DNA from: Sporomusaceae bacterium | GTDB lineage: Bacteria > Bacillota > Negativicutes > Sporomusales > UBA7701 | Assembly (NCBI GenBank): GCA_031460455.1 | Contig: JAVKTQ010000016.1 | Coordinates: 3,429 to 67,428 of the forward strand | Direction: 5' to 3' | Length of the DNA stretch: 64,000 nt | Part shown: piece after piece, positions 1-64,000 of the stretch | Layout: every line of letters begins with the position of its first letter | Position numbering within the stretch: the stretch's first letter is position 1 | The notes under the pieces: model-generated | Database searches by the model: none | What the model saw: only the letters and a program-made list of their open reading frames with translations | Told to the model about the DNA's origin: nothing | Position numbers and translations under genes: made by a program

Positions 1-206
1 GCCGGCGAGGAGATGCAGACGACATCGGCGCCCGCCTGGGCGTGCCGCCAGGTGTCCTTGCCGGGATGGTCCATCTCGAAGCCGTGGACGTCATGCTTGA
101 TGATGGCCAGTTTGTGACCGCGCCGTTTCATTTCGGCGATGAGTTTCTCGAGATAGGTGGTTTTGCCGGAATCGGCTTTGCCGACGAAAGAAAGTACCGG
201 AATCAT
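1..206 (-). CDS. mobB: Molybdopterin-guanine dinucleotide biosynthesis protein B (N-terminal part; runs off the window)
   Basis: Manual translation from ATG 206 gives MIPVLSFVGKADSGKTTYLEKLI...AIIKHDVHGFEMDHPGKDTWRH, with a P-loop and the MobB KH..F..D.PGKDTWR motif. ATGA overlap with the upstream stop. Confidence 0.93.
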   Translation of the reverse strand, partial: MIPVLSFVGKADSGKTTYLEKLIAEMKRRGHKLAIIKHDVHGFEMDHPGKDTWRHAQAGADVVCISSP

Positions 207-622
207 GAATTATCCCCCTTAGTTTTTTTGTTGTCCTGCTGTTTATCTGGCTCTTTCTTTGCCTGCCTGAAGGATGACCAGAACATCTGGATGCTCATAA
301 AGGCGAAGAAGGCGCTGAACAGTCTGCGCAGCACGATGTCGGCGGTGATGTTGGCCGCATAGGCCCCGGCCATGCCGCCGAGGATGATGCCTACAGCCAG
401 ATACGGGACGTAGCGGTAGTCGATGAGGCGGTTGCGGTGGTGCTTGACGACGCCGACGACGGCGGTGGGGATCATGGCGGCGATGGCGGCCGCCTGGGCG
501 GCGTGCTGGGGTACGCCGAGGAAGAATACCGCCGAGGCGACGAAGATGGCCCCGCCGCCGATGCCGAGGAGCCCGCTCAGAATGCCGGTTACGACGCCGG
601 TGAGGATGGCGAGGATTATCAT
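203..622 (-). CDS. Half-size TauE/SafE (TSUP) family membrane protein
   Basis: The real start is MIILAILTGVVTGILSGLLGIGGG at ATG 622, not the 296-aa ORF start. It has the G.GGG motif and 4 hydrophobic segments, and an ATGA overlap with the 619..975 stop. Confidence 0.88.
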   Translation of the reverse strand: MIILAILTGVVTGILSGLLGIGGGAIFVASAVFFLGVPQHAAQAAAIAAMIPTAVVGVVKHHRNRLIDYRYVPYLAVGIILGGMAGAYAANITADIVLRRLFSAFFAFMSIQMFWSSFRQAKKEPDKQQDNKKTKGDNS

Positions 623-975
623 AGTCCCCACCCCATCCTGACCGACATGGCGAGGGCCAGCACGGCGAAGATGCGCTTGAGCACCGCCGGCCGCACTCTG
701 GGCAGCAGCGCCGAGCCGAGGTAGGCGCCGGCCATGCCGCCAGCGGCGAACAGGGCGGCGAGGGCGACGTCGAGCTGGCCGAAGGAGTTGTAGACAAAGG
801 CGCTCATGACAGCGCCGGGGATGACGATCGCCAGCGACGTGGCGTGGGCGGAGTGCTGGGATACGCCGAGGAAGTAGATCATGCACGGGACGAGGATGAT
901 GGCGCCGCCGATGCCGAGCAGGCCGCCCACCGCCCCGCCAACCGCGCCGATAAGGACGGCTTTGGCTTTGTCCAT
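619..975 (-). CDS. Half-size TauE/SafE (TSUP) family membrane protein
   Basis: GGLLGIGGAIILVP and AHATSL TSUP motifs, 118 aa, GAGGTG RBS. Confidence 0.88.
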   Translation of the reverse strand: MDKAKAVLIGAVGGAVGGLLGIGGAIILVPCMIYFLGVSQHSAHATSLAIVIPGAVMSAFVYNSFGQLDVALAALFAAGGMAGAYLGSALLPRVRPAVLKRIFAVLALAMSVRMGWGL

Positions 976-1160
976 TGCCCACCTCTTTCTGTGACGATTG
1001 CGAGCACCTATATATATTCCCCGCCCTGAGGCCTTTTCCTTGCGGCCTGACCGGGACTAATTTCCTATCCGCAGCAAAAAAGGTAAACGACATAATCCGA
1101 CGAACTATCTCATAGAAGTATGTCTTGCCAAATTATCCTGGCCTTGGAGGCAAGAAGAAG

Positions 1161-2282
1161 ATGAGTACGCGACAATCCGGCCGCGGGCAGCGGGGCAACG
1201 ACAGCGTCGTCCGCGTGCAGGCCGATATCCGCGACGGCGTGGAACAGGAAAGAATGAAGCGCTATGCGCGGGAATACAGACAGAGCAAAGAGGTCGAGGA
1301 GGCGCTGGCCAACCTGAGCCGCTTCACGCTGCGGCCGGTCGATTATGTCCCGGCTTTGACCCGCAAGGAGTGGGTCGAGCCGGCCATCCCCGATTTCAGC
1401 TATATCCTTATCGAGACGCGTCTGAAGGTGACGAACAAGTATCTGGCGGCGATCGCCAGCCTATTGCTCGGTGGCTTGTTCTTCGTCATCCTCAGCCTGG
1501 CATTTATGGATTCTTTCGTGCCGATCATCGGCGTCATCGGCCTGGCGGCCTGCACCCTTGCTCTTAACCGGGAGCTGCAGAACCGGCGACGGGAAGTCGA
1601 CCGCGCCCTGACGACGGCCCGCGCCGATATCGAGCTCCGCCTGAAGGAGCTGAGGGAAAAAATCGAGGAGGAGCGCCAGACATTCGAGGCGGCGGAGAAT
1701 CAACGGATAGAACGGGTCGAACGCCTGCTGAACGCCGACCCGGCCGCGGTCTTCGAACGGATCGAGGAGGTGCTGCAGAGCTACAAGCTGCCCTTTTATC
1801 TGCGCTGCACCGTCGACTTCTACGATATGGAGCCGCTTCTCACCCTCTACCTTCCCGGGCACAATGTCATCCCGCCCAATATCGTGAGCCTGTCGCAGGC
1901 CGGCGTCATCGACTACGAGGAAAAAACCGCTACGGCGATCAACCTGCAGTACAGCGAGGCGCTGGCCGGCACGGCGGTTACCCTGGCGCTATTGCTGTAT
2001 ACTTACCTGCCGCCGCTCGATGTCGTGTACGTACGGGGGATGTTCGACCGCGGCGAGAACCCTGCGTGCTATTACTGCCTGCGGCTTACCCGCCAGGCGG
2101 CGTTCGATATCGTCGAGGCGGCCAGCGGCGTTGAGGCATTCCGGCAATTGGAGGCGCGGTTCGCGATCGGTCAAAACGGCATTTTCGACCCGGTTGAAGA
2201 ACAGTTGCTCCCCGATTGGTGGGAGGCTTCCCCGCGCGAAGGGGTGCTGACGGCAAAGCTAACAATACCGTCGAAGTTTTAG
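1161..2282 (+). CDS. Hypothetical membrane-anchored coiled-coil protein
   Basis: GGAGG RBS at 1146-1150 and ATG 1161. Two TM helices (YLAAIASLLL...LALN) are followed by a charged coiled coil and a globular C-terminus. Confidence 0.75.
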   Translation: MSTRQSGRGQRGNDSVVRVQADIRDGVEQERMKRYAREYRQSKEVEEALANLSRFTLRPVDYVPALTRKEWVEPAIPDFSYILIETRLKVTNKYLAAIASLLLGGLFFVILSLAFMDSFVPIIGVIGLAACTLALNRELQNRRREVDRALTTARADIELRLKELREKIEEERQTFEAAENQRIERVERLLNADPAAVFERIEEVLQSYKLPFYLRCTVDFYDMEPLLTLYLPGHNVIPPNIVSLSQAGVIDYEEKTATAINLQYSEALAGTAVTLALLLYTYLPPLDVVYVRGMFDRGENPACYYCLRLTRQAAFDIVEAASGVEAFRQLEARFAIGQNGIFDPVEEQLLPDWWEASPREGVLTAKLTIPSKF

Positions 2283-2352
2283 CAAGGCTGCTCGCAAGCT
2301 CTACAGCCTCGGCCGGCCCCATGGAATGGGCCGGTTTTCTCATGGCTTGACT

Positions 2353-2381
2353 TTGCCCGCGGGCGGGCGGCCTGGTATAAT
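2353..2381 (+). promoter_or_regulatory. sigma-A type promoter of the HAD gene
   Basis: TTGCCC (2353-58), 17 bp, TATAAT (2376-81), with a TG extended -10. Confidence 0.6.
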
Positions 2382-2415
2382 AGAGGTGCTTATCACTTTT
2401 AAGGAGCTGAAGACG

Positions 2416-3102
2416 CTGAAAGTACTGTTCTGGGATATCGACGGCACCCTCCTCCGCACGGCCAAGGCCGGCCTGTTCGCTTTCCGGCAGGCGACCGAGG
2501 ACCTTTACGCCGCCAGCCCCGATTTCAACACAGTTAAAACGGCCGGCATGACCGACTGCCATATCGCCGCCCAGATCATCGCCCTGGCGAGCGGGCGGGA
2601 GCCCCGGCCGGGGGAGACCGAGGCGCTGGTGGAGCGGTATATAGCGTTGCTGCCCGAGCATCTTGAGGCCCGCCGGGGGTTCGTCATCCCGCCGGTGGCC
2701 GACATACTGGAGTATCTCGCCGGCGAACCGGGCTATGTGTCGCTGCTGCTGACCGGCAACACGTCGGCCGGCGCCCGCGCCAAACTGACAAGCTACGCCA
2801 TCGCCCATTATTTCGATTTTGCGGCGAGCGCGTTCGGCGACGACTGCCTGAGCCGCTCGGACATCGCCGCCCGGGCGCTGGCGAGCGCGCGGCAGCGCTA
2901 CCCGGCGGTGCCGCCTGAGGATATATTCGTGATCGGCGACACGCCGAACGATATCAGCTGCGGCAAGGCGATTGGCGCCCGTACGGTGGCGGTGGCCACC
3001 GGCACGTACACGGCGGCCGAGCTGGCGGCCCACTCGCCCTGGTGGGCGGTGGAACAGCTGCCCGCCCCGGCCGATTTCGCGGCGAAACTGGCGGAGAAAT
3101 GA
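2416..3102 (+). CDS. HAD-superfamily hydrolase (phosphoglycolate phosphatase-like)
   Basis: Motif I DIDGT, LLTGN, motif IV IGDTPND. The start is probably CTG 2416 (AAGGAG at 2401-06); the exact start is uncertain. Confidence 0.9.
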   Translation: MKVLFWDIDGTLLRTAKAGLFAFRQATEDLYAASPDFNTVKTAGMTDCHIAAQIIALASGREPRPGETEALVERYIALLPEHLEARRGFVIPPVADILEYLAGEPGYVSLLLTGNTSAGARAKLTSYAIAHYFDFAASAFGDDCLSRSDIAARALASARQRYPAVPPEDIFVIGDTPNDISCGKAIGARTVAVATGTYTAAELAAHSPWWAVEQLPAPADFAAKLAEK

Positions 3103-3135
3103 AAAAACCTCCCGGACAAAAGTCCGGGAGGTTTT
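3102..3135. terminator. Bidirectional intrinsic terminator (copy 1)
   Basis: AAAACCTCCCGGAC-AAAA-GTCCGGGAGGTTTT, 14-bp stem including A/T tracts. Confidence 0.85.
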
Positions 3136-3142
3136 GTGTGTG

Positions 3143-3291
3143 CCGTATCTCCGAATTGCCGGGACCGTTTAGAAGGTCCCAGATGCAAGGCGCACCGGAA
3201 AAGCGCGCCGCGCCGCGTACTCGGACGTACGCAAGCAAGCGCTTTGAGGAGCAACGCCGCAGATGGGGCCTTATCAACGGTCCCCCTGTAC
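3143..3291. repeat. Structured dispersed repeat, copy 1 (MITE/REP-like)
   Basis: GGGACCGTT...AACGGTCCC outer arms (26-bp imperfect IR, 21/26), core CCAGATGCAAGGCGCA...GCGTAC-N6-GTACGC...GAGGAGCAACGCCGCAGATGG. Homologous to 4845, ~14107 and 36346. Confidence 0.9.
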
Positions 3292-3304
3292 ACTGCCTGA
3301 GGAT

Positions 3305-4687
3305 TTATTCGCCGGCCAGCTTCAGGCCGTACAGGGCGGCCTCGTCGTCGGGGTTTATCCTTATCGCCGCCCGGAAGGCTTGCGCGGCTTCGGCCGGGAG
3401 GTCGACCTTGAGGTTGTGGTAGCCGTCCTTCATATGGTTGGCGTAGTGGTCGAGCAGCTTCCCCTCGGCGTCGCAGTAATAGCCGAACGACCTGACGATA
3501 TTTAGCCGCGGATAATAAACGCCCACCCCGGACGCCACCCACCGCCCGCTCTTATCGATGAACCCTTTCCTGTCGCCGTCTTCCGCCCGCACTATGCCGT
3601 TTTCAAACCAATGGGCAGCGTAAGAGAACCGCGGCGTGATCGCCAGCTCACCCTTGGTATTGATAAATCCTTGCTTTCCGGCTGTCGATACCCAGGCCAT
3701 CCCTTCGGCGAAATTAACGCCATTATCAAACCTGGGCGTGTCAAGCAGGCGGCCGGTGCTGTCAAGGTACCCATACTCGCCCTTGCCGTCCTTAAAAAAG
3801 CGCCAGATGACTAGAAACGGCTCGCCCTTGATATCAGGGTACCCGGCCGAAACGAACTGCGGCTCCACAACCATCCGCCCCGTATTATCAATGAACCCTA
3901 CCAACCCATCCGCGGTCCAGACCGCCGCCAGCCCTCCCCAAAAGCGCAGAGCGTTCTTATATTGCGGCTCAATGACCATTCGGCCGGTACGGTCGACGAA
4001 GCCCCACTTGCCGTCCACCATCACCGCCGCCAGTCCCTCGGAGAAAGAACGGTTCGACTCCAGATCGAACTGCGGCGGAATAACAAAATTGCCGAGCGTG
4101 TCGATAAAGCCTTTTTTATCACCCACTCTCACCAGCGCCAGGCCTTCGCTGAAGGACCGCTCCCCGTCGAACTGCGGCTCGACGGCCACCCGCCCGCCGG
4201 CGCTCACGAAGCCGAACTTGCCGTTCTCTTCGACGACGGCCATACCTTCGACCATGCGGTCGATCTCAACAAAACGAGGCTCGGTCACCATCGTTCCCGT
4301 CTGGTCGATTATGCCAATCTTGCCGTTTAACACTACCCGGTAAAGATTATCGCTGAAGTTGTAGGCATTTTCGTAGCGGGGCTGAATAACAACCTGCCCC
4401 GCCCGATCCGCAAATCCCCATTTACCGTCGAGCTTAACGGCCAGGTATGAATCGTTTTTCTCCAGCTCCGCAGCATCGTTGGGCTCCATCTTAATCGCTT
4501 CGAACCGCGGCGGAATAAGCCATCTGCCGGTGGCGATCTCGATCAGGCCTGTCCGTTCCCCCTGCGGCAGCCGGACAGTGAACGTGCGGGCGTCGTTGTA
4601 ATTGTAGCGGGAGCTTTCTCCGCGCGCGGACGGGCATGTCGCCCCCATCAGCAGTACCGCCATCAGGCCGCATAGTAACCTTTTCAT
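3305..4687 (-). CDS. Secreted WG (KWG)-repeat protein with a short C-terminal TPR-like helix pair
   Basis: N-terminal signal peptide, about 7-8 repeats of G(K/L)(W/F)GF(I/V)D..G...I.PQF..A..FSEGLA.V, GGGAGG RBS. Confidence 0.92.
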   Translation of the reverse strand: MKRLLCGLMAVLLMGATCPSARGESSRYNYNDARTFTVRLPQGERTGLIEIATGRWLIPPRFEAIKMEPNDAAELEKNDSYLAVKLDGKWGFADRAGQVVIQPRYENAYNFSDNLYRVVLNGKIGIIDQTGTMVTEPRFVEIDRMVEGMAVVEENGKFGFVSAGGRVAVEPQFDGERSFSEGLALVRVGDKKGFIDTLGNFVIPPQFDLESNRSFSEGLAAVMVDGKWGFVDRTGRMVIEPQYKNALRFWGGLAAVWTADGLVGFIDNTGRMVVEPQFVSAGYPDIKGEPFLVIWRFFKDGKGEYGYLDSTGRLLDTPRFDNGVNFAEGMAWVSTAGKQGFINTKGELAITPRFSYAAHWFENGIVRAEDGDRKGFIDKSGRWVASGVGVYYPRLNIVRSFGYYCDAEGKLLDHYANHMKDGYHNLKVDLPAEAAQAFRAAIRINPDDEAALYGLKLAGE

Positions 4688-4733
4688 CGGCTATCCCCTC
4701 CCAATTCGTATGCGGTAAGTCCTCTTACGGCAT

Positions 4734-4763
4734 ATTATACCATATATTGGAATTATTTGTCAC
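4734..4763 (-). promoter_or_regulatory. Promoter of the WG-repeat gene
   Basis: Minus strand GTGACA, 18 bp, TATAAT, with TG extension. Confidence 0.6.
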
Positions 4764-4803
4764 TTTCCGCTGTCGAATTCCCCGCCAAGCTGACGGAGAA
4801 ATG

Positions 4804-4839
4804 AAAAAACCTCCCGGACTTTTGTCCGGGAGGTTTTTT
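4804..4839. terminator. Bidirectional intrinsic terminator (copy 2, loop inverted relative to copy 1)
   Basis: AAAACCTCCCGGAC-TTTT-GTCCGGGAGGTTTT. Confidence 0.85.
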
Positions 4840-4844
4840 GTGTG

Positions 4845-5052
4845 CCGTATCTTCGAATCGCCGGGACCGTTCAGAAGGTCCCAGATGCAAGACGCACCGC
4901 AGGCTGACACCACCGTTTCCTCCGCGACATTGTTTAGATACGTTGTTTGCACAGGATTGGTATAACAGCATCGCGCGTACACGAACGTACGCTGAGGATG
5001 GCAGCCGAGGAGCAACGCCGCAGATGGGGCCTTATCAACGGTCCCCCTGTAC
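4845..5052. repeat. Structured dispersed repeat, copy 2, with a 63-nt internal insert
   Basis: Same arms and core as copy 1; extra segment 4912-4974 replaces GGAA of copy 4. Confidence 0.9.
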
Positions 5053-5910
5053 GCTGGCAGAAGACTTAAGGGCGGGGATGGCGTAGCGGGCGACTATGGC
5101 CGCCAATATAATCGCGCCGCCGGCGAGCGACCACGGGCCTGGCATTTCGCCGAGGAGGAGGAAGACCCAGATGGGGTTTAAGATGGGCTCGATCATGGTG
5201 ATGATGGTGGCCTCTAACGCGGTGACGTGCTTGATGGCGACGGAGTAGAGGACGTAGGAGAGGCCGAGCTGGAAGCAGCCGAGGAGGACGATGGCCCCCC
5301 AGCCGGCAAGGCTGGGACCGCCATCGAGCATGAAGGGGATGCCGCCGACGAAGGCGAGGATGTTGCCGAGCAGGACGGAGCCGAAGGGGGAGCCGTCTTT
5401 TTGTTTGCGCATCGCCAGGGCCATGACGGTCATGCTCATGCCGCTGGCGACGGCCAGCAGGTTGCCGAGCAGGTGGCCGGCCTCCATCTGGTCCTGGAAG
5501 AAGAGGATCATGCCGCCGAAGACGAGGCCGATGGTGAGCCAGTCGAGGGCGGTGGTTTTCTCCTTGAGGAACCAGGCGCCGAAGAGGGCCACCCAGATGG
5601 GGGCGGTGTACTGGAGGACAATGGCGTTGGCGGCGGTGGTGAGCTTGGTGGCGCTGACGAACATCATGACGGTGGCTACGTAGCCTAAAGCGCCCAGGAC
5701 CTGCACTTTGCTGATGTTGAGCGGCTGGCCGCGGAAGGCCAGGCGGATGACGATGGCGGCGATGAGGCTGCGCGCGCCGGAGATGGCCAGCGGGTGCCAG
5801 TCGACCGATTTGATGAGGAGGCCGCCGCTGCTCCAGAGGACGGCGGTGATGACGAGCAGGATGAGGGCGCGAAAGTGCTCCGATTTGCCGGAGCCTGCGA
5901 GCAGGTTCAC
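5035..5910 (-). CDS. EamA/DMT family transporter
   Basis: 10 hydrophobic segments, ANAIVLQYTAP and IEPILNPIWV motifs, GTG start at 5910. The longer ORF start at 6132 is a shadow extension. Confidence 0.92.
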   Translation of the reverse strand: MNLLAGSGKSEHFRALILLVITAVLWSSGGLLIKSVDWHPLAISGARSLIAAIVIRLAFRGQPLNISKVQVLGALGYVATVMMFVSATKLTTAANAIVLQYTAPIWVALFGAWFLKEKTTALDWLTIGLVFGGMILFFQDQMEAGHLLGNLLAVASGMSMTVMALAMRKQKDGSPFGSVLLGNILAFVGGIPFMLDGGPSLAGWGAIVLLGCFQLGLSYVLYSVAIKHVTALEATIITMIEPILNPIWVFLLLGEMPGPWSLAGGAIILAAIVARYAIPALKSSASVQGDR

Positions 5911-5947
5911 TTGTGGTCTTCCTTTCCGGCGCGGCCGGTTTGTAGTG

Positions 5948-7132
5948 TTAGACGATTTTGGCCGCTTTGAGGGCGGCGATTTTGTCGGCGGAGTAGCCGA
6001 GCTCGGCAAGGACTTCGTCGGTGTGCTGGCCGAGGACGGGCGCCGGCCGCTCGATGGTGTCGGCCGAGGCCGACATTTTGACGGGGTTGCCGGGGATGGT
6101 GATCGTGCCGGCCACCGGGTGGTCGACGGCAACCATCATGTTGCGCGCCCTGATGTGCGGGTCGTTCACTACCTGGTCGATGGAAAAGACCGGCGAGCCG
6201 GGCACGTTGTTGCCCCCGAGGACGGCGAGCAGTTTTTCGACGGTGAATTGGCGCGACCATTTGTTGATGATATCGGTTAGGGTGTCGATGTTCTCGACGC
6301 GTTTGGCGTTGACGGCGAACCGTTCGTCGGTGATGAGGTCTTCCCGCCCCATGGCTTTGCAGAGCCGCTGCCAGGTGGCTTCGTTGGCGCAGGCGATGAA
6401 GGCGTAGCCGTCGCTGGCCGGGAAGACGTCGTAGGGCGCGACGGTGGCGTGGGCGCTGCCGTTGCGGGTGGGCACCACGCCGCCGATGGTGTTGCGGACG
6501 ATGGCGTTTTCGAGGATGGCGGCGATGCAGTCCTGCATGGAGATGTCGATCCGCTGGCCGCGGCCGGTGCGTTCGCGCTGGTAGAGGGCGGCAAGGATGC
6601 CGATGGTGGCGAAGTTGCCGGCGTTGATGTCGCCGAGGGCGGTGCCGACGCGGGTGGGCGCGCCGCCTTTGGGGCCGGTGATGCTCATGAGGCCGCCGGT
6701 GGCCTGGGCGATGGCGTCGAAGGCGAAGCGTTCGGAGTAGGGGCCGTATTGGCCGAAGCCGGTAATGGAGGCGTATATGAGGCGCGGATTGACGGCGGCG
6801 AGGTCTTCGTAGCCCAGACCCCAGCCGGCCATGGTTCCCTTGGCGAAGTTCTCGAGGAGGACGTCGGCCCACTGGGCGAGGTCTTTGAGGACCGCCTGCC
6901 CTTCCGGCCGGCGGAGGTCGAGGGTGATGCCGCGCTTGTTGCGGTTCAGGGTCATGTAGTAGCCGCTTTCGCCGTTGGCGAACGGCCCGAATAGCCTGGA
7001 GTCGTCTCCTTTGCCGGGAACCTCGACTTTTATGACGTCGGCTCCCAGGTCAGCCAGCACCATTGTGCTGTAAGGTCCGGTCAGAACCCGCGATACGTCG
7101 AGCAGTTTGAGTCCGGCCAGCGCCTTTGTCAA
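5948..7132 (-). CDS. Class III CoA-transferase (CaiB/BaiF family)
   Basis: LAGLKLLDVSRVLTGPYSTMVLADLGADVIKVE, NRNKRGITLDL, GFGQYGP, catalytic-type GD. Likely TTG start at 7132. Confidence 0.95.
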   Translation of the reverse strand: MTKALAGLKLLDVSRVLTGPYSTMVLADLGADVIKVEVPGKGDDSRLFGPFANGESGYYMTLNRNKRGITLDLRRPEGQAVLKDLAQWADVLLENFAKGTMAGWGLGYEDLAAVNPRLIYASITGFGQYGPYSERFAFDAIAQATGGLMSITGPKGGAPTRVGTALGDINAGNFATIGILAALYQRERTGRGQRIDISMQDCIAAILENAIVRNTIGGVVPTRNGSAHATVAPYDVFPASDGYAFIACANEATWQRLCKAMGREDLITDERFAVNAKRVENIDTLTDIINKWSRQFTVEKLLAVLGGNNVPGSPVFSIDQVVNDPHIRARNMMVAVDHPVAGTITIPGNPVKMSASADTIERPAPVLGQHTDEVLAELGYSADKIAALKAAKIV

Positions 7133-7181
7133 GTATTCATTCCCCCCACATTTATCTAAATATTTAAGATATATGTCCATT

Positions 7182-7210
7182 ATTATAACCGTTCGGGCCG
7201 CTCTTGGCAA
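7182..7210 (-). promoter_or_regulatory. sigma-A promoter of the CoA-transferase-EamA operon
   Basis: TTGCCA, 17 bp, TATAAT on the minus strand. A near-palindrome at 7149-7175 lies downstream. Confidence 0.7.
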
Positions 7211-7254
7211 TCGGCGGCCGCAGAACGGGCCCCTGCTTCGGAGGACGGGAAAAG

Positions 7255-7283
7255 CCTTCGCGTGACGCGAAGGCTTTTGTTTT
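7255..7283. terminator. Intrinsic terminator after DUF1445
   Basis: AAAAGCCTTCGCG-TGA-CGCGAAGGCTTTT. Confidence 0.85.
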
Positions 7284-7300
7284 TGGCGGCGATAAAGCGA

Positions 7301-8098
7301 TTAAAAGGCGGCGAGGTCTTCGTCGCGGGGGTCGCACAGAAACATGTGGCCGGGGGCGTGGGTGATCATGATTTCAGGCTTGGCGGTCATGGCCACCGCC
7401 TGGGGGGTGACGCCGCAGGCCCAGAATACGGGCACTTCGCCGTCGCGGATTTCGACGCTGTCGCCGAAGTCGGGACGACCAAGGTCGCGGATGCCGATGA
7501 CGGCGGGATCGCCGATGTGGATGGGGGCGCCGTGGACGGCGGGGAAGCGCGAGGTGACCTGGACGGCTTTGACGACTTTGTCGTGGGGTACCGGCCGCAT
7601 GCTTACGACCATGTTGCCGTGGAATTTGCCGGCCGGGCGGCAGGGGATGCCGGTGATGTACATGGGGACGTTGCAGCAGGCTTCGATGTGGCGGACGGGG
7701 ACATTGGCGGCGAGGAGGGCGGTTTCGAAGGTGAAGCTGCAGCCGAGCAGGAAGGCGACGAGGTCGTCGCGCCAGTACTTCTCTAGATTTACGACTTCGT
7801 CGACCATGACGCCGGCTTTGTAGATGCGGTATTTGGGCGCGTCGTAGCGCAGGTCGGCGCCGGGGGCCATGAGCTTGGGCTCGGGCGAGCCGGGGTCGGT
7901 GACGTCGAGGACGGGACAGGGTTTGGGGTTGCGCTGGGCAAACAGCAGGAAATCGTAGGCGAGGTCTTTGGGGACGATGGCCAGGTTGGCCTGTACGTGC
8001 CCCTTGGCCATGCCGGCGGTCGGCCGGGCGAGCTCGCCCTTGCGCATGAGCTGACGGAGGGCGGCAGGGGTCATTGACGCGAAATCCATTTCATCCAC
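7301..8098 (-). CDS. DUF1445 putative hydro-lyase (YcsI / D-glutamate cyclase-related domain)
   Basis: [51 protein letters not shown] motifs. The start may be ATG 8089. Confidence 0.92.
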
Positions 8099-8116
8099 CT
8101 CGATTCGCGGATTTGT

Positions 8117-9139
8117 TCACAGTCGGGCTTCTCCGTGGAGGACGGTTTCCCTAAGAAGGGTGACGAAGGCAAGGTGGGCGTGAACGCCGCAGCCGTCCGC
8201 GCCGGGGTATACCCCGCCGCCGATGGGGTCGTGGAAGCCGGCGGCGGCGGTTGCCTCAAGCACCTTTTTCTCGCGCACGGCATCAGGGCCGGCGGCGGGC
8301 ACACCGGTACGCAGGCCGAGGAGGGCGGCGAGAGCGTAGCCGCCCCAGTTGGAGATGGCGGCGGCGACGAGGACGTCGACCGCTGTTGCGGGCGCTATGC
8401 CGCCGCCGCAGGGGCACTGGCACTTGGCGCCGTAAGGCACCTGGACCCTTACGGCGGCGGCGATGTTGGCCATGCCGATCTCGTTGCCGCCGTCGCCGAT
8501 GCCGATGGTGGCGATGCCCCGCCGGCCGGCGGCGCGGAAGAGGTAGTCCAGTTTGGCCATGCCGGCGCCGGTGTCTTCGCCGTTCATGTTGTGGACGACG
8601 CCGGCGGCGTTCATGCCGCCGCGCTCGATGGCGATGCAGGCGGCGGGTCTGAGGTCGTCGAGCAGCCGCTCGGCGGCCGACTCAGCCTCGCCGGCGGCGA
8701 CGGGGAAAGGCAGTACGGCGATGGTGAGCAGCTTGTCCCTGGCGACTGAGTGGCCGATCTCTTCAGGGGCGACGCAATGGAAGCCGGCGGCGCGGGCGAC
8801 GATTTTGACGCCCTCCACCAGGCAGGCGTCGGTGACGATGACAGGGGCGGCCTTGACGGCCAGCCGCAGGGCGCGGGCGAGGGCGACCGCTCCTGGCGGT
8901 CCGTCCGATTCGCCGCAGTCGGGGGCAACGACAGGCTGGTCGACCCAGCCGGTGGCGATGACGACGGTGTCGCCCGGCTGTACGCGCTGGAGGAGGAGGT
9001 CGGTGGCCGCCATGGTGAGGGGCTTGCCGGTCTTCTCGCGGGCGGCGCCGTAGAGTTTGGCGATGATGCCCCGCGCCGGGACGTCCAGGCTGATCAGGCG
9101 GTCCAAGGTTTCGGCGATCTGCTGAATTTTCGGATCCAT
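8117..9139 (-). CDS. DUF4392 glutamate-cyclase-domain protein
   Basis: ESDGPPGA, IAIERGG, IGIGDGGNEIGM, SNWGGY motifs. ATG at 9139. Confidence 0.88.
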   Translation of the reverse strand: MDPKIQQIAETLDRLISLDVPARGIIAKLYGAAREKTGKPLTMAATDLLLQRVQPGDTVVIATGWVDQPVVAPDCGESDGPPGAVALARALRLAVKAAPVIVTDACLVEGVKIVARAAGFHCVAPEEIGHSVARDKLLTIAVLPFPVAAGEAESAAERLLDDLRPAACIAIERGGMNAAGVVHNMNGEDTGAGMAKLDYLFRAAGRRGIATIGIGDGGNEIGMANIAAAVRVQVPYGAKCQCPCGGGIAPATAVDVLVAAAISNWGGYALAALLGLRTGVPAAGPDAVREKKVLEATAAAGFHDPIGGGVYPGADGCGVHAHLAFVTLLRETVLHGEARL

Positions 9140-9447
9140 TTCTTTTCCTCTTTTCCCTTCCTGCGGCAAGGCTCGTCCATGTTCGCGCACGAACGACATT
9201 TCCCGGGAAATTTCGCGCACCGCGCACTTCATTTATTCCACAAAAAAAGGCTTGGCCTCAGCCTTGCCTCGAGTGCTCGCGGAGAACCGGGCTGCGGCCC
9301 GCCGGCCCTGCCGGTCGAAACCGGGGATGGCGGGGCGGGTCATATGCTGTCAGGATGCGGCGGTAATATTTATGTGTTTATGATACCAGCCGCCACCGGA
9401 CCTGTCAACGTCCGGGCCGCCGCCTGGCGACCCGGACGGCGGCCCGG

Positions 9448-11292
9448 TCAGAGGACGATGCGGATGTTGTTGTCGCGCAGCCAGGTGTCGATCTGGAGGA
9501 GGTAGGCCATGAGCTGCGGCCCGCCCATGAGTTGGCCGAACCACGGGTGGGGCGAACCGGCGGCGGCCGACTGTGCGAAGGCGCGGACCGAGGCGATGTC
9601 GATAAGCGGCAGCAGGGGCGAGGCGGGGTCGGCGAGGACGGCGAGGAGGCGGTCTTTGACGGCGGCAACGAACGAGGGGTTGTGGGTTTTCGGGTAGGGG
9701 CTCTTGCGGCGCCACAAAACGTCGTCAGGCAACACGCCGTCGAGGGCGTGGCGGAGCAGCCCTTTCTCGCGGTTCTGGTAGTTCTTCATCGCCCAGGGGA
9801 TGTTCCAGGCGTATTCGACCAGCCGGTGGTCGCAGAAGGGCACCCGGAGTTCGAGTCCAAAGGCCATGCTCATGCGGTCTTTGCGGTCGAGGAGGGTGGG
9901 CATCCAGCGGAAGAGGCTGAGATGGAATATTTCCCGCATGCGGGCGTCCTCCGCCGTTTCGCCGGCCAGCCTGGGGACGGCGGCCAGCGCCTCGCCGTAG
10001 CGCTGGCGGGGGTAGTCGCGCAGGAGGGCGTCGTCTCTGAGCACGGGGGCCAGCAGTTCGAGGCGCTGTTCGGGCCGGGGCGACCAGGGGAAGTTGTCGG
10101 CGGCGAGCATTTCCGGGCGATAGAACCAGGGGTAACCGCCGAATATTTCGTCGGCGCATTCGCCCGACAGGCCGACGGTCGCTTCTTTTTTGACCTCGCG
10201 GCTGAAGAGGTACAGGGAGGTGTCGATGTCGGCCATTCCGGGGAGATCGCGGGCGCGGGCGGCTTCAGCGAGGGCGTCGGCGAGCTCGGGGGTGTCGAGG
10301 AGGATTTCGCGGTGACGGGTGGCGAAGTGCTCGGCGACCCGCTGCACCCAGGGGGCGTCGCGGTTGGGCTGGAAGGAGTGCGCGGCGAAGAAGCGGTCGT
10401 TGTCGATGTATTCGACGGAGAAGGTGTCGAGACTGCGGCCTTCCTCGCGGTAGGCCGCGGCGGCGACGGCGGTGATGGCGCTGGAATCAAGGCCGCCTGA
10501 TAGCAGTGTGCACAGGGGAACGTCGGAGACAAGCTGGCGTTTTACGGCATCAAGGAAGAGCGCTTTCACCATGGCGACGGTGGTGGGGAAATCCTGCTCG
10601 TGCGGCTGACTGGCAAGCGACCAGTAGCGGGTTTTCGCCAGTCCCCGCCGCTCGAACACGGCCGCGCAGCCGGGCTCGAGCTCGGCGATGCCGCGGAAGA
10701 TGCCGTGTCCGGGGGTACGCGCCGGGCCGAGCATGAGGATTTCCGCCAGGCCCTCGCGGTCGATTTCCGGCGCGATGTCAGGGTGGGCGAGCAGGGCTTT
10801 GAGCTCGGAGGCGAACAGCAGGCCGTTGCCGCTGCGGGCGTAGAAGAGCGGCTTTACGCCCAGGCGGTCGCGGGCGAGAAAGAGGCGCTGGCGGGCGACG
10901 TCCCAGATGCCGAAGGCGAAGATGCCGTTGAGCCTGGAGGCGCAGCCGGCCCCCCATTCGATGTAGGCTTTGAGGAGCACTTCGGTGTCGGAGGTGGTGG
11001 TGAAGGCATGGCCGCGGGCCATGAGGTCCCAGCGCAGGTCGGCGGTGTTGTATAGCTCGCCGTTGTAGGTTATGACGTATTCTTGCCCGCCGCGGCGGCG
11101 GAGCATGGGCTGCTTGCCGCCCGCCGGGTCGACGACGCTGAGCCGCCGGTGCCCCAGGGCGGCGTGCCGCGACGCGTAGAAGCCCTGAGCGTCCGGTCCG
11201 CGCCGGGCCAGGGTTGCGGTCATGGCGGCCATGACGGCCCCTTCGCGGGTGAGATCCCTGTCCCAGTCGACCCATCCGGTGATACCGCACAT
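9448..11292 (-). CDS. asnB: Asparagine synthase (glutamine-hydrolysing), AsnO-like
   Basis: N-terminal MCGITG Ntn Cys, RRLSVVD, NGELYN, LSGGLDSS, LSGECADE, DRMSMA...ELRVPF. Confidence 0.96.
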   Translation of the reverse strand: MCGITGWVDWDRDLTREGAVMAAMTATLARRGPDAQGFYASRHAALGHRRLSVVDPAGGKQPMLRRRGGQEYVITYNGELYNTADLRWDLMARGHAFTTTSDTEVLLKAYIEWGAGCASRLNGIFAFGIWDVARQRLFLARDRLGVKPLFYARSGNGLLFASELKALLAHPDIAPEIDREGLAEILMLGPARTPGHGIFRGIAELEPGCAAVFERRGLAKTRYWSLASQPHEQDFPTTVAMVKALFLDAVKRQLVSDVPLCTLLSGGLDSSAITAVAAAAYREEGRSLDTFSVEYIDNDRFFAAHSFQPNRDAPWVQRVAEHFATRHREILLDTPELADALAEAARARDLPGMADIDTSLYLFSREVKKEATVGLSGECADEIFGGYPWFYRPEMLAADNFPWSPRPEQRLELLAPVLRDDALLRDYPRQRYGEALAAVPRLAGETAEDARMREIFHLSLFRWMPTLLDRKDRMSMAFGLELRVPFCDHRLVEYAWNIPWAMKNYQNREKGLLRHALDGVLPDDVLWRRKSPYPKTHNPSFVAAVKDRLLAVLADPASPLLPLIDIASVRAFAQSAAAGSPHPWFGQLMGGPQLMAYLLQIDTWLRDNNIRIVL

Positions 11293-11436
11293 CTTTACCC
11301 TCTCCTTATCAGCCGGGGAAACGAACGGCGCCTACCAGCGCCGACGAGCGGCCCGGTAGGCGTCTTTGCCCCGTGGTTACGGGTTATGATATGCGGCGGC
11401 TGCTTATTTTGCCACCCCGGCCGCCTGGCGTTTGGG

Positions 11437-11862
11437 TCAGCGTTTGTTGCCCTTGTTTTTCTTGTTGGTGTTTGCCGCTACTACCGGCATCTCGTCGAGA
11501 TCTTCTTCTTCCTCCAGCAGGCTGGGAGCCTGAGCGGTAGTGTCGGCGACATCGTGGCTGTGGCCGTCGTCGTAGCTCGTCTCGCCTTCGTAGGGGTGCA
11601 CATGTCCGCCGTCCATCGTTTCGACGGCCGGTCCGGTCATGACGTCGAACCAGTGCCAGTGGCCGTCGTAGAACGAGGTTCTGACCCGCATGCGGTGGAT
11701 GTGGGATGTACCTGCGCATCTGGCCGGCCCGGTGACGCCCTGGACGATGTGCTGATGGTCGTTGGCAACCAGCGTCAATGTATTGAAAACATGGACATGA
11801 ACCATATGACGGTCTTCACGGTCTTCGCCGGGGGGGCGGCGGAGCGCTTCGCTGTCGGTCAT
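11437..11862 (-). CDS. ymaF: YmaF-family His-rich protein
   Basis: HVHVF...DHQH...TG...HIH...TSFYDGHWH...GHVH...DGHSH repeats typical of YmaF; GGAGG RBS. Confidence 0.8.
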   Translation of the reverse strand: MTDSEALRRPPGEDREDRHMVHVHVFNTLTLVANDHQHIVQGVTGPARCAGTSHIHRMRVRTSFYDGHWHWFDVMTGPAVETMDGGHVHPYEGETSYDDGHSHDVADTTAQAPSLLEEEEDLDEMPVVAANTNKKNKGNKR

Positions 11863-12010
11863 ATTCCTACCTCCCTTCTCGTTATGTAGTATTATATGCG
11901 CCAGGCCTTACGCCGGCGACAAGGAAAAGACGGTCGGTCCGCCTATTGGTATTCTGAAAACGGCGTGGTACAATAATTTGGAAAAGAAAATTATGTCAGG
12001 AGCGTGTTGT

Positions 12011-12433
12011 ATGGCGTATCGGATTCAGGAAAACTGCCAGGGGATCGATTGGGATGTCGTATATGAGATAATGACCGTCTCCAGGATGGCTTCGCGTCCG
12101 CTGGAGCAGGTACGGCTGGCGTTCGAGAACAGCTACCGGGTGGTGTTCGTGTTCGAAGGCGATCAGATGATCGGCATCGGGCGGGCGATTTCGGACGGAG
12201 CTTACGAGGCGGCGCTTTACGATGTCGCCGTGCGCCCCGAATACCGGGGCAAAGGGATCGGCAAGCTGATCGTGACGACAATCCAGGAAGGGGTTCCAGG
12301 CATGGATATGATCTTTTTCGCCATGCCGGGAGTGGAGAATTTTTACCGGTCGATGGGCTATGTGAAAATGCTGACCGGCATGGCCAAGTTTGTCCGCGCG
12401 GAGGCCATGCGGGAAAAGGGCTTCACCGACTGA
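12011..12433 (+). CDS. GNAT family N-acetyltransferase
   Basis: DVAVRPEYRGKGIGK acetyl-CoA motif; AGGAG RBS before ATG 12011. Confidence 0.92.
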   Translation: MAYRIQENCQGIDWDVVYEIMTVSRMASRPLEQVRLAFENSYRVVFVFEGDQMIGIGRAISDGAYEAALYDVAVRPEYRGKGIGKLIVTTIQEGVPGMDMIFFAMPGVENFYRSMGYVKMLTGMAKFVRAEAMREKGFTD

Positions 12434-12462
12434 AGCCAACCCTTGTACATTATTAAGACAGC

Positions 12463-12499
12463 AAAGGGACACCCGCAGCTTTTGGCGGGTGTCCCTTTT
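12463..12499. terminator. Bidirectional terminator between the GNAT and lipoprotein genes
   Basis: AAAGGGACACCCGC...GCGGGTGTCCCTTT. Confidence 0.8.
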
Positions 12500-12515
12500 A
12501 GAACGGGTCTGATGG

Positions 12516-12989
12516 TTATATCTTACTGATCAGTTGCTGCAGGAGCTTGTATTTGGCGTCCTGATAGATCTTGTCGAGGTCGACGATGTACCACTCGCCG
12601 TTGATTTTTTCCAGGCCGACCGGTCGGACGACCATGTTGAGGGAGTTTTGCTCGGTCTGCAGGGTTGCTACGACGACGGCGTAATCGCCTTGTTCGGCCG
12701 CTTTGCGCAGCGACAGGAGGTTGGCGTTTTTGAGGTCCGCCAGCCCGGATTTGCCGGTGAGGTACTTGATGACTACCCGCGGGTCGTTGGCTGTGCTCGG
12801 GGATACATAGAGCGCGGCGTCGTTCAGGCGGTCGCCTTTGGCGGCCTCGAAGAAGGTTTTGACAACCCCGTCGGCGGATAAGCCTGTAATGCGCTGGGCT
12901 CCGCCCCCGCCGCCGCCGCAACCGGCCGCGAGCAGCACCACCATCAGCAGGGTGAATACCGCCGTAAGTTTCAACATGCTTTTCTTCAT
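12516..12989 (-). CDS. Lipoprotein, DUF4878/NTF2-like
   Basis: Lipobox LAAGC, Gly linker, V..FF.A...D and LEKINGEWYIV tail. Confidence 0.8.
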   Translation of the reverse strand: MKKSMLKLTAVFTLLMVVLLAAGCGGGGGGAQRITGLSADGVVKTFFEAAKGDRLNDAALYVSPSTANDPRVVIKYLTGKSGLADLKNANLLSLRKAAEQGDYAVVVATLQTEQNSLNMVVRPVGLEKINGEWYIVDLDKIYQDAKYKLLQQLISKI

Positions 12990-13151
12990 CTAAAGCTCAT
13001 CCTTTCCCATGTACCATTATGGACACATGTTATGTCTATTATAGCACCGACTGACTGATTAGTCACTCTTCCGTTTATGCCACTATTTTCCTGATATGAG
13101 CGGTGCAGGCGCAGGTTACACTAGCCAAAAGCAGGCGAAGGAGGCCGAAAT

Positions 13152-13382
13152 ATGTTTGAGGAACAAGATCCCAACCACCATAGCGATTCGCAGGCGATGG
13201 GCAAGGAGGCGGGGCTGAATTATACCGTGAATAGCGCGGCGCCGTCGCTCAGAAGCGGCAATATGCGGACGGTGAATTATCTCGTTCACCGGATGCTGTG
13301 GGAGCAGCAGGAGAAGATCGATCTTGACGACCTGGAGATGCGGACCGAGGGGATTATGTCGGTGGAGGACAGACCGCACTAG
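13152..13382 (+). CDS. Small hypothetical protein (76 aa)
   Basis: AAGGAGG RBS, non-shadow acidic composition, GC hairpin downstream. Confidence 0.65.
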   Translation: MFEEQDPNHHSDSQAMGKEAGLNYTVNSAAPSLRSGNMRTVNYLVHRMLWEQQEKIDLDDLEMRTEGIMSVEDRPH

Positions 13383-13505
13383 GCGGCATTTAGCCCCCCT
13401 CCGCCTCGGCAGGCGTCGGGGGGCTTGTGATCTTCGTCACAGCGCGGGCGGCGCAGACGGTATTATAATTATGGCAGGAGAATATTTTACCAGGAGGCCA
13501 TAATC

Positions 13506-13844
13506 ATGAGCAGAAAGTTTATCAAGAATATCGATTTCGGCAAGGCGCTCGATCTCGCGGGACTGGTGGATTACCAGCCGGGACGGGTGGTGAGCCTGAC
13601 GCTGGTCCAGAACGAGGCGCTGAGCATGACGCTGTTTGCATTTGCAAAGGATGAAGGGGTAAGCACTCACTCGGCGCCAGGGGACGCGATGGTTTATATC
13701 ATCGACGGCCAGGCAGAGATCACGATCGGCGGGGAGAAGCTCGCCGCCGTCGCCGGACAGACGGTGGTGATGCCAGCCGATATCCCCCACGGGCTGGAGG
13801 CCACGGAGAATTTCAAGATGCTGCTGATTCTTGTCAAACAGTAG
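13506..13844 (+). CDS. Cupin-domain protein
   Basis: GVSTHSAPGDA...G and MPADIPHGLEA cupin motifs; AGGAGG RBS. Confidence 0.92.
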   Translation: MSRKFIKNIDFGKALDLAGLVDYQPGRVVSLTLVQNEALSMTLFAFAKDEGVSTHSAPGDAMVYIIDGQAEITIGGEKLAAVAGQTVVMPADIPHGLEATENFKMLLILVKQ

Positions 13845-13979
13845 CCGGGCGCAGGTAGGCAGGCGCGCGCTGGCAAGGCTCCGGATAAAATTCGCAACAT
13901 TCTGCCTTCCATCCGGGAGGAATTCCTGAGCGGTTTCTAAAATAGTATATAATAGGTTAACGAAAAGGGGGTTGCGTCG

Positions 13980-14054
13980 ATGGTCTGGATGTTGCTCCGT
14001 CCGGTTACCCATTGTAAGGAAGGCTGCCATAGATTGTCCCGGGCAGGACGGTAA
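13980..14054 (+). CDS. Candidate 24-aa small protein MVWMLLRPVTHCKEGCHRLSRAGR (or sRNA)
   Basis: TATAAT at 13948-53, AAGGGGG RBS at 13965-71, ATG 13980, TAA 14052-54, terminator 14062-93. Confidence 0.45.
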   Translation: MVWMLLRPVTHCKEGCHRLSRAGR

Positions 14055-14061
14055 AAGGCCC

Positions 14062-14093
14062 AAAAAGGGCGCTCGTATGAGCGCCCTTTTTTT
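14062..14093. terminator. Bidirectional intrinsic terminator
   Basis: AAAAAGGGCGCTC-GTAT-GAGCGCCCTTTTTTT. Confidence 0.88.
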
Positions 14094-14106
14094 ATTTGCG
14101 GCTGTT

Positions 14107-14260
14107 AGAGCCGTTCTTTCAACGCGCAGCGCTCGAACGTACGCTAGCAAGCGCCCGCAACGCCAAGAGCGCAAGTTCTTGGTGCTTTAGTGCCTAGAAC
14201 TGCGGCCTACCCCTTGCGGGTGCAACGCAAATGGGGTGCTATCAACGGCCCCCATTGTAT
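14107..14260. repeat. Structured dispersed repeat, copy 3 (left arm truncated, nested 58-nt insert)
   Basis: GAGCCGTT...CGAACGTACGCTAGCAAGCG...GCAACGC[58 nt]GCAACGCAAATGGGG...ATCAACGGCCCCCATTGTAT. Confidence 0.75.
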
Positions 14261-15186
14261 CAGGATTCAATTCCCTTGCGTTTTTTGGACCCATACATCG
14301 CCTTATCCGCCACCTGCAGCAGTTCCTCGCTGTCTTGTCCGTCGCGGGGGAAGAGGGCGAGGCCGACGCTGGCGCTGACGGAGAATTCGCGGTCTTCGAG
14401 CCGCATCGGCTGCTGGACGGCTTCCATCAGTTTGCGCAGAACGGTGAAAACGTCGCGCTCGTCGCCGATGCCGGGCAGGAGAACGGTGAATTCGTCGCCG
14501 CCGAGCCGGGCGACGATGTCGCTGCCGCGCACCGCGCCCACCAGCCGTTCGGCGATGAGCCGCAGGGCCTGGTCGCCGATGTAGTGGCCGAGGGTGTCGT
14601 TGATGATTTTGAAGCGGTCGAGGTCGAGGAAGATCACAGCCAGCATGTCTTTGTTGACCCGTGCCTGGGCGAGGGCGACGGCGAGCTTGTCCCGCAGCAT
14701 AACTCTGTTGGGCAGGCCGGTGAGGGGGTCGTGGTAGGCAAGGTGCTTTATCGTCTGCTCGTACCGTTTGCGTTCTGTTATGTCGACGATCTGGGCGATG
14801 AAGTACCGCGGCCGCCGCCTGGCGTCGCGGACGAGGGAAACGTGGATGGTGACGTTGATTATTTCGCCGTCCCTGCGCTGGTAACGCTTTTCCATGACAA
14901 AGCGCGGTTTTTTGCCGTGCAGCAGTTCGCCCACCATGAACATGTCTTTGGTGAGATCTTCGGGGTGGGTGATGCTGGCGAAATCCATCGCCGCCAGTTG
15001 GTCGACCGAATAGCCCAGGATGTCGGCCATTGCCTGATTGACCCTCATGAAACGGCCTTTCAGGTCGGCGATGACCATGCCGATGGGGGCGTTTTCGAAC
15101 ACCAGCCGGAACCGTTCCTCGCTCTCCCGCAGAGCAGCCGCCTGCGTACTGGGGCGGTCCTCACAGTACGGGATCTGAACTTTCAT
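14260..15186 (-). CDS. PAS-GGDEF diguanylate cyclase
   Basis: PAS/PAC (FENAPIGM, THPED, EKRY), HDPLTGLPNR, RLGGDEF, I-site RGSD. Start uncertain (15186-15228). Confidence 0.95.
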   Translation of the reverse strand: MKVQIPYCEDRPSTQAAALRESEERFRLVFENAPIGMVIADLKGRFMRVNQAMADILGYSVDQLAAMDFASITHPEDLTKDMFMVGELLHGKKPRFVMEKRYQRRDGEIINVTIHVSLVRDARRRPRYFIAQIVDITERKRYEQTIKHLAYHDPLTGLPNRVMLRDKLAVALAQARVNKDMLAVIFLDLDRFKIINDTLGHYIGDQALRLIAERLVGAVRGSDIVARLGGDEFTVLLPGIGDERDVFTVLRKLMEAVQQPMRLEDREFSVSASVGLALFPRDGQDSEELLQVADKAMYGSKKRKGIES

Positions 15187-15332
15187 ACAGCCAACACTAC
15201 ACTTTCTCCATAATTTTACAATTCGCACATCCTCTATTCGCCAATTTTTGTAAATTCCCTGCTGGCATGAACTAACTTTCTACAAAATAACGATTATAAA
15301 TAACTGAACCCGGGCAAGCCCGGGTTTTGGCG

Positions 15333-15887
15333 TCAGGGTGACAGGATTTTTTTGAGGGCGACGACGGCGGCGGCGGCCATGAGCGCGTAACCGTCCTCGT
15401 TGGGGTGGACGCCGTCGGTGTGCAGGCCGTTCCGCAGACCGCCGGAAACCGCATCGACAAGGGCGGCGTGGAAGTCGAGCACCGGCAGGGCGTTTTCGGC
15501 CGCAAAGATTCTCAGGAAGCGACGGTATTCGGCCAGCAGGGTTTCTTCCCGGTAGTCCACCGGCGGCGGCAGGCCGATGATCGGTTTGATGCCGGCCGTT
15601 CGGGCCGCGGCCGCCATGGCGGCGATGTTATCGGCAACTTCGGCCGCCGCCAGGCCCAGAAAGGCGTCGTTGGAACCGCCGCTGACGATTGCGCAGTCCG
15701 GTCCGAGGGCGGCGACGTCGACGGCGAACCGCCGGCGCATATCCCCGGTCGTCTCGCCGCATATCCCTTTGTTGACTATCCGTACCCCGAGGCGTTCGCC
15801 GGCGATCCTCACCCAAGAGTATTCGGGCGGGTATGGGTAGCCATAGGTCAGTGAATCGCCGACGGCGACGATTGTCGTTGTGCCCAT
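15333..15887 (-). CDS. SGNH/GDSL lipase-acylhydrolase
   Basis: GDSLT, NKGICG, GGSND, DGVHPN blocks. Confidence 0.95.
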   Translation of the reverse strand: MGTTTIVAVGDSLTYGYPYPPEYSWVRIAGERLGVRIVNKGICGETTGDMRRRFAVDVAALGPDCAIVSGGSNDAFLGLAAAEVADNIAAMAAAARTAGIKPIIGLPPPVDYREETLLAEYRRFLRIFAAENALPVLDFHAALVDAVSGGLRNGLHTDGVHPNEDGYALMAAAAVVALKKILSP

Positions 15888-15889
15888 AC

Positions 15890-16300
15890 TCAGCCCAGGC
15901 GACGGCGGAACCGCAGGCTGAACCACGCCTGACCCTTGCCGGACCGTTCCCAGCCGGCGGCGGTAAGCGCGGCCGTCAGTTCCTCCACCGCTTTGACGTG
16001 GCGCTTGTTTTGCTTGTTCGCCTGGTAGTAGTCGCTCAAACCGGCCTTTACCTGGGCCGATTCGCGGACGGTGTCCCCGCCCTCAGGCCCCCCGGTCTGA
16101 GCCTTGAACTGGATATAGTCGCTGGGAAAGAGGGGGCTCCACTTCTCCCCCGCCGCCGCCGCAACGATTTCGCACGTCTCCCAGCGCTCCCCGACCGGCG
16201 CCGGGGCCGTCTCCTGCGGGGCTGCCTGGGGGGCGCCGCAATTGGCGCAGAAATTGGCGCCGTCCGGCAGTTCGGCGCCGCAGCTCGGGCATATTCTCAT
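15890..16300 (-). CDS. Zinc-ribbon domain protein
   Basis: CPSCG...FCANCG; GGAGG RBS before ATG 16300. Confidence 0.85.
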   Translation of the reverse strand: MRICPSCGAELPDGANFCANCGAPQAAPQETAPAPVGERWETCEIVAAAAGEKWSPLFPSDYIQFKAQTGGPEGGDTVRESAQVKAGLSDYYQANKQNKRHVKAVEELTAALTAAGWERSGKGQAWFSLRFRRRLG

Positions 16301-16505
16301 CGCCTTGTCCTCCTGCTTGTCGGTCGCTCCCTTATTATTGCGTTTGTCCTCTTCCAACATTCCATGCCGGAGCGGCAAATCCTGCCACGGCGGGAAAACA
16401 CCCCTCCTAACGGGGACTTGCCGACAGGCTCGCAACCGGTGGCGTTATCGGCAGGCGGCGAATAACATAAAGCAGGCGGCAATATTATGGAAAGGGGGAA
16501 GATAA

Positions 16506-16769
16506 TTGGAAGAAGCCTCTGTTGTCGAAATGGGCATGGATACGGCCGGCCCCGGTCCGGAGGCGACCGGCGACGCGCCCGCGGAGGCTGACGGGGATGG
16601 CTGCGCGGGAACCGGGGCCGCCAGGCTGCCGGATATTGAGTCATGGCTGCCGGGCGGGAGCATATGGCTGTATGCGGTCCCGATCATCCTGCTGCTGTTC
16701 CTCTGGCTGTTCTACCCCGCCATTCTCATCCTCGCGTGCGTGATTCTCATGCTGTGGCTGCTGGGCTGA
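16506..16769 (+). CDS. Small membrane protein (acidic N-terminus, hydrophobic C-terminal hairpin)
   Basis: AAGGGGG RBS, TTG start, C-terminal hydrophobic stretch. Confidence 0.6.
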   Translation: MEEASVVEMGMDTAGPGPEATGDAPAEADGDGCAGTGAARLPDIESWLPGGSIWLYAVPIILLLFLWLFYPAILILACVILMLWLLG

Positions 16770-16895
16770 CCAGCCCGCCGGACCGGAATTAAAAGCGCCG
16801 CCCCGTTTTGGGCCGAATTAGCCCGCTATCCACCGGGATAGCGGGCATGGTCCTCCATCGTACCGCCCGCTGGCGTTGTCTCCCGCTCGCGGTAG

Positions 16896-16924
16896 TTGAC
16901 AAATCGGCTCCGCTCGTTTAGAAT
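16896..16924 (+). promoter_or_regulatory. sigma-A promoter of the tRNA pair
   Basis: TTGACA, 17 bp, TAGAAT. Confidence 0.8.
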
Positions 16925-16958
16925 ATTCTCTGCACGACAATATACACTATATAACTGT

Positions 16959-17035
16959 TGGGGAGTCGCCAAGCTGGTTAAGGCATCGGACTCTGACTCC
17001 GACATTCGAGGGTTCAAATCCTTCCTCCCCAGCCA
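16959..17035 (+). tRNA. tRNA-Gln (anticodon CTG)
   Basis: Acceptor TGGGGAG/CTCCCCA, anticodon arm TCGGA-CTCTGAC-TCCGA, GGTTCAAATCC T-arm, encoded CCA. Confidence 0.97.
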
Positions 17036-17039
17036 TCAT

Positions 17040-17115
<76 letters not shown>

Positions 17116-17122
17116 CAAGTTC

Positions 17123-17150
17123 AAGGCCTCGCAGAGATGCGAGGCTTTTT
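17123..17150 (+). terminator. Terminator after the tRNAs
   Basis: AAGGCCTCGCA-GAGA-TGCGAGGCTTTTT. Confidence 0.8.
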
Positions 17151-17271
17151 GTTATGTTTATTTCGGCAACAGTCCCGGCAGCGCCGGACGCAGAAGCAAA
17201 AACGCCTGCTGAAAAAAAGCCGGAAAGAATTCCGCCTCTGCGGGATTCTTTCCGGCCGAAAGATTGCTAAT

Positions 17272-17577
17272 TTATTCAGCGACTTCCATGTTCATGAGGG
17301 CTGAGCTCAGCGACTTGCCATGGATATCCAAGGCGAGTGTGCGGGTTACTCCGCCGCCGAGCGCCTGAAACATCACGAAATTCAGAGCCCCGATGTTGGG
17401 AAGCTCATAGCGGACGACCTCACCCTGCACGATATCGGCGAAAAACGCTTTTACCCGTTCGGCGGTGATATGCTTCTCAAGCAACGGGTAATTGGCGGGA
17501 TCATAGGCGATTACCGAGATGTTCGATGTGTTTCCTTTGTCCCCTGTTCTGGAGTGGGCGATTTCGCGAAGTTTCAT
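17272..17577 (-). CDS. AtuA-related small protein (AtuA C-terminal-like)
   Basis: LREIAHSRTGDKGN...RYELPNIGALNF...GGG...LALDIHGKSLS motif. Confidence 0.85.
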   Translation of the reverse strand: MKLREIAHSRTGDKGNTSNISVIAYDPANYPLLEKHITAERVKAFFADIVQGEVVRYELPNIGALNFVMFQALGGGVTRTLALDIHGKSLSSALMNMEVAE

Positions 17578-17578
17578 C

Positions 17579-18916
17579 TCATACCACCTCGTACTTGACA
17601 GAGTATTTGACCAGCGACCTGGGTATAAGGATCGAAACCATCGCCACTACTTCTCTCGCCGTTTTCCATGCTCCGGCACCCCCGGCCGGACCGTTGGTGT
17701 ACAGGGTTTCGACTTCATTGCCGATGCGAACGGCTTCTTTCATGTTTTGCGTCCGGCCGGCGACCCGCGCGCGAACTTCGTACGGTTCGTGTCCGGCCGA
17801 CAGGCTGGCGGCATGGAGGGAGTTGACGCCGATAAGATCGAACCGGATTTCCGAAACCTTTACTCCCATGAGACCAAGCCGTTCTTTCACGATGTCGAGC
17901 GCCAGCTGGCCGCGGGCGGCGGCGCCCGGGCCGGCGTAACTTATCTGCCCCTCGCCGATATAGCTGTCGACATAGCCGATGGAGACTTTCAAGAAGTCGG
18001 TCTTCGGAATCCCTTTGCCCCCGGCTATTTTTACATGATCTTTTGCGATTTCCGTCATTTGCACGTCGGTGAAATCGGCCACTACGTCGGGCGTGAAGTA
18101 GGCGGCCGGATTGTGTATTTCGTACAGCAGTTGCTCTTTGCAGGTTGCCAGGGTGACCATGCCGCCGGCCTCGGCTACTTTTGTGATAACCGCGGTGCCG
18201 TCTGCATTTACTTCGGCGATTGGGAAGCCAAGATGGCCGATACCTGGGACGTCTTTGTAGCCAGGGTCGGCGAAATATCCCCCGGTGATCTGACCGGCGC
18301 ACTCCATCAGGTGGCCAATTACAGTGGCTTTGCCCAGTAAGTCCCAGTCATCCGGCGACCAGCCGAATTCGTACGCCAGAGGCGCCAGGAACAAGGCTGG
18401 GTCGGCCACACGGCCGGTGATTACGATGTCCGCTCCGCCCTTAAGGGCCTCGATGATCGGCTCGGCGCCAAGATACGCGTTGGCCGAGACCAGTTTATCC
18501 TTGATGGTGGAAAGCTGTTCGCCCGTCTCTTCTATCTTGTATTCTTGCGCACGGATGGTTTCAAGAACATCGTCACCGCTTACGGCGGCGATTTTCAGGC
18601 CCCTGATGCCGAGCTTTTGCGCAACTTCCTTGATTTTCTGCGCACCTGCCTCCGGGTTGGCGGCTCCCATGTTGGTGATTATTTTTATGCCCTTTTGGCG
18701 GCAAACCGGCAGGACGGCTTCCATCCGCGCGGCCAGCAGAGCGTCATACCCTGCCGCCGGGTCTTTCATTTTCGCCTGCTGAGCAATGGCAATCGTTCTC
18801 TCCGCCAGACATTCGAAGCACAGATACTGGATATCCCCTTTTTCCGCCAGTTCAACGGCAGGTTCAATCCTGTCGCCGGAGTAGCCTGCTCCTGCGCCAA
18901 GCCGAATCTTTTTCAT
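17579..18916 (-). CDS. atuA: Acyclic terpene utilization AtuA family (DUF1446) protein
   Basis: IRLGAGAGYSGDR, ECLAERT, ANAYLG, GRVADP, GHLMECAGQITGGY motifs. Confidence 0.9.
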   Translation of the reverse strand: MKKIRLGAGAGYSGDRIEPAVELAEKGDIQYLCFECLAERTIAIAQQAKMKDPAAGYDALLAARMEAVLPVCRQKGIKIITNMGAANPEAGAQKIKEVAQKLGIRGLKIAAVSGDDVLETIRAQEYKIEETGEQLSTIKDKLVSANAYLGAEPIIEALKGGADIVITGRVADPALFLAPLAYEFGWSPDDWDLLGKATVIGHLMECAGQITGGYFADPGYKDVPGIGHLGFPIAEVNADGTAVITKVAEAGGMVTLATCKEQLLYEIHNPAAYFTPDVVADFTDVQMTEIAKDHVKIAGGKGIPKTDFLKVSIGYVDSYIGEGQISYAGPGAAARGQLALDIVKERLGLMGVKVSEIRFDLIGVNSLHAASLSAGHEPYEVRARVAGRTQNMKEAVRIGNEVETLYTNGPAGGAGAWKTAREVVAMVSILIPRSLVKYSVKYEVV

Positions 18917-18997
18917 AGGATCACCTCAAATGTTTTTGATAGCATACATACCCTGGGTCGACCCGGGATGAACCCGCATATTCGCCGCAAACAGGCG

Positions 18998-20296
18998 TTA
19001 CAAGCCGAAAGCCCCGGTCAGAACCGCAACAATCGTCATCACGATCGTTACCCCGAACGCGAAGGGGATGGTGAATTTCTGATGGTCGCCAAGGTCGACG
19101 CCGGCGAGGCCGACCAGCAGGAAAGTCGAAGCCGTCAGCGGACTTATCGGGAAACCGGTGGTCATCTGTCCGAGGATGGCCGCGCGGGCGACTTCTATTT
19201 TCGCGACGCCCATCGCCTCGGCAGCCGTGGCCAGAACAGGCAGAATCCCGAAGTAATAGGAATCCGGGTCGAAGAGGAGGCTCGCCGGCATGGAGGTGAC
19301 GGCGGTCAGGACGGGCAGATGACCGCCGAGCGTTTTGGGCACTATTGCCACAAGCGTGCCGGCCATCGCCTTGATCATGCCCGATTTCGTAAGGATGCCG
19401 GTGAAGATGCCGGCCGCAAAGATGATGGCGATCATGAATACGGCCGATTTTCCTTGGGCGACGATACGCTCCTGCTGCATTTTGACATCCGGGTAGTTGA
19501 CCACCAGGGCGATTACCAGCGCCACCATGAATACGACGGGCAGCGGTATCAGTTTGCCTTCGACCAGGGCGACGATGGCTGCGATAGTAAGGATGATGTT
19601 GAACCAGACGAGCTTAGGACGTTTGAGCGGGTCCACTTTTTCCTCTTCGGCGGGAGCGCCGCTTTCGCTGTCAAGCTTGATAACTCCCAGACGCGACCGC
19701 TCCCTGCGCCCCAGCAGGTAGGAAAAGAATATTACGGCGGCCAGGCCGGCCAACTGGGCGGGGATGACGGGGTTGAACAATTCCGTCATATTAAGGTGCA
19801 GGGAAGTCGCCGCACGCAGTGTCGGGCCGCCCCACGGCAGCATGTTCATTGTCCCCGCTCCCAGTGCGACGATGCATGCCAGCACTTTTCTGTCCATGCC
19901 CAGTTTGTCGTAAATCGGCAGCAAAGCCGGCACGGCGATCAGGAAGGTGGAAGCGCCCGAGCCGTCAAGGTGCGCCAGCATGGCTATAACCGCGGTGCCC
20001 ACGGCGACTTTGACCGGGTCGCCGCCGCCGTACCTGACGATTCTTTTGATAGCAGGGTCGAACATGCCTGTATCGTTCATTACCCCGAAATAGAGAATTG
20101 CGAACGTCAGCATTACGCCTACCGGCGCTACGCTTTTGATCCCGTCAAAAGCGAACGCCCCCAGTTTAGGCCCGAAGCCCGCCAGCGCGCCGAACACGGC
20201 CGGCACCGCGACAAGCGCGACTATGACCGAGGCCCTCTTTGTCATGATTAAAATCAATAACGCCGCGATGATACAAAAGCCCCATAAAGATAGCAT
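18998..20296 (-). CDS. CitMHS family citrate:proton symporter-like transporter
   Basis: LDGSGASTFLIAVPALLP, MNMLPWGGP, DSYYFGILP, GQMTTGFPISP motifs. Confidence 0.92.
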   Translation of the reverse strand: MLSLWGFCIIAALLILIMTKRASVIVALVAVPAVFGALAGFGPKLGAFAFDGIKSVAPVGVMLTFAILYFGVMNDTGMFDPAIKRIVRYGGGDPVKVAVGTAVIAMLAHLDGSGASTFLIAVPALLPIYDKLGMDRKVLACIVALGAGTMNMLPWGGPTLRAATSLHLNMTELFNPVIPAQLAGLAAVIFFSYLLGRRERSRLGVIKLDSESGAPAEEEKVDPLKRPKLVWFNIILTIAAIVALVEGKLIPLPVVFMVALVIALVVNYPDVKMQQERIVAQGKSAVFMIAIIFAAGIFTGILTKSGMIKAMAGTLVAIVPKTLGGHLPVLTAVTSMPASLLFDPDSYYFGILPVLATAAEAMGVAKIEVARAAILGQMTTGFPISPLTASTFLLVGLAGVDLGDHQKFTIPFAFGVTIVMTIVAVLTGAFGL

Positions 20297-20334
20297 CGAT
20301 TGATCCTCCTTTGCTCGTCATAGCCATTTATAGA

Positions 20335-20350
20335 TGCAAATTCCATGCCA
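20335..20350 (-). promoter_or_regulatory. sigma54 (-24/-12) promoter of the CitMHS-atuA operon
   Basis: Minus strand TGGCATGGAATTTGCA, exact GG-N10-GC spacing, next to a sigma54 activator gene. Confidence 0.85.
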
Positions 20351-20374
20351 GCCAATTTGGGCGGCTTAGCGGGC

Positions 20375-20496
20375 TTTATTTATCAGATTTGATAAATAAA
20401 AGAGAGCCGCTGCCAGGCAATCCTCCCCGGATTGCCTGGCAGCGGCTCTTATCATTATTGATAAGGCAGTTGCTGCATAATTCTCATTTATGATAA
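20375..20496. promoter_or_regulatory. Three TTATCA-N4-TGATAA boxes (candidate enhancer/UAS) around a perfect 21-bp hairpin
   Basis: Boxes at 20380-95, 20449-64 and 20481-96 (one mismatch); hairpin 20403-20449. Confidence 0.65.
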
Positions 20497-21863
20497 TTAT
20501 GCAGTCGGCGGTACAGGCTGGCGATCGAAATGCCCAGAATGGCGGCGACTTTTTTCTTCCCGTCGGTGTTCTCGCCGTGCGCCTCAAGCAGTTGCAGGAT
20601 GTTTTGCCGTTCGAACTCTTTGACGCGCTGGGCCAAAGTACCGCCGGCGTTAATCCGGTCCAGGCCCGCCTGCGCCAGAATTCGGCGTGGCAAGTGTTCG
20701 GGCAGTATTTCGTCGCCGGTGATGACATTGCAGGCGAATTCGATCGCGTTTTTCAATTCGCGGATATTTCCGGGCCAGTCGTACGCCAGGAAGATTTTTT
20801 CCACCTCGGCACTGATTTTGAAGTGCTTCTTTTTCGCCGATGCGCGGCTGTCCGCGAAGTGACGCGCCAGGAGAGGGATGTCCTCCCTGCGCTTTCTCAG
20901 GGGCGGCAGGATTATCTGGAATACGTTTATCCGATAATATAGGTCTTCGCGGAAGTTCTTCTTTTCCACCATGAGTTCCAGGTCCTGATGAGTCGCGCAA
21001 ATGACGCGTATATCTATCGCTTTCTCCCCCAGATCCCCGACCCGCCTTATCCTTTTCTCCTGGAGGACCCGCAGCAGTTTGGCCTGCAGGTCGTTGCCCA
21101 TGTCGCCTATTTCATCCAAAAACAGTGTTCCGCCGTCGGCAAGATGCAGGAGGCCGGGTTTCCCGCCCTTCTTGGTGCCGGTAAACGCCCCTTCCGTGTA
21201 ACCGAAAAGCTCGCTCTCGAGCAAATTGACCGGAACAGCGGCACAGTTTATGGCGACGAAAGGCCGATGCTTCCTGGCGCTTGCGTTGTGAATCCCCTGA
21301 GCTATGAGTTCTTTGCCGGTGCCGCTTTCGCCCTGCAGAAGGATGCTGGCGTCCGACACCGCGGCGCGTTCGGCCAGCGCTACGCAGGCGCGAAATTCGG
21401 GATTGCCGTATATCAGGTCGTCAAAGGTATATATGGCGCTGAGGATTTCCTTTACCGTTCCCTGCAGGTCTCTTAGCCTGTTTTGCGCCCTGTTGAGTTC
21501 TTCCGACAGTTTCTGTACCTCGGTGATATCCCTGATAATCGAAACCCCGCCGATTATTTCTCCGGCCACGATGATCGGCGACATATCGACAACGTATTCG
21601 ACTTTACCGTCGGTGCGGTAGACGCCGTTCATGCCCTGCCCAGTCTTGATGACCGTCGGCAGTATGGCTCCGGGCCTCACTTCGACGAGCTTGCGGAAAA
21701 GGATTTCCTCGGCTTTTTTGCCGATGATGCGCAGGTATTGTTTGTTGACGTACTGGACTATTCCGTCTTTGTCGGCGATCAGCAGGCCTTCGTTCAGAGA
21801 ATCGAAAATATCTATCGACCATTTTGCAAGCGAGGCTGCGTCAAGGATGTTTTTGGCGCTCAT
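20484..21863 (-). CDS. sigma54-dependent enhancer-binding regulator (PAS-AAA+-HTH)
   Basis: GESGTGKE, ESELFGY, GAFTG, LFLDEIGD, WPGNIRELKN, C-terminal Fis HTH. Confidence 0.97.
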   Translation of the reverse strand: MSAKNILDAASLAKWSIDIFDSLNEGLLIADKDGIVQYVNKQYLRIIGKKAEEILFRKLVEVRPGAILPTVIKTGQGMNGVYRTDGKVEYVVDMSPIIVAGEIIGGVSIIRDITEVQKLSEELNRAQNRLRDLQGTVKEILSAIYTFDDLIYGNPEFRACVALAERAAVSDASILLQGESGTGKELIAQGIHNASARKHRPFVAINCAAVPVNLLESELFGYTEGAFTGTKKGGKPGLLHLADGGTLFLDEIGDMGNDLQAKLLRVLQEKRIRRVGDLGEKAIDIRVICATHQDLELMVEKKNFREDLYYRINVFQIILPPLRKRREDIPLLARHFADSRASAKKKHFKISAEVEKIFLAYDWPGNIRELKNAIEFACNVITGDEILPEHLPRRILAQAGLDRINAGGTLAQRVKEFERQNILQLLEAHGENTDGKKKVAAILGISIASLYRRLHNYHK

Positions 21864-22062
21864 CGTCGGTACCTCCGCGCGGCAGCGTTAGTTACTCTGC
21901 TCCTTCGCTCCCAGGCTCGTCAAATCCTGCTCCGGCCGATACGGGCCGGCGCTGGAAAAGCCAAGCCTCTCAGAAAACGGAGCTTTTTCGCTGCCGGTGG
22001 AGGATTTGGCGGCCGGACGTATAAATGGGACGGTAGCGACTAATTTGCACGAGGTGTTGGGC

Positions 22063-22260
22063 ATGGAGTATGCGAGCGGCGACAGGATCATCGTCACGGC
22101 GGGAGGCGCGCGGCTGATGTGGACCATCCACGCGGTCAACAGCCGGGTGGTGAAGTATATCGACGAGCAGGGCCGCTACGGTCAGATGCCGGTGAGCCAC
22201 CTGGAGGAGCTGCTGGGGAACGGCCAGGCCGAGTTGAAGAGCGGCGCCGGCGGGGAGTAG
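22063..22260 (+). CDS. Small hypothetical protein (65 aa)
   Basis: GAGGTG RBS, ATG 22063, beta-rich composition. Confidence 0.55.
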   Translation: MEYASGDRIIVTAGGARLMWTIHAVNSRVVKYIDEQGRYGQMPVSHLEELLGNGQAELKSGAGGE

Positions 22261-22261
22261 C

Positions 22262-22816
22262 TCAGTCGGCGATCAGCTTGTGGAGGGCTAAGAGGAGGAG
22301 AAAGGCCACCCCTGCGAGGCGGTGACCTTTCCTGAAGCCGGCGCCCCGGCTGCCGGCAAGCGACAGGCCGGTGGCGAAGAGGATAACGAGCAGGAGCAGC
22401 GCCGCGAGGCCGGAGATTTCGTCCGTTGGCAACCGACCGTCCCACAGCAGATAGCCGTGGAGGGCGGCGGCGGCGACGATGGCCGCCCCGGCAAGAGGAT
22501 GGGTGAGCCGGAGCAAGCGGAGGGCAGAGCGGAGCGTCGGAACGGCTGCCTGCGGGACAGCGCCGCGTTTGAGGGCGGCGGCGGCGGCTTCGCGCCCGAG
22601 GTAGTAGGCGACGGCGATGAGGGTGAGGGAGCCTGCCGTCTCGCCGAGTCCTTTGCCGAGCCCACGCAGCCAGCGGGGCGGCAGGCCCTGGGCAAAGCCC
22701 AGGTAATGGTCGGCGACGATGATGGCGAGGACGGCGATTACCGCGCCGCCGGCAACAGTCGACGCTTTTGCGGCCAACCAGGCCGCGAGGTTTTCCAGTT
22801 TGGTCAGTGTCGCCAT
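22262..22816 (-). CDS. Membrane protein with His residues in TM segments (cytochrome b / ferric-reductase-like)
   Basis: 5 hydrophobic segments; LTHP, LHGY, GHR and LHK His spacing. Confidence 0.65.
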   Translation of the reverse strand: MATLTKLENLAAWLAAKASTVAGGAVIAVLAIIVADHYLGFAQGLPPRWLRGLGKGLGETAGSLTLIAVAYYLGREAAAAALKRGAVPQAAVPTLRSALRLLRLTHPLAGAAIVAAAALHGYLLWDGRLPTDEISGLAALLLLVILFATGLSLAGSRGAGFRKGHRLAGVAFLLLLALHKLIAD

Positions 22817-22946
22817 TGTTGTCCTCCGCCGGCGTTATTTTCTTGCCATTACTATTCTCCGCGGAAGCTGTCCGACCCTCCCGCCCTTTTGAGGCTCCGG
22901 GAGAAGAAAAAGCAGGCGCGCGCCTGCTTTTCCTATGCTGTCCGTT

Positions 22947-23510
22947 TTAGATGCCTTTGTCTTTCGGGGTGCTGACAACGAAGACTTTTACTGTCTTCAT
23001 GCCGAATTTCTCAGCCTCCGGCACCGACCATTTGGCGATGTCGATGCGGTTGCCCTTGATGGCGCCGCCGGTGTCTTCGGCGACTGCGTATTCGCCGTGG
23101 CCGTCGGGGTATTGGATGAAGACCTGGGAGCCGAGCGGGATGACTTTGGGGTCGACGGCGATTACGCCGGGACGGACCTGGGTGCCGAGGTGGGTCTTGT
23201 TGCCCCATTGGGCGTTGTCGTGCGCGCCGGGGGCGTAAGCGGTGGCGACCATCTTGATTTCTTTTTTGAAGTTTTCCGGCGCTTCGCCGCGAATTTTCTG
23301 GGCGTGCTCGGAAGCCTTGAGCTCGGTGCCGGGGGTGGCGGCCGCAGGCTTGGGATCGGGGGGCGCGGCGTGGGCGACGGCGGGCGGAACACCCGGCAGG
23401 CCGGCCGCGGACAGGACGAAGGCTCCGGCGACGGCGGCGGCGATGCGCCGGTATCTATTCTTCAGGCTTCTGTGACGGTAACCTTTGTGTCTACCGGCGT
23501 TATGCTTCAC
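22947..23510 (-). CDS. 3D-domain cell-wall-binding/lytic protein
   Basis: ATAY, IAVDPKVIPLGS, AEDTGGAIKGNRIDI; N-terminal signal/anchor. Confidence 0.93.
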   Translation of the reverse strand: MKHNAGRHKGYRHRSLKNRYRRIAAAVAGAFVLSAAGLPGVPPAVAHAAPPDPKPAAATPGTELKASEHAQKIRGEAPENFKKEIKMVATAYAPGAHDNAQWGNKTHLGTQVRPGVIAVDPKVIPLGSQVFIQYPDGHGEYAVAEDTGGAIKGNRIDIAKWSVPEAEKFGMKTVKVFVVSTPKDKGI

Positions 23511-23639
23511 AACGAAAGCCCCCTTTAACGGTTGTTATTCATAGTGTCTGTAAAAAAGGGGCCGCAATGCCCGGCATTTTTTGGACGGCGCTGAGAAAAA
23601 GAGGCAAAAAAAGTGACCCGGTCGAGCCGGGCCGTTTTT

Positions 23640-24974
23640 TTACTCGCTGAGGGTGCTTTCGGCCGGGGCGGCGGTTTTGCGGCCGAGCTCGTTGAAGCAG
23701 TAGTTGAGGCCGACGGCGATGATGCTGCCGGTGGTGATGCCGCTGTGGAGGAAGAGCTGCGCCCAGGCGGGGAAGCTGTGGTAGAAGGTGGGGACAGCCA
23801 GGGGGATGAGGCCGACGCCGAGGCTGACGGCGACGATCATGGCGTTGTGGTTGCCTTCGAAGGAGACGTTGCCGAGGACGCGGATGCCGCTGGCGGCGAC
23901 CATGCCGAACATGGCGATGCCCGCCCCGCCGAGTACCGGGGTGGGGATGGCGGCGACGACGGCGGCGGCTTTGGGGAAGAGGCCGAGAACCATGAGAATG
24001 ACGCCGGCGGCGACGATGACGAAGCGGCTTCTGACGCCTGTGAGGCCGACGAGGCCGACGTTCTGGGCGAAGGCCGAGTAAGGGAAGGTGTTCATGACAC
24101 CGCCGAGCATGGTGGCGAAGCCGTCGGCCCTGAGACCGCGCACGACGTCTTGTTGCTTGACCGGCCGGCCGACCATCTCGCCGACGGCGATCATGTCGCC
24201 GGTGGTTTCGGTCATTATGACGAGCATGGCGAGGAAGATGGTGAGGATGGCCATGAGGTCGAAGGTCGGCATGCCGAAGGCAAAGGGGGTGGTGATGCCG
24301 AACCAGGCGGCGGTGCCTACCTTGGCGAAGTCGGTCAGGCCCAAGAGGAAGGCGATGAGGGTGCCGGACACGAGGCCGAGCAGGACGGCGATGCTGCTCC
24401 AGAAGCCTTTGAGGAAGCGGTAGTAGCCGATCGTCAGCGCGAGGACGGCGAAGGCCATGGCGATGTTTTGGACGCTGGCGAACCCCGGAGCGCCCGGCAC
24501 GCCGCCGCCCGCCCAGCGGACGGCCACGGGCAGGAGCGAGACGCCGATGATGGTGATGATGGTGCCGGTGACGACGGGCGGGAAGTAGCGGATGAGGCGG
24601 CTGAAGTAGGGGCTGATGAGATAGGTCATAAGGCCGGCGACGATGATCGAGCCGAAGATGCCCTGGATGCCGTGCATTTTGCCGACAAGGATCATCGGCA
24701 TGACGGCCGCGAAGGAGACGCCCTGCACTACCGGCAGCTTGACCCCCATGTTGAGGAAGCCGAAGGACTGGATAATGGTGGCGATACCGACGGTGAAGAG
24801 GTCGGCGTTGATGAGGTAGATGAGCTGATCCTTGGAAAGCCCCAGGGCGTTGGCGATGATGAGGGGTACGGCGACGCAGCCGGCGTACATGGCCATGACG
24901 TGCTGGAGGCCGTAGGCGAACAGCTTGCCCTTGGGGAGGATCTCATCGACGGGATGGACTTTTTCGGTTTGCAT
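23640..24974 (-). CDS. Nucleobase:cation symporter-2 (xanthine/urate permease)
   Basis: LQH, NCS2 signature FAQNVGLVGLTG. Confidence 0.96.
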   Translation of the reverse strand: MQTEKVHPVDEILPKGKLFAYGLQHVMAMYAGCVAVPLIIANALGLSKDQLIYLINADLFTVGIATIIQSFGFLNMGVKLPVVQGVSFAAVMPMILVGKMHGIQGIFGSIIVAGLMTYLISPYFSRLIRYFPPVVTGTIITIIGVSLLPVAVRWAGGGVPGAPGFASVQNIAMAFAVLALTIGYYRFLKGFWSSIAVLLGLVSGTLIAFLLGLTDFAKVGTAAWFGITTPFAFGMPTFDLMAILTIFLAMLVIMTETTGDMIAVGEMVGRPVKQQDVVRGLRADGFATMLGGVMNTFPYSAFAQNVGLVGLTGVRSRFVIVAAGVILMVLGLFPKAAAVVAAIPTPVLGGAGIAMFGMVAASGIRVLGNVSFEGNHNAMIVAVSLGVGLIPLAVPTFYHSFPAWAQLFLHSGITTGSIIAVGLNYCFNELGRKTAAPAESTLSE

Positions 24975-24995
24975 GTGCTGTTTCTCTCCTTCGGC

Positions 24996-27263
24996 TCATT
25001 TCACCATGGCGGCGTATACTTTTTCCGGGGTCAGCGGCAGGCGGGTCAGCCATGCCCCGATGGCGTTGCGGACAGCGTGGACGATGGCCGGCGCCGGCGT
25101 GTTGTTGACGACCTCGCCGATGGATTTGGCGCCGAACGGCCCGGTTGGTTCGTAGCTTTCCTCGAAGAATACCCGGACGGTGCCGATATCCTTGCGGCTC
25201 GGTATTTTGTAGGTCATGAAGGAATTGGTCTGCAGGGCGCCGCGCTCGTCGTACTTGACGTCTTCGTAGAGGGCGAGGCCGATACCCTGCACCAGGCCTC
25301 CCTCGGCCTGGATCCGCGCGAGGTTGGGATTGACGACGGTGCCGCAGTCGATGACCGCGATGTAGTCGAGCAGCTCGACTTTGCCGGTTTCTTTGTCGAT
25401 CTCGACTTCGGCGAAGCCGGCTACGAAGGGTGGCGGCGATACCGGGCTGCCGTGGCTGGCGTAGCCGGACAGCTGCCGACGGTCGGGGCCGACGACCGAG
25501 CGCTGGGCGAGCTCGGCTAGGGTGATGGTGGCGCCGGCGGGACCGGTGAGAATGGAGCCGTCGAAGGTCACCTCTGCCGGTGCGGCGTTCATAAGGGCGG
25601 CGGCGGCGACGATTATCTTTTCCCTTAGCTCACCGGCGGCCTTGACGACGGCCATGCCGGTGACATAGGCGGTGCTGGAGGCGTAGGAGCCGGTGTCGAA
25701 CGGCGATACGTCGGTGTCGGCGGCGTGGACGATGATGGTGTCCATAGACGTTTCAAGCACTTCGGCCGCCATCTGGGCGAGGATGGTGTCGCTGCCTGTA
25801 CCCATGTCGGTCGAGCCGAGGAGGAGGGTGTAGTTGCCGTCGTCATTAAGGCGCACCTCGGCCGAGGCGGTGTCGATGCCGGCGATGCCCGAGCCCTGCA
25901 TGGTGACCGCCATGCCGACGGCGCGCACCTTGCCGCCGAGGTCGCGGCGGGGGTACTTGTCCAGCCAGCCGATGAGCTCGCGGCCGCGTTCGATGCACCT
26001 GTCAAGCGACGAGCTGCCGAGGATGCGGTTGTGGTAGATGTCGATCTCGCCGGCTCTGATGATGTTTTTGCGCCTGAGCTCGCACGGGTCGATGCCGAGG
26101 GCGTCGGCGAGTTTGTTGACCGCCGATTCGACGGCGAAGCAACCCTGGGTGGCGCCGTAGCCGCGCATCGCCCCGGCCGGGAGCTTGTTGGTATAGACGG
26201 CGTGGCCGGCGTAGCGGACGGCGCGTGCCTTGTTGTAGAGCGGCAGGCTCTTTTCGCCGGCGACGGAGAAGACGGTGGGGGCGTGCTCGCCGTAGGCGCC
26301 GGTGTCGGACAGGCACTGTACGTCGATGGCGCGGATGAGGCCGCCGCGGTCCGCGCCCAGGCGCACCTTGAGGCGCATGGCGTGGCGGCTGTTTGTGGCG
26401 GTGAAGGTTTCCTTGCGCTCATAGACGATCTTGGCCGGCCGGCCGGTGCGAAGGGTGACGATGGCCGCGAATATCTCGACAACCGCGGTCTGTTTGCCGC
26501 CGAAGCCGCCGCCGATGCGGGGCTTTATCACCCTTATGCGGCTGGCGGGCAGCTCAAGGGCGCGGGCGAGGTGCCGCCGCACGTGGAAGGGTATCTGGGT
26601 CGAGCTGACGACCACAAGGCGGCCGGCGTGGTCGAGATAGCTGAAGGCCCGGTAGGTTTCCATCATCGCCTGGGCCTGGGCCTGGGTGTAGTAGGTTTCC
26701 TCGACGACAACGTCGCTGGCGGCCAGTTCGGCGGCGATGTCGCCTACCTCGACTTTGTGGGTGGCGGCGATGTTGCGCAGCCGGTCGTGGCCGATATCGA
26801 AGTTGCAGTGGAGGTCGGTTTCGGGGTGGACGACCGAGGGATGGCCGATGGCCTGCTCGAAGTCGAGCACCGGCGTCAGCACTTCGTAGTCGACCTTGAT
26901 GAGCTCCAGCGCCCTTTGGGCCGTGCGCTCGTCGACGGCGGCGACGATGGCGACTTCGTCGCCGACGTAGCGGACGAGATCCTCGAGGATGAGCCGGTCG
27001 TAGGGGGACGGCTCGGGGTAGGTCTGGCCGGCGAGGGTGAACCTCACCTTGGGTACGTCTTTGTGGGTGAGGACGCATGCCACACCCTCGACGCCTTCGG
27101 CGACGGCGGTGTCGATGGCCTTTATGCGGGCGGAGGCGTGAGGGCTGTGGAGAATTTTGACCACCAGGGCGTTGGCGGGGGCAAGGTCTTCGGTGTAGAG
27201 GGGCTTGCCGGTGGCGATGGCCAGCCCGTCGATCTTGGGGACGCCTTTGCCGACGAGCTTCAT
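24996..27263 (-). CDS. Xanthine dehydrogenase family molybdopterin-binding subunit (XdhD-like)
   Basis: GGGFGGKQ, MRGYGATQG, GTVVNPNLARIQAEGG, GAKSIGE. ATG 27263 with ATGA overlap. Confidence 0.96.
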   Translation of the reverse strand: MKLVGKGVPKIDGLAIATGKPLYTEDLAPANALVVKILHSPHASARIKAIDTAVAEGVEGVACVLTHKDVPKVRFTLAGQTYPEPSPYDRLILEDLVRYVGDEVAIVAAVDERTAQRALELIKVDYEVLTPVLDFEQAIGHPSVVHPETDLHCNFDIGHDRLRNIAATHKVEVGDIAAELAASDVVVEETYYTQAQAQAMMETYRAFSYLDHAGRLVVVSSTQIPFHVRRHLARALELPASRIRVIKPRIGGGFGGKQTAVVEIFAAIVTLRTGRPAKIVYERKETFTATNSRHAMRLKVRLGADRGGLIRAIDVQCLSDTGAYGEHAPTVFSVAGEKSLPLYNKARAVRYAGHAVYTNKLPAGAMRGYGATQGCFAVESAVNKLADALGIDPCELRRKNIIRAGEIDIYHNRILGSSSLDRCIERGRELIGWLDKYPRRDLGGKVRAVGMAVTMQGSGIAGIDTASAEVRLNDDGNYTLLLGSTDMGTGSDTILAQMAAEVLETSMDTIIVHAADTDVSPFDTGSYASSTAYVTGMAVVKAAGELREKIIVAAAALMNAAPAEVTFDGSILTGPAGATITLAELAQRSVVGPDRRQLSGYASHGSPVSPPPFVAGFAEVEIDKETGKVELLDYIAVIDCGTVVNPNLARIQAEGGLVQGIGLALYEDVKYDERGALQTNSFMTYKIPSRKDIGTVRVFFEESYEPTGPFGAKSIGEVVNNTPAPAIVHAVRNAIGAWLTRLPLTPEKVYAAMVK

Positions 27264-27712
27264 GAACGCACCTCCAGGAACTTTTTGACCGCCCGCAGTT
27301 GGCCCATATAGCCGGTGCAGCGGCAGAGGTTGCCGGTGAGGTAATGGGTTATCGCCTCGTCGGTGGGGTCGGCGAGCTCGCGTTTCATCGCCAGTACGGT
27401 CATGATGAAGCCGGGGCTGCAGAAGCCGCATTGCTCGCCGCCCTCGGCGACGAGCAGGCGGGCGAACGCCTCCGCTTCGCCGGCGACGCCTTCGATGGTG
27501 GTGATGTCGTGGCCGTCCATGCGCGCCGACAGGGTGGCGCAGGATAGGGTCGGCTTGCCGTCGATCCACACGGTGCAGAGGCCACAGTTGGTGGTGTCGC
27601 AGCCGCGGCGGATGCTGGCGAAGCCGGCGGCCCGCAGGGTGTCGGCGAGCAGTTCGTCGGCCGCCACCTCAAGGACGGTTTTTTGGCCGTTGATGGTTAC
27701 TTCTATTTTCAT
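27260..27712 (-). CDS. Xanthine dehydrogenase family 2x[2Fe-2S] subunit
   Basis: GCDTTNCGLCTV...C, QCGFCSPG, NLCRCTGY. Confidence 0.97.
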   Translation of the reverse strand: MKIEVTINGQKTVLEVAADELLADTLRAAGFASIRRGCDTTNCGLCTVWIDGKPTLSCATLSARMDGHDITTIEGVAGEAEAFARLLVAEGGEQCGFCSPGFIMTVLAMKRELADPTDEAITHYLTGNLCRCTGYMGQLRAVKKFLEVRS

Positions 27713-28488
27713 GTAAGTACCTCCAGCACGGCGCGTTTTACGAGGACGGCGGCCATCGCCCGGCGGTATTCGGCCGACGCCTTGAGGTTGCCGCCGAAGG
27801 CGAGTTCGCCGGCGGCTAGTTCGCCGGCCTCGTCGGCACTGGCCCCGGCAGCGAGGGCGGCGGCGGCCGCGGGAGCGAGCTGAGCCCTGGCCGGCCTGGC
27901 CCCGACCGCGACCGTCCAGCGGTCGCCGCGGCGGGCTACGGCGGCGTTGACGACCGGGAAGTCGCTGGCCGAGTTACGCAGGCTCTGGTAGGCGGCGGCA
28001 CGGCCGTCTTTGCGTATGTATATCCGGGTCAGGATATCCCTGGCGTAGGGCTTGTCCAAAAAAGCCGCGAGCGGCATCCGGCCGCCGCCGTGCAGCTCGA
28101 CATCCGTGTCGAGCGCCAGGAGGGCGGCGATGAGGTCGGAGAAGCCGTATTTCGAGTAGACGGAGGCGCCGACGGTGACGAGGTTGCGGAACTGGACGCC
28201 GAGGACGTTGCCCACCGCCCGGGGCAGCATGCCGCGGAAGTTTTCCCGGCAGGCAGGGTGGGTTTCCAGCGCGCGGAAGGTCGCCATCGCCCCCAGTTCG
28301 ATGCAGCCGTCCGCCTCGCGGACGTAGTCGAGGCCGAGCAGCGACAGGTCGACGGCGGTAGCGATTTTCTTGCTGCCCATCCGCAGGAAGGCGCAGCCGC
28401 CCAACAGCGTGTTGTCCGGGTGGGCCGTGAGCGCCCTGTAGGCCTCATCCAACGTCTGCGGCCGAACGAGTTCTCTGATTGTAAACAT
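27709..28488 (-). CDS. Xanthine dehydrogenase family FAD-binding subunit
   Basis: RPQTLDEA, LGGCAFL, FRNLVTVG, ASAEYR; ATG 28488. Confidence 0.94.
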   Translation of the reverse strand: MFTIRELVRPQTLDEAYRALTAHPDNTLLGGCAFLRMGSKKIATAVDLSLLGLDYVREADGCIELGAMATFRALETHPACRENFRGMLPRAVGNVLGVQFRNLVTVGASVYSKYGFSDLIAALLALDTDVELHGGGRMPLAAFLDKPYARDILTRIYIRKDGRAAAYQSLRNSASDFPVVNAAVARRGDRWTVAVGARPARAQLAPAAAAALAAGASADEAGELAAGELAFGGNLKASAEYRRAMAAVLVKRAVLEVLT

Positions 28489-28505
28489 TGTGTCCCCCCT
28501 CCCAT

Positions 28506-28562
28506 AAAAAGAAAAACCGGCGCCGGATTTCGCTTTTCCCGATGAGCAAAAATCCCCGCCGG
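28506..28562 (-). terminator. Riboswitch expression-platform terminator
   Basis: CCGGCG/CGCCGG, GGAUU/AAUCC and UUGCU/AGCGA stem followed by UUUUUCUUUUU. Confidence 0.7.
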
Positions 28563-28586
28563 GGTCTGGCCCCCCGATGGCTTTTT

Positions 28587-28655
28587 CACTCGTAGCCGGC
28601 AATTTACGGTTGCCTGTAGAAACTTCCGGGCCGTATCCCCAAAATTATACGAGAG
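28587..28655 (-). ncRNA. Purine (guanine-type, C74) riboswitch
   Basis: CUCGUAUAA...GAUACGG...AGUUUCUAC...CCGUAAA...GGCUACGAG, with P1/P2/P3 and kissing loops in consensus positions. Confidence 0.93.
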
Positions 28656-28764
28656 TATTTAGTTGCGCTTTTATTTTACCTTTGACGACAAATAGTGTCA
28701 ACGAGGGGAACGGGACGCCCCGCTCCCGCGGCGAAAATAAAAAACAGGCTGCCGCCTGTTTTTC

Positions 28765-28956
28765 CTAGCGCATATATATGCCGGCGCGTCGCCAGAGGAT
28801 GCCGACGGTCGTCTTGCCGTCCTCCTCCTTGATGGCCCGCTGCATTTCGCCGGCGATTTCCTCGTAGTCGTGGGTCCAGGCCCAGGTGGAGAGGATCGCC
28901 ACGAAAACGGCTACCGCTCCGGGAAGTAAGACCATGGACATTATGCTGTCTTCCAT
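28765..28956 (-). CDS. Small single-TM hypothetical protein
   Basis: AAGGAAGGA RBS, upstream TATAAT, one TM segment. Confidence 0.5.
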   Translation of the reverse strand: MEDSIMSMVLLPGAVAVFVAILSTWAWTHDYEEIAGEMQRAIKEEDGKTTVGILWRRAGIYMR

Positions 28957-29224
28957 TGCTGCCAATTCCTTCCTTGATAATTATTATTAATTATACTTCG
29001 CTCCCGGCTGCTGGAAAAGATGGTCATTATGCCGTAATACGTCGTAATACCGCGAATTATACGCATAATTCCCCAATGCATGCCGCCACGGTCCGGAACA
29101 GCCCGTAAAGCGGGGCGGCAAGCCGGACGGCGGTTTATAGCGGGTCGGCGGCAATTAAACTGAAAATAGAATCTTTTCCCGGTCGCTTTCCTGACACAAA
29201 ACAAAGCCCCCGAAGGGGCTTTGT

Positions 29225-31396
29225 TCAGGCTAATTTCCGCATCAGCCGCATGCCGTTGAGGGTAACGAGCAGCGACGCCCCAGTGTCGGCAAAGACAGCC
29301 AGCCACAAGTTGGCGAAGCCGGCGAAGGTCAGGGCGACGAAGACCGCTTTGACGGCGACGGCGAAGACGATGTTCTCCTTGATGACCGTAAGTGTTTTGC
29401 GGCTGAGCCGGATGACGTACGCCAGCTTGCCGAGATCGTCGGCCATGAGGGCGATGTCGGCCGTCTCCAGGGCGGCGTCCGAGCCGGCAACCCCCATAGC
29501 GACGCCGACATCGGCGGCCGCCAGAGCCGGGGCGTCGTTGACGCCGTCTCCCACCATCGCCACGCCGCCGTAGCGGCCGGCAAGGTCTTTTACGGCCTTT
29601 ACTTTGTCGGCGGGCATGAGATCGCTGTAGACGCCGTCGAGTTTGAGGCGGGCAGCGATGGCTTCGGCCGTCCGGCGGTTGTCGCCGGTGAGCATGGCCA
29701 CATGACCGACGCCGGCCCGGCGCAGCGCGGCGACGGCGGCGGCGCTGTCGCCGCGCAGCGTGTCGGCGACAGCGACTACGCCATAGAGCGCATCCGCGGC
29801 GCCGACCAGCATCGCTGTCTTGCCTGCCGCTTCGAGTCCCGAGAGCATTGCCTCGTGTCGGGCAAGATCATGCCCCAGACCAGTGAACAGGCGGGCGCTG
29901 CCGACATAGACGACAGTTCCTTCCACTTCAGCCTGGGCCCCCTGGCCTACCAGGGCCCGAAAAGCTGACGCCGGCTTGAGTTCGAGCCCGGCGGCGGCCG
30001 CAGCGATTGCCCGGGCCATGGGGTGCTCGGACCATTTCTCGACCGACGCGGCCAGGGCGAGCAGCTGGTCGGCGGCAAAGCCGTCGAACGGGATGACGTC
30101 GGTGATCTGGGGCCGGCCGTGGGTAAGTGTGCCGGTTTTATCGAAGGCCACCGCACGGAGGGCGCCCAGCTTCTCCAGGTAGGCGCCGCCCTTGATCAGC
30201 ACGCCCCGCCTGGAGGCGTTGCCGATGGCGGCGACGACCGACACCGGTGTGGAGATGACGAGGGCGCAGGGACAGGAGATGACGAGCAGCACCAGTCCCT
30301 TGTAGAACCAGGGGGCGAAGGGCTGGCCAAATGCCAGCCAGGGCAGAACCATGACGGCGGCGGCGGCTGTCAGCACGGCCGGCGTGTAGTAGCGGGCGAA
30401 TTTATCGACGAACTGCTGGGAGGGCGCGCGCTGGGCCTGGGCCTCCTCGACCAGATGCATGATTTTGGCGAGGGTGGAGTCGGCGGCTGCTTTGGCGACT
30501 TCGACCTCCAGCACGCCATACTGGTTTACGGTGCCGGCGTATACTGTGTCGCCGGCCGCCTTTTCCACCGGCAGCGATTCGCCGGTGAGGGCTGCTTCGT
30601 CGACGGCCGAATGGCCGCTGCGCACGACGCCGTCGAGCGCGACCCTTTCCCCCGGCCTGACGACGATAACGCTGCCGGGAGCGATCGCCGTCACCGCCAG
30701 CCGCTCTTCTGCGCCGCCGGCAAGCACCGTCGCCTCGGACGGGGCCAGCTCCATCAACGCCCGCACCGCCAGGCGGGTCTTGTCGAGCGTGTAGGTCTGG
30801 AGCGTATTGCCGAGAGAGAACAGGAAGGCCACCGTGGCCCCCTCGCTCCACTCGCCGAGGGCCGCCGCGCCGATCACGGCGACAGTCATGAGGAAGTTCA
30901 TGTCGAGTGTCAGCGACTTCAGGCCGGACAGGCCGCTGCGGGCAGCGTGCCAGCCTCCGGCAAGTGCGGCCAGCGCGTAGACAGGCACCGTCCAGGCGGT
31001 GGCGGCATCCAGCAGATCGAGGCTGGCGGCCACTGCCAGCAGCAGCCCGGACGCGAGCGTCGCCAGCGTCCGCGGCTCGCGCCGCCAGCCGGGCACCGGC
31101 TCGGTCGGGGCGTCGGCCCGCCGGGCGCTGTAGCCGGCCTTTTCTACCGCTTTTATTATCGCCTGGTCACTGAGGGTGTGGGCGACCGCCAGTTTGGCGG
31201 TCGCAAAATTCACCGTCGCCTGCCGCACACCGGCCAGGGCGGCGATCCTTTTTTCGAGTTTGGCGGCGCAATCGGCGCAGTCCAGGCCGCCGAGGAGGTA
31301 GACGCTCATCCCCTCCTCCGCCGGGACGGCGCCGGCGGGCGCAACGGCGGCGCCGCAGCCGCCGCAGCCGCAGGCTTTTTCGATCATTTGCCTCAT
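29225..31396 (-). CDS. cadA: P1B-type heavy-metal (Cd/Zn/Pb) translocating ATPase
   Basis: HMA LDCADC, TGES, CPC, DKTGT, SEHP, GDGVND. Confidence 0.97.
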
Positions 31397-31397
31397 C

Positions 31398-31766
31398 CTA
31401 TCTGTGTTTGATGTGTTCGATGCCTTGGGCCATCAGGACGGCGATGTGTTCGTCGTCGAGGGAGTACCAGACCATCCTGCCGTCGCGGCGGTATTTGACG
31501 AGCCTGGCCCCCCGCAAGAGGCGGAGCTGGTGGGAAACGGCCGACTGGCCCATGCCGACGACGGCCGCGATGTCGCACACGCACAGTTCGCGCAGGGACA
31601 GGGCCTGCAGCATCTTGACCCGCGTCGGGTCGCCGAGGATCTTGAATATCTCGGCAAGCTCGCGGGCGTCCGTCTCGGTCAGCGCCTCGGCCCGGGCGGC
31701 GCGGATGACTTCCGGATGCAAACAGAGCTCTTCGCAAACAGCGTTATCGGTATCGTTATCGGGCAC
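31398..31766 (-). CDS. ArsR/SmtB metalloregulator (CadC/ZiaR-like)
   Basis: [26 protein letters not shown], alpha5 DDEH...EH site. Confidence 0.96.
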
Positions 31767-31784
31767 GGCAATTCACCTCTATAT

Positions 31785-31835
31785 ATGAATAAGTGTTCAT
31801 GTGTCTATATTATCTTGTTTTGTAGCCGACGTCAA
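31785..31835 (-). promoter_or_regulatory. arsR-cadA promoter with SmtB-type operator
   Basis: TTGACG, 17 bp, TAATAT; ATGAA-N6-TTCAT inverted repeat at 31785-31800. Confidence 0.8.
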
Positions 31836-31954
31836 GATTAGACTGCATTGTCGAAAGTAAAGGATTTGCGCAAATTATGTCGAAGAAATTAAAAGTATTG
31901 ACATTATTTTCTATTGGTTCTGGTATTTTACCATGCCGAAGGAGATGATCTTCC

Positions 31955-33670
31955 TTGCAGTTTTTCAAAAACCTCAGCATCGCCAACAAACTTTCCGTTC
32001 TCGTATTTATCGCCGCTTTCTTTGTGGCGACGATCGCCGTCACCGGCTACTTCTTCCTTGCCAAGACCGACGCGGTGATGCAGGATCTGAACAAGAACGA
32101 GCTACGGGCCGTGAAGCTGATCGACGAGACGCAGATCGAGCTCAAGACCGCCCAGGCGATTGTGCTCGAATATCTGCTGGCCAGGGACGTCGATCGCAAG
32201 AAGGCGCTGCTGGCCGACATGAAAACCCGCGGCGAGAAGGTCGACTTCTATCTGCTGGAACTCGACAAGACCAACCTCAGCGAGGATCAGCGCCGCAACC
32301 TGGAGCTGCTCACGTCAATGCTGAACAGCTACCGCAGCGGGCGGGACCAGGTGCTGAAACTGACGGGCGATGGCAAACTGAACGAGGGCATCCTCATATA
32401 TACGTACCAGTACTCCCCTATCCTCGACGGCATCAACAAACAGCTTGGCTATATTTCGGATGAATTCAACGAGAAGGCCCGCGTCGCCCATGAGCAGAGC
32501 TCGCGGGGCGTGGCGGTGGCCAGCATGACGCTGACCGCCATCGGGCTGGCGGCGCTGCTGATCGTCATTGCCCTCGGCCTGACAATCGCCCGCATGGTTG
32601 CAAGGCCACTCAAGCAGGTGGCTGCCGCCGTGAGCGAGATCGCCGCCGGCAATCTCGCCAAGAAGGCGCTCGCCGTGGACTCCCGCGACGAAGCTGGCCA
32701 GGTGGCGCTCGCCATCAATACGATGACCGATAACCTGCGCGGGCTGATGAGGCAAGTGGCCGAGTCGGCCGAACAGTTGGCGGCGTCGAGCGAGCAGCTT
32801 AACGCCAGCGCCGATCAGGCCGCGGTGACGGCCACCCAGGTAGCCCAGTCGATCTCCGATGTCGCCCAGGGTACGGCGACCCAGTTGCGGGCCGTCGAGG
32901 AAAGCTCCGCAGCCGTCGAGCAGATGTCGGCCACCATCCAGCAGGTGACGGCCAACGCCGAGATTGTCGCCGGCACCTCGGCACAGGCCGCCGAAGCCGC
33001 CGGCAATGGCGCCGAGCAGATCGCCACGGCGGTGAGCCAGATCGCCAATATAGAAAAGACGGTCGCCGATTCGGCCCAGATCGTCCAGACGCTGGGCGAC
33101 CGCTCCAAGGAGATTGGCCAGATTGTGGACACCATCTCAAGCATCGCCGGCCAGACCAACCTTCTCGCCCTCAACGCCGCCATCGAGTCGGCCCGTGCCG
33201 GGGAGGCCGGTCGCGGGTTCGCCGTTGTGGCCGAGGAGGTGCGCAAGCTGGCCGAGCAGTCGCAGGAGGCTTCGAAACAGATCGGCGAACTGATAAGCGC
33301 CATCCAGGCCGACACCGACAAGGCGGTCGCTGCGATGGAGAGCGGCAAGCACGAGGTCAAAATCGGCAGCGGGGTGGTCAACAGCGCCGGGCAGGCGTTC
33401 GAACACATCTTCACCCTCGTCAACCAGGCATCCACCCAGTCGAAGGATATGTCGCTCGCCATTCGCCAGATGGCCGGCGGTAGCCAGCAGATCGTGGCAT
33501 CGATTAAGGCCATCGATACGGTGAGCAAGACGACGGCGGCCGAAACGCAGACCGTCTCGGCGTCGACCGAGGAACAGTCGGCCACGATGGAGGAGGTCGC
33601 GGCCTCCAGCCAGGGCCTGGCGCAGCTTGCGCAGGGACTGCAGTCCGCGCTGCGCAGATTCACGGTATAA
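31955..33670 (+). CDS. Methyl-accepting chemotaxis protein (4HB sensor, HAMP)
   Basis: 2 TM segments, [42 protein letters not shown]. Confidence 0.97.
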
Positions 33671-33685
33671 GATAATGACGTAGGC

Positions 33686-33715
33686 AAAAAGGGGCTGCCA
33701 GACAGCCCCTTTTTT
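33686..33715 (+). terminator. Terminator after the MCP gene
   Basis: AAAAAGGGGCTG-CCAGA-CAGCCCCTTTTT. Confidence 0.85.
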
Positions 33716-33786
33716 GTATTCAGCCTGAATTTGCCACTAATCGCCGTAATGGACGGAGGGCAAAATAGCGCCAAGGAGGTGAGCGC

Positions 33787-33918
33787 ATGGCCAAGTCCAG
33801 CAAATCGGGCTGCTGCGACAGCAGCGCCGACAAGAGCCGTTCCGCGGCGTTATCCGACTTCTCCGCCGAAATATGCCCGTCGTCTCCGTCCAAGAAGAAT
33901 AAGGACAAGTCGAAATAA
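33787..33918 (+). CDS. 43-aa small basic protein MAKSSKSGCCDSSADKSRSAALSDFSAEICPSSPSKKNKDKSK
   Basis: AAGGAGGT RBS, ATG 33787, TAA 33916-18, GC hairpin GGAAGGCCGCGAC/GTCGCGGCCTTCC just downstream; below the ORF-track cutoff. Confidence 0.7.
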   Translation: MAKSSKSGCCDSSADKSRSAALSDFSAEICPSSPSKKNKDKSK

Positions 33919-33996
33919 TACCCGGAAGGCCGCGACGGAGGTCGCGGCCTTCCCTCTTCCGTCTGTGCCGGCGCGGGAATATTTTGCCGTCCGGCG

Positions 33997-34061
33997 TTTA
34001 CAAGCCCGCCCCGGCATAGTATAATACAGTTAGTTAACCGTTTCACCGTATATGGTTAACG
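33997..34061 (+). promoter_or_regulatory. bioB promoter with BirA operator
   Basis: TTTACA, 17 bp, TATAAT (34020-25); AGTTAACC-N14-GGTTAACG at 34032-34061 fits the BirA palindrome. Confidence 0.85.
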
Positions 34062-34119
34062 TTTTTTAATGCCAATATTGTAAACCGTCATAGTGCACAT
34101 AGTTAACAAGGAGGCTGCG

Positions 34120-35118
34120 ATGAGTATCCAACTGATAACCGCCCTGGGTGAGAAGGTGCTGAGCGGCGCGGCGCTGAGCTTTTCCGAGGCGATGGACCTC
34201 ACGCGGGTCGGCGCGGCCGACGTCCCGCTGCTGATGGCGATGGCCAGCAAGGTGCGCGCCGAGTTCTGCGGCGCTGCCGTCGATACCTGCGAGATCGTCA
34301 ACGCCCGCTCCGGCAATTGTTCGGAGGATTGCCGGTTTTGCGCCCAGTCGGCCCACCACCGGGCGGCTATCGCCATCCATCCCCTCCTGGACGAGGCGGC
34401 GCTGCTGGCGGCGGCGAAAACGGCCGAGAGCGACGGCGCGCGGCGTTTCTCGATCGTCACCGCGGGTGCGGGCATGCAGGATGACGACGATTTCCCCCGC
34501 GTGCTGGCGGCGATAAAACGGATCAAACAAGAGACGGGGGTAATCCCCTGCTGTTCGCTGGGAGTGCTCGACGCCAGTCACTTCGCCGCACTGAAGGCGG
34601 CCGGCGTCACCCGCTACCACCACAACCTGGAGACGGCGGAAAGCCACTATCCGGCGATCTGCACCACCCACTCCTGGCAGGAGCGGGTGGACACGGTGAA
34701 GCGGGCCAAGGCGGCCGGGCTGGAGGTGTGCTCGGGGGGCATCATCGGCATGGACGAGAGCTGGCGCCAGCGCGTCGAACTGGCTTTCACCCTCAGGGAG
34801 CTTGATGTCGATTCGGTTCCCGTCAATATACTGAACCCTGTGCCCGGCACCGCCCTTGAGGAGCAGCCGCCGCTGCCGCCACTGGAAATTTTCCGGACAC
34901 TGGCCATTTTCCGCCTCCTCCTCCCTGCCAAGACGATCCGCTACGCCGGCGGCCGGGAGAAAGCGCTCGGCGACCTCGTGCCCCTCGGCCTGCTGGCCGG
35001 CGTCAACGGCATGCTCATCGGCAACTACCTCACGACCGCCGGCCGGGGCGCCGAGCGCGACATCGCCGCCGCCCGCGGCCTCGGACTGAGACCGTTGTCC
35101 TCCTTGGACGCCTGTTAA
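34120..35118 (+). CDS. bioB: Biotin synthase
   Basis: NARSGNCSEDCRFCAQS radical SAM motif, YHHNLET, CSGGIIGM, GNYLTT; AAGGAGG RBS. Confidence 0.97.
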   Translation: MSIQLITALGEKVLSGAALSFSEAMDLTRVGAADVPLLMAMASKVRAEFCGAAVDTCEIVNARSGNCSEDCRFCAQSAHHRAAIAIHPLLDEAALLAAAKTAESDGARRFSIVTAGAGMQDDDDFPRVLAAIKRIKQETGVIPCCSLGVLDASHFAALKAAGVTRYHHNLETAESHYPAICTTHSWQERVDTVKRAKAAGLEVCSGGIIGMDESWRQRVELAFTLRELDVDSVPVNILNPVPGTALEEQPPLPPLEIFRTLAIFRLLLPAKTIRYAGGREKALGDLVPLGLLAGVNGMLIGNYLTTAGRGAERDIAAARGLGLRPLSSLDAC

Positions 35119-35275
35119 TCAGCCTCCGTTTCGCGGTTTTCGCCAACCATCGGGGCGGCGACCGTGCTAATAAACCCGCCTTGGGCGGGTTTTTCTTTTT
35201 GCGAGCCGATAAAGGATTTAGTTGCCGTTACGGTTAAGATAATAGGACTAATACGACGGCAGGAGGCGTTTTCTC

Positions 35276-35512
35276 ATGGGTGAAGGAGATTGCCTTGTAA
35301 TTCCGGGAGTGTACCGCCACTACAAGGGGAATATGTACCGGGTGATAGGCGAGGCCACCCACAGCGAGACGATGGAGCGGCTGGTCGTTTACCAGGCGCT
35401 GTACGGCGAACGCGGCCTGTGGGTGAGGCCGTGGGCGATGTTTTGCGAGACGGTGACCGTGGGCGGCGAGGAGAAAGCGCGTTTCGCTTATGTCGGGGCC
35501 GACGGGGCCTGA
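35276..35512 (+). CDS. DUF1653 domain protein
   Basis: PGVYRHYKG..Y.V...A.HSET.E.LVVYQALYGE..LWVRP..MF. Confidence 0.95.
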   Translation: MGEGDCLVIPGVYRHYKGNMYRVIGEATHSETMERLVVYQALYGERGLWVRPWAMFCETVTVGGEEKARFAYVGADGA

Positions 35513-36258
35513 CGGATTTTCGCCGCTTTGACGGCGGCGACCCGTTTGCGGCGGTCGAGGCCGTGCTCCTTGGTGAGATACCTGGCAAGGCCGTCGATAT
35601 CGGGGAAGACGCTGTATTCGTTGAGCCCGGCGAGATGGAGGAAGGCGCGCGCCTCGGGAATCGCGGCGGCGGGCAGGGGTATCTGGGTGACGCAGTCGGG
35701 GCAGATTTCCTCAAGGGGCTTTTCGATGGCGCCGTGGATGGTGAAGTGGCCCTTCTGGGCGAAGATGCGGGGGTTCTGCATGGTGGGGAAGATGGCGAGC
35801 GGGTGCTTAAGCCTTTTGCCCAGGTAGAGCACCTTCTCGTGCTCGTGGTCGTAGTCGACGGCGTCGGACTGCACGAGCAGGCCGTGGCCGGTGGCCTTGT
35901 AGTTAAGTTTGTCTGGCTCGAGGACCCAGATGCAAGGCGCGTCGGGCTTGCCGCTCACGGCGAAGTACAGGGCGACGGCGAAGGTGGTCGTCCAGTCGAG
36001 GAGGCGCGTGGGGATGCCGGCGTGCCGCATCTCGAAGAGGGTCTCGATCGGCTTGAGCGACTGGGTGTTGACGATGGGCTTGGCGAACGAGAAGAAGTCG
36101 AAGAAGACGTTGCACTCGGTGTACCTTTTCCGCCTGACCCGGAAGAGGCTGGGCAGCAGGGTGAAACAAGCGCTGGGGCAGCCGCGGTAGAAGGGGTACG
36201 GCACCCCTTTGGTCGCCGTCTGCACGCCCTGGAGGAATTCTTGCCACGCATCGCTCAT
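35488..36258 (-). CDS. FRG domain protein
   Basis: YRG, MRHAGIPTRLLDWTT...VALYFA, NPRIFAQKGHFTI, SVFPDIDGLA. Confidence 0.92.
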   Translation of the reverse strand: MSDAWQEFLQGVQTATKGVPYPFYRGCPSACFTLLPSLFRVRRKRYTECNVFFDFFSFAKPIVNTQSLKPIETLFEMRHAGIPTRLLDWTTTFAVALYFAVSGKPDAPCIWVLEPDKLNYKATGHGLLVQSDAVDYDHEHEKVLYLGKRLKHPLAIFPTMQNPRIFAQKGHFTIHGAIEKPLEEICPDCVTQIPLPAAAIPEARAFLHLAGLNEYSVFPDIDGLARYLTKEHGLDRRKRVAAVKAAKIRQAPSAPT

Positions 36259-36345
36259 GTGCTCACTCTCCCCTACCGGTTATTGTTTCCCGATTTCGTC
36301 GCAATAACAATATTTCCCTTTATGAGCTCCTCTCCCCTCCCCCAT

Positions 36346-36496
36346 CCGTTATTCTCTGAATTGCCGCGGCCGTTCAGAAGTGCCCAGATGCAAGGCGCAC
36401 CGGAGGCTGACACCGGAAGCGTACACGCACGTACGCTGAGGATGGCAGCCGAGGAGCAACGCCGCAGATGGGCGCTGCTGGGCGGCCGTAATGTAC
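36346..36496. repeat. Structured dispersed repeat, copy 4
   Basis: Same core as copy 2 without the insert; arms changed to GCGGCCGTT/GGCGGCCGT; shared flanks CCGT.AT.CT..GAATTGCCG and TGTAC. Confidence 0.9.
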
Positions 36497-36498
36497 AA

Positions 36499-36527
36499 AG
36501 AAGCCCCCGCGTAGAGCGGGGGCTTCT
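36499..36527 (-). terminator. metY terminator
   Basis: AGAAGCCCCCGC/GCGGGGGCTTCT 12-bp stem directly after the stop. Confidence 0.8.
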
Positions 36528-36528
36528 G

Positions 36529-37818
<1,290 letters not shown>

Positions 37819-37849
37819 CTAGAATTAATAATTATAGTTTTGCCGAGTA

Positions 37850-39055
37850 TCAGGGGTAGTTTTCCGCGACGAGGCGGGCGCCAAAGTAGGCCAGCCGCGG
37901 AGCGCGGAAGATGGATGACAGCCAGGGCATTCGCACCGGCAGGGCGGTGCCGACGAATTCGCGCAGGATGGGTTTGAGGAGGTCGAAGTCGATCAGGAAG
38001 CCGTCATGGCCGTGGGGGCTGTCGACTTCGGCGTATTCCGCCCGCACGCCGAGGCTTTTCAGTATTTCGACGAGTTCTATCTGTTGGTAGGCGGGGTAGA
38101 GGATGTCCGAGGTGACCCCGGCCACGAGGACTCTGGCCTCGATGCGGGCCAGGGCCGCCCGGTAGGAGGCGTGGCCCATCCCCAGGTCGTAGAGGTCGAG
38201 GGCCCTGAGCAGGCAGAGGTAGGAGTTGGCGTCGAAGCGCTGCACCAGGCACTGTCCCTGGTAGTCGAGGTAGTTCTCGATCTCGAACTGCCCGTTGCGC
38301 GTCTTGCGGGCGAATTTGGCGGCCATGGAGGGTTCGCTCTGGTAGGTTATCATGCCGACGCCGCGGGCGAGCGCCAGGCCCTGGACGGGGCCGGGTCCGC
38401 CGTAGTAGTCGCCGCCCCGCCATTCGGGGTCGAGCATCACGGCCTGGCGGCCGACGCGGTTGTAGGCGATGGCCTGGGCCGAGGCGTAGCCGGGAGCGGC
38501 CAGGGCGGCGACGGCTTCAGCGAAACCGGGGTAGGTGACCGCCCACTCCAGCGCCTGGGCGCCGCCCATCGAGCCGCCGATGACCAGCGAAAGGCGGTTG
38601 ATGCCCAGCGCTTCGAGAAGCCGTTTCTGGACCCGGACCATGTCGCGGATGGTCACTTCGGGGAAGGAGGCGCCGTAAGGCCGGCCGGTGGCCGGGTCGG
38701 GCGAGGCGGGGCCGGTGGTGCCCTGACAGCCGCCGAGGACGTTGGCGCAGATGACGAAGAAGCGGTCGGTGTCGATGGGGCGGCCGGGGCCTACGAGGAG
38801 GTCCCACCAGCCTTCCTCGTCGTTGTCGTTATGGGCGGCGCAGTGGCTGTCGCCGGTGAGGGCGTGACAGACAAGGACGACGTTGTCTTTGTCGGGGGCA
38901 AGGGCGCCGTAGGTTTCGTAGGCCACCGTCACTTCGGGGAGGGCGCCGCCGAGTACGAGCGCGAGCGGCCGCTCGGGGGTGGCCACGGTGGCGAATTTCA
39001 TGTAGGGCCGGTATTTTATGCCGGGGAAAAAGGTCTGCGGGTAAGCGGTCTGCAT
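37850..39055 (-). CDS. metX: Homoserine O-acetyltransferase
   Basis: CHALTG, NVLGGCQG, GGSMGG, RFDANSY, HGHDGFL; ATG 39055. Confidence 0.96.
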   Translation of the reverse strand: MQTAYPQTFFPGIKYRPYMKFATVATPERPLALVLGGALPEVTVAYETYGALAPDKDNVVLVCHALTGDSHCAAHNDNDEEGWWDLLVGPGRPIDTDRFFVICANVLGGCQGTTGPASPDPATGRPYGASFPEVTIRDMVRVQKRLLEALGINRLSLVIGGSMGGAQALEWAVTYPGFAEAVAALAAPGYASAQAIAYNRVGRQAVMLDPEWRGGDYYGGPGPVQGLALARGVGMITYQSEPSMAAKFARKTRNGQFEIENYLDYQGQCLVQRFDANSYLCLLRALDLYDLGMGHASYRAALARIEARVLVAGVTSDILYPAYQQIELVEILKSLGVRAEYAEVDSPHGHDGFLIDFDLLKPILREFVGTALPVRMPWLSSIFRAPRLAYFGARLVAENYP

Positions 39056-39099
39056 CTTGAACCCTCCGTTGCTGCGATAAAGTGGCGATGAGAGAAAAC

Positions 39100-39128
39100 A
39101 AAAAACTCCTTCCCGAGGAAAGGAGTTA
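39100..39128 (-). terminator. S-box expression-platform terminator
   Basis: AACUCCUU...AAGGAGUU followed by a U tract; GAGGGAAGG/CCUUUCCUC antiterminator is possible. Confidence 0.8.
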
Positions 39129-39150
39129 AACGACAAAAGCGTAACCTTCC

Positions 39151-39252
39151 CTCTCATCTGTCAGGCAATGCCTGCTGGATTTGGCACCTTGCGCCGTAGC
39201 GCCGGTTGCCGTGGTGTCATCGGGCCAGTCCCTCGACCACTCTCGATAAGAG
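39151..39252 (-). ncRNA. SAM-I (S-box) riboswitch
   Basis: CUCUUAUCGAGAGUGG.CGAGGGACUGGCCCGAUGA..CC.CGGCAACC...GGUGCCAAAUCC.GCAG...CUGACAGAUGAGAG upstream of metX-metY. Confidence 0.97.
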
Positions 39253-39315
39253 CAAGAGTATTAAATTGGCTTAATGATAGCACGCGGTAAAAGATATTGT
39301 CAATATCTATGCAAA

Positions 39316-40740
39316 TTATTTTCGATAGTCGCGCCAGACGGTGGCGAATCGCTTGGTGCCGATCTCGAAGTGCCCCTGGGCGGAGTAGACGCGCCGCAGG
39401 AGGTTCTCACGGCTTGCGCCGCCTTCGAATTCGCTCAGCACCTGGAGAATCTGGAAAGCCATCTCGCTGAGGCCGGCTACATCCTTGGACCGGTGGATGA
39501 CTTCGCCGAGGTTGACCTGGCAGGTGGACCACAGGCCGGCGTTAGCCACCGCCTGGATGAGCATCGCCACCTCCACGCCGTAGTTGGCGGGGATGCGCAT
39601 TTTGAGCATGTCTTCGCGGCAGATGGCCACCGTGCCGGCGAGCGGCTGGATGTAGCCCGACAGCGTCGGCATGTAGGTGTTGAACCACGGACGGGCGAGG
39701 ATTTCCGTCACCCGGCCGCCGCCGAGTTCGAGGCCGGATGCCTCGACCCGCACCGGCCGCGTGAAGTAGCCTTTGACGAAGCGGATGTCGGGGTGGGTGA
39801 GGATGGGGCCGAGCAGGCCGTAGAAGAAGCGCGGGGTGATGTTTTCGATGTCGGTATCCACCCAGGCGAGGATGTCGGCGTCGGTGACGAAGGCGCTTTT
39901 GAACATCGCCTCCCCTTTGCCACGGTGGCTGCCGAGCTCGGGAGCGATCTCGGGATGGAGGAAGACGGGGATGCCGTAGGATTTGGCGATCGCCACGGTG
40001 TTGTCGGTCGAGGCGGAGTCGACGAGGATGACTTCGTCGGCCACGCCGGCGGTCTTGACTTCGAGCGCTGTTTCGATGACCTGGCCGACTGTCCGTTCTT
40101 CGTTGAGGCTGGGGAGGATGATCGCCACCTTGTGGCCGCGTTTGCGCTTGCCGCCGCGCATCACGGCCGGCAGGGAGAAATCGCCGGCCTCGAAGGTCCG
40201 CTCCCGCACCCAGCGGTAGATTTCGTCGCCCTCGGCGAATTCCAGGTCGTGAAAGGGGCCGCGGACGATGGTCACACTGCCCTGGTAGACTTCCTTGATG
40301 GCGCTGTAGAAGGGCATTATCTCCGAATCGGCCAGCGGCGCGCCGAAGAACAGCATACTTTGCTCGGCACCGACGGCTTTGATGAGGTCGAACACCGTCG
40401 CCTCGCGGCGCCAGTTGATGCTGACGTTGTCGAACATGTCGTGGGCGCGGGCCACCACCGAGGAGAGAAATATATCCTCAAGCTGGGGCAGCTTTTCTTC
40501 GAGGTGCAACACCTTGAGTTGGCTGACGCCGGCACACGCCAGCACATCGAGGACGGCGCCGGCGTTGATGCCGCCGCGCAGCACGGCCGCGGCAGGCCCC
40601 TCCACCCAGCCGTCGGTGAGGACGACGATGTCGTCGCGGTCGTCATATAGGCTGCCCCTGTCGGCAAAACTGCGGACGACAATCCGGCAGTTCGCGTTCG
40701 AGGTCCGGCTCTCGGGCCAATAAGGCACCCCTGTTTTCAT
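39316..40740 (-). CDS. gpgS: Glucosyl-3-phosphoglycerate synthase with an N-terminal USP-like region
   Basis: C-terminal half has ILPSLNEE, DSASTD, GKGEAMFKS, DTD, GGRVTE, QPLAG, YGVE; about 200 extra N-terminal residues. Confidence 0.85.
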   Translation of the reverse strand: MKTGVPYWPESRTSNANCRIVVRSFADRGSLYDDRDDIVVLTDGWVEGPAAAVLRGGINAGAVLDVLACAGVSQLKVLHLEEKLPQLEDIFLSSVVARAHDMFDNVSINWRREATVFDLIKAVGAEQSMLFFGAPLADSEIMPFYSAIKEVYQGSVTIVRGPFHDLEFAEGDEIYRWVRERTFEAGDFSLPAVMRGGKRKRGHKVAIILPSLNEERTVGQVIETALEVKTAGVADEVILVDSASTDNTVAIAKSYGIPVFLHPEIAPELGSHRGKGEAMFKSAFVTDADILAWVDTDIENITPRFFYGLLGPILTHPDIRFVKGYFTRPVRVEASGLELGGGRVTEILARPWFNTYMPTLSGYIQPLAGTVAICREDMLKMRIPANYGVEVAMLIQAVANAGLWSTCQVNLGEVIHRSKDVAGLSEMAFQILQVLSEFEGGASRENLLRRVYSAQGHFEIGTKRFATVWRDYRK

Positions 40741-40879
40741 ATCGTCCCTCCTATCTTGCTTCAGAACAGAAAAAGCCTGTCGCTGACAGACTCCCCCGAA
40801 AGCAACTGGTATATTATTCTTGTTATTATTATATCTTATTCGCCGGCCGTCGGGCAACCGAATAAAAGTCAGGTTTTTG

Positions 40880-41731
40880 TCAGAAGCGTGTCAGAGATGG
40901 AAAACACGGATGCAAATCTCGTTCGGCGGCGGCGCGGGCGGCAAGCAGCGCCTCTAGGACGCCGCCGCCGACCGCCCGCGCTTTGTCTGAGATGGTAAAG
41001 CAGTATTCGCGCCGGCCGCGCGGGTCGATATCGCCGATCTTCTGGCCGGCGGCGACGACCAGGCCGTCGTGGATGAGGCCGCGCAAGACGCCGCCGATAA
41101 CGGCGGTGACGGGCAGCCCGCCGACATGGCCGACCGACTCGCCGGCGGCGACGGTGTCGCCGATAGCCCGCGCCGCGCGGAAGGCGCCGTGGGCCGGGGA
41201 GCGCAGCAGCCGCTCGCTGCCGTAGCCGCCGATGAGCCCCGGCACGCCGGTGTCGGGCAGGGCCTCGCCCTGCTCGATCACGCGGCCGAGGTAGTGGCCG
41301 CGGGCTGTCTCGACGACATAGCCGACGTCCCGGCCGGCGGCGAATCCCGGCCCGAGGCCGACGACAACCGGCGCGTCGCTCAGGCGGGTGCCGGTGTTGC
41401 GCTTGGCGAGGATGGCGTCGACCACCGCCCACGGCTTGAGCGCCTGCACGACCGCGCCCTGCGGGTCGACGACGACGGCTACCAGCCCATGACCGGCTAC
41501 GGCGGCGGCTTCGGCCGGCTCGGTCCTGACGGCGGCCACTCCTTCGACGGTCGCGCGGCCGGTGAAGACGGCGGCGGCGAAGGCGACCGGCAGACGGATG
41601 ACGGTGGGGTGCGGCAGTTCGGTCATGACGACGGCGAAGCCGCTGCGGAACAGGCGGTGGGCGACGCCGGTGGCCAGGTCGCCGGCGCCTTTGATGACGA
41701 TGAGGCGGTTTTCCTTATCCAGAGCGGTCAC
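40880..41731 (-). CDS. yqeB: Selenium-dependent molybdenum cofactor protein YqeB
   Basis: IKGAGDLATGVA, VDAILAKRN, GLGPGF, ETARGH.LGR, KIGDIDPR, SDKARAVGGGVLE; GTG start at 41731. Confidence 0.95.
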   Translation of the reverse strand: MTALDKENRLIVIKGAGDLATGVAHRLFRSGFAVVMTELPHPTVIRLPVAFAAAVFTGRATVEGVAAVRTEPAEAAAVAGHGLVAVVVDPQGAVVQALKPWAVVDAILAKRNTGTRLSDAPVVVGLGPGFAAGRDVGYVVETARGHYLGRVIEQGEALPDTGVPGLIGGYGSERLLRSPAHGAFRAARAIGDTVAAGESVGHVGGLPVTAVIGGVLRGLIHDGLVVAAGQKIGDIDPRGRREYCFTISDKARAVGGGVLEALLAARAAAERDLHPCFPSLTRF

Positions 41732-41757
41732 CTCGCTTCCTGCGGCAGAGGCCAGTT

Positions 41758-43083
41758 TCAGCGGTTGAGTTCGTCGAGCGATTTGCGCATCGTTTCTTCG
41801 CCAAGGACGAAGACGTTTAGGGCGGTGACGAGCAAGACGCCGGTGAAGATGGTGAATACGAGGGCGAATTTGTCCGGGCCGGTCATTATCCAGCCGACGA
41901 CGCTGGGGGCGAAGATGCCGCCGACGCGGCCGAAGGCGGCCGCGAAGCCGACGCCGCTGGCGCGGGCGTGGGTGGGGTAGAGTTCGGGCGAATATGTGTA
42001 GACGACGCCCCAGGCGCCGAGGTTGAAGAAGGACAGCAGGCAGCCGTAGACGATGATCTCGGCGCCCGTTTTGGCGATGCCGAAGAAGTAGGCGCACACG
42101 GCGCAGGCGGCCAGGAAGGAGGACAGGGTGAGCTTGCGGCCGATGCGGTCGACGAGGTAGGCGGCGGTAAAATAGCCGGGTATCTGGGCGAGCGTCATCC
42201 ACAGGACGAATTCGAACGAGCGGACGAGGGTGTGGCCGCCCTTGACTAGCAGGGACGGCAGCCAGGTAAAGATGCCGTAGTAGGAGAAAACGATGCCGAA
42301 CCACAGTATCCAGAGGCAGACGGTACGGCGCAGATATTGCCCCTTCCACAGTTCGGCGAAGGCGAATTTGGCCTTGGGGGCGGCGATTTCGGCGGCGCTG
42401 GGCGGCTCGCCCACCGGCACACCGAGTTCGCGCTCGATGGCGGCGACCTGCTCGTGAGCTTCCTGGTAACGGCCTTTGTCGACTAAGTAGAGGACCGACT
42501 CGGGAACCATCCGCCACAGAAAGAAGACCAATATCGCCGGCAGGGAACCGATATAGAAGGCTATCTGCCACCCGTGTTGGGGAATAATATAATAGGCTAT
42601 TATGGCGGCAGCCAGCCAACCGATGGCCCAGGCGCTTTCAAGGAGCACGATCATGCGGCCGCGGTAACGGGCGGGCGAGTATTCGCTCATGAGGGTGACG
42701 GCCACCGGCAGTTGGCCGCCGACGCCGAAGCCGACGAGAAAGCGGAAGAAGAGCAGCGATTCGTAGCTCCAGGCCAGGCCGCACAGGCCGGTGGCCGCGC
42801 TGTAGACGACGAGGGTCGCCGCGAAGAGCTTCTTGCGCCCCATCATGTCGGCCAGCCAGCCCGACAGCGCAGCCCCGCAGGCCATGCCCACCAAGCCGAT
42901 GCTGCCGATGTAGCCGATCTGGGCCGAGGTGAGACCCCAGGTCTCGATCATTTTCGCCAGAACGAAGGCGACGATGCCGGTGTCCATAGAGTCGAACGCC
43001 CAGCCGAGCATGGTGAGAACGAGCAGCCGCCAGTGAAACTTCCCCAGCGGCAGATTGCTTAGCCGGTCGGATACACTTGCCAT
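41758..43083 (-). CDS. MFS transporter (NiaP/YceI / aromatic acid:H+ symporter-like)
   Basis: GWAFDSMD, DMMGRK, GFGVGGQLPV...EYSPARYRG, ELYPT..RASG; 12 TM segments. Confidence 0.93.
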   Translation of the reverse strand: MASVSDRLSNLPLGKFHWRLLVLTMLGWAFDSMDTGIVAFVLAKMIETWGLTSAQIGYIGSIGLVGMACGAALSGWLADMMGRKKLFAATLVVYSAATGLCGLAWSYESLLFFRFLVGFGVGGQLPVAVTLMSEYSPARYRGRMIVLLESAWAIGWLAAAIIAYYIIPQHGWQIAFYIGSLPAILVFFLWRMVPESVLYLVDKGRYQEAHEQVAAIERELGVPVGEPPSAAEIAAPKAKFAFAELWKGQYLRRTVCLWILWFGIVFSYYGIFTWLPSLLVKGGHTLVRSFEFVLWMTLAQIPGYFTAAYLVDRIGRKLTLSSFLAACAVCAYFFGIAKTGAEIIVYGCLLSFFNLGAWGVVYTYSPELYPTHARASGVGFAAAFGRVGGIFAPSVVGWIMTGPDKFALVFTIFTGVLLVTALNVFVLGEETMRKSLDELNR

Positions 43084-43519
43084 TTTATAAATCCCCCCAC
43101 CTCGAGCTGCGGGCCGCCGTTTTCGCCTGATGCCCAAGGCAATTTACCGGCGTCCTCAAGTTCAAAGGATAGTATCCCCGCCCCGCCGGGCGGCAAGCCG
43201 GGGCCGGAAACGAAGCAGCGCAAAAACAGCCGCAGCGGTGTCTTTGCGCCAGAGAATTGCCAAGCACTAATATCGATTCCTGCGGGTACACTAAGCCGGG
43301 AGCGAGGATCGTATCGTCTTGGGCGCCGCCATTGCCTGACCCGTGGTAAGTTTACTTCGCCGCTTGGGATGGATATCCTTTTTCTGCCGGATAACCGTAC
43401 AAAGCAAAGGGGAAAGCCAAATTTATCCGATTATTCCGCCTTCCGGCTGTACTCTTATAATGTACACAAGTATATGCTATAATCAAAGTGTTCAAGAATC
43501 TTCCGGGGAGGGACTCATC

Positions 43520-44149
43520 GTGGCCTTTCGTCTGAAGCCAAAAGAAGAAAAGTTTTTCGAGTTTCTGGCCGACCACGCCGCGATCGCCAAGAAGGCGAGC
43601 GAGACGATGGTGATGGCTTTCGAGGAGCAGGACCGGCTCGGGGAGATCCTGTCCGAAGTGGAAACACTCGAAACCGAAGCCGACGAGCTGGTGGAGAAAA
43701 TCCTCAAAAAGCTCCATAAAACGTTTATCACCCCCTTCGACCGCGAGGACATCTTCGCTCTCGCCCAGAAACTGGACGACCTTGTCGACGCTATGAAGGG
43801 GATCGTCGATAAGATGCACATGTACAATGTCGGCGTCGCCTCGCCCGAGGTCCGCGAACTGGTTTCCCTCGTCCACACCAGCATCACCCAGGTGGTCAAA
43901 TGCATCAACTACCTGGGCGAGCTGAAGAAGCAGCATCTTAAGCTCGAGGCCCGCTGCAACCGGATATTGGCCCTGGAGACGGAGGGGGATACTCTTTACC
44001 GCCGGGAGATGGCCAAGCTTTTCCGCGAGGGCTGCGACCCGGTCGAGATAATCAAGTGGAAGGAAATCCTCACCAGCCTGGAGGATACCCTCGATATCTG
44101 CGAAGATATCACCCAGCTTCTGAAAAGGGTAGTGCTGAAATATGCCTGA
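43520..44149 (+). CDS. DUF47 phosphate transport regulator
   Basis: TFITPFDREDI...DD, E.EGD..YR; GTG start at 43520; overlaps pit. Confidence 0.94.
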   Translation: MAFRLKPKEEKFFEFLADHAAIAKKASETMVMAFEEQDRLGEILSEVETLETEADELVEKILKKLHKTFITPFDREDIFALAQKLDDLVDAMKGIVDKMHMYNVGVASPEVRELVSLVHTSITQVVKCINYLGELKKQHLKLEARCNRILALETEGDTLYRREMAKLFREGCDPVEIIKWKEILTSLEDTLDICEDITQLLKRVVLKYA

Positions 44150-45137
44150 TTTGTGGCTGCTGTACGCTGTAGTTATTTTCGCCCTGGCCTTCGATTACAT
44201 CAACGGCTTCCACGACACCGCCAACGCCATTGCCACGTCGGTATCGACGCGGGCGCTCGCCCCGCAGCACGCAGTGTGGCTGGCCGCCTCCCTTAACTTC
44301 CTTGGCGCCCTATTCAGCACCGGGGTCGCCAAAACGATCGGCGGCGATATCGTCAAATCGGCGCAAATGATCGACCAGCCGGTGATCATCGCCGCGCTTG
44401 TCGGGGCGATTTTCTGGAATATCCTCACCTGGTGGCTGGGCATCCCGTCAAGCTCGTCCCACGCGCTGATCGGCGGCGTGATGGGCGCGGTCATCGCCGG
44501 CCGCGGTTTAGAAGTCCTGAAGCTGGCCGGCATCCAAAAGATCGTCCTCTCCCTCGTCCTTTCGCCCGTTATCGCCCTTATCACTGGTTATTTCGTGATG
44601 ATCATCATGCTGTGGATTTTCGGACGTCTGGGCCCCGGCGTCCTCAATACCGGCTTCAAACGGATGCAGTTCGTGTCGGCGAGTCTGATGTCATTTTCCC
44701 ACGGCTCCAACGACGCCCAGAAGGCGATGGGCATCATCACCCTCGCCCTGCTGTCCGCCGGCCAGATCCCCTCCCTGGAGGTGCCCACCTGGGTCAAACT
44801 TGCCTGCGCCATATCTATGGGCCTCGGCACGGCCGCCGGCGGCTGGAAGATCATCAAAACTATGGGGACGCGCATTTTCCGCATGGAGCCGATCAACGGC
44901 TTTGCCGCCGACCTAAACTCGGCCCTCGTTATTTTCGGCGCCACCTTCTTCCACCTCCCGGTCAGCACGACCCACGTCGTTTCCGGCTCGATAATGGGCG
45001 TGGGCTCGGCCAAGCGGGTAACGGCGGTGCGCTGGACTACAGCCCGTCAGATGCTCTTCGCATGGCTGCTCACCATCCCGGCCAGCGGCATAACCAGCGC
45101 CCTGACCTATTATCTTTACAAAGTCGTCTTCCTGTAG
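44142..45137 (+). CDS. pit: PiT family inorganic phosphate transporter
   Basis: GFHDTANAIAT, PSSSSHALIG, HGSNDAQK, PVSTTH. Confidence 0.97.
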   Translation: MPDLWLLYAVVIFALAFDYINGFHDTANAIATSVSTRALAPQHAVWLAASLNFLGALFSTGVAKTIGGDIVKSAQMIDQPVIIAALVGAIFWNILTWWLGIPSSSSHALIGGVMGAVIAGRGLEVLKLAGIQKIVLSLVLSPVIALITGYFVMIIMLWIFGRLGPGVLNTGFKRMQFVSASLMSFSHGSNDAQKAMGIITLALLSAGQIPSLEVPTWVKLACAISMGLGTAAGGWKIIKTMGTRIFRMEPINGFAADLNSALVIFGATFFHLPVSTTHVVSGSIMGVGSAKRVTAVRWTTARQMLFAWLLTIPASGITSALTYYLYKVVFL

Positions 45138-45285
45138 CCGCGCACGCGGCTATCCGCATATTACGCCATCGAGAGGGTATCGCGAGATACTCTTTTTTTG
45201 TTTGTCTCCGCATCGTCGGACCGCGGAGGGTATAAGAGCAGGCGCGGGGTGCCACCTTAAGGTTAGAAACGGCGGAGGTGTGCCG

Positions 45286-45960
45286 ATGAGAATCCTGGTG
45301 GTGGAAGACGACGCCCCCCTGCGTGAGGCTGTCGTGGCGGTGCTGAAGGAGGACGATTACGCGGTCGACGAGGCGGGCAGCGGCGACGAGGGCCTCTATC
45401 GCGCCCGGCAGGGGGTGTACGATCTGCTCATCCTCGATATGATGCTGCCTGGCATGGGCGGGCTGGATATCGTGCGGCTGCTGAGGGCTGGCGGCAGCCG
45501 CACGCCGATCATGCTGCTGACCGCCAGGGACAGCGTCGCCGACAAGGTTGCCGGGCTTGATTCGGGCGCCGACGATTATCTGGTGAAACCGTTCGCTGTC
45601 CCCGAGCTGCTCGCCAGAGTCAAGGCCCTGTTGCGCCGCGGCGGTCCGGTGGGCGCGGACGGGGAGCTCCGCTACGGCGGCATCGCCGCCAACCCGAAGG
45701 CGAAGGACGCTTTCGTGGCCGGCAACCCCCTCCACCTCACCGTCAAGGAGTATGAGCTATTGGAGTTCCTGCTCCTCAACCGCGAACAGATCCTTACCCG
45801 CGAGCAGATTTTCGACCGCGTGTGGGGCTTCGAATCAGATACCACCCATGGCATCATCGACCTCTATATCCATTATCTGCGCAAAAAGCTCGCCCCCTTC
45901 GGCCGCGACGCGGTCATCCAGACAATCCGCGGGGCGGGTTTCATGCTGAAGGACAAGTAG
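45286..45960 (+). CDS. OmpR-family response regulator
   Basis: VEDD, LDMMLP, LLTA, DDYLVKPF, winged helix, IQTIRGAGF. Confidence 0.97.
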   Translation: MRILVVEDDAPLREAVVAVLKEDDYAVDEAGSGDEGLYRARQGVYDLLILDMMLPGMGGLDIVRLLRAGGSRTPIMLLTARDSVADKVAGLDSGADDYLVKPFAVPELLARVKALLRRGGPVGADGELRYGGIAANPKAKDAFVAGNPLHLTVKEYELLEFLLLNREQILTREQIFDRVWGFESDTTHGIIDLYIHYLRKKLAPFGRDAVIQTIRGAGFMLKDK

Positions 45961-45961
45961 C

Positions 45962-47218
45962 ATGTTCCAAAAAACACTCCGCAAGCTGACCATCCTCAAT
46001 TCGCTCGTGTTTTTCCTCGTTCTGGCGTGGTTCGGCGGCTCGCTGTACGGTTTCGTGGCCTACCAGCTCTTCGACGAAGTGGATGACGCGATGCGCGACA
46101 GGCTTGAAGCCTTCCGCGTCGCCGGCGGCCGGCCGAGCATGGTTTTCAGCCGCCCAGTCGCCTTCGACCCGCGGATTTTTCTGTTTGTCCGCGACGCCAA
46201 CGGCCGGGTCGTCAATTTCTATCCGGTGGATAACATCGAGGCCGTAAAGGGGGTGGCGGCGGGGGCGAGGCCGGGCAAACCGCAGATGCAGCGGGCCGGC
46301 GACCATATCTACCGCTCCCGTTCCGTACCTTACCAGGGCGACGGGGAGCTGCTCGCGCGGCCGGAGGGGGCGTTCGCCGTGACAGACGTGGTGGCCGTGG
46401 CGATCGTCGACACGGAGACGGCGATGCTGCGGCGGCTGCTGGTGATCATTCTCACCGCTACGGCGGCCGGGATGCTGGCGGCGGTGGTGGCCGGCTATTT
46501 CCTGGCCGGGCGGGCCCTGGTGCCGGTGAGGTCGGCGTGGGAAAAACAGCAGCAGTTTGTGGCCGATGCCTCCCATGAGCTGCGGACGCCGCTGACGGTT
46601 ATCAAAACCAATGCCGAGCTGCTGCTCCGCTACCCTGATCGCACCGTCCGGGAGGAGAGCGTCCGCATCACCAACGTCGTCCGCGAGGCAAGCCGCATGA
46701 GCAGGCTGGTAGCCGCGCTGCTGACGCTCGCCAGGGCCGACGCCGGCCAGCCGGAGCTTGCGGCCGAAGAGGTGCGGCTCGGCGACCTTGTGGTCACCGC
46801 AGCCGAGCAGTTCCGGCCGCTGGCCGAGCAGAAGGGGGTGGCGCTCGGGGTGGCGGCCGAAGACGGCATGACGCTGTGCGCCGACCGGGAGCGTATCCAG
46901 CAGCTGTTAGTCATCCTGCTCGACAATGCCGTGAAGTACACTCCCGCGGGCGGCAGCGTGTCGGTGACCTGCCGCCGCCAGGCGGGGCAGGCCGTCCTGA
47001 CGGTCGCCGATACCGGCGTCGGGATAGCTCCCGGGGATGTGCCGCAAATCTTCGACCGTTTTTTCCGCGGCGACCGGGCCCGCTCGCGCGGCGAAGGCGG
47101 CGCCGGGCTGGGCCTGGCGATCGCCCGCTGGATCGTCGAAAGCCACGGCGGCAAGATAAAAGCCGAGAGCACGGTGGGCGCGGGGACGAAGATCAGCGTG
47201 ACGCTGCCGGTGAAGTGA
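45962..47218 (+). CDS. Sensor histidine kinase
   Basis: DASHELRTPL H-box, LLDNAVKY, DTGVG, FDRFFRGD, GAGLGL. Confidence 0.97.
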   Translation: MFQKTLRKLTILNSLVFFLVLAWFGGSLYGFVAYQLFDEVDDAMRDRLEAFRVAGGRPSMVFSRPVAFDPRIFLFVRDANGRVVNFYPVDNIEAVKGVAAGARPGKPQMQRAGDHIYRSRSVPYQGDGELLARPEGAFAVTDVVAVAIVDTETAMLRRLLVIILTATAAGMLAAVVAGYFLAGRALVPVRSAWEKQQQFVADASHELRTPLTVIKTNAELLLRYPDRTVREESVRITNVVREASRMSRLVAALLTLARADAGQPELAAEEVRLGDLVVTAAEQFRPLAEQKGVALGVAAEDGMTLCADRERIQQLLVILLDNAVKYTPAGGSVSVTCRRQAGQAVLTVADTGVGIAPGDVPQIFDRFFRGDRARSRGEGGAGLGLAIARWIVESHGGKIKAESTVGAGTKISVTLPVK

Positions 47219-47349
47219 GGGATAGAGGCGCCCGCGAGGGCGCCCCTTTCTATATTTTCCACCCCCCCTCTAAAGAAAAACTAAAACTGGTCGGTTAGAA
47301 TTGCCCTGTATCGTTTCGCGCCTTTTACATCAGCTAAAAACAGGGGGGA

Positions 47350-48633
47350 ATGGATATGCCGTCCCGACACACGAACCGATCCGCCGTCGCCCTGCTCGCC
47401 GCCGTTCTGCTGCTGAACGCGCCGGTGGCGCAGGCGGCTTCTCAGGAGCTGACCCTGAAGGACAGCATCGCCGCCGCCGTAAGCAATAACCCCGCCCTCA
47501 AGATTGCGGGCGCCGACAAGGACCGGGCCGCCTGGGGCGTGGACGAGGCCGCGGCTGGCCGCTGGCCGACGCTGTCGCTGGGCAGCACTTACAGCCGCCA
47601 GCCGGGCACGAGCTACGCTCCGTCCAGCGAAGGGGTGAACAACAGCCTGCGGCTCAACTGGCAGCTTTACAACGGCGGCCGCACCGAAGGGCTCGTCGAT
47701 CAGGCGAAGGAAGGGCTGAAAAGCGCCTCCCTCGGGGTTGCCAAGGCTGAGCAGCAGGTGCGGCTCGACGCGGCGGCCGCGTACTTCGCCGTGCTGCAGA
47801 ACGGCAACCTCGTGACCGTCAACGAAGAATCGGTCAAGAACCTGCAGCAGCATCTGAAAACCGCTCAGGCGAAATACAACGTCGGACTGGTGGCCAAGGC
47901 CGACATTCTCCGCTCGGAGGTCGAACTGGCCAACGCCGAGCAAAACCTCATCAAGAGCAAAAACAGCTACGAGCTTGCCCTGGCCAACCTGAAGAACGTG
48001 ATGAGCGTAGACCCGGCCAGCGAGATCGTCCTTACCGACGCGCTGAAGTACGAGAAGTACGACAAATCGCTTGAGGACAGCATCGCCATGGCGCGCGCGA
48101 AGCGGCCGGAGATTGCCCAGGCCGAAGCCGGCGTCAATATGGCGTCGAGCGGCGTAAAGGTGGCCGAGAGCGGCAACATTCCGTCCGTGACCTTCGGCGC
48201 GTCCAAAGGGTGGAGCGATTCCGCCCTGCCGGAAAGCGGCGGCGATTGGACGGTCAGCCTGGCAGCCAACTGGAACGTGTTCGACGCCGGGGTGACGAAG
48301 GCCAAGGTCCGGCAGGCCGACGCCGGCCTGAACAAGGCTAAAGAGCAGGCCCGCCAGACGGCCGACGCCGTCGAGCTTGAGGTCCGCCAGCAGTACCTGT
48401 CGATGCAGGAGGCCGAGAAGCGCCTCGAAACGACCGAGGTAGCGATCGCCAAGGCGGAAGAAGACCTCGGCATCGCCCGCGAGAAGTACGACGCCGGCGT
48501 AGGCACCAACATCGACGTTATCGACGCCCAACTGGCCCTGGCGCAGGCCCGGACGAACTACTACCAGGCGCTGTACGACTTCAACGTCAGCAAGGCGAAA
48601 CTGACCAAGGCCATCGGCCTGGCGGTCGAGTAG
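47350..48633 (+). CDS. tolC: TolC family outer-membrane efflux protein
   Basis: Signal peptide, duplicated OEP repeats (AYF.VL, Y..G....D.L..E/Q). Confidence 0.92.
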   Translation: MDMPSRHTNRSAVALLAAVLLLNAPVAQAASQELTLKDSIAAAVSNNPALKIAGADKDRAAWGVDEAAAGRWPTLSLGSTYSRQPGTSYAPSSEGVNNSLRLNWQLYNGGRTEGLVDQAKEGLKSASLGVAKAEQQVRLDAAAAYFAVLQNGNLVTVNEESVKNLQQHLKTAQAKYNVGLVAKADILRSEVELANAEQNLIKSKNSYELALANLKNVMSVDPASEIVLTDALKYEKYDKSLEDSIAMARAKRPEIAQAEAGVNMASSGVKVAESGNIPSVTFGASKGWSDSALPESGGDWTVSLAANWNVFDAGVTKAKVRQADAGLNKAKEQARQTADAVELEVRQQYLSMQEAEKRLETTEVAIAKAEEDLGIAREKYDAGVGTNIDVIDAQLALAQARTNYYQALYDFNVSKAKLTKAIGLAVE

Positions 48634-48658
48634 CGCAATATATAGCGGAGGTGCCGGA

Positions 48659-49732
48659 ATGAAGGCAATTTGGCAAAGAATCGTCAAACATAATAAATGG
48701 ATTCTCCTCGCCATCGTTCTGGCGGTCGCCGTCAAGGGCGGACTGGCCTGGCAGGCCAGCAGCAAGGCCAAGGCCGCTCCCAACGTCCAGACGGCGGCGG
48801 TGATCAGGGCCGACGTGACCTCGGTGGTGTCGGCCACCGGCACCATCAAGCCGGTGAACATGGTCGACGTAAGCTCGAAGATCACCGGCCTGATCAAGGA
48901 AACAAAGGTGCAGGAAAATGACGTCGTCAAGGCCGGCCAGGTGCTGGTCGTCCTCGACAGCAGCCGTCTACAGGCCCAGGTAACCCAGACCCGCGAGCGC
49001 CTGGCCAACGCCCAGGCCAATTTTGAACGCAACAGCCGCCTCAACAAGATCGGCGCCGTGTCCGACCAGCAGCTCGACGCCTCCCGCATGGAGTACAAGG
49101 TGGCCCAGGCCACTTATGACGAAGCCTCGTCCCAGCTCGACGACACCGTTATCCGCGCCCCGATTGACGGAGTGGTGATCGGCAAGCCCATCCCCGCCGG
49201 CCAGACGGTTGCCCAGGGCCTCTCCAACCCGATGGTTATCCTGACGGTGGCCGACCTGTCGAAGATGCAGATCGAGACCCAGGTGGACGAGAGCGACATC
49301 GGCAAGGTGACTGTCGGCCAAAAGGCGACCTTCACGGTCGACGCTTATCCGGGCAAGGTGTTCACCGGCGTGGTTTCGAGCGTTTCCCAGAAGGCCACGG
49401 TGCAGCAGAATGTCGTCTATTACGGGGTGATTATCGACGTCGACGCCGGCGACCGGGAGCTCAAGCCCACAATGACCGCCAGGGTGTCGGTCGGCGTCGG
49501 CGAGAGCAAAAATGCCCTCACCGTGCCCCTGTCGGCTATCAAAACCAACAAAAACCAACAGTATGTGGTCGTTATGAAAAACGGCCAGGCGACTAATGTC
49601 AATGTGACCACCGGCCTTACGAGCGAAGAGCGGGTGGAGATAACCGGCGGTCTGACCGACGGCGACCAGATCGTCGTCTCCCAGGCCAAGCCCCAGCAGC
49701 AACAGCAGCGGGGCGGCATGATGGTCCGCTGA
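48659..49732 (+). CDS. macA: MacA-type periplasmic adaptor subunit
   Basis: ATGTIKP...V.VSSKITG, lipoyl-like halves, IRAPIDGVV, VDESDIGKV. Confidence 0.92.
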   Translation: MKAIWQRIVKHNKWILLAIVLAVAVKGGLAWQASSKAKAAPNVQTAAVIRADVTSVVSATGTIKPVNMVDVSSKITGLIKETKVQENDVVKAGQVLVVLDSSRLQAQVTQTRERLANAQANFERNSRLNKIGAVSDQQLDASRMEYKVAQATYDEASSQLDDTVIRAPIDGVVIGKPIPAGQTVAQGLSNPMVILTVADLSKMQIETQVDESDIGKVTVGQKATFTVDAYPGKVFTGVVSSVSQKATVQQNVVYYGVIIDVDAGDRELKPTMTARVSVGVGESKNALTVPLSAIKTNKNQQYVVVMKNGQATNVNVTTGLTSEERVEITGGLTDGDQIVVSQAKPQQQQQRGGMMVR

Positions 49733-49749
49733 CCGAGGAGGTAATATAA

Positions 49750-50430
49750 TTGACGATAGCATTGTCGGATGTGAGAAAAACTTATCAGATGGGCGATACG
49801 ATAGTGAACGCCCTCGCCGGCGTCGACCTGGTTATCGGGGCGGGCGAATTCACCGCCATCATGGGCCCGTCCGGTTCGGGCAAGTCGACGATGATGAACA
49901 TTCTCGGCTGTCTCGACCGGCCGACCCACGGTTCGTATATGCTCGACGGCCAGGAGGTCGCCACCCTCGGCGACGACGATCTGGCCGTCACCCGCAACAA
50001 GAAGATCGGCTTCGTCTTCCAGAGCTTTAACCTGCTGCCCCGCATGGACGCTCACCAGAACGTCGCCCTGCCGCTCGTCTACGCCGGGGTTGCCAAGGCG
50101 GAGCGGAACGAACGGGCCGCCAAGGCACTCGCCATGGTCGGGCTGGAGGAGCGTATGCATCATCTGCCCAATGAGCTTTCGGGCGGCCAGCGCCAGCGGG
50201 TGGCCATCGCCCGCGCCCTGGTTAACGATCCGACGATCATCATGGCCGACGAGCCGACCGGCAACCTCGACACCAAGTCGGGCAACGAGGTTATGGAGAT
50301 TTTCCGCAGCCTCAACAGCCTCGGCCGCACCGTTATCCTCGTAACCCACGAGCCCGACATCGCCGAGAACGCGCGCCGCGTCGTGCATGTCCGCGACGGC
50401 CTGATCGTCCGCGACGACCGGAAGGAGTGA
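49750..50430 (+). CDS. MacB-type ABC ATPase
   Basis: GPSGSGKST, LSGGQRQR, MADEPTGNLD. Confidence 0.96.
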   Translation: MTIALSDVRKTYQMGDTIVNALAGVDLVIGAGEFTAIMGPSGSGKSTMMNILGCLDRPTHGSYMLDGQEVATLGDDDLAVTRNKKIGFVFQSFNLLPRMDAHQNVALPLVYAGVAKAERNERAAKALAMVGLEERMHHLPNELSGGQRQRVAIARALVNDPTIIMADEPTGNLDTKSGNEVMEIFRSLNSLGRTVILVTHEPDIAENARRVVHVRDGLIVRDDRKE

Positions 50431-51650
50431 GCGTCATGCTGAGAGAAAGCGTCGCCATCGCCTGGAGCGCACTGGTGGCCAACAAGCTGCGCTCCATCCT
50501 CACCATGCTCGGCATCATCATTGGCGTCGGCGCCGTCATCGCCATGATTTCCATCGGTCTCGGCGTGCGCGACAAGGTGCAGGACTCGATCGCCAGCCTG
50601 GGCAGCAACCTGATCATCGTCACCCCCGGCGCCTCGTCGGCCGGCGGCTCGCGGCAAGCGGCCGGTTCGGGCATCACCCTCACCTACAAGGATGCCCAGG
50701 CTCTCGCCCGTAACGTCGGCGGCGTCAACTACGTCGCCCCCAGCGTCAGCCGGGGTTACCAACTGGTCGCAGGCAACCAGAACTGGACGACGTCGGTGAC
50801 GGGCACAACTCCGGAATACCTGCCTGTCCGCAACCAGGAGGTGGCTAGCGGCGCGTTCTTCACCAGCCGCGACCTCGACACCAGGAGCCGGGTGGCGGTC
50901 ATCGGTCAGACGGTGGCGACAAACCTCTTCGGTGAAACCAACCCGGTCGGCCAGACTGTCAGGATCAATAAGTCGCCGTTCACCGTCATCGGCGTGCTGG
51001 CCAGCAAGGGACAGTCGATGGGCGGCGGCGACCAGGACGACACTGTCCTTGTCCCGCTGACGACCGCCCAAGAGCGGCTGCTGGGCGTGACCTACATCCA
51101 GGCGGTCAGCATCCAGGCCGCCAGCCCCGAGGTCATCGACCAGGTGCAGGCCGATATCACCGCACTGCTCAGGACCCGCCACGGGCTGCAGCCGGACGAA
51201 AGCGACGACTTCACCGTCCGCAATCTGGTGAGCGTCATGCAGACGGCCAGCGAGACGACCGGCACCATCACCCTGCTCCTCGGCAACATCGCCGCCATTT
51301 CGCTGCTGGTCGGCGGTATCGGCATCATGAATATCATGCTGGTGTCGGTGACGGAGCGGACGCGGGAGATCGGCATCCGCAAGGCCTTGGGGGCCAGGTA
51401 CCGCAACATCCTCCTCCAGTTCCTGGTGGAGGCGGTGAGCATCGGCGTGGTCGGCGGCATTGCCGGCATTATCCTCGGCGTCGGCGCGTCGTTCGGCATC
51501 TCGGCCGTCGCCGGCTGGAAGCCGGTAATCTCGACGGCGGCGATCGTCGTGTCGTTCGGATTTTCGGTGCTGATCGGCCTGTTCTTCGGCCTCTATCCGG
51601 CCCGCAAGGCCGCCCTGCTCGACCCTATCCAGGCGCTGAGATACGAATAG
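50427..51650 (+). CDS. macB: MacB-type ABC permease
   Basis: NKLRSILTMLGIIIG, SVTERTREIGIRKALGA, YPARKAA.LDP. Confidence 0.96.
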   Translation: MSVMLRESVAIAWSALVANKLRSILTMLGIIIGVGAVIAMISIGLGVRDKVQDSIASLGSNLIIVTPGASSAGGSRQAAGSGITLTYKDAQALARNVGGVNYVAPSVSRGYQLVAGNQNWTTSVTGTTPEYLPVRNQEVASGAFFTSRDLDTRSRVAVIGQTVATNLFGETNPVGQTVRINKSPFTVIGVLASKGQSMGGGDQDDTVLVPLTTAQERLLGVTYIQAVSIQAASPEVIDQVQADITALLRTRHGLQPDESDDFTVRNLVSVMQTASETTGTITLLLGNIAAISLLVGGIGIMNIMLVSVTERTREIGIRKALGARYRNILLQFLVEAVSIGVVGGIAGIILGVGASFGISAVAGWKPVISTAAIVVSFGFSVLIGLFFGLYPARKAALLDPIQALRYE

Positions 51651-51705
51651 ATATATAAAAAAAGACGCCAGCCCGCTTCGGGCTGGCGTCTTTTGCGTTA
51701 TTGCT

Positions 51706-54700
51706 TTACAGGTCTCTGGCCGCGGCTTTGCTTTCCCGCCGGCGGCGCTTGAATTCGGCGAGTTTCTGGGCGCCCCGCTCGACGATGACGAACAGCACCG
51801 GGATGAGGAAGATGCCGAACGCGGTGGCGGCGAACATGCCGCCGACGACCGCCGTACCCATGGCGTTGCGGGCGCCGGCGCCGGCGCCGCTGGCGATAGC
51901 CAGCGGGATGCAGCCGATGATGAAGGCGAGCGAGGTCATGACGATCGGCCGCAGCCTGATCTTGGCCGCTTCGATGGCCGCCGGGATGAAGGCCATCCCC
52001 TTATCAACCCTGACCTTGGCAAACTCGACGATCAGGATGGCGTTTTTGGACGCCAGGCCGATGAGCATGATCAGGGCGATCTGCATGTAGATGTTATTGT
52101 TGATGTGGTCGTTGAACAGGTGCCGGCCGTACTGGAAGAAGAAGGCGCCGAACACCCCGGTGGGCACGCACAGCAGGACGGCGAAGGGCACGGTCCAGCT
52201 CTCGTACAACGCCGCCAGGCATAGGAAGACGAACAGGATGGATAGTGCGAACATCAGCGGCGCTTTGCTGCCGGAGATTTTTTCCTCGCGGCTCTGGTCG
52301 GCCCATTCGAACGCGAATCCGGTCGGCAGGGTCTCTTTAGCGACCTGCTCTAGGGCTACGAGCGCTTGCCCCGAGCTGTAGCCGGGGGCGGGGTTGCCGC
52401 CGATCTGGATGGCGCGGTAGCTGTTGAAGCGTTTGATGAGCGACGGGGCGTTGACCGGTTTGGGCTTCAGCAGGTTGTTGAGCGGCACCATCGTGCCATT
52501 GCTGCTGCGGACATAGAAGAAGCGCAAGGCGTCGACGTCGCTCCTGAACTGCGGCTCCGCCTGCATGACGACCTTGTAGGAGCGGCCGAAGCGGTTGAAG
52601 TCGTTGACCTGCGAGCCGCCAAAGTACGCCTGGAGGGCGCTGAACACATCGCTGACCGGGACGCCGAGCTTCAGGGCCTTCTCGCGGTCGACCTCGAATT
52701 CGAAGCCGGGTGTGTTGCTGCTGAACGAGGAGTAGATCATGCCGATCTCGGGACGCTTGCGGGCGGCGGCGACGAATTCCTTCGAGACTTTATCCATCTC
52801 GTCGAGTGTCGTGCCGGCGCGGTCCTCGATCATCATCGTGAAACCGCCGGTGGTGCCGATGCCGGGCAGGGCCGGCGGGGCGAAGGCGAGGATGGTCGCC
52901 TCGGGTATGGCGGCGTTGTTCATGAAGATCTGCTGGATCTGGCTGCTAACCGATAGCTGCTTGGAGGGCCGCTCGTCCCAGTTGTCGAGCTTGGTGAAGA
53001 TGACGCCGACATTGGGCTTGCGACCGCCGCTGAGGAGGTCGAAGCCGGTGACGGCCATGGTTGTATCGACGCCGGGCTGGCCGTCGATGTTGGCGGCGAC
53101 TTTGTTGAGGATTTCGCGGGTGCGGTTCATATTGGACGCTTCCGGCAGGGAGACGCTGGTGATGACGAATCCCTGGTCCTCGTCGGGGACGAAGGACGAG
53201 GGCAGCACCCGGAAGAGGGCGCCGGTGAGAATGAGCAGCACGACAAGGAGCACGATGGCGAGCCGCGCCCTGGGGAAGAGCTTGGCGAGGAAGCCGCCGT
53301 AGCGCTCGACCATCCTGTCGAACCAGTCGTTGAATTTTTCGAGCACCATACCGATTTTGCCGCCATGGGCGTTAGGGTTATAAGGCTCGAGGAGCAGGGC
53401 GCACAGCGCCGGGGTTAGGGACAGGGCGACTATGGCCGACAATCCCATGGATACGGCGACGGTGAGGGCGAACTGCTTGTAGAGGACGCCCATTGTACCG
53501 CCGAGGAAGGCGACAGGAATGAAAACCGACGCCAGCACGAAGGCGATGGCGACAACCGGTCCCTGAACCTCGCTCATCGCCTTTACCGTGGCGTCGTGCG
53601 GGCTGAGGCCGTTGTAGCGCATATGGTGCTCGACCGCCTCGATGACGACGATGGCGTCGTCGACGACCAGGCCGATGGCCAGCACCATGGCAAACAGGGT
53701 GAGGGTGTTGATGGAGAAGCCGAGGAGGAGGAAAGCGCCGAAGGTGCCGATGAGCGATACCGGCACGGCAAGCATCGGTATGAGCGTCGCCCGCCAGCTC
53801 TTGAGGAAGATGAAGACGACGAGCAGCACGAGGGCGATCGCCTCGGCGAATGTCCAGGCCACCTCTTTCATCGATTCGCGCACATAGTTGGCGCTATCGA
53901 AGACGACCTTGTATTTCATGTCGTTGGGGAAGCGCTTTGCGGCTTCCTCAATGACGGCGATGCAGTTGGCGACCGTTTCGAGGGCGTTGGCATCGGGACT
54001 GAGCTGGACGGAAAAACCGGCCGTGGGCTGTCCGTCTGTATCGGAGAAAAAGCCGTAGTCCCGGGCGCCGAGCTCGACTTTGGCGACGTCGCCGATGCGG
54101 ATGAAGGAACCGTCGCTCTGGGAGCGGACGACGATGCGGGCGAATTCCTCGGGGTCGCTGAGACGTCCTTTGGCGCGCAGGCTGTACTGGTGCTCCTGGT
54201 TGGGGTTGGAGGGCAGTTGGCCGACAATACCGGCCGGGGCCTGGATATTCTGCTGCTTGATGGCGGTGGCGACGTCGGCGGATGTGACCTTGAGCTGAGC
54301 CATTTTGTCGGGCAGCAGCCAGATGCGCATCGCGAAGTCGGAGCCGAATTCGCTGACCTCGCCAACGCCCTTGACGCGTTTGAGGTCATCGACGAAGTTC
54401 AGGCTGCCGTAGTTTTTGAGGAAGATGCGGTCATATGTACCATTGGGCGAGTAAAGCGCGAAAATCAGCGCCCGGTCCTGGGAGGCCTTGAAGGTGGAAA
54501 CACCGGCCTGCTGGACGTCGGTGGGCAGGGCGGCGTTGGCCTGGGCGACGCGGTTCTGGGTCTGGACGGTCGCAATGTCGGCGTTCTTGCCGAGCTGGAA
54601 CTTGACGCTCAGCGAATAGTACGAGCCGTTGTCGGAGCTGGTGGACTGCATGGCGATCATGTCTTCCACGCCGTTGACCTGCTGCTCGATGACCTGGGCG

Positions 54701-54882
54701 ACCGTCTGCTCGATGACGTCGGCGTTGGCGCCGGCGTAGGACGTGCTGACGCTGACCTGCGGCGGCGTTATCTGCGGGTACTGGGCGATCGGCAGGTTGA
54801 AGGCGGCGATCAGGCCGCCGAGGGTTATGACGATCGACAGCACGATGGCGAAGATCGGCCGGTCGATAAAAAATTTGGCCAC
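51706..54882 (-). CDS. HAE1 family RND efflux permease (AcrB-like)
   Basis: FFIDRPIFAIV, AIGLVVDDAIVV.E, KNAIL, RLRPIVMTS. Confidence 0.97.
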   Translation of the reverse strand: MAKFFIDRPIFAIVLSIVITLGGLIAAFNLPIAQYPQITPPQVSVSTSYAGANADVIEQTVAQVIEQQVNGVEDMIAMQSTSSDNGSYYSLSVKFQLGKNADIATVQTQNRVAQANAALPTDVQQAGVSTFKASQDRALIFALYSPNGTYDRIFLKNYGSLNFVDDLKRVKGVGEVSEFGSDFAMRIWLLPDKMAQLKVTSADVATAIKQQNIQAPAGIVGQLPSNPNQEHQYSLRAKGRLSDPEEFARIVVRSQSDGSFIRIGDVAKVELGARDYGFFSDTDGQPTAGFSVQLSPDANALETVANCIAVIEEAAKRFPNDMKYKVVFDSANYVRESMKEVAWTFAEAIALVLLVVFIFLKSWRATLIPMLAVPVSLIGTFGAFLLLGFSINTLTLFAMVLAIGLVVDDAIVVIEAVEHHMRYNGLSPHDATVKAMSEVQGPVVAIAFVLASVFIPVAFLGGTMGVLYKQFALTVAVSMGLSAIVALSLTPALCALLLEPYNPNAHGGKIGMVLEKFNDWFDRMVERYGGFLAKLFPRARLAIVLLVVLLILTGALFRVLPSSFVPDEDQGFVITSVSLPEASNMNRTREILNKVAANIDGQPGVDTTMAVTGFDLLSGGRKPNVGVIFTKLDNWDERPSKQLSVSSQIQQIFMNNAAIPEATILAFAPPALPGIGTTGGFTMMIEDRAGTTLDEMDKVSKEFVAAARKRPEIGMIYSSFSSNTPGFEFEVDREKALKLGVPVSDVFSALQAYFGGSQVNDFNRFGRSYKVVMQAEPQFRSDVDALRFFYVRSSNGTMVPLNNLLKPKPVNAPSLIKRFNSYRAIQIGGNPAPGYSSGQALVALEQVAKETLPTGFAFEWADQSREEKISGSKAPLMFALSILFVFLCLAALYESWTVPFAVLLCVPTGVFGAFFFQYGRHLFNDHINNNIYMQIALIMLIGLASKNAILIVEFAKVRVDKGMAFIPAAIEAAKIRLRPIVMTSLAFIIGCIPLAIASGAGAGARNAMGTAVVGGMFAATAFGIFLIPVLFVIVERGAQKLAEFKRRRRESKAAARDL

Positions 54883-54892
54883 GGAGTACCTC

Positions 54893-56050
54893 CTATTGCT
54901 TCGCCGCTGGTTTGATGTCTTCCGGCGTAATCATCGTTATCTGCAGGGGCGTACCCGGCGGCGCCTTGGCGAAACCTTCGACGACCACCCGGTCGCCTTC
55001 CGCCAGGCCTTCTTCGACTATCCACATGATGCCGACCTTCGGACCCATCTTCACCGGGCGCGACTCGGCTTTGTCTTCCTTGCCGACGACGGTGATAAAG
55101 GTCTTGCCGAGCATCTCCTGCACGGCGCGTTCGGGCACGAGCAGCGCGCCGGAGCGCATTTCGCCCTGGGCGACGATGCGGGCGAACATGCCGGGGATAA
55201 GGATTTTCTGCGGGTTGGCGAACGACGCCTTGATGGTCAGAGTGCCGGTATCGGTGCTCAGGCCGCGGTCGATCTGCTCGATCTGGCCGGCAAGCGGGTA
55301 TTTGGAGCCGTCGCTGAGCAACAGGGCAAGGTTTTTGCCCCATTCGCCGGTGGCGCTGACCGCGCCGAGGCGGGTGAATTTCAGGTACTCGGTCTCGCTG
55401 AGGCTGAACTGGACGAAGACGGGGTCGACCGTCGAGATGGTTGCCAGGACGGTCGAGCCGGCGGATACATAGCTGCCGACGGCCGGGTCCTTGACGTCGA
55501 TGCGGCCGCTGAAGGGAGCCACGATGAGGGTATCGCTGAGGTCGTTGGCCGCCTGTTGGACGCGCGCCTGGTTGGCGGCGACAACGGCGGCGTGCTGAGC
55601 CTCGGCCGACAGTTGGGTGTCGAGGGCCTGCTTGGCGATCGCCTGCTGGGCAGCCAGCTTCTGGTAGCGGATGGTGTCGAGGCGGGAGTTGGCGAGCGTC
55701 GCCTCCGACTGGGCGAGAGTCGCCTGGGTGGTCAGCAGGGCTGTTTCGTATTGGCGGCGGTCAATCTGGAAAAGCGGCTGCCCCTCTGTGACGGTGGCGC
55801 CGCCGGTAACCATTTTGGCGATGATGTTGCCGGAAACCTTGGCCCGGATCTGCACCTCGTTCTTGGCGATCACCTGGCCGACATACTCGTATGTAACCGG
55901 GGTGTCCCGCTTGATAACCTGGGTCGCTTTGACGGCCACCGCCTGGGCCGGCCTCGCTTCCTTGCCGCCGCAGCCGGCGACCGTGGCCGCCACGAGCACG
56001 GCGGCTACCAGGCCGGCGTAGCTGCTGCGTTTGCTGAAAGTTCTGAGCAT
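54893..56050 (-). CDS. RND periplasmic adaptor (AcrA-like lipoprotein)
   Basis: Lipobox VAGC, IRAKVSG, IVAPFSGRI, LIPGMF. Confidence 0.95.
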   Translation of the reverse strand: MLRTFSKRSSYAGLVAAVLVAATVAGCGGKEARPAQAVAVKATQVIKRDTPVTYEYVGQVIAKNEVQIRAKVSGNIIAKMVTGGATVTEGQPLFQIDRRQYETALLTTQATLAQSEATLANSRLDTIRYQKLAAQQAIAKQALDTQLSAEAQHAAVVAANQARVQQAANDLSDTLIVAPFSGRIDVKDPAVGSYVSAGSTVLATISTVDPVFVQFSLSETEYLKFTRLGAVSATGEWGKNLALLLSDGSKYPLAGQIEQIDRGLSTDTGTLTIKASFANPQKILIPGMFARIVAQGEMRSGALLVPERAVQEMLGKTFITVVGKEDKAESRPVKMGPKVGIMWIVEEGLAEGDRVVVEGFAKAPPGTPLQITMITPEDIKPAAKQ

Positions 56051-56239
56051 GAATAATCCTCCTTATTTATAAGGGCTCTGGCATGTCTGCCAGTAGTTAT
56101 CGACTTTTGACAATGACTGTGATAAAATGTTGTTAAATATTAATAATAATTTATTGTTAATATGTGTTTACTATATATTACATATTACTGCTTATGTTAG
56201 TAGCTTGTCAACGTGAAATAACGGTGGGGAGGCGCTTTT

Positions 56240-56674
56240 ATGAACCGGACGGAAACCGCCGAACAACTTTTCGACCTGCTTTTCCTCCTCCGCAAGCGGC
56301 TGGTGCGTCATGCCGCCCAGCAGGTCAAGCACGAATTCAGCCCGATGCAGATGCATGTGCTGTTCACGCTGTGCGAACGGGACTGCTCCACAATGAGCGA
56401 ACTCGCCGGCGATGTGTTGATCGCCAAGCAGCAGCTGACGCCGATCGTGGACCGGCTGGTGGCGGCCGGGCTGGTGCTTAGAGAGCCCGATCCTTGCGAC
56501 CGCCGGGTGGTGAAGATCCGCCTTTCGCCGGCCGGGAAGAATTTCCTCGCCGAGAAAAGACTGGAGGCCATCGGCATTTTCGAAACGCGGATCGCCTGCC
56601 TCGACGAGCGCGACCTTACGCGGCTTAGCGATGCCCTCGGCCCGTTGCAGGAAGTCATCCGAAAGCTGCCCTAA
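56240..56674 (+). CDS. MarR family regulator, divergent from the RND operon
   Basis: ELA...I.K..LT..VDRLV..GLV.RE.DP.DRR. Confidence 0.95.
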   Translation: MNRTETAEQLFDLLFLLRKRLVRHAAQQVKHEFSPMQMHVLFTLCERDCSTMSELAGDVLIAKQQLTPIVDRLVAAGLVLREPDPCDRRVVKIRLSPAGKNFLAEKRLEAIGIFETRIACLDERDLTRLSDALGPLQEVIRKLP

Positions 56675-56739
56675 AAAACACGCCGGCCGCGCCGACTTGC
56701 TCGCGCGGCCGGTTCGCCTTACGGGCGCAAAAGCGCCCG

Positions 56740-57966
56740 CTACAGAACCTGGCTGATGTGCATAACCTTGAAACGGCCGCCGCTTTTCTGCGCGGCCTTA
56801 TTCATCTGCACGAGACAGACCGGGCACTCGGACACGACGATGTCGGCGCCGCTCTTTTCGATGTTGGCCCGTTTCTTATCGAGGATGGCGGCGGCGATTT
56901 CGGGGTAATCGGTGTGGAACGACCCGGCCCCGCCGCAGCAGGTGTCGGCTCCCGCCATTTCGACGAAGTCCCCCGCCGCGGCAAGCAGTTGGCGGGGCTC
57001 TTTTTTGATCCCCTGGCCGCGGCCGAGGTGGCACGGTTCGTGGAAGGTCATCTTGGCGGCAGAGCGTTGGCGCGGTTTGTAGCCGGCCTTGACGAGGTAT
57101 TCCGACAGGCTCATGATTTTGGCGCTGAAGGCTTTGGCCGCCTCCTGCCATTCGGGATCGTCCGCAAGGTAGGCGCCGAAGTGCTTGAGGGTACCGGCGC
57201 AGCTGGCGCAGTCGCTGACGACGATGTCGGCGTCGGCGAACAGCGTAATATTCTCTTTGGCGAGGGCGAGGAAGTCTTCACGCAGCCCGTGGGCCAGATG
57301 GGGCAAGCCGCAGCAGACGTTGTCGACCTGCCGGGGCGTGGTGACGGCGCCGAGGACGGCGAGGGTGTCGGCCACCGCTTCGGGGAACATCATCCGCATG
57401 CCGCAGCCTTGAAAGTAGGCAACTTTGGCGTTTTCGCCGACGGCGGCCTGAGCGGCGGGCGCCTCGCCGGCCAATGCCGCGGGGCCGGCGAACCGGGACA
57501 GATACTGCTCGCGGGTGAACGGCGCCGGGGCCATGCCGAAAGGCACAAGGCCGCCGAGGCCGAGCTTGCGCACCACTTTAAGCGCACCGGCGGAGAATTT
57601 GACGAGGTTGCGTTTCTTCATCATGACGCCGAGGGCGCGGTATTTGACGCCCGGTCCGCCTTGCCGGTCGGCGATGTACTGGCGGAGGGCGATCATGGCG
57701 TCATCGGTCTTGACTTTGCTCGGGCAGTTGTCGATGCAGGTCCGGCACAGCAGGCAGAAGTTCATCGCCTCAAGGACGCTGGCGTCGGGGTTAAAACCGC
57801 CTTCGACGACGGCGCGGGCGATGTTGTTCTTGCCGCGGGCGCTCGAAGCCTCGACGTCCTTGACGCCGAACAGCGGGCAAACCGTCAGGCAGGTGCCGCA
57901 GCGATCGCACTTGGTAACGATATCCTTGACTTCCTTCAAGAGGTCGTGGGTGTTGGTCGTTGTCAT
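56740..57966 (-). CDS. glcF: GlcF-like Fe-S protein (2x[4Fe-4S] plus two CCG domains)
   Basis: CDRCGTCLTVCP, CLLCRTCIDNCP, CCG, HEPCH, CCGGAG. Confidence 0.9.
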   Translation of the reverse strand: MTTTNTHDLLKEVKDIVTKCDRCGTCLTVCPLFGVKDVEASSARGKNNIARAVVEGGFNPDASVLEAMNFCLLCRTCIDNCPSKVKTDDAMIALRQYIADRQGGPGVKYRALGVMMKKRNLVKFSAGALKVVRKLGLGGLVPFGMAPAPFTREQYLSRFAGPAALAGEAPAAQAAVGENAKVAYFQGCGMRMMFPEAVADTLAVLGAVTTPRQVDNVCCGLPHLAHGLREDFLALAKENITLFADADIVVSDCASCAGTLKHFGAYLADDPEWQEAAKAFSAKIMSLSEYLVKAGYKPRQRSAAKMTFHEPCHLGRGQGIKKEPRQLLAAAGDFVEMAGADTCCGGAGSFHTDYPEIAAAILDKKRANIEKSGADIVVSECPVCLVQMNKAAQKSGGRFKVMHISQVL

Positions 57967-57987
57967 TTCAAGACTCCTTGCTCACTG

Positions 57988-59376
57988 TCACCAGATTTTG
58001 TCGGGGTTGAGGATGCCTTTGGGGTCGAGAGCCTGCTTGACGGCCTTGAGGGCGGCAACGCCGTCTTCGCCCAGAGCGTCGGCGATATAGCGACGCTTGG
58101 TCATGCCGATGCCGTGCTCGCCGGACAGGGTGCCGCCCACGGCCAGCGCGGCGGCGAAGATTTCGTCGACCGCCTTGTGGACCTGCTCGGCTTCCTCGGG
58201 GTTGTCGAGGTCGCAGAGGACGGACGGGTGGAGGTTGCCGTCGCCGGCGTGGCCGTAGACGGCGATGGGAAGGTTGTACTTTTCCGCTATCTTTTTGATG
58301 CGGCGGACGACTTCGGGGAAGGCGTCGCGCGGCACGGAGATGTCTTCGCCGAGGCGGGTGGGCGCCATGGCGCCGACAGCCGAACTCAGGCCGCGGCGGA
58401 TAGCCCAGATGTCGTCGGCTTCTTTTGCCGAAGCGGCGATACGCACTTCGGCCACCGCAAAGCCGCGGGCGATCTGCTCGATCCGGCCGGCCTGCTTGGC
58501 GAGCGCGGCCTCGTCTTCGCCGTCGACCTCGATGATGACGCACGCCTCGATGGCCGGGTCGATGTCCATTTTGCGGTGGCGGGCGACCGCCTGGATGCTC
58601 ATTTTGTCCATAAGCTCGGCCGACGCCGGCACGACCCCCGCCTGGAGCATGCCGTGGATGGTGGCGCAGGCGTTGTCGAGCGAGGGAAACATTAGCTGCA
58701 GGGTGTTGCGGGCCTTGGGCATGGGGATGAGGCGCAGCAGCACTTTGGTAATGATGCCGAGGGTGCCCTCCGAGCCGGTGAACAGGCTGGTCATATTGTA
58801 GCCGGTGACATTCTTGATCGCCTTGCCGCCGGTGTTGATGACGCGGCCGTCGGCAAGAACGACCTCAAGTCCCATTACATAGTTGCTGGTCACGCCGTAC
58901 TTGACGGCCCGCATGCCGCCGGCGTTCTCGGCGACGTTGCCGCCGATGGTGGACATTTTCCAGCTGGCCGGGTCGGGCGGGTAGAACAGCCCTTTGGCGG
59001 CGCAGTGGTTATAGAGATCGATCGTCCTTACCCCCGGCTCGACGGTGACCATCATGTTGCGCTCGTCGAGTTCGATGATTTTCGTCATCCGGTCGAGGGA
59101 GAGCGATATGCCCCCCTGCACCGGGATGCTGCCGCCGGTGCGCCCGCTGGCAGCTCCCCTCGCCGTCACGGGTATGCCGTAGTCGTTGGCGATGGCCATG
59201 ACCGCCGATACTTCGGCGGTCGTCGCCGGACGGACGACAAGTTCGGGGCTGTTGGCCGGCAGCAGGGGGATGAAGGAGGAGTCGTAGGAATATCCGAATC
59301 GGTCGAGGTCTTTGTCGAGAACGTTTTCGGATCCTACGGCCGCCCTGAGTTTTTCTTTGATGGCTTCGTTTATCAT
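57988..59376 (-). CDS. glcD: GlcD-like FAD-linked 2-hydroxyacid oxidase/dehydrogenase
   Basis: PPDPAS...STIGGNVAENAGG, GSEGTLG, GHAGDGNLH, GEHGIG, LNPDK. Confidence 0.93.
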   Translation of the reverse strand: MINEAIKEKLRAAVGSENVLDKDLDRFGYSYDSSFIPLLPANSPELVVRPATTAEVSAVMAIANDYGIPVTARGAASGRTGGSIPVQGGISLSLDRMTKIIELDERNMMVTVEPGVRTIDLYNHCAAKGLFYPPDPASWKMSTIGGNVAENAGGMRAVKYGVTSNYVMGLEVVLADGRVINTGGKAIKNVTGYNMTSLFTGSEGTLGIITKVLLRLIPMPKARNTLQLMFPSLDNACATIHGMLQAGVVPASAELMDKMSIQAVARHRKMDIDPAIEACVIIEVDGEDEAALAKQAGRIEQIARGFAVAEVRIAASAKEADDIWAIRRGLSSAVGAMAPTRLGEDISVPRDAFPEVVRRIKKIAEKYNLPIAVYGHAGDGNLHPSVLCDLDNPEEAEQVHKAVDEIFAAALAVGGTLSGEHGIGMTKRRYIADALGEDGVAALKAVKQALDPKGILNPDKIW

Positions 59377-59563
59377 CTTTGCGCCTCCTGGTATTGGTGT
59401 CGCTCAGCTTGACTCTAATCCAAATTATAACATATATATAGGCGTACCGGCCGTAAATAAGGATTGATATTGTATTTTTCGCACGGCAAAGCAAAGGCCA
59501 CCCGCCGGCCAGCGGGTGGCGAATATAATTCAAATCCGGTCGTTAACCCTCTCGCCGAGTTTT

Positions 59564-60025
59564 TTAGTGGACATCCTTCAGTTTCTGGCGCGTTGCGTAG
59601 CGGCGCTGTCCCTCGGCAAAGCGGTTTTCTTCCTCATCCCCGGTTAGCTGCAAAGCGGGAACGGCGACGGGCCGTTGCTGTTCGTCCAGGGCAACCATCA
59701 CGAAATAGGAGGTCAGCACCGCCTTAGTCGTCGGCAAGTCCTCAAGGTAAAGGTTAACTTCGACTTCCATCGACGTTCTGCCTGTGAAGGTAAGAAAGGC
59801 GTGGACGGTAACCACCGACCCTACATGAAGCGGGTTGAGAAACACCATTTCGTCCACCGCGATAGCGGTCACATCAGTCCCGGAATGCTTCTGCGCAGCT
59901 TTATGGGCGGCGTTGTACATCATTTGCATAATTTCACCGGCGTTCACGCGGCCGCCCGGGTGGGCCCGGGTCGGAACAAGATTTTTCGAGAAACGCACTT
60001 CCGAATCAGCAACTGTTTTCGCCAT
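59564..60025 (-). CDS. Acyl-CoA thioesterase (YciA-like hotdog)
   Basis: GRVNAGEIM, TAIAVDEMVFLNP, TGRTSMEVEV, YFVMVALD. Confidence 0.9.
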   Translation of the reverse strand: MAKTVADSEVRFSKNLVPTRAHPGGRVNAGEIMQMMYNAAHKAAQKHSGTDVTAIAVDEMVFLNPLHVGSVVTVHAFLTFTGRTSMEVEVNLYLEDLPTTKAVLTSYFVMVALDEQQRPVAVPALQLTGDEEENRFAEGQRRYATRQKLKDVH

Positions 60026-60047
60026 TGCCAGCCACCTTTCTTGTGAG

Positions 60048-60479
60048 TTATTTAAGGTAATTGCGCGCGATGTCTTTCATCCGCTCTTTGGCTTTCTGCA
60101 TTAGCTGGTCACGGTTGACCACGGCCCGCTCGTGCCTGCCGCTGCCGATCACGCCCAGTTCGTCGCAGGCGGTGATGTCGAACAGCAGCCTGTTGCCGTC
60201 GACCTGGGATAAGACCGCTTTTACGGTGACCGACATGCCGGCGCCGGTGGGGGCGTCGTGAGTGAATTCCATATAGCGTCCGACGGTGATAAAGCCTTCC
60301 GGCAGCCGTTTTTCCACCGCTTGGACGGCAGCGTGGATCATCAGGTCGACATAGGCCGGGGTGGCCAGCAGACAGGCAAGGGCGCCGCTGCCGTGGTGGG
60401 CGGCGGTGTCGGCGTCGCGGACGGTTTTCTGGACGACCGCCTCGATGCCTGGCGCCAAGTAGTCGTTCAGGTTGATCAC
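60048..60479 (-). CDS. FlK-like thioesterase (hotdog)
   Basis: LATP...M, TVG, H.APT..GM.V, G.HERAVV; GTG start at 60479 or 60488. Confidence 0.88.
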   Translation of the reverse strand: MINLNDYLAPGIEAVVQKTVRDADTAAHHGSGALACLLATPAYVDLMIHAAVQAVEKRLPEGFITVGRYMEFTHDAPTGAGMSVTVKAVLSQVDGNRLLFDITACDELGVIGSGRHERAVVNRDQLMQKAKERMKDIARNYLK

Positions 60480-60700
60480 AGAAGACACTCTCCTTTTCTG
60501 ATTATATCGAAATTTCTTACTATTTCCCCTCCTAATTATACCATATAAAGCAGCGGCATTCTACAACCCATTCCCCATGCCGGGAAAGCGCTCGCGCTTT
60601 TCCCGGCGCGGCGGTGATTGAATTTTCTGGCTATTGGTACTATAATAAATTTCGGTACGGTTTTTCATGGCCGTTACGTTTGCATGCGCGGGAGGCAACC

Positions 60701-61048
60701 ATGATGGAGTATGCACCGACGACAGTATTCATCACCGGCGTGGCGAAGCCCGCCAAGGACGACCCGATCGCCAACGACTACCAGGTTTTCTTCCTCAGCC
60801 TCGTCGTGGACAAGACAACCGATATGATCGTGGACGCGACCTGCAATACCGCCCGCGATATGACGAAAGACTTTATCCGCTCGCTGCTTGTCGGCCGCAA
60901 TCTGGCGACAGAGTCGGGCGAGATGGTGGCCGATATCCGCCGCCGCTTTCACGGCCTGGCGCAAAAGCCACTGATCGTTGCCCTGAAAGACGCCTACAAC
61001 CGCTATACGGTATTGGGCAAAGCCGACCAGGAAAAAATAAGTTGTTAG
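60701..61048 (+). CDS. DUF3870 domain protein
   Basis: TVFITG.AK.A...PI, I.DA.C, RFHGLAQK.LIVALKDA; GGGAGG RBS. Confidence 0.85.
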   Translation: MMEYAPTTVFITGVAKPAKDDPIANDYQVFFLSLVVDKTTDMIVDATCNTARDMTKDFIRSLLVGRNLATESGEMVADIRRRFHGLAQKPLIVALKDAYNRYTVLGKADQEKISC

Positions 61049-61138
61049 ATTATTCAAAAAATGTTATAATTAATAGCAACCGAATGTAAGTTTTATTTAT
61101 TGGTTGATGGATTCCCCGTTCATCTACCGAGATAGATA

Positions 61139-61180
61139 AGACCAAAACCGGCAAGCTCGCTTGCTGTTTTGGTCTTTTTA
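61139..61180 (+). terminator. Terminator after DUF3870
   Basis: AGACCAAAA...CAAGC/GCTTG...TTTTGGTCT followed by a T tract. Confidence 0.7.
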
Positions 61181-61255
61181 TTTTCCCTGCCGGCGGCAAA
61201 GAAAGATAGACAAGGGCGTCGGCCGACAAATAAAATGTTAAGGGAGAGAAAAGAA

Positions 61256-62254
61256 ATGGCGAAGAAAACACGGGTTGTCCAAATGGGTCTGGGGCCGATC
61301 GGCAACAAGGTGACGCAGTTCCTGGCGGAAAAGGCCGGCATCGAGATCGTGGGAGCGATCGACGCAGATCCGGCTAAAGCGGGCCAGGATATCGGCGTGC
61401 TGGCGGGGCTGCCGCCACTCGGGGTGAAGGTCGCCGCCGACATGAAAGCGGTGCTGGGCGGTAAGGACGTCGATGCCGTCATCCTTACAACGACTTCCAG
61501 CCTCGCTAAAACCGCCGACCAGTTGGCGGAGCTACTGCCGTACGGGGTCAACGTCATTTCCTCCTGCGAGGAACTGAGCTATCCATGGCTGACCAACCCC
61601 GTACTTGCGGGTAAAATCGACAGGCTGGCCAAGGAAAACAATGTCGCCGTGCTGGCCACCGGCGTCAATCCGGGTTTCCTGATGGATTATCTCCCGGTGG
61701 TCATGACCGGGGTATGCCGCAACGTCCGCAAGGTTACGGTGGAGCGCATCCAGGATGCGACCTTCCGGCGCATCCCCTTCCAGAAGAAGATCGGCGCCGG
61801 CCTCACCGTGGCGCAGTTTCACGACAGGGTCAAGGAGGGTACGCTGCGCCATGTGGGTTTGACCGAGTCGATGCACATGATCGCCGCCAGTCTCGGCTGG
61901 AAGCTGGACAAGACGGAAGACATCATCTCGCCGATCGTCGCCGAGCATGAGGTGAAAACCGAAGGCCTGACGGTGAAGGCGGGCGACGTTCTCGGCGTCC
62001 AGCAGATCGGCCGCGGCATCGTGGGCGGCGAAGAGCTGGTTACGATGATCTTCCGCGCCGCCATCGGCCAGCCCGACGTCAGGGACCGCATCGTCATCGA
62101 CGGTACGCCTTCGCTGGATTCGTCGTTCAAGGGCGGCGTCAACGGCGACGTGGCGACCTGCGCCATTCTTATCAACGCCATCCCGGCGGTTGTCAACGCC
62201 CGTCCGGGGCTTAGAACGATGGTTGATATCCAGGCGCCGCACTGCTTCAAATAG
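61256..62254 (+). CDS. NAD(P)H-dependent amine dehydrogenase family protein (2,4-diaminopentanoate dehydrogenase/DapB-like)
   Basis: GLGPIG Rossmann motif, NVISSCEELSYPW, TGVNPGFLMD, NAIP.V..A.PG. Confidence 0.88.
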   Translation: MAKKTRVVQMGLGPIGNKVTQFLAEKAGIEIVGAIDADPAKAGQDIGVLAGLPPLGVKVAADMKAVLGGKDVDAVILTTTSSLAKTADQLAELLPYGVNVISSCEELSYPWLTNPVLAGKIDRLAKENNVAVLATGVNPGFLMDYLPVVMTGVCRNVRKVTVERIQDATFRRIPFQKKIGAGLTVAQFHDRVKEGTLRHVGLTESMHMIAASLGWKLDKTEDIISPIVAEHEVKTEGLTVKAGDVLGVQQIGRGIVGGEELVTMIFRAAIGQPDVRDRIVIDGTPSLDSSFKGGVNGDVATCAILINAIPAVVNARPGLRTMVDIQAPHCFK

Positions 62255-62335
62255 CAGCTACTGAAAACGCCCCGCAACGGTCTGCCGTTGCGGGGCGTTT
62301 TGTTTAAGACGCTGGTGCGACCGGCAGCTTTCGTC

Positions 62336-64000
62336 TTATGCCTGGGCGCTGACGTTGCTTTTGGAAACCAGGCGTTGGCGGAAGTACACGATAACCAGAA
62401 TAGCTGCGCCGGCTATTTCCCACTCAAGGCGGGGCGATATCAGCATAAACCCGCCAGCGATAAGCGCCACCCTCTCCCACCATTGGCAGGGTCTGTGGAA
62501 GTAGCCGGTGGTGCAGGCGCCGATGGCGTAGATGCCGAGGAAGGTTGTCAGGAATCCTTCAATGAAATTGGGCAGGGAAAACTGAATGAACAACAGCGAG
62601 GGGAACATGACGAAAACGTAGGGTACGATGTAAGCGCCGTAGCCGAGTTTGAAAGCCTCGAAGCCGGTCCGGAAGGGCTCGGATTTGGCGACGCCGGAGG
62701 CGGCGAAGGCGGCCAGGGCCACGGGCGGGGTGATGTCGGCGATGATGCCGAAGTAGAAGACGAACAGGTGGGCCGCGAGCGGGGGGATGCCAACCTGGAT
62801 GAGGGCGGGAGCGGAGATGGTCGACTGGATGATGTAGTTGGCGGTTGTCGGCACGCCCATTCCGAGGATGAGGGAGCTGATCATGGTGAAGATGAGGGTG
62901 AGGTAGACGCTGCCGCCGGCCAGGGCGACGATGCCGCCGGCCATCTTGAGGCCGAGGCCGGAGAGGGTGATGACGCCGACAATGATGCCGGCGGTGGCAC
63001 AGGCCACTACCACCGGCAGCGCGGAACGGGCGCCGTCCTCAAGCCCCTGGATGAAGTCTTTGGGGCTCATCCGCGTTTCGGCGTGAAGGAAGGAGACGGC
63101 GATGATGGCGAGAAGGCCGAAGAGAGCGGCGAGCATCGGCGTGAATCCATAGGTCAGAAAGGCGACAATGGCGACGATGGGCAGGGCGAGGGTCCAGCGT
63201 GTTCTGATCAGGGAACGCCAGTCAGGCAGTTTTTCCTTGGGGATGCCGTGCAGCCCGGTGCGCTTGGCTTCGAGGTGGACGGAGATGAAGACGCCGGTGA
63301 AGTAAAATAAAGCGGGAATGGCGGCGGCCAGAGCAATCTGAATGTAGGGTATATTGAGAAACTCAGTCATGATAAAAGCGGCGGCGCCCATGATCGGGGG
63401 CATAAGCTGACCGCCGGTGGAGGCGCATGCTTCGACGGCGCCGGCGAATTCCCGCCGGTAGCCGATGCTTTTCATGAGGGGTATGGTGACCGAGCCTGTG
63501 CCGACGACATTGGCGACCGAGCTGCCGGAAATCGTTCCCTGCAGGGCGCTGGCGATGACCGCCGCTTTGGCCGGGCCGCCGACCGCGCCGCCGGTGATGC
63601 CGACGGCGACGTTGGTCATCCAGTCGCCGATGCCTGATCGTTTTAGGAAAGAGGCGAACAGCATGAAGAGAAAGATGAAGGTCGAGGAGACGTCGATCGG
63701 GATGCCGAGGATGCCCTCGGTGCTCAGCCACTGGAAGGTGACGATCCGCTCTATTGTGAACCCGGGATGGGCGAGGAAACCGGGAAGTTCGGGGCCGATG
63801 TAGGCGTATACGAGGAAAATGGCGGCCAGCGCGGTGATGACCACGCCGGCGACGCGCCGGCTGGCTTCGAGGATGAGCAGGACGGCGGCCAGCGAAACGG
63901 CGAAGTCGAGGTTATCGTAGTTGCCGGCTTTGTTGATGATGTCTTCGTAAAAAACGACATGGTAGAGGGCGACACCGGCTGACAGCATAATCATAATGAG
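62336..64000 (-). CDS. TRAP transporter fused 4TM/12TM permease (partial; start lies outside the window)
   Basis: GGPAKAAV, SGSSVANV, ASTGGQLMPPIMGAAAF, GMGVPTTANY, ITPPVALAAFAA. Confidence 0.95.
   Translation of the reverse strand, partial: LIMIMLSAGVALYHVVFYEDIINKAGNYDNLDFAVSLAAVLLILEASRRVAGVVITALAAIFLVYAYIGPELPGFLAHPGFTIERIVTFQWLSTEGILGIPIDVSSTFIFLFMLFASFLKRSGIGDWMTNVAVGITGGAVGGPAKAAVIASALQGTISGSSVANVVGTGSVTIPLMKSIGYRREFAGAVEACASTGGQLMPPIMGAAAFIMTEFLNIPYIQIALAAAIPALFYFTGVFISVHLEAKRTGLHGIPKEKLPDWRSLIRTRWTLALPIVAIVAFLTYGFTPMLAALFGLLAIIAVSFLHAETRMSPKDFIQGLEDGARSALPVVVACATAGIIVGVITLSGLGLKMAGGIVALAGGSVYLTLIFTMISSLILGMGVPTTANYIIQSTISAPALIQVGIPPLAAHLFVFYFGIIADITPPVALAAFAASGVAKSEPFRTGFEAFKLGYGAYIVPYVFVMFPSLLFIQFSLPNFIEGFLTTFLGIYAIGACTTGYFHRPCQWWERVALIAGGFMLISPRLEWEIAGAAILVIVYFRQRLVSKSNVSAQA

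Follow-up and report, generated by a model that had tools for sequence, protein, structure and literature searches.

The HAD/EamA junction is duplicated around a WG-repeat gene

How did a single WG-repeat protein gene (WG) come to lie between two copies of the junction that joins its neighbours, a HAD-family hydrolase gene and an EamA-family transporter gene? In the 64-kb stretch of Sporomusaceae DNA analysed here (the window), R1 (3073-3307) and R2 (4775-5068) are direct repeats, and each is a copy of the whole HAD/EamA junction in the order HAD tail, bidirectional terminator, linker, hairpin element S and EamA tail. Only WG and its promoter stand between them. A sequence-only reading had explained this arrangement by Campbell-type integration of a circle carrying a diverged junction copy, with S as a possible recombination core, and had proposed a minimal single-gene cassette system. 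The features of the locus, and a third copy of S elsewhere in the window, are as follows.

2416..3102, forward strand: HAD-family hydrolase gene (HAD); Pfam HAD matches, 96% identical ortholog in L001
3103..3135, no strand assigned: terminator hairpin T; terminator scan, perfect palindrome
3136..3160, forward strand: linker between T and S1, GTGTGTGCCGTATCTCCGAATTGCC; compare L008
3149..3293, forward strand: S1; covariance model 161 bits, fold z = -3.35
3246-3291 = 5007-5052, forward strand: 46-nt identity, the sole long perfect identity of R1 and R2, against about 92% in the left parts
3274..3307, reverse strand: EamA-tail remnant e'; sequence reading and comparisons with relatives
3305..4687, reverse strand: WG-repeat protein gene; PF14903, E = 5e-75
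4734..4763, reverse strand: predicted WG promoter; GTGACA, 18-nt spacer, TG-TATAAT, 11/12 consensus in the promoter scan
4775..4804, forward strand: HAD-tail remnant a' (EFPAKLTEK*); 24/30 nt identity to 3073-3102
4805..4839, no strand assigned: terminator hairpin T'; stem as in T, TTTT loop
4851..5054, forward strand: S2; covariance model 111.6 bits, two repeat families (D4, D9)
5035..5913, reverse strand: EamA-family transporter gene (EamA); ORF list, Pfam EamA, 97.3% amino-acid identity to L001
36354..36498, forward strand: S3; covariance model 142.5 bits, unrelated intergenic site

The repeats described in the sequence-only reading are real. They align in two blocks, 3065-3197 against 4767-4899 (133 nt, 86% identity) and 3246-3307 against 5007-5068 (62 nt, 92% identity), and 29-33-nt repeat probes gave no chance matches in shuffles. 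The left end of R1 is formed by the last nine codons and the stop of HAD (3073-3102, DFAAKLAEK*), and the diverged HAD end that had been recognised in the second copy is indeed present as a'. T is composed of an A-tract, a 14-bp stem, an AAAA loop and a T-tract, and is predicted by the terminator scan to terminate both HAD (+) and WG (-). The terminator stems are the same in R1 and R2 but the loop is flipped, AAAA against TTTT, so that one hairpin matches the reverse complement of the other at 34/34 nt. Further to the right, the copies share 21 of the 23-25 nt of the linker, 35/37 nt of the left arm of S, 46/46 nt of its right arm and 11 of the last 16 nt, whereas the S interiors are unlike (48 against 107 nt). 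The 46-nt identity in the right arm is proposed to be a crossover or conversion tract. The repeats run past S by 88 nt on the left and 23 nt on the right, into the HAD and EamA coding tails.

The WG stop codon lies at the edge of R1, as had been read, and R1 retains an in-frame EamA remnant, e', reading KSSGSVQGDR*. The EamA end itself had been placed differently: the stop of EamA is the TGA at 5035-5037, within the right arm of S, and the TAA at 5066-5068 is out of frame. R2 therefore holds an EamA tail of 11 codons, partly inside S, rather than about 20 nt. The same stop in S is used by L003, L005 and L008. The distal 14 nt of e' are also similar to the native 3' flank of WG, so the joint falls in microhomology. 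WG encodes a 460-aa product with a signal peptide. The unique DNA between the repeats consists, as described, of WG and its promoter, with the -35 element (4758-4763) 11 nt from the repeat edge, and this promoter is kept in all WG loci, among them those of L001, L004, L018 and L020. The lower GC content reported for WG was recovered (58.7% against 63-68% in the flanking genes), but the gap is modest. A Pfam scan of the roughly 45 window ORFs found no recombinase or transposase, in agreement with the sequence-only reading, and none was found among the called genes in the syntenic ±8 kb of L001 and L003. With no recombinase in the window, it is the RecA-mediated alternative of that reading that survives. 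Long repeats were found around none of the other genes in the 64 kb, which speaks against a cassette system.

Both novel joints were seen in the source run only, where they are covered by Logan contigs at the depth of the flanks. The duplicated architecture is not an obvious assembly artefact. It could in principle reflect mis-phasing, in which the chromosomal junction is cargo-free while WG and the second junction lie on a separate 1.76-kb circle or at another locus. The 46-nt identity is longer than the 31-nt words of Logan, the contigs break there (starts at 3262 and 5023), so that neither S interior can be joined to e' or to the functional EamA tail, e, and the word graph is the same for both states. 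However, the WG contigs have a depth of 916-938 compared to 920-961 for the flanks, and a replicon-less circle held at one copy per chromosome is unlikely. Furthermore, any read of more than about 80 nt covers the 46 nt, which gave the original assembler what it needed for phasing. We regard mis-phasing as extremely unlikely.

S is a dispersed hairpin repeat

Covariation in S was strong. Its 36 pairs had 96.3% of cells paired, whereas shuffles reached 87% and slid controls 35-45%, and 20 pairs showed compensatory change across 20 copies. Its ends are perfect 9-nt inverted repeats, GGGACCGTT / AACGGTCCC, and its termini read GGGACCGTT(C/T)AGAAG ... TTATCAACGGTCCC, with no GTTRRRY. A search of Rfam gave no match to S at the gathering score or at E <= 10, only weak terminator-driven matches. 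The window holds three copies of S, other MAGs hold several per 8-kb locus, and the depth of the S core was about 200 times the single-copy depth in four runs. S is thus a dispersed, strand-specific hairpin repeat with roughly 100-200 copies per genome, and it is not special to the HAD/EamA locus. This dispersal, together with the differing insertion points of other alleles described below, speaks against S as the recombination core.

S1 is 91.7% identical to the S of L001 over its full length, and its interior type is that of the orthologous junction S in L001 and L003. S2 has a different type of interior, which matches S3 at 98% over 54 nt, and about 62 nt (about 4912-4973) are additionally inserted at its apex; run X2 contains a related S copy without 4912-4974. 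Interiors are exchanged among S copies. The filled/empty pair L013/L014 showed no target duplication and a small palindrome at the empty site. In L021 S stands in place of a terminator, and in L005, L014 and L089 S hairpins were lost by arm-to-arm deletion. Clusters of the form S-gene-S-gene-S, with one low-GC gene, were observed in L012, and synteny between L012 and L016 breaks at S. The L012 array showed no homology beyond S. No RAYT transposase was found in the 64-kb window.

The junction has varied contents in relatives

Sequence comparisons show that the HAD/EamA junction, at which two convergent genes meet, is a rearrangement hotspot. In this group of Negativicutes, near Anaeroselena, the background junction has the bidirectional terminator and one S, whose right arm provides the stop codon of EamA, and in the Anaeroselena-like clade a conserved module of M23 then WG was inserted between terminator and S. 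Four lineages (L005, L007, L088 and L091) have an empty junction, HAD then EamA, and those of L088 and L091 also hold a full S. The cargo is a 230-aa low-GC gene in L008 and an alpha/beta hydrolase in L089/L090. The empty and alternative alleles that had been suggested as a check therefore exist, but the close relatives all hold an M23-peptidase and WG pair without junction duplication, as HAD-T-WG-M23-S-EamA with a single junction in L001, L003, L004, L021/L028 and runs X2 and X3. The pairing of M23 with WG is conserved and recurs at other loci in distant genomes (L018, L020); in this strain M23 has been lost. The linker at 3136..3160 is unbroken, as in the cargo-free junction, compared to L001/L003, where the M23-WG pair is inserted here. 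The cargo enters at different points, namely inside the HAD tail of L008, within the linker of L001/L003 and at an S stump in L089. None of the other junction alleles has flanking repeats, so that the duplication is confined to the window, and no donor or second genome with the architecture of the window was found.

These comparisons bear on a dedicated cassette system, in which a recombinase encoded elsewhere would recognise S and insert or excise single genes in the manner of integron attC sites or of hairpin-guided single-strand transposition. Four different junction contents in relatives, always beside S, would fit such a system, as would the strand-specific conserved hairpin with its variable interior, the L012 clusters with their low-GC gene and the L012/L016 synteny break. 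However, given about 100-200 intergenic copies, S beside variable spots is expected for any REP-like repeat. The insertion points differ among L008, L001 and L089, the repeats occur in the window alone and reach past S into coding DNA, WG has its own promoter and the depth of its flanks, the L012 array lacks homology beyond S, and the window contains no recombinase. With WG resident in every close relative, the other alleles without repeats and the joints restricted to the source run, the proposal of a minimal single-gene cassette system is not supported, and we consider a dedicated system very unlikely.

WG is the ortholog of a resident gene and the second junction copy keeps older states

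WG is the ortholog of the WG resident at this junction in relatives, and hence not a newcomer. It is 90.9% identical in nucleotides to the WG of L001 and 87.8% to that of L004, and pairwise WG identities rank in the same order as those of the flanks. The flanks match L001 at 95-98% identity as far as the junction, and four-fold-site divergence between the window and L001 was 0.184 in WG compared to 0.10-0.12 in four flanking genes (Fisher p = 0.005). States of more distant lineages (AAG, CACTGCC and GAATAA) occur in the remnants a' and e' and in the WG stop, and these states are missing from the functional HAD and EamA tails of the window, a and e, and from the WG of the closest relatives. In particular, a' has GCC AAG CTG like L091, L088 and L007, whereas the window's own HAD differs, and it begins at GAATTC, matching GAATCC after the M23 stop in L001. 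The remnants differ from the functional copies at 6/30 (a') and 5/16 (e') positions, far more than the approximately 5.5% per-lineage neutral divergence since the L001 split (binomial p about 0.01-0.001), although this dating is rough because the remnants are small (30 and 16 nt). In their character states, the second junction copy and the ends of WG are older than the resident copy.

The older states weigh against remodelling in situ without foreign DNA, by replication template switching or by a series of unequal exchanges that used the same microhomologies (GTGC, GAATYC, TGCC..GA). Such remodelling would start from HAD-T-WG-M23-S-EamA, with M23 deleted and the junction duplicated before it was remodelled. 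Parsimony on the flank tree makes M23-WG the ancestral arrangement of the window and L001, microhomology is present at every joint, the same linker joint is common to both repeats, and T and S are both palindromes, the flipped loop of T' being of the kind made by palindrome strand switching. However, at least four switches or events are required, and a recent copy should nearly match its source, whereas a' and e' diverge as above and carry states foreign to the gene ends of the window. The WG stop is also of the older type and not that of the sister lineage. We consider this route unlikely, although it deserves some weight.

Somewhat more doubtful is the possibility that the duplicated form was the primary product of the original M23-WG insertion and that the single junction of the relatives is derived by deletion. 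The relatives would then have lost the left S hairpin and a'-T', and the window would be the old form minus M23, which would agree with its older WG stop and the older states of a' and e'. If 3144-3299 is removed from R1 between its two TGCC repeats, the result is T-GTGTGCC-TGAGGAT-TTA, near the T-to-WG-stop DNA of L001/L003/L004 (GTGTGC-AGGAC-TAA, GATGTGC-GGAGGC-TAA), GAATCC stands in L001 exactly where a' starts, and arm-to-arm loss of S is visible in the three loci noted above. Against this, WG and the flanks nest the window in a clade whose other members are all single-junction, so the old allele would need to have persisted or been re-imported. The short motifs could just as well be the native 3' flank of WG, given that L018 has TGCCAGAATTA at a locus without EamA, and GAATCC is found in L001 only.

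A one-off homology-driven event may account for the duplication

The reading that we put forward, with about even chances of being correct, is a one-off homology-driven (Campbell-type) structural variant with microhomology joints, not a dedicated cassette system. In this strain M23 is gone, and WG, which retains its promoter and roughly 10 nt of native 3' flank, lies between two unbroken junction copies. Illegitimate recombination at short microhomologies would first have made both novel joints, one between the WG 3' flank and the EamA tail (TGCC..GA..TTA) and the other between the WG upstream flank and the HAD tail (GAATYC), yielding a unit of WG plus junction (e'-WG-a'-T'-linker-S). The joints lie in 6-14-nt similarities between the WG flanks and the junction edges; their exact positions are ambiguous, given such short microhomologies and the likeness of the EamA tail to the WG flank. 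No single known step accounts for the origin of this unit. The model requires two illegitimate joints and a cargo-free resident junction, and the sister lineage L001 has the M23-WG insertion.

The unit, as a circle or as an allele of a related lineage, would then have recombined in a RecA-type reaction with a resident cargo-free junction, by exchange within the 46-nt right arm of S. The resident side would have contributed a, T, the linker, the type-A interior of S1 and e, and the incoming side e', WG, a', T' with its flipped loop and the S2 interior of type B. The observed distribution fits this, as the 46-nt identity separates a, T and the type-A interior from the incoming set. However, S interiors also exchange among copies, so the split between resident and incoming interiors could instead be later gene conversion. 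As a result of the event T would be common to HAD and WG, EamA would have gained T', which would now end EamA and insulate the WG promoter, and WG would retain its own promoter. The circle integration originally suggested is thus formally compatible with the architecture, and its diverged copy with the older-state junction, but WG itself is the ortholog of the resident gene and not a newcomer.

Relation to known systems

Several features match Campbell-type integration (single-crossover, RecA-dependent insertion-duplication): the insert lies between two direct copies of the target, each of which may be a hybrid of resident and incoming DNA, the longest perfect identity is found where exchange would have taken place, and relatives have unoccupied targets. 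In contrast to that process, the locus has no vector, plasmid or phage backbone, only one gene and 0.3 kb of homology. Joints at few-nucleotide microhomologies beside a homologous anchor, with no need for a dedicated enzyme, also recall homology-facilitated illegitimate recombination and short-junction duplications, although these were described in transformation experiments on other bacteria, and the present locus requires two joints.

Like an integron cassette with its attC site, the locus has a single gene and, after it, an imperfect hairpin whose outer stems are conserved, whose interior varies and whose structure is kept on one strand only. Unlike such cassettes, it has no IntI in the window, S lacks the 7-bp core sites RYYYAAC/GTTRRRY and is dispersed genome-wide rather than arrayed, the repeated DNA enters both neighbour genes, and other alleles at the site have other boundaries. 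Integron cassettes are also usually promoterless and expressed from Pc, whereas WG has its own predicted promoter. A site-specific element with attL/attR differs in that no integrase was found in the window and cargo boundaries vary (L008, L001/L003, L089).

S itself resembles REP/REPIN, ERIC and Correia-like MITEs, being made of two inverted conserved arms that form a long hairpin with a variable middle. REPINs have been described previously (PMC3116915, PMC3337134). As with REP/REPIN-type repeats, S is found at about 100-200 intergenic copies, often just past stop codons, varies in presence between relatives and stands at synteny breaks. It differs in its greater length (145 nt, reaching 254 nt where modular inserts are present), in its occurrence in Negativicutes, in the lack of a cognate RAYT in the 64-kb window and of target duplication in L013/L014, and in that one copy gives EamA its stop codon. 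There is only a slight chance that S is the substrate of a putative trans-acting recombinase or single-strand transposase that drives single-gene capture, duplication and exchange at convergent-gene junctions. If such an enzyme did act on S, the window would be a fresh product and the single-junction alleles of the relatives the decayed form, and Negativicutes would possess an attC-like or REPIN-like gene-shuffling system.

Two copies of a gene junction bracket the WG gene

The HAD and EamA genes of this locus converge, and a single gene encoding a WG-repeat protein (WG) lies between them. These genes and the other features of the window referred to here are listed below.

Features of the window
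2416-3102, plus strand: HAD-family hydrolase gene, convergent with the EamA gene
3305-4687, minus strand: WG-repeat protein gene, 460 aa (PF14903, E = 5e-75), the sole gene between HAD and EamA
5035-5913, minus strand: EamA-family transporter gene, ending at TGA 5035-5037
16959-17112, plus strand: two tRNA genes
28573-28672, minus strand: purine riboswitch (71.6 bits), upstream of xanthine dehydrogenase/permease genes
35488-36258, minus strand: FRG-domain protein gene (PF08867), directly adjoining S3
36354-36498, plus strand: S3, the third window copy of hairpin element S
39151-39252, minus strand: SAM riboswitch (95.6 bits)

Two pairs of direct repeats bracket WG, 3065-3197 with 4767-4899 (133 nt, 86% identity) and 3246-3307 with 5007-5068 (62 nt, 92%). 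The chance expectation for 29-33-nt probes taken from the repeats R1 (3073-3307) and R2 (4775-5068) is zero, confirming that the bracketing described in the sequence-only reading is real. Each repeat is a complete copy of the gene junction. The HAD tail, consisting of the final nine codons and stop, is identical at 24/30 nt (DFAAKLAEK* in R1, EFPAKLTEK* in R2). It is followed by a terminator hairpin of the A-tract/T-tract type (T in R1, T' in R2) with identical stems and a loop of AAAA versus TTTT, a linker of ~25 nt (21 identical) and element S. The left arms of S match at 35/37 positions and the right arms at 46/46, while the interiors (48 vs 107 nt) are partly unrelated; the final 16 nt match at 11. 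T and T' are mutual reverse complements (34/34). Only their loop (3119-3122 vs 4821-4824) is inverted, with stems and flanks still direct, which makes it a palindrome loop flip.

The EamA frame had been taken to end at TAA 5066-5068. Instead, it continues to TGA 5035-5037 within the S right arm, a stop shared with three related loci (L003, L005 and L008), so R2 holds the last 11 EamA codons. R1 retains an in-frame EamA remnant, KSSGSVQGDR*. Between R1 and R2 lie only WG and its promoter (11/12 consensus matches, -35 at 11 nt from R2). From the sequence, EamA is predicted to end inside the R2 copy of S and to be terminated by T', and WG to be transcribed from its own promoter and terminated by T, which would also serve as the HAD terminator on the plus strand. 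The GC content of WG is indeed lower than that of its neighbours, but the gap is modest (58.7% vs 63-68%).

S is a high-copy hairpin repeat

The S family consists of unannotated hairpin repeats of a known kind, ~145 nt long and up to 254 nt with modular inserts. Its closest likeness is to REPIN/REP-type or ERIC-like repeats (PMC3116915, PMC3337134). No Rfam family matched at the gathering score or at E <= 10, and a literature search on repeats in Sporomusaceae or Anaeroselena found nothing. A strict pattern search located S in several Selenomonadales MAGs, at loci with no relation to the junction. S copies also occur at L010-L016 and L021. A covariance model built from nine copies found 20 copies in the DNA examined, three of them in the window. 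Over these 20 copies, 96.3% of cells were paired, compared to 87% in shuffles and 35-45% with slid partners, and 20/36 pairs showed compensatory changes. G.U and U.G pairs were frequent on just one strand, and the reverse strand scored far lower; the hairpin is therefore maintained in single-stranded form with a fixed polarity, as RNA or as single-stranded DNA. S-family sequences were present in a metatranscriptome, where DNA carry-over is possible.

In the run from which the window was assembled and in three other runs, the S core had ~200x the single-copy depth, indicating a family on the order of 100-200 copies per genome. Read consensus was lost outside ~3165-3280. The HAD tail, terminator and EamA tail are outside the family. 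Independent insertions of S are thereby ruled out as the origin of the repeats, since the homology reaches the HAD tail (24/30) and passes S rightward, whereas the high-copy family ends at ~3165 and ~3280. We also considered whether terminator and linker belong to a longer mobile unit, given the similar hairpins and CGTATC linkers at L011 and L016. The DNA upstream of these is unlike the HAD tail in R2 (a'), so the reading of a' as a HAD remnant stands.

Close relatives differ in the presence of S (L013 has a copy where L014 has a small palindrome). S decays by arm-to-arm deletion in L005 and L089 and lies at synteny breaks between L012 and L016. S copies also occur between HAD and the gene upstream of it at L021 (1234-1435), where the copy replaces a terminator hairpin present in the window and L001, and at L007 (7841-7910). 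That upstream gene encodes a conserved 385-aa protein (window 1125-2282, plus strand), syntenic in ten of ten relatives and matching nothing in Pfam or NCBIfam. At L012 (903-2952), three S copies in 2 kb bracket two single genes, with no homology continuing past S. One of these genes is low in GC (49.5%), and its 183-aa product begins like a signal peptide. The minus-strand genes of L012 stop within a few nt of the S right end, as do WG and EamA in the window. Neither WG nor gene 2 of L012 matched NCBIfam or PADLOC.

The junction is a hotspot in relatives

By its HAD homologs, the window belongs to the Negativicutes and lies near Anaeroselena agilis (L003). We compared ten related junctions, whose flank tree is (L089,L005), (L007,(L088,L091)), (L008,((L003,L004),(L001,window))).

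Contents of the junction in relatives
L007: empty, without S
L005: empty, S stump
L088, L091: empty, full S
L008: 230-aa, 41% GC gene inside the last HAD codons, then intact terminator-linker-S-EamA
L089/L090: alpha/beta hydrolase, 416-422 aa
L001 (96% HAD identity), L003, L004 (M23 broken by an IS fragment), metagenome contigs L021/L028 and related strains in two other sequencing runs, X2 and X3: HAD-terminator-WG-M23 peptidase-S-EamA, single junction

Ten related lineages thus show four content states, including both the empty junctions and the alternative cargo that had been proposed as a check. These varied contents indicate that the junction is a hotspot, as had been suspected. The 230-aa cargo of L008 had no match in Pfam, NCBIfam or PADLOC. 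The junction duplication is absent from every other allele read, and cargo boundaries vary from allele to allele.

L089 (5686-5735, 6964-7040) is sister to L005 in the flank tree, yet it has the other terminator type, GTGTGCGGGGACTAA and the hydrolase cargo. Homologous recombination seems to have brought in this allele whole from an L004-like lineage. GGACTAA, considered as a common cassette end of L001-type alleles and L089, is better read as the WG 3' flank and stop, left when the L089 cargo replaced WG-M23.

WG is a resident gene that has lost its partner

WG in the window is 90.9% identical in nucleotides to that of L001 and 87.8% to that of L004. The left flank follows the same order (93.7% and 87.0%), and the right flank is 95.9% identical to L001. 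On this evidence WG is resident rather than a new arrival. An exact-protein look-up for WG returned no record. Outside this synteny, the closest WG genes (72% and 67% aa identity) lie directly downstream of an M23 peptidase gene in unrelated neighbourhoods, showing that M23-WG is a conserved two-gene module; the M23 protein there aligns with that of L001 across nearly all of the shorter protein. The module entered once, between terminator and S, in the Anaeroselena-like clade, and M23 has been lost from the window. At L004 (10100-10690), most of the M23 gene is replaced by an IS-like fragment with an orfA-like helix-turn-helix ORF, a further, independent loss. The A. agilis WG at the same site (L003 8763-10202) has ~50% nt and 42% aa identity to the window gene over most of its length and >90% nt identity over its last ~150 nt. 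Such a pattern indicates allelic replacement with a breakpoint inside the gene.

Signs of separate ancestry in the middle part

Up to the very edge of the junction, the window flanks share 95-98% identity with L001. Divergence from L001 at four-fold sites is 0.184 for WG, compared to 0.10-0.12 in four flanking genes (p = 0.005). The remnant a' differs from the window's functional HAD tail (a) at 6/30 positions, and e', the EamA remnant in R1, from the functional EamA tail (e) at 5/16. This is well above the ~5.5% per-lineage neutral divergence since the L001 split (binomial p about 0.01-0.001). a' carries GCC AAG CTG, as do L091, L088 and L007, where the HAD tail of the window and its close relatives has AAA. 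e' carries CACTGCC, as do L091, L008 and L005, where the EamA tail of the window and L001 has CTGG. WG ends in GAA TAA in the window and in the distant L018, and in GAA AAT TAG in L001, L003 and L004.

The two S interiors also differ. That of S1, on the HAD side in R1, is of the same type as the orthologous S of L001 and L003 (91.7% identity, full length). That of S2, on the EamA side in R2, is of the other type, type B, and over 54 nt shares 98% identity with S3. The ~62-nt apical insert of S2 (4912-4973), which is richer in AT, is absent from the other type-B copies read (S3, L011, L016 and a related copy in X2). The second junction copy is diverged, as proposed.

A proposed two-step recombination history

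The WG 3' flank (TGCCTGAGGAT-TTA) is similar to the EamA tail (TGGCAGAAGAC-TTA) and also to the native WG flank in L018 (TGCCAGAA-TTA). At its upstream end, the WG segment stops exactly at the M23 end of L001 (GAATCC) and is joined to the HAD tail at GAATTC. These likenesses place both joints in microhomologies, a hallmark of illegitimate recombination rather than of a fixed recombination core, the role suggested as possible for the structured repeat.

We infer a history of two steps, to which we give an even chance. First, illegitimate recombination at both microhomologies, whether in this lineage or in a related lineage, would have produced a unit of WG and junction (e'-WG-a'-T'-linker-S). 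Ordinary homologous recombination between this unit and a cargo-free resident junction would have followed, the exchange falling within the S right arm. The resident, L001-like parts would be a, T, linker, S1 interior and e, and the older incoming parts e', WG, a', the flipped T' and the S2 interior. This history yields exactly the observed partition.

Three single events do not. A tandem duplication or an excision and re-integration, each starting from the relatives' arrangement, or a cargo-free circle integrating into an M23-WG allele, either places WG on the wrong side of a'-T' or interrupts the terminator-to-S linker, and all three were rejected. In-situ remodelling from the relatives' single-junction arrangement is unlikely, as we found no derivation in fewer than about four steps. 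The reverse direction, with the relatives' form derived from a duplicated precursor by hairpin deletion, appears more doubtful still.

Of the indexed public runs, the source run alone contains the two window-specific joints. Logan contigs span both joints, but are built from 31-nt words, shorter than the 46-nt identity, and so cannot tell which S interior belongs with which of the two right ends. An identical word graph would result from a chromosome lacking the cargo plus a free 1.76-kb circle, but the integrated form is far likelier given the equal depth and ordinary read lengths. Depth is 916-938 over WG and 920-961 over the flanks, hence no sizeable WG-less subpopulation is visible. The 'skips 1775' joints are not excision products: they have 14 additional letters and represent other S copies of the type-B interior.

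The sequence-only reading was right in the Campbell-like form of the structure, the hotspot and the diverged second copy. Its minimal single-gene cassette system finds no such support. As that reading had stated for the window, no integrase, transposase or recombinase was found among ~45 scanned window ORFs, nor among called genes around the relatives' loci. A Pfam scan gave no match in the stretches 40.9-42.6, 47.3-50.4 and 56.8-59.5 kb. No second gene bracketed by long repeats, another proposed check, occurs in the 64 kb, and both joints lie in microhomologies. With nothing specific in its favour, a dedicated S-based cassette system is highly improbable. The structure is a neat but ordinary scar of recombination, and nothing at the locus points to a new recombination mechanism.

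Collectively, the locus is a clean natural case of a convergent-gene junction with a high-copy palindromic repeat becoming a hotspot of insertion and rearrangement, with the joints preserved in the one allele that retains both junction copies. In the longer run, the S family may prove more useful than the locus. In Sporomusaceae-like genomes it will break short-read assemblies and confound synteny, and at this junction its right arm gives EamA its stop codon. S merits testing as a REPIN-like mobile element or as an RNA.

Follow-up and report, generated by a model that had tools for sequence, protein, structure and literature searches.

A folded intergenic repeat of Sporomusaceae and other bacteria, probably a distant relative of ERIC and YPAL

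Four repeats in a stretch of 64,000 nucleotides from a Sporomusaceae bacterium (the window, by which we mean the whole stretch analysed) are probably copies of one miniature insertion element, non-autonomous and of the ERIC/YPAL type. Judged from alignments, ERIC and YPAL appear to be the closest relatives of this element. We regard the repeats as new, very distant members of that kind, and as no new kind of element; the novelty lies in the breadth of the family and in the constancy of its folded core across phyla (Negativicutes, Desulfobacterales, Geobacter and others). The preliminary description of this DNA had proposed an unannotated REP/MITE-like element or a non-coding RNA, maintained at the single-strand level. 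A MITE-like repeat kept as a single-strand hairpin is the part of that proposal which stands; its status as something without precedent does not, given ERIC, YPAL and a list of Geobacter repeats published in 2009.

The four copies and the conservation of their fold

The copies and the features that adjoin them are the following.

3102..3135, no strand assigned: two-way intrinsic terminator hairpin, belonging to the HAD-hydrolase gene and immediately 5' of copy 1
3143..3291, plus strand: copy 1, intact; unpaired 5' leader CCGTATCTCCGAATTGCCG at 3143-3160, rod at 3161-3284, tail CCCTGTAC; covariance model match at 3160-3286, 128.8 bits
end at 3305: WG-repeat gene, convergent, beside copy 1
4806..4839, no strand assigned: terminator hairpin 5' of copy 2, equal to the 3102-3135 hairpin with its loop flipped from AAAA to TTTT
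4845..5052, plus strand: copy 2, intact; covariance model match at 4862-5047, 86.5 bits
14062..14095, no strand assigned: two-way terminator hairpin directly 5' of copy 3
14107..14260, plus strand: copy 3, decayed; outer stem and right arm kept, left core deleted, right core GCAACGC-AAATGG
14164..14221, plus strand: nested second small element of about 58 nt, unrelated, inside copy 3; flanked by the 7-nt repeat GCAACGC at 14157-14163 and 14222-14228
end at 14260: GGDEF gene, at copy 3
36322..36496, plus strand: copy 4, intact; long leader (GAGCTCCTCTCCCCTCCCCCATCCGTTATTCTCTGAATTGCCG), rod at 36366-36488, tail TAATGTAC; covariance model match at 36365-36491, 116.7 bits
36500..36530, no strand assigned: terminator hairpin belonging to the Cys/Met PLP-enzyme gene and adjoining the 3' tail of copy 4
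36529-37806, minus strand: Cys/Met PLP-enzyme gene

The preliminary description had listed four copies (3143-3291, 4845-5052, about 14107-14260 and 36346-36496), all next to a terminator and beyond the 3' end of a gene on the minus strand. All four are present, three intact and one decayed, and every one of them is found in that position, adjoining a terminator or a stop codon. The loss of the left core from copy 3, also described at the outset, is visible as a deletion in the sequence, and a covariance model built on 78 copies gives no match at 14107-14260. The neighbouring genes are ordinary ones, for a HAD hydrolase, a WG-repeat protein, an EamA transporter, a GGDEF protein, an FRG-domain protein and a Cys/Met PLP enzyme. 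A 16-mer at 35925-35940 that resembles the core was considered as a copy and rejected, since the stretch belongs to the coding part of the FRG-domain gene and is conserved in the orthologue.

Copies 1 and 2 sit in a duplicated segment of about 260 bp (3065-3320 versus 4767-5075), which brackets the WG-repeat gene and holds the terminator hairpin at 4806-4839; the two copies have in common about 75 nt upstream and about 25 nt downstream as well. Their outer arms and flanks are identical and the type of inner stem differs. Copy 2 also has an extra module of about 63 nt, at about 4912-4974, and the same module occurs in the same place in four other loci (L014, L037, L076 and L097). The nested insert of copy 3 is likewise found elsewhere: it lies in or beside the right core in L083, L087 and L004, takes the opposite orientation in L023 and L034, and at orthologous sites is present in one genome and absent in the other.

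Each unit begins with a 5' leader of 15-45 nt that is unpaired, continues as a rod of about 125 nt and ends in a short 3' tail. On the plus strand, copy 1 folds as a single rod at -70.2 kcal/mol (z -3.96) and copy 4 as a single rod at -78 kcal/mol (z -5.4), and in both folds we recover the pairings that had been named in the window. The arms of the rod vary freely while pairing is kept. Its core is fixed, with a 5' arm CCAGAUGCAAGGCGC, a 3' arm AGCAACGCCGCAGAUGG and bulged A residues, and it is closed by an apical hairpin, GCGUAC-loop-GUACGC; the internal loops and the apical hairpin first noticed in the window are thus kept in the family. The core words CCCAGATGCAAGGCGCACC and GCGTAC-N6-GTACGC are far commoner than in shuffled sequence.

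Covariation was measured on 78 distinct standard copies from the window and other genomes, in a MAFFT alignment that was not fitted to the structure. RNAalifold predicts 34 pairs for this set, 23 of them with compensatory double changes. In the same alignment, 92.7% of the cells are able to pair, against 31.6 to 42.2% when the partners are slid, and 490 cells are changed on both sides, against at most 169 when slid; the observed values were reached by none of 500 shuffles. The covariation of the stems, originally read from the copies of the window, is therefore a property of the family.

The fold also distinguishes between the two strands. G·U and U·G pairs are frequent on the plus strand (UG 31 and 26, GU 22 at three pairs), and the other strand would consequently have A·C mismatches at these places. 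The covariance model gives one copy 128 bits forward and 29.7 bits on the reverse strand, which agrees with the initial proposal that such pairs work on the plus strand as written. The same strand bias is seen in the Geobacter family and in ERIC. Moreover, in every lineage the two arms of the core show the same difference, the left one having AA as its bulge and the right one AAC. This constant asymmetry suggests that a folded strand is recognised, and not two equal double-stranded repeats.

Family size, turnover and target sites

An exact scan with the 18-mer AGCAACGCCGCAGATGGG, using one genome per species, gave at least 120 loci. Among the matches listed, the hosts include several Selenomonadales, Sporomusaceae and Bacillota MAGs with many copies each, Desulfobacterales (among them the isolates Desulfospira joergensenii and Desulfobacter vibrioformis), Geobacteraceae, Omnitrophota, Planctomycetia, Myxococcota and others. 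The left core, though outside the search word, lies at most 320 nt upstream in 109 of the 126 matches listed. In about 1 Mb of DNA fetched around such loci, the covariance model finds 155 matches; cores that seemed at first to be 'orphans' are mostly diverged copies, and the rest are low-stringency matches in apparent coding sequence. The plasmid, phage and viral collections hold no copies, eight viral 17-mer matches not being the element. Queried with copies from the window and with copies of the Desulfobacter and Geobacter types, Rfam gave nothing relevant, either at the gathering threshold or up to E = 10, in keeping with the idea of an element outside its families, and a literature search by sequence words gave no match to the element.

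The gap between the two cores falls into three classes, of 7-8 nt (minis), 52-59 nt (standard) and 105-118 nt (extra module). With its bulged rod, its unpaired spacer in the middle and an apical part that varies so much in length (core gaps from 7 to 118 nt), the element recalls a folded single-strand recombination site, such as the integron attC, placed at the ends of gene cassettes. Several loci indeed have same-strand copies about 1.2 kb apart, and copies 1 and 2 of the window bracket a single gene. We nevertheless find this explanation hardly credible. It fails on the order of the boxes, which is GTT...AAC on both strands, whereas attC has AAC...GTT (RYYYAAC ... GTTRRRY). In addition, the intervening genes form a conserved operon in several genomes and are not cassettes, target duplications are present, and no integrase was seen.

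Copies are gained and lost between close relatives. Positions 30333-38332 of the window are collinear with a related MAG, L081, at 87 to 91% identity, and this MAG lacks the whole block, copy and leader, at the site orthologous to that of copy 4. Reciprocally, L081 carries a copy at a site that is empty in the window, and the terminator hairpin of 29 nt stands in full on each side of this insert. The comparison of filled and empty sites envisaged in the preliminary description has thus yielded cases in both directions. Between two MAGs with flanks 91 to 96% identical, shared sites contain different subtypes, swapped inner modules, or the element in one genome and nothing in the other, and a nested 55-nt insert is present or absent at shared sites. 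That sites differ to this extent despite such similar flanks indicates a fast turnover, and also that copies exchange parts: they swap inner and outer modules and acquire a second small element.

Copies insert into A/T runs that adjoin or span a hairpin, for instance an intrinsic terminator, most often shortly after a stop codon. Among relatives of the window copies, the target is duplicated over 6 to 29 nt, and the duplication is often a whole terminator hairpin. In the subfamily with the leader CAGnnTGTAGACAAAG, at least 12 copies are bordered by direct repeats of a terminator hairpin, 14-29 nt long, whose offsets are constant, with the junction inside the T run. In copies of the Desulfobacter type, the duplicated stretches are A/T-rich and 6-15 nt long (TAATTA, TAACTAT, TAATTAG, TAAATAAC and one of about 15 nt). 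The four copies of the window, which belong to the subtype with the leader CCGT..GAATTGCCG and the tail TGTAC, show no clear target duplication. The early statement that the copies have no consistent target-site duplication is correct for the window; related subfamilies do show duplications, and we conclude that the window copies are of a subtype, or of an age, in which the duplication cannot be seen.

Neighbouring genes, RNA libraries and possible modes of movement

A terminator hairpin lies directly 5' of many copies, and the gene on the 3' side of the element is convergent in 59 of 72 cases, while the strand of the upstream gene is split (28 versus 29). These gene strands were assigned by a home-made GC-phase test in this DNA of 62% G+C, for which 8 known genes served as a check, with one error among their 450-nt segments. 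Neighbouring copies are on the same strand in 26 of 30 pairs. The usual order is stop codon, element in antisense, terminator. The strand that folds best is thus usually antisense to the preceding gene, an awkward position for a role within the mRNA of that gene.

The 120 loci listed were also searched for a gene that might move the element. Recurrent neighbour proteins belong to common families only (response regulators, ABC ATPases, HD-GYP proteins). In the flanks examined, no transposase, reverse transcriptase or HUH gene recurs beside the copies and none has these ends; about 1 Mb of flanking DNA contains no full-length IS with left and right cores 0.5-3 kb apart, nor any pair of cores that brackets an ORF. 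The transposase or RAYT flanked by such ends that had been thought of at the beginning was accordingly not found in these flanks.

These observations bear on the HUH systems (IS200/IS605, RAYT) brought forward in the preliminary description. The repeats could be REPIN-like, and be moved as single-stranded DNA by a HUH (Y1) transposase whose single gene, for a RAYT or an IS200/IS605 TnpA, would lie elsewhere in the genome. Such a process would account for arms that conserve structure rather than sequence, for the preference for one strand with tolerated G·T pairs, for an asymmetry of the core relative to its own inverted partner that is the same in every lineage, and for the tendency of the copies of one locus to lie on the same strand; a GTAG-like word is also present in the type-1 leader. 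Single-strand transposition of the IS200/IS605 kind, however, leaves no target duplication, and the plain duplications of 6-29 nt in the relatives weaken this reading, which fits poorly. No Y1 gene was seen in the flanks. Furthermore, the favoured strand is mostly antisense to its neighbours, which is the wrong one for a lagging-strand template if genes run with replication; GC skew follows the gene strand here and is uninformative on the replication strand. We therefore consider movement by a HUH enzyme quite unlikely. The known REP/REPIN-RAYT system, with a RAYT (Y1 transposase) gene flanked by the repeats and no target duplication, does not fit on similar grounds, there being no recurrent neighbouring gene in the flanks and target duplications being present in relatives.

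The element is present in RNA libraries. In two digester metatranscriptomes containing a related MAG, the word depth is 208 and 85 over the element and at most 10 over the flanking genes, in contigs that are strandless, may contain DNA, and indicate presence but neither strand nor abundance per copy; this high depth may simply come from copy number. Many metatranscriptome contigs diverge at the borders of the element, and element words occur in 18 further RNA runs. For the organism of the window itself, no RNA run containing it was found.

The occurrence of the element in RNA, together with the strong covariation, the conserved unpaired nucleotides, the G·U pairs on one strand only and a core that is kept across phyla, would suit a structured non-coding RNA with a cellular task, either a small RNA or a cis-acting element of a 3' or 5' UTR, whose copies persist because the host is selected to retain them and not because they spread. 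In some cases the copy precedes a start codon on its own strand by 15-25 nt, and the Geobacter copies were termed predicted regulatory short RNAs by Aklujkar et al. Against this, there is no consistent gene partner or orientation, and the filled and empty sites, the target duplications and the nested inserts are marks of a mobile element. Orthologous sites with 91 to 96% identical flanks carry different subtypes, unlike what is expected of a locus-specific regulator, and neither a scan nor inspection by eye revealed an evident promoter in the leader. Mobility and the lack of a constant partner gene weaken the idea, and we hold an RNA gene of this sort to be unlikely.

A third way to link RNA and mobility would be a SINE-like retroelement, in which an RNA copy, served by a borrowed reverse transcriptase, is primed at T or A runs and produces duplications of variable length. 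The duplications do vary in length and are bounded by A/T runs on either side of terminator hairpins, the well-structured strand is one only, the swaps of modules resemble template switching, and the element is found in RNA libraries. To our knowledge, no such mechanism exists in bacteria. The absence of 5'-truncated copies (the short forms are internal deletions of the hairpin) and of a reverse transcriptase in the flanks makes this explanation weak; there is no A-tail either, and some DNA transposons, in the IS1182 and IS1634 groups, also give variable duplications. We regard it as very unlikely.

How, then, would a miniature insertion element of the ERIC/YPAL type, the reading we prefer, spread? 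An enzyme acting in trans may nick each of the two strands, either at the base of a hairpin or within an A/T stretch, and a variable stretch of the target would then be duplicated upon insertion. The conserved asymmetric core may be the feature of the folded single strand that is recognised, be it by this enzyme, by a host RNase or by an RNA-binding protein. Once inserted, the hairpin would be transcribed with its neighbours and would alter how stable their mRNA is or how it is processed, an effect that has been reported in Yersinia for ERIC and YPAL. Such a change in neighbouring transcripts is the likely effect of the element on its host.

Kinship with ERIC, YPAL and other repeat families

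ERIC, the enterobacterial repetitive intergenic consensus, also called IRU or RU-1, is 127 bp long (Sharples & Lloyd 1990, Hulton et al. 1991). The family described here has the same size and likewise forms one long imperfect hairpin. The two have three blocks in the same order and at corresponding places, namely UUGCA..AAGGCG in the 5' arm, GGAGC-UUAC-loop-GUAAG-UGA at the tip and AACGC..CGCAG..AUG in the 3' arm. In the best local alignment with the family, an ERIC copy scores 61, against 33 +/- 4 for 300 shuffles (maximum 47, so that none reaches the observed score) and 28 for its reverse complement. The best covariance model match in the ERIC locus is ERIC itself, as a weak one (9.6 bits, E 0.18), and the sequence HMM of the family, run with nhmmer, does not find ERIC, the similarity being too low; the link is drawn from the alignment statistics and the common order of blocks. 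ERIC folds better on the strand that matches the family strand, and both elements lie in transcribed intergenic DNA near gene ends.

Like the family described here, ERIC occurs in short and long forms, with inserts at fixed internal sites, as reportedly described by Sharp (1997). In other respects the two differ. ERIC is A/T-rich, with 7-bp terminal repeats, TA at both ends and a TA target duplication, features that the window copies do not have, and it is without the tandem G·A and the unpaired leader found in the window family. Recent reviews give its host range as Enterobacteriaceae and Vibrionaceae only, which is not matched by the copies reported here, in Selenomonadales, Desulfobacterales, Geobacteraceae and others. 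According to the literature, the effect of ERIC on mRNA decay depends on orientation, and no mover has been identified for ERIC or YPAL elements.

The YPAL (Yersinia palindromic) sequences, or RU-2, are about 168 bp long (De Gregorio et al. 2006). According to the literature, their target duplications range from 3 to 26 bp and coincide with or adjoin dyad symmetries; a site filled in one species may be empty in a close one, and the repeats are co-transcribed with upstream genes. Duplications of variable length that span or adjoin a dyad symmetry are thus common to YPAL and to the relatives of the window copies (6-29 nt in the latter), whereas the four copies of the window show none. As in our family, YPAL is not A/T-rich, has no TA ends, and has inverted repeats that are internal. 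Aligned end to end with type-1 copies, one YPAL sequence printed by Delihas scores 108.5, against 79 +/- 5.4 for shuffles (z 5.4, 0 of 500), and its two orientations give 108.5 and 102.5, values too near to assign one; local alignment of this single sequence to the family reaches a z of about 3 only. The termini of YPAL match those of the type-1 subfamily (TTGACAAAGT ... CAGTCTGAA). It is longer than the units of the family, its middle part differs, and the match is to the type-1 subfamily of related genomes and not to the subtype of the window.

A third group of relatives is already in print. In Geobacter metallireducens, Aklujkar et al. (2009; PMC2700814) listed '24 predicted short RNA elements' (Gmet_R1001-R1024), which contain the palindrome GRCGTAGCGCTGCTACGCC. 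These were presented only as repeats matched by BLAST, without structure, mobility or wider relatives. They are diverged members of our family, printed as the reverse complement. The rod is the same, the apical hairpin is shared (GGCGUAGC...GCUACGCC) and the core is related, although diverged from that of the family (CCAGAUCG... / ...CGAGAUGG). The Geobacteraceae copies found here bridge the Gmet and window groups, and the strand that matches the window family folds better in 17 of 19 Gmet repeats.

A Desulfobacter-type copy also matched E. coli by BLAST, and this match led to a small family of 120-150-nt rods, located at pheM-pheS, qseG-qseE and nuoL-nuoM; the median number of places per genome is 4. 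The tip of the E. coli rod, CCGGAGCGUAC-UUAA-GUACGUGAGGAUU, is near-identical to that of Desulfobacter-type copies, the apical part being what they have in common. Against an HMM of the low-GC family, the E. coli rods score 12-21 bits, on one strand only, and none of 500 shuffles scores as high. They are without the CAGAUGC/GCAGAUG helix of the family, and the covariance model does not find them. The rods are probably the 'RSA' repeats of K-12 (6 copies of 150 bp), a name taken from a table; the E. coli K-12 record examined has no annotated repeat features. As regards target choice, insertion sequences of the IS1182 family (for example IS1272) are likewise directed to terminator hairpins, with no consensus in sequence. 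IS1272 removes part of the hairpin and produces no duplication, whereas the relatives in our family duplicate the target. A link to the IS1182-like ends mentioned in the preliminary description would be conjectural, no IS with the ends of our element having been found in about 1 Mb of flanking DNA.

ERIC is used worldwide for strain typing (ERIC-PCR), and its origin, range and movement are unsettled. With relatives in Negativicutes, Desulfobacterales, Geobacter and several other phyla, it would belong to one of the most widespread small repeat families in bacteria, and genomes rich and poor in the element across these phyla allow a search for a mobilising gene that co-occurs with it. Terminators that are duplicated whole, and hairpins placed between a stop codon and a terminator, bear on the formation of 3' ends, on the punctuation of operons and on annotation. 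Finally, and tentatively, one may ask whether ERIC, YPAL, the RSA-like rods of E. coli, the Gmet_R10xx repeats and the window family could form one ancient bacterial superfamily, whose folded asymmetric core would dock a single conserved machine, either a structure-specific transposase that nicks the foot of a hairpin or a partner acting at the RNA level. We see this as a possibility, though not as the likelier outcome; were it true, finding the machine would explain how elements of the ERIC type move, a question that is 35 years old.

Insertions in and beside the hairpin element

The right core of the hairpin element, an ERIC/YPAL-like miniature insertion element, is a recurrent place of insertion, within the core or beside it, for a second small element of about 55 to 58 nt. 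This element reads GCGCAAGTTCTTGG...CTTGCGGGT, contains two hairpins and is found in both orientations relative to the hairpin element. In the window it is accompanied by the 7-nt repeat GCAACGC, and orthologous sites differ, one having the small element and the other missing it. A further module, about 63 nt long and present in some copies only, keeps one location, 5' of the apical hairpin, across copies of differing inner stem type; its middle part changes with pairing preserved.

14164-14221, second small element; also in L023, L034, L083, L087 and L004 (loci from other genomes)
~4912-4974, optional module, ACCGTTTCCTCCGCGAC...TTGCACAGG..GGTATAACAGCATCG; also in L014, L037, L076 and L097

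Copies of the hairpin element may also lie next to each other: three form a head-to-tail tandem array at L077:6303-6652, and two are joined, 11 letters apart, on a metatranscriptome contig (on L011). Another repeat, GCGCGGATAGCTCAACTAAGGCTCGGGC..., directly adjoins truncated copies at several loci of Selenomonadales (L042, L094, L112, L067 and L034). It forms an extended hairpin with perfect pairing, which in L034 has an energy of -39 kcal/mol. On an Omnitrophota and a Deltaproteobacteria contig (L009 and L016), the hairpin element and a tRNA gene on the opposite strand are directly adjacent, with the element at the 3' end of the gene.

Structured RNAs and related sites in the window

Two riboswitches and two tRNA genes were located in the window:

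39151-39252, minus strand, SAM riboswitch (95.6 bits)
28573-28672, minus strand, purine riboswitch (71.6 bits)
16959-17112, plus strand, two tRNA genes

The neighbourhood of the SAM riboswitch corresponds to that of a mini copy of the hairpin element, with a short gap between its cores, at L048:1957-2034, just beyond the part of L048 alignable to the window from 39317 onward; the window has no copy at the corresponding place.

The WG-repeat gene (3305-4687) is flanked by a direct repeat of about 260 bp (3065-3320 and 4767-5075), each unit comprising the end of a HAD-hydrolase gene, its terminator, the hairpin element and about 25 nt further. The two units differ in the terminator loop, which is inverted (AAAA in one, TTTT in the other), and in the interior of the hairpin element, which belongs to different subtypes.

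An exact 16-nt match to the left core is present at 35925-35940, within an FRG-domain gene. Since the orthologous gene of L081, a related genome collinear with window 30333-38332, has almost identical words, the match is coding sequence; it arose by chance or else was captured very long ago.

Related rods in E. coli

A rod related to the hairpin element, probably the "RSA" repeat, is present in 1 to 6 copies in E. coli, among them:

L129, nuoL-nuoM
L130, pheM-pheS, between the attenuator and pheS
L131, qseG-qseE

The nuoL-nuoM rod appears to be polymorphic among strains, because only 724 of the 5434 matching records reach at least 99% identity.
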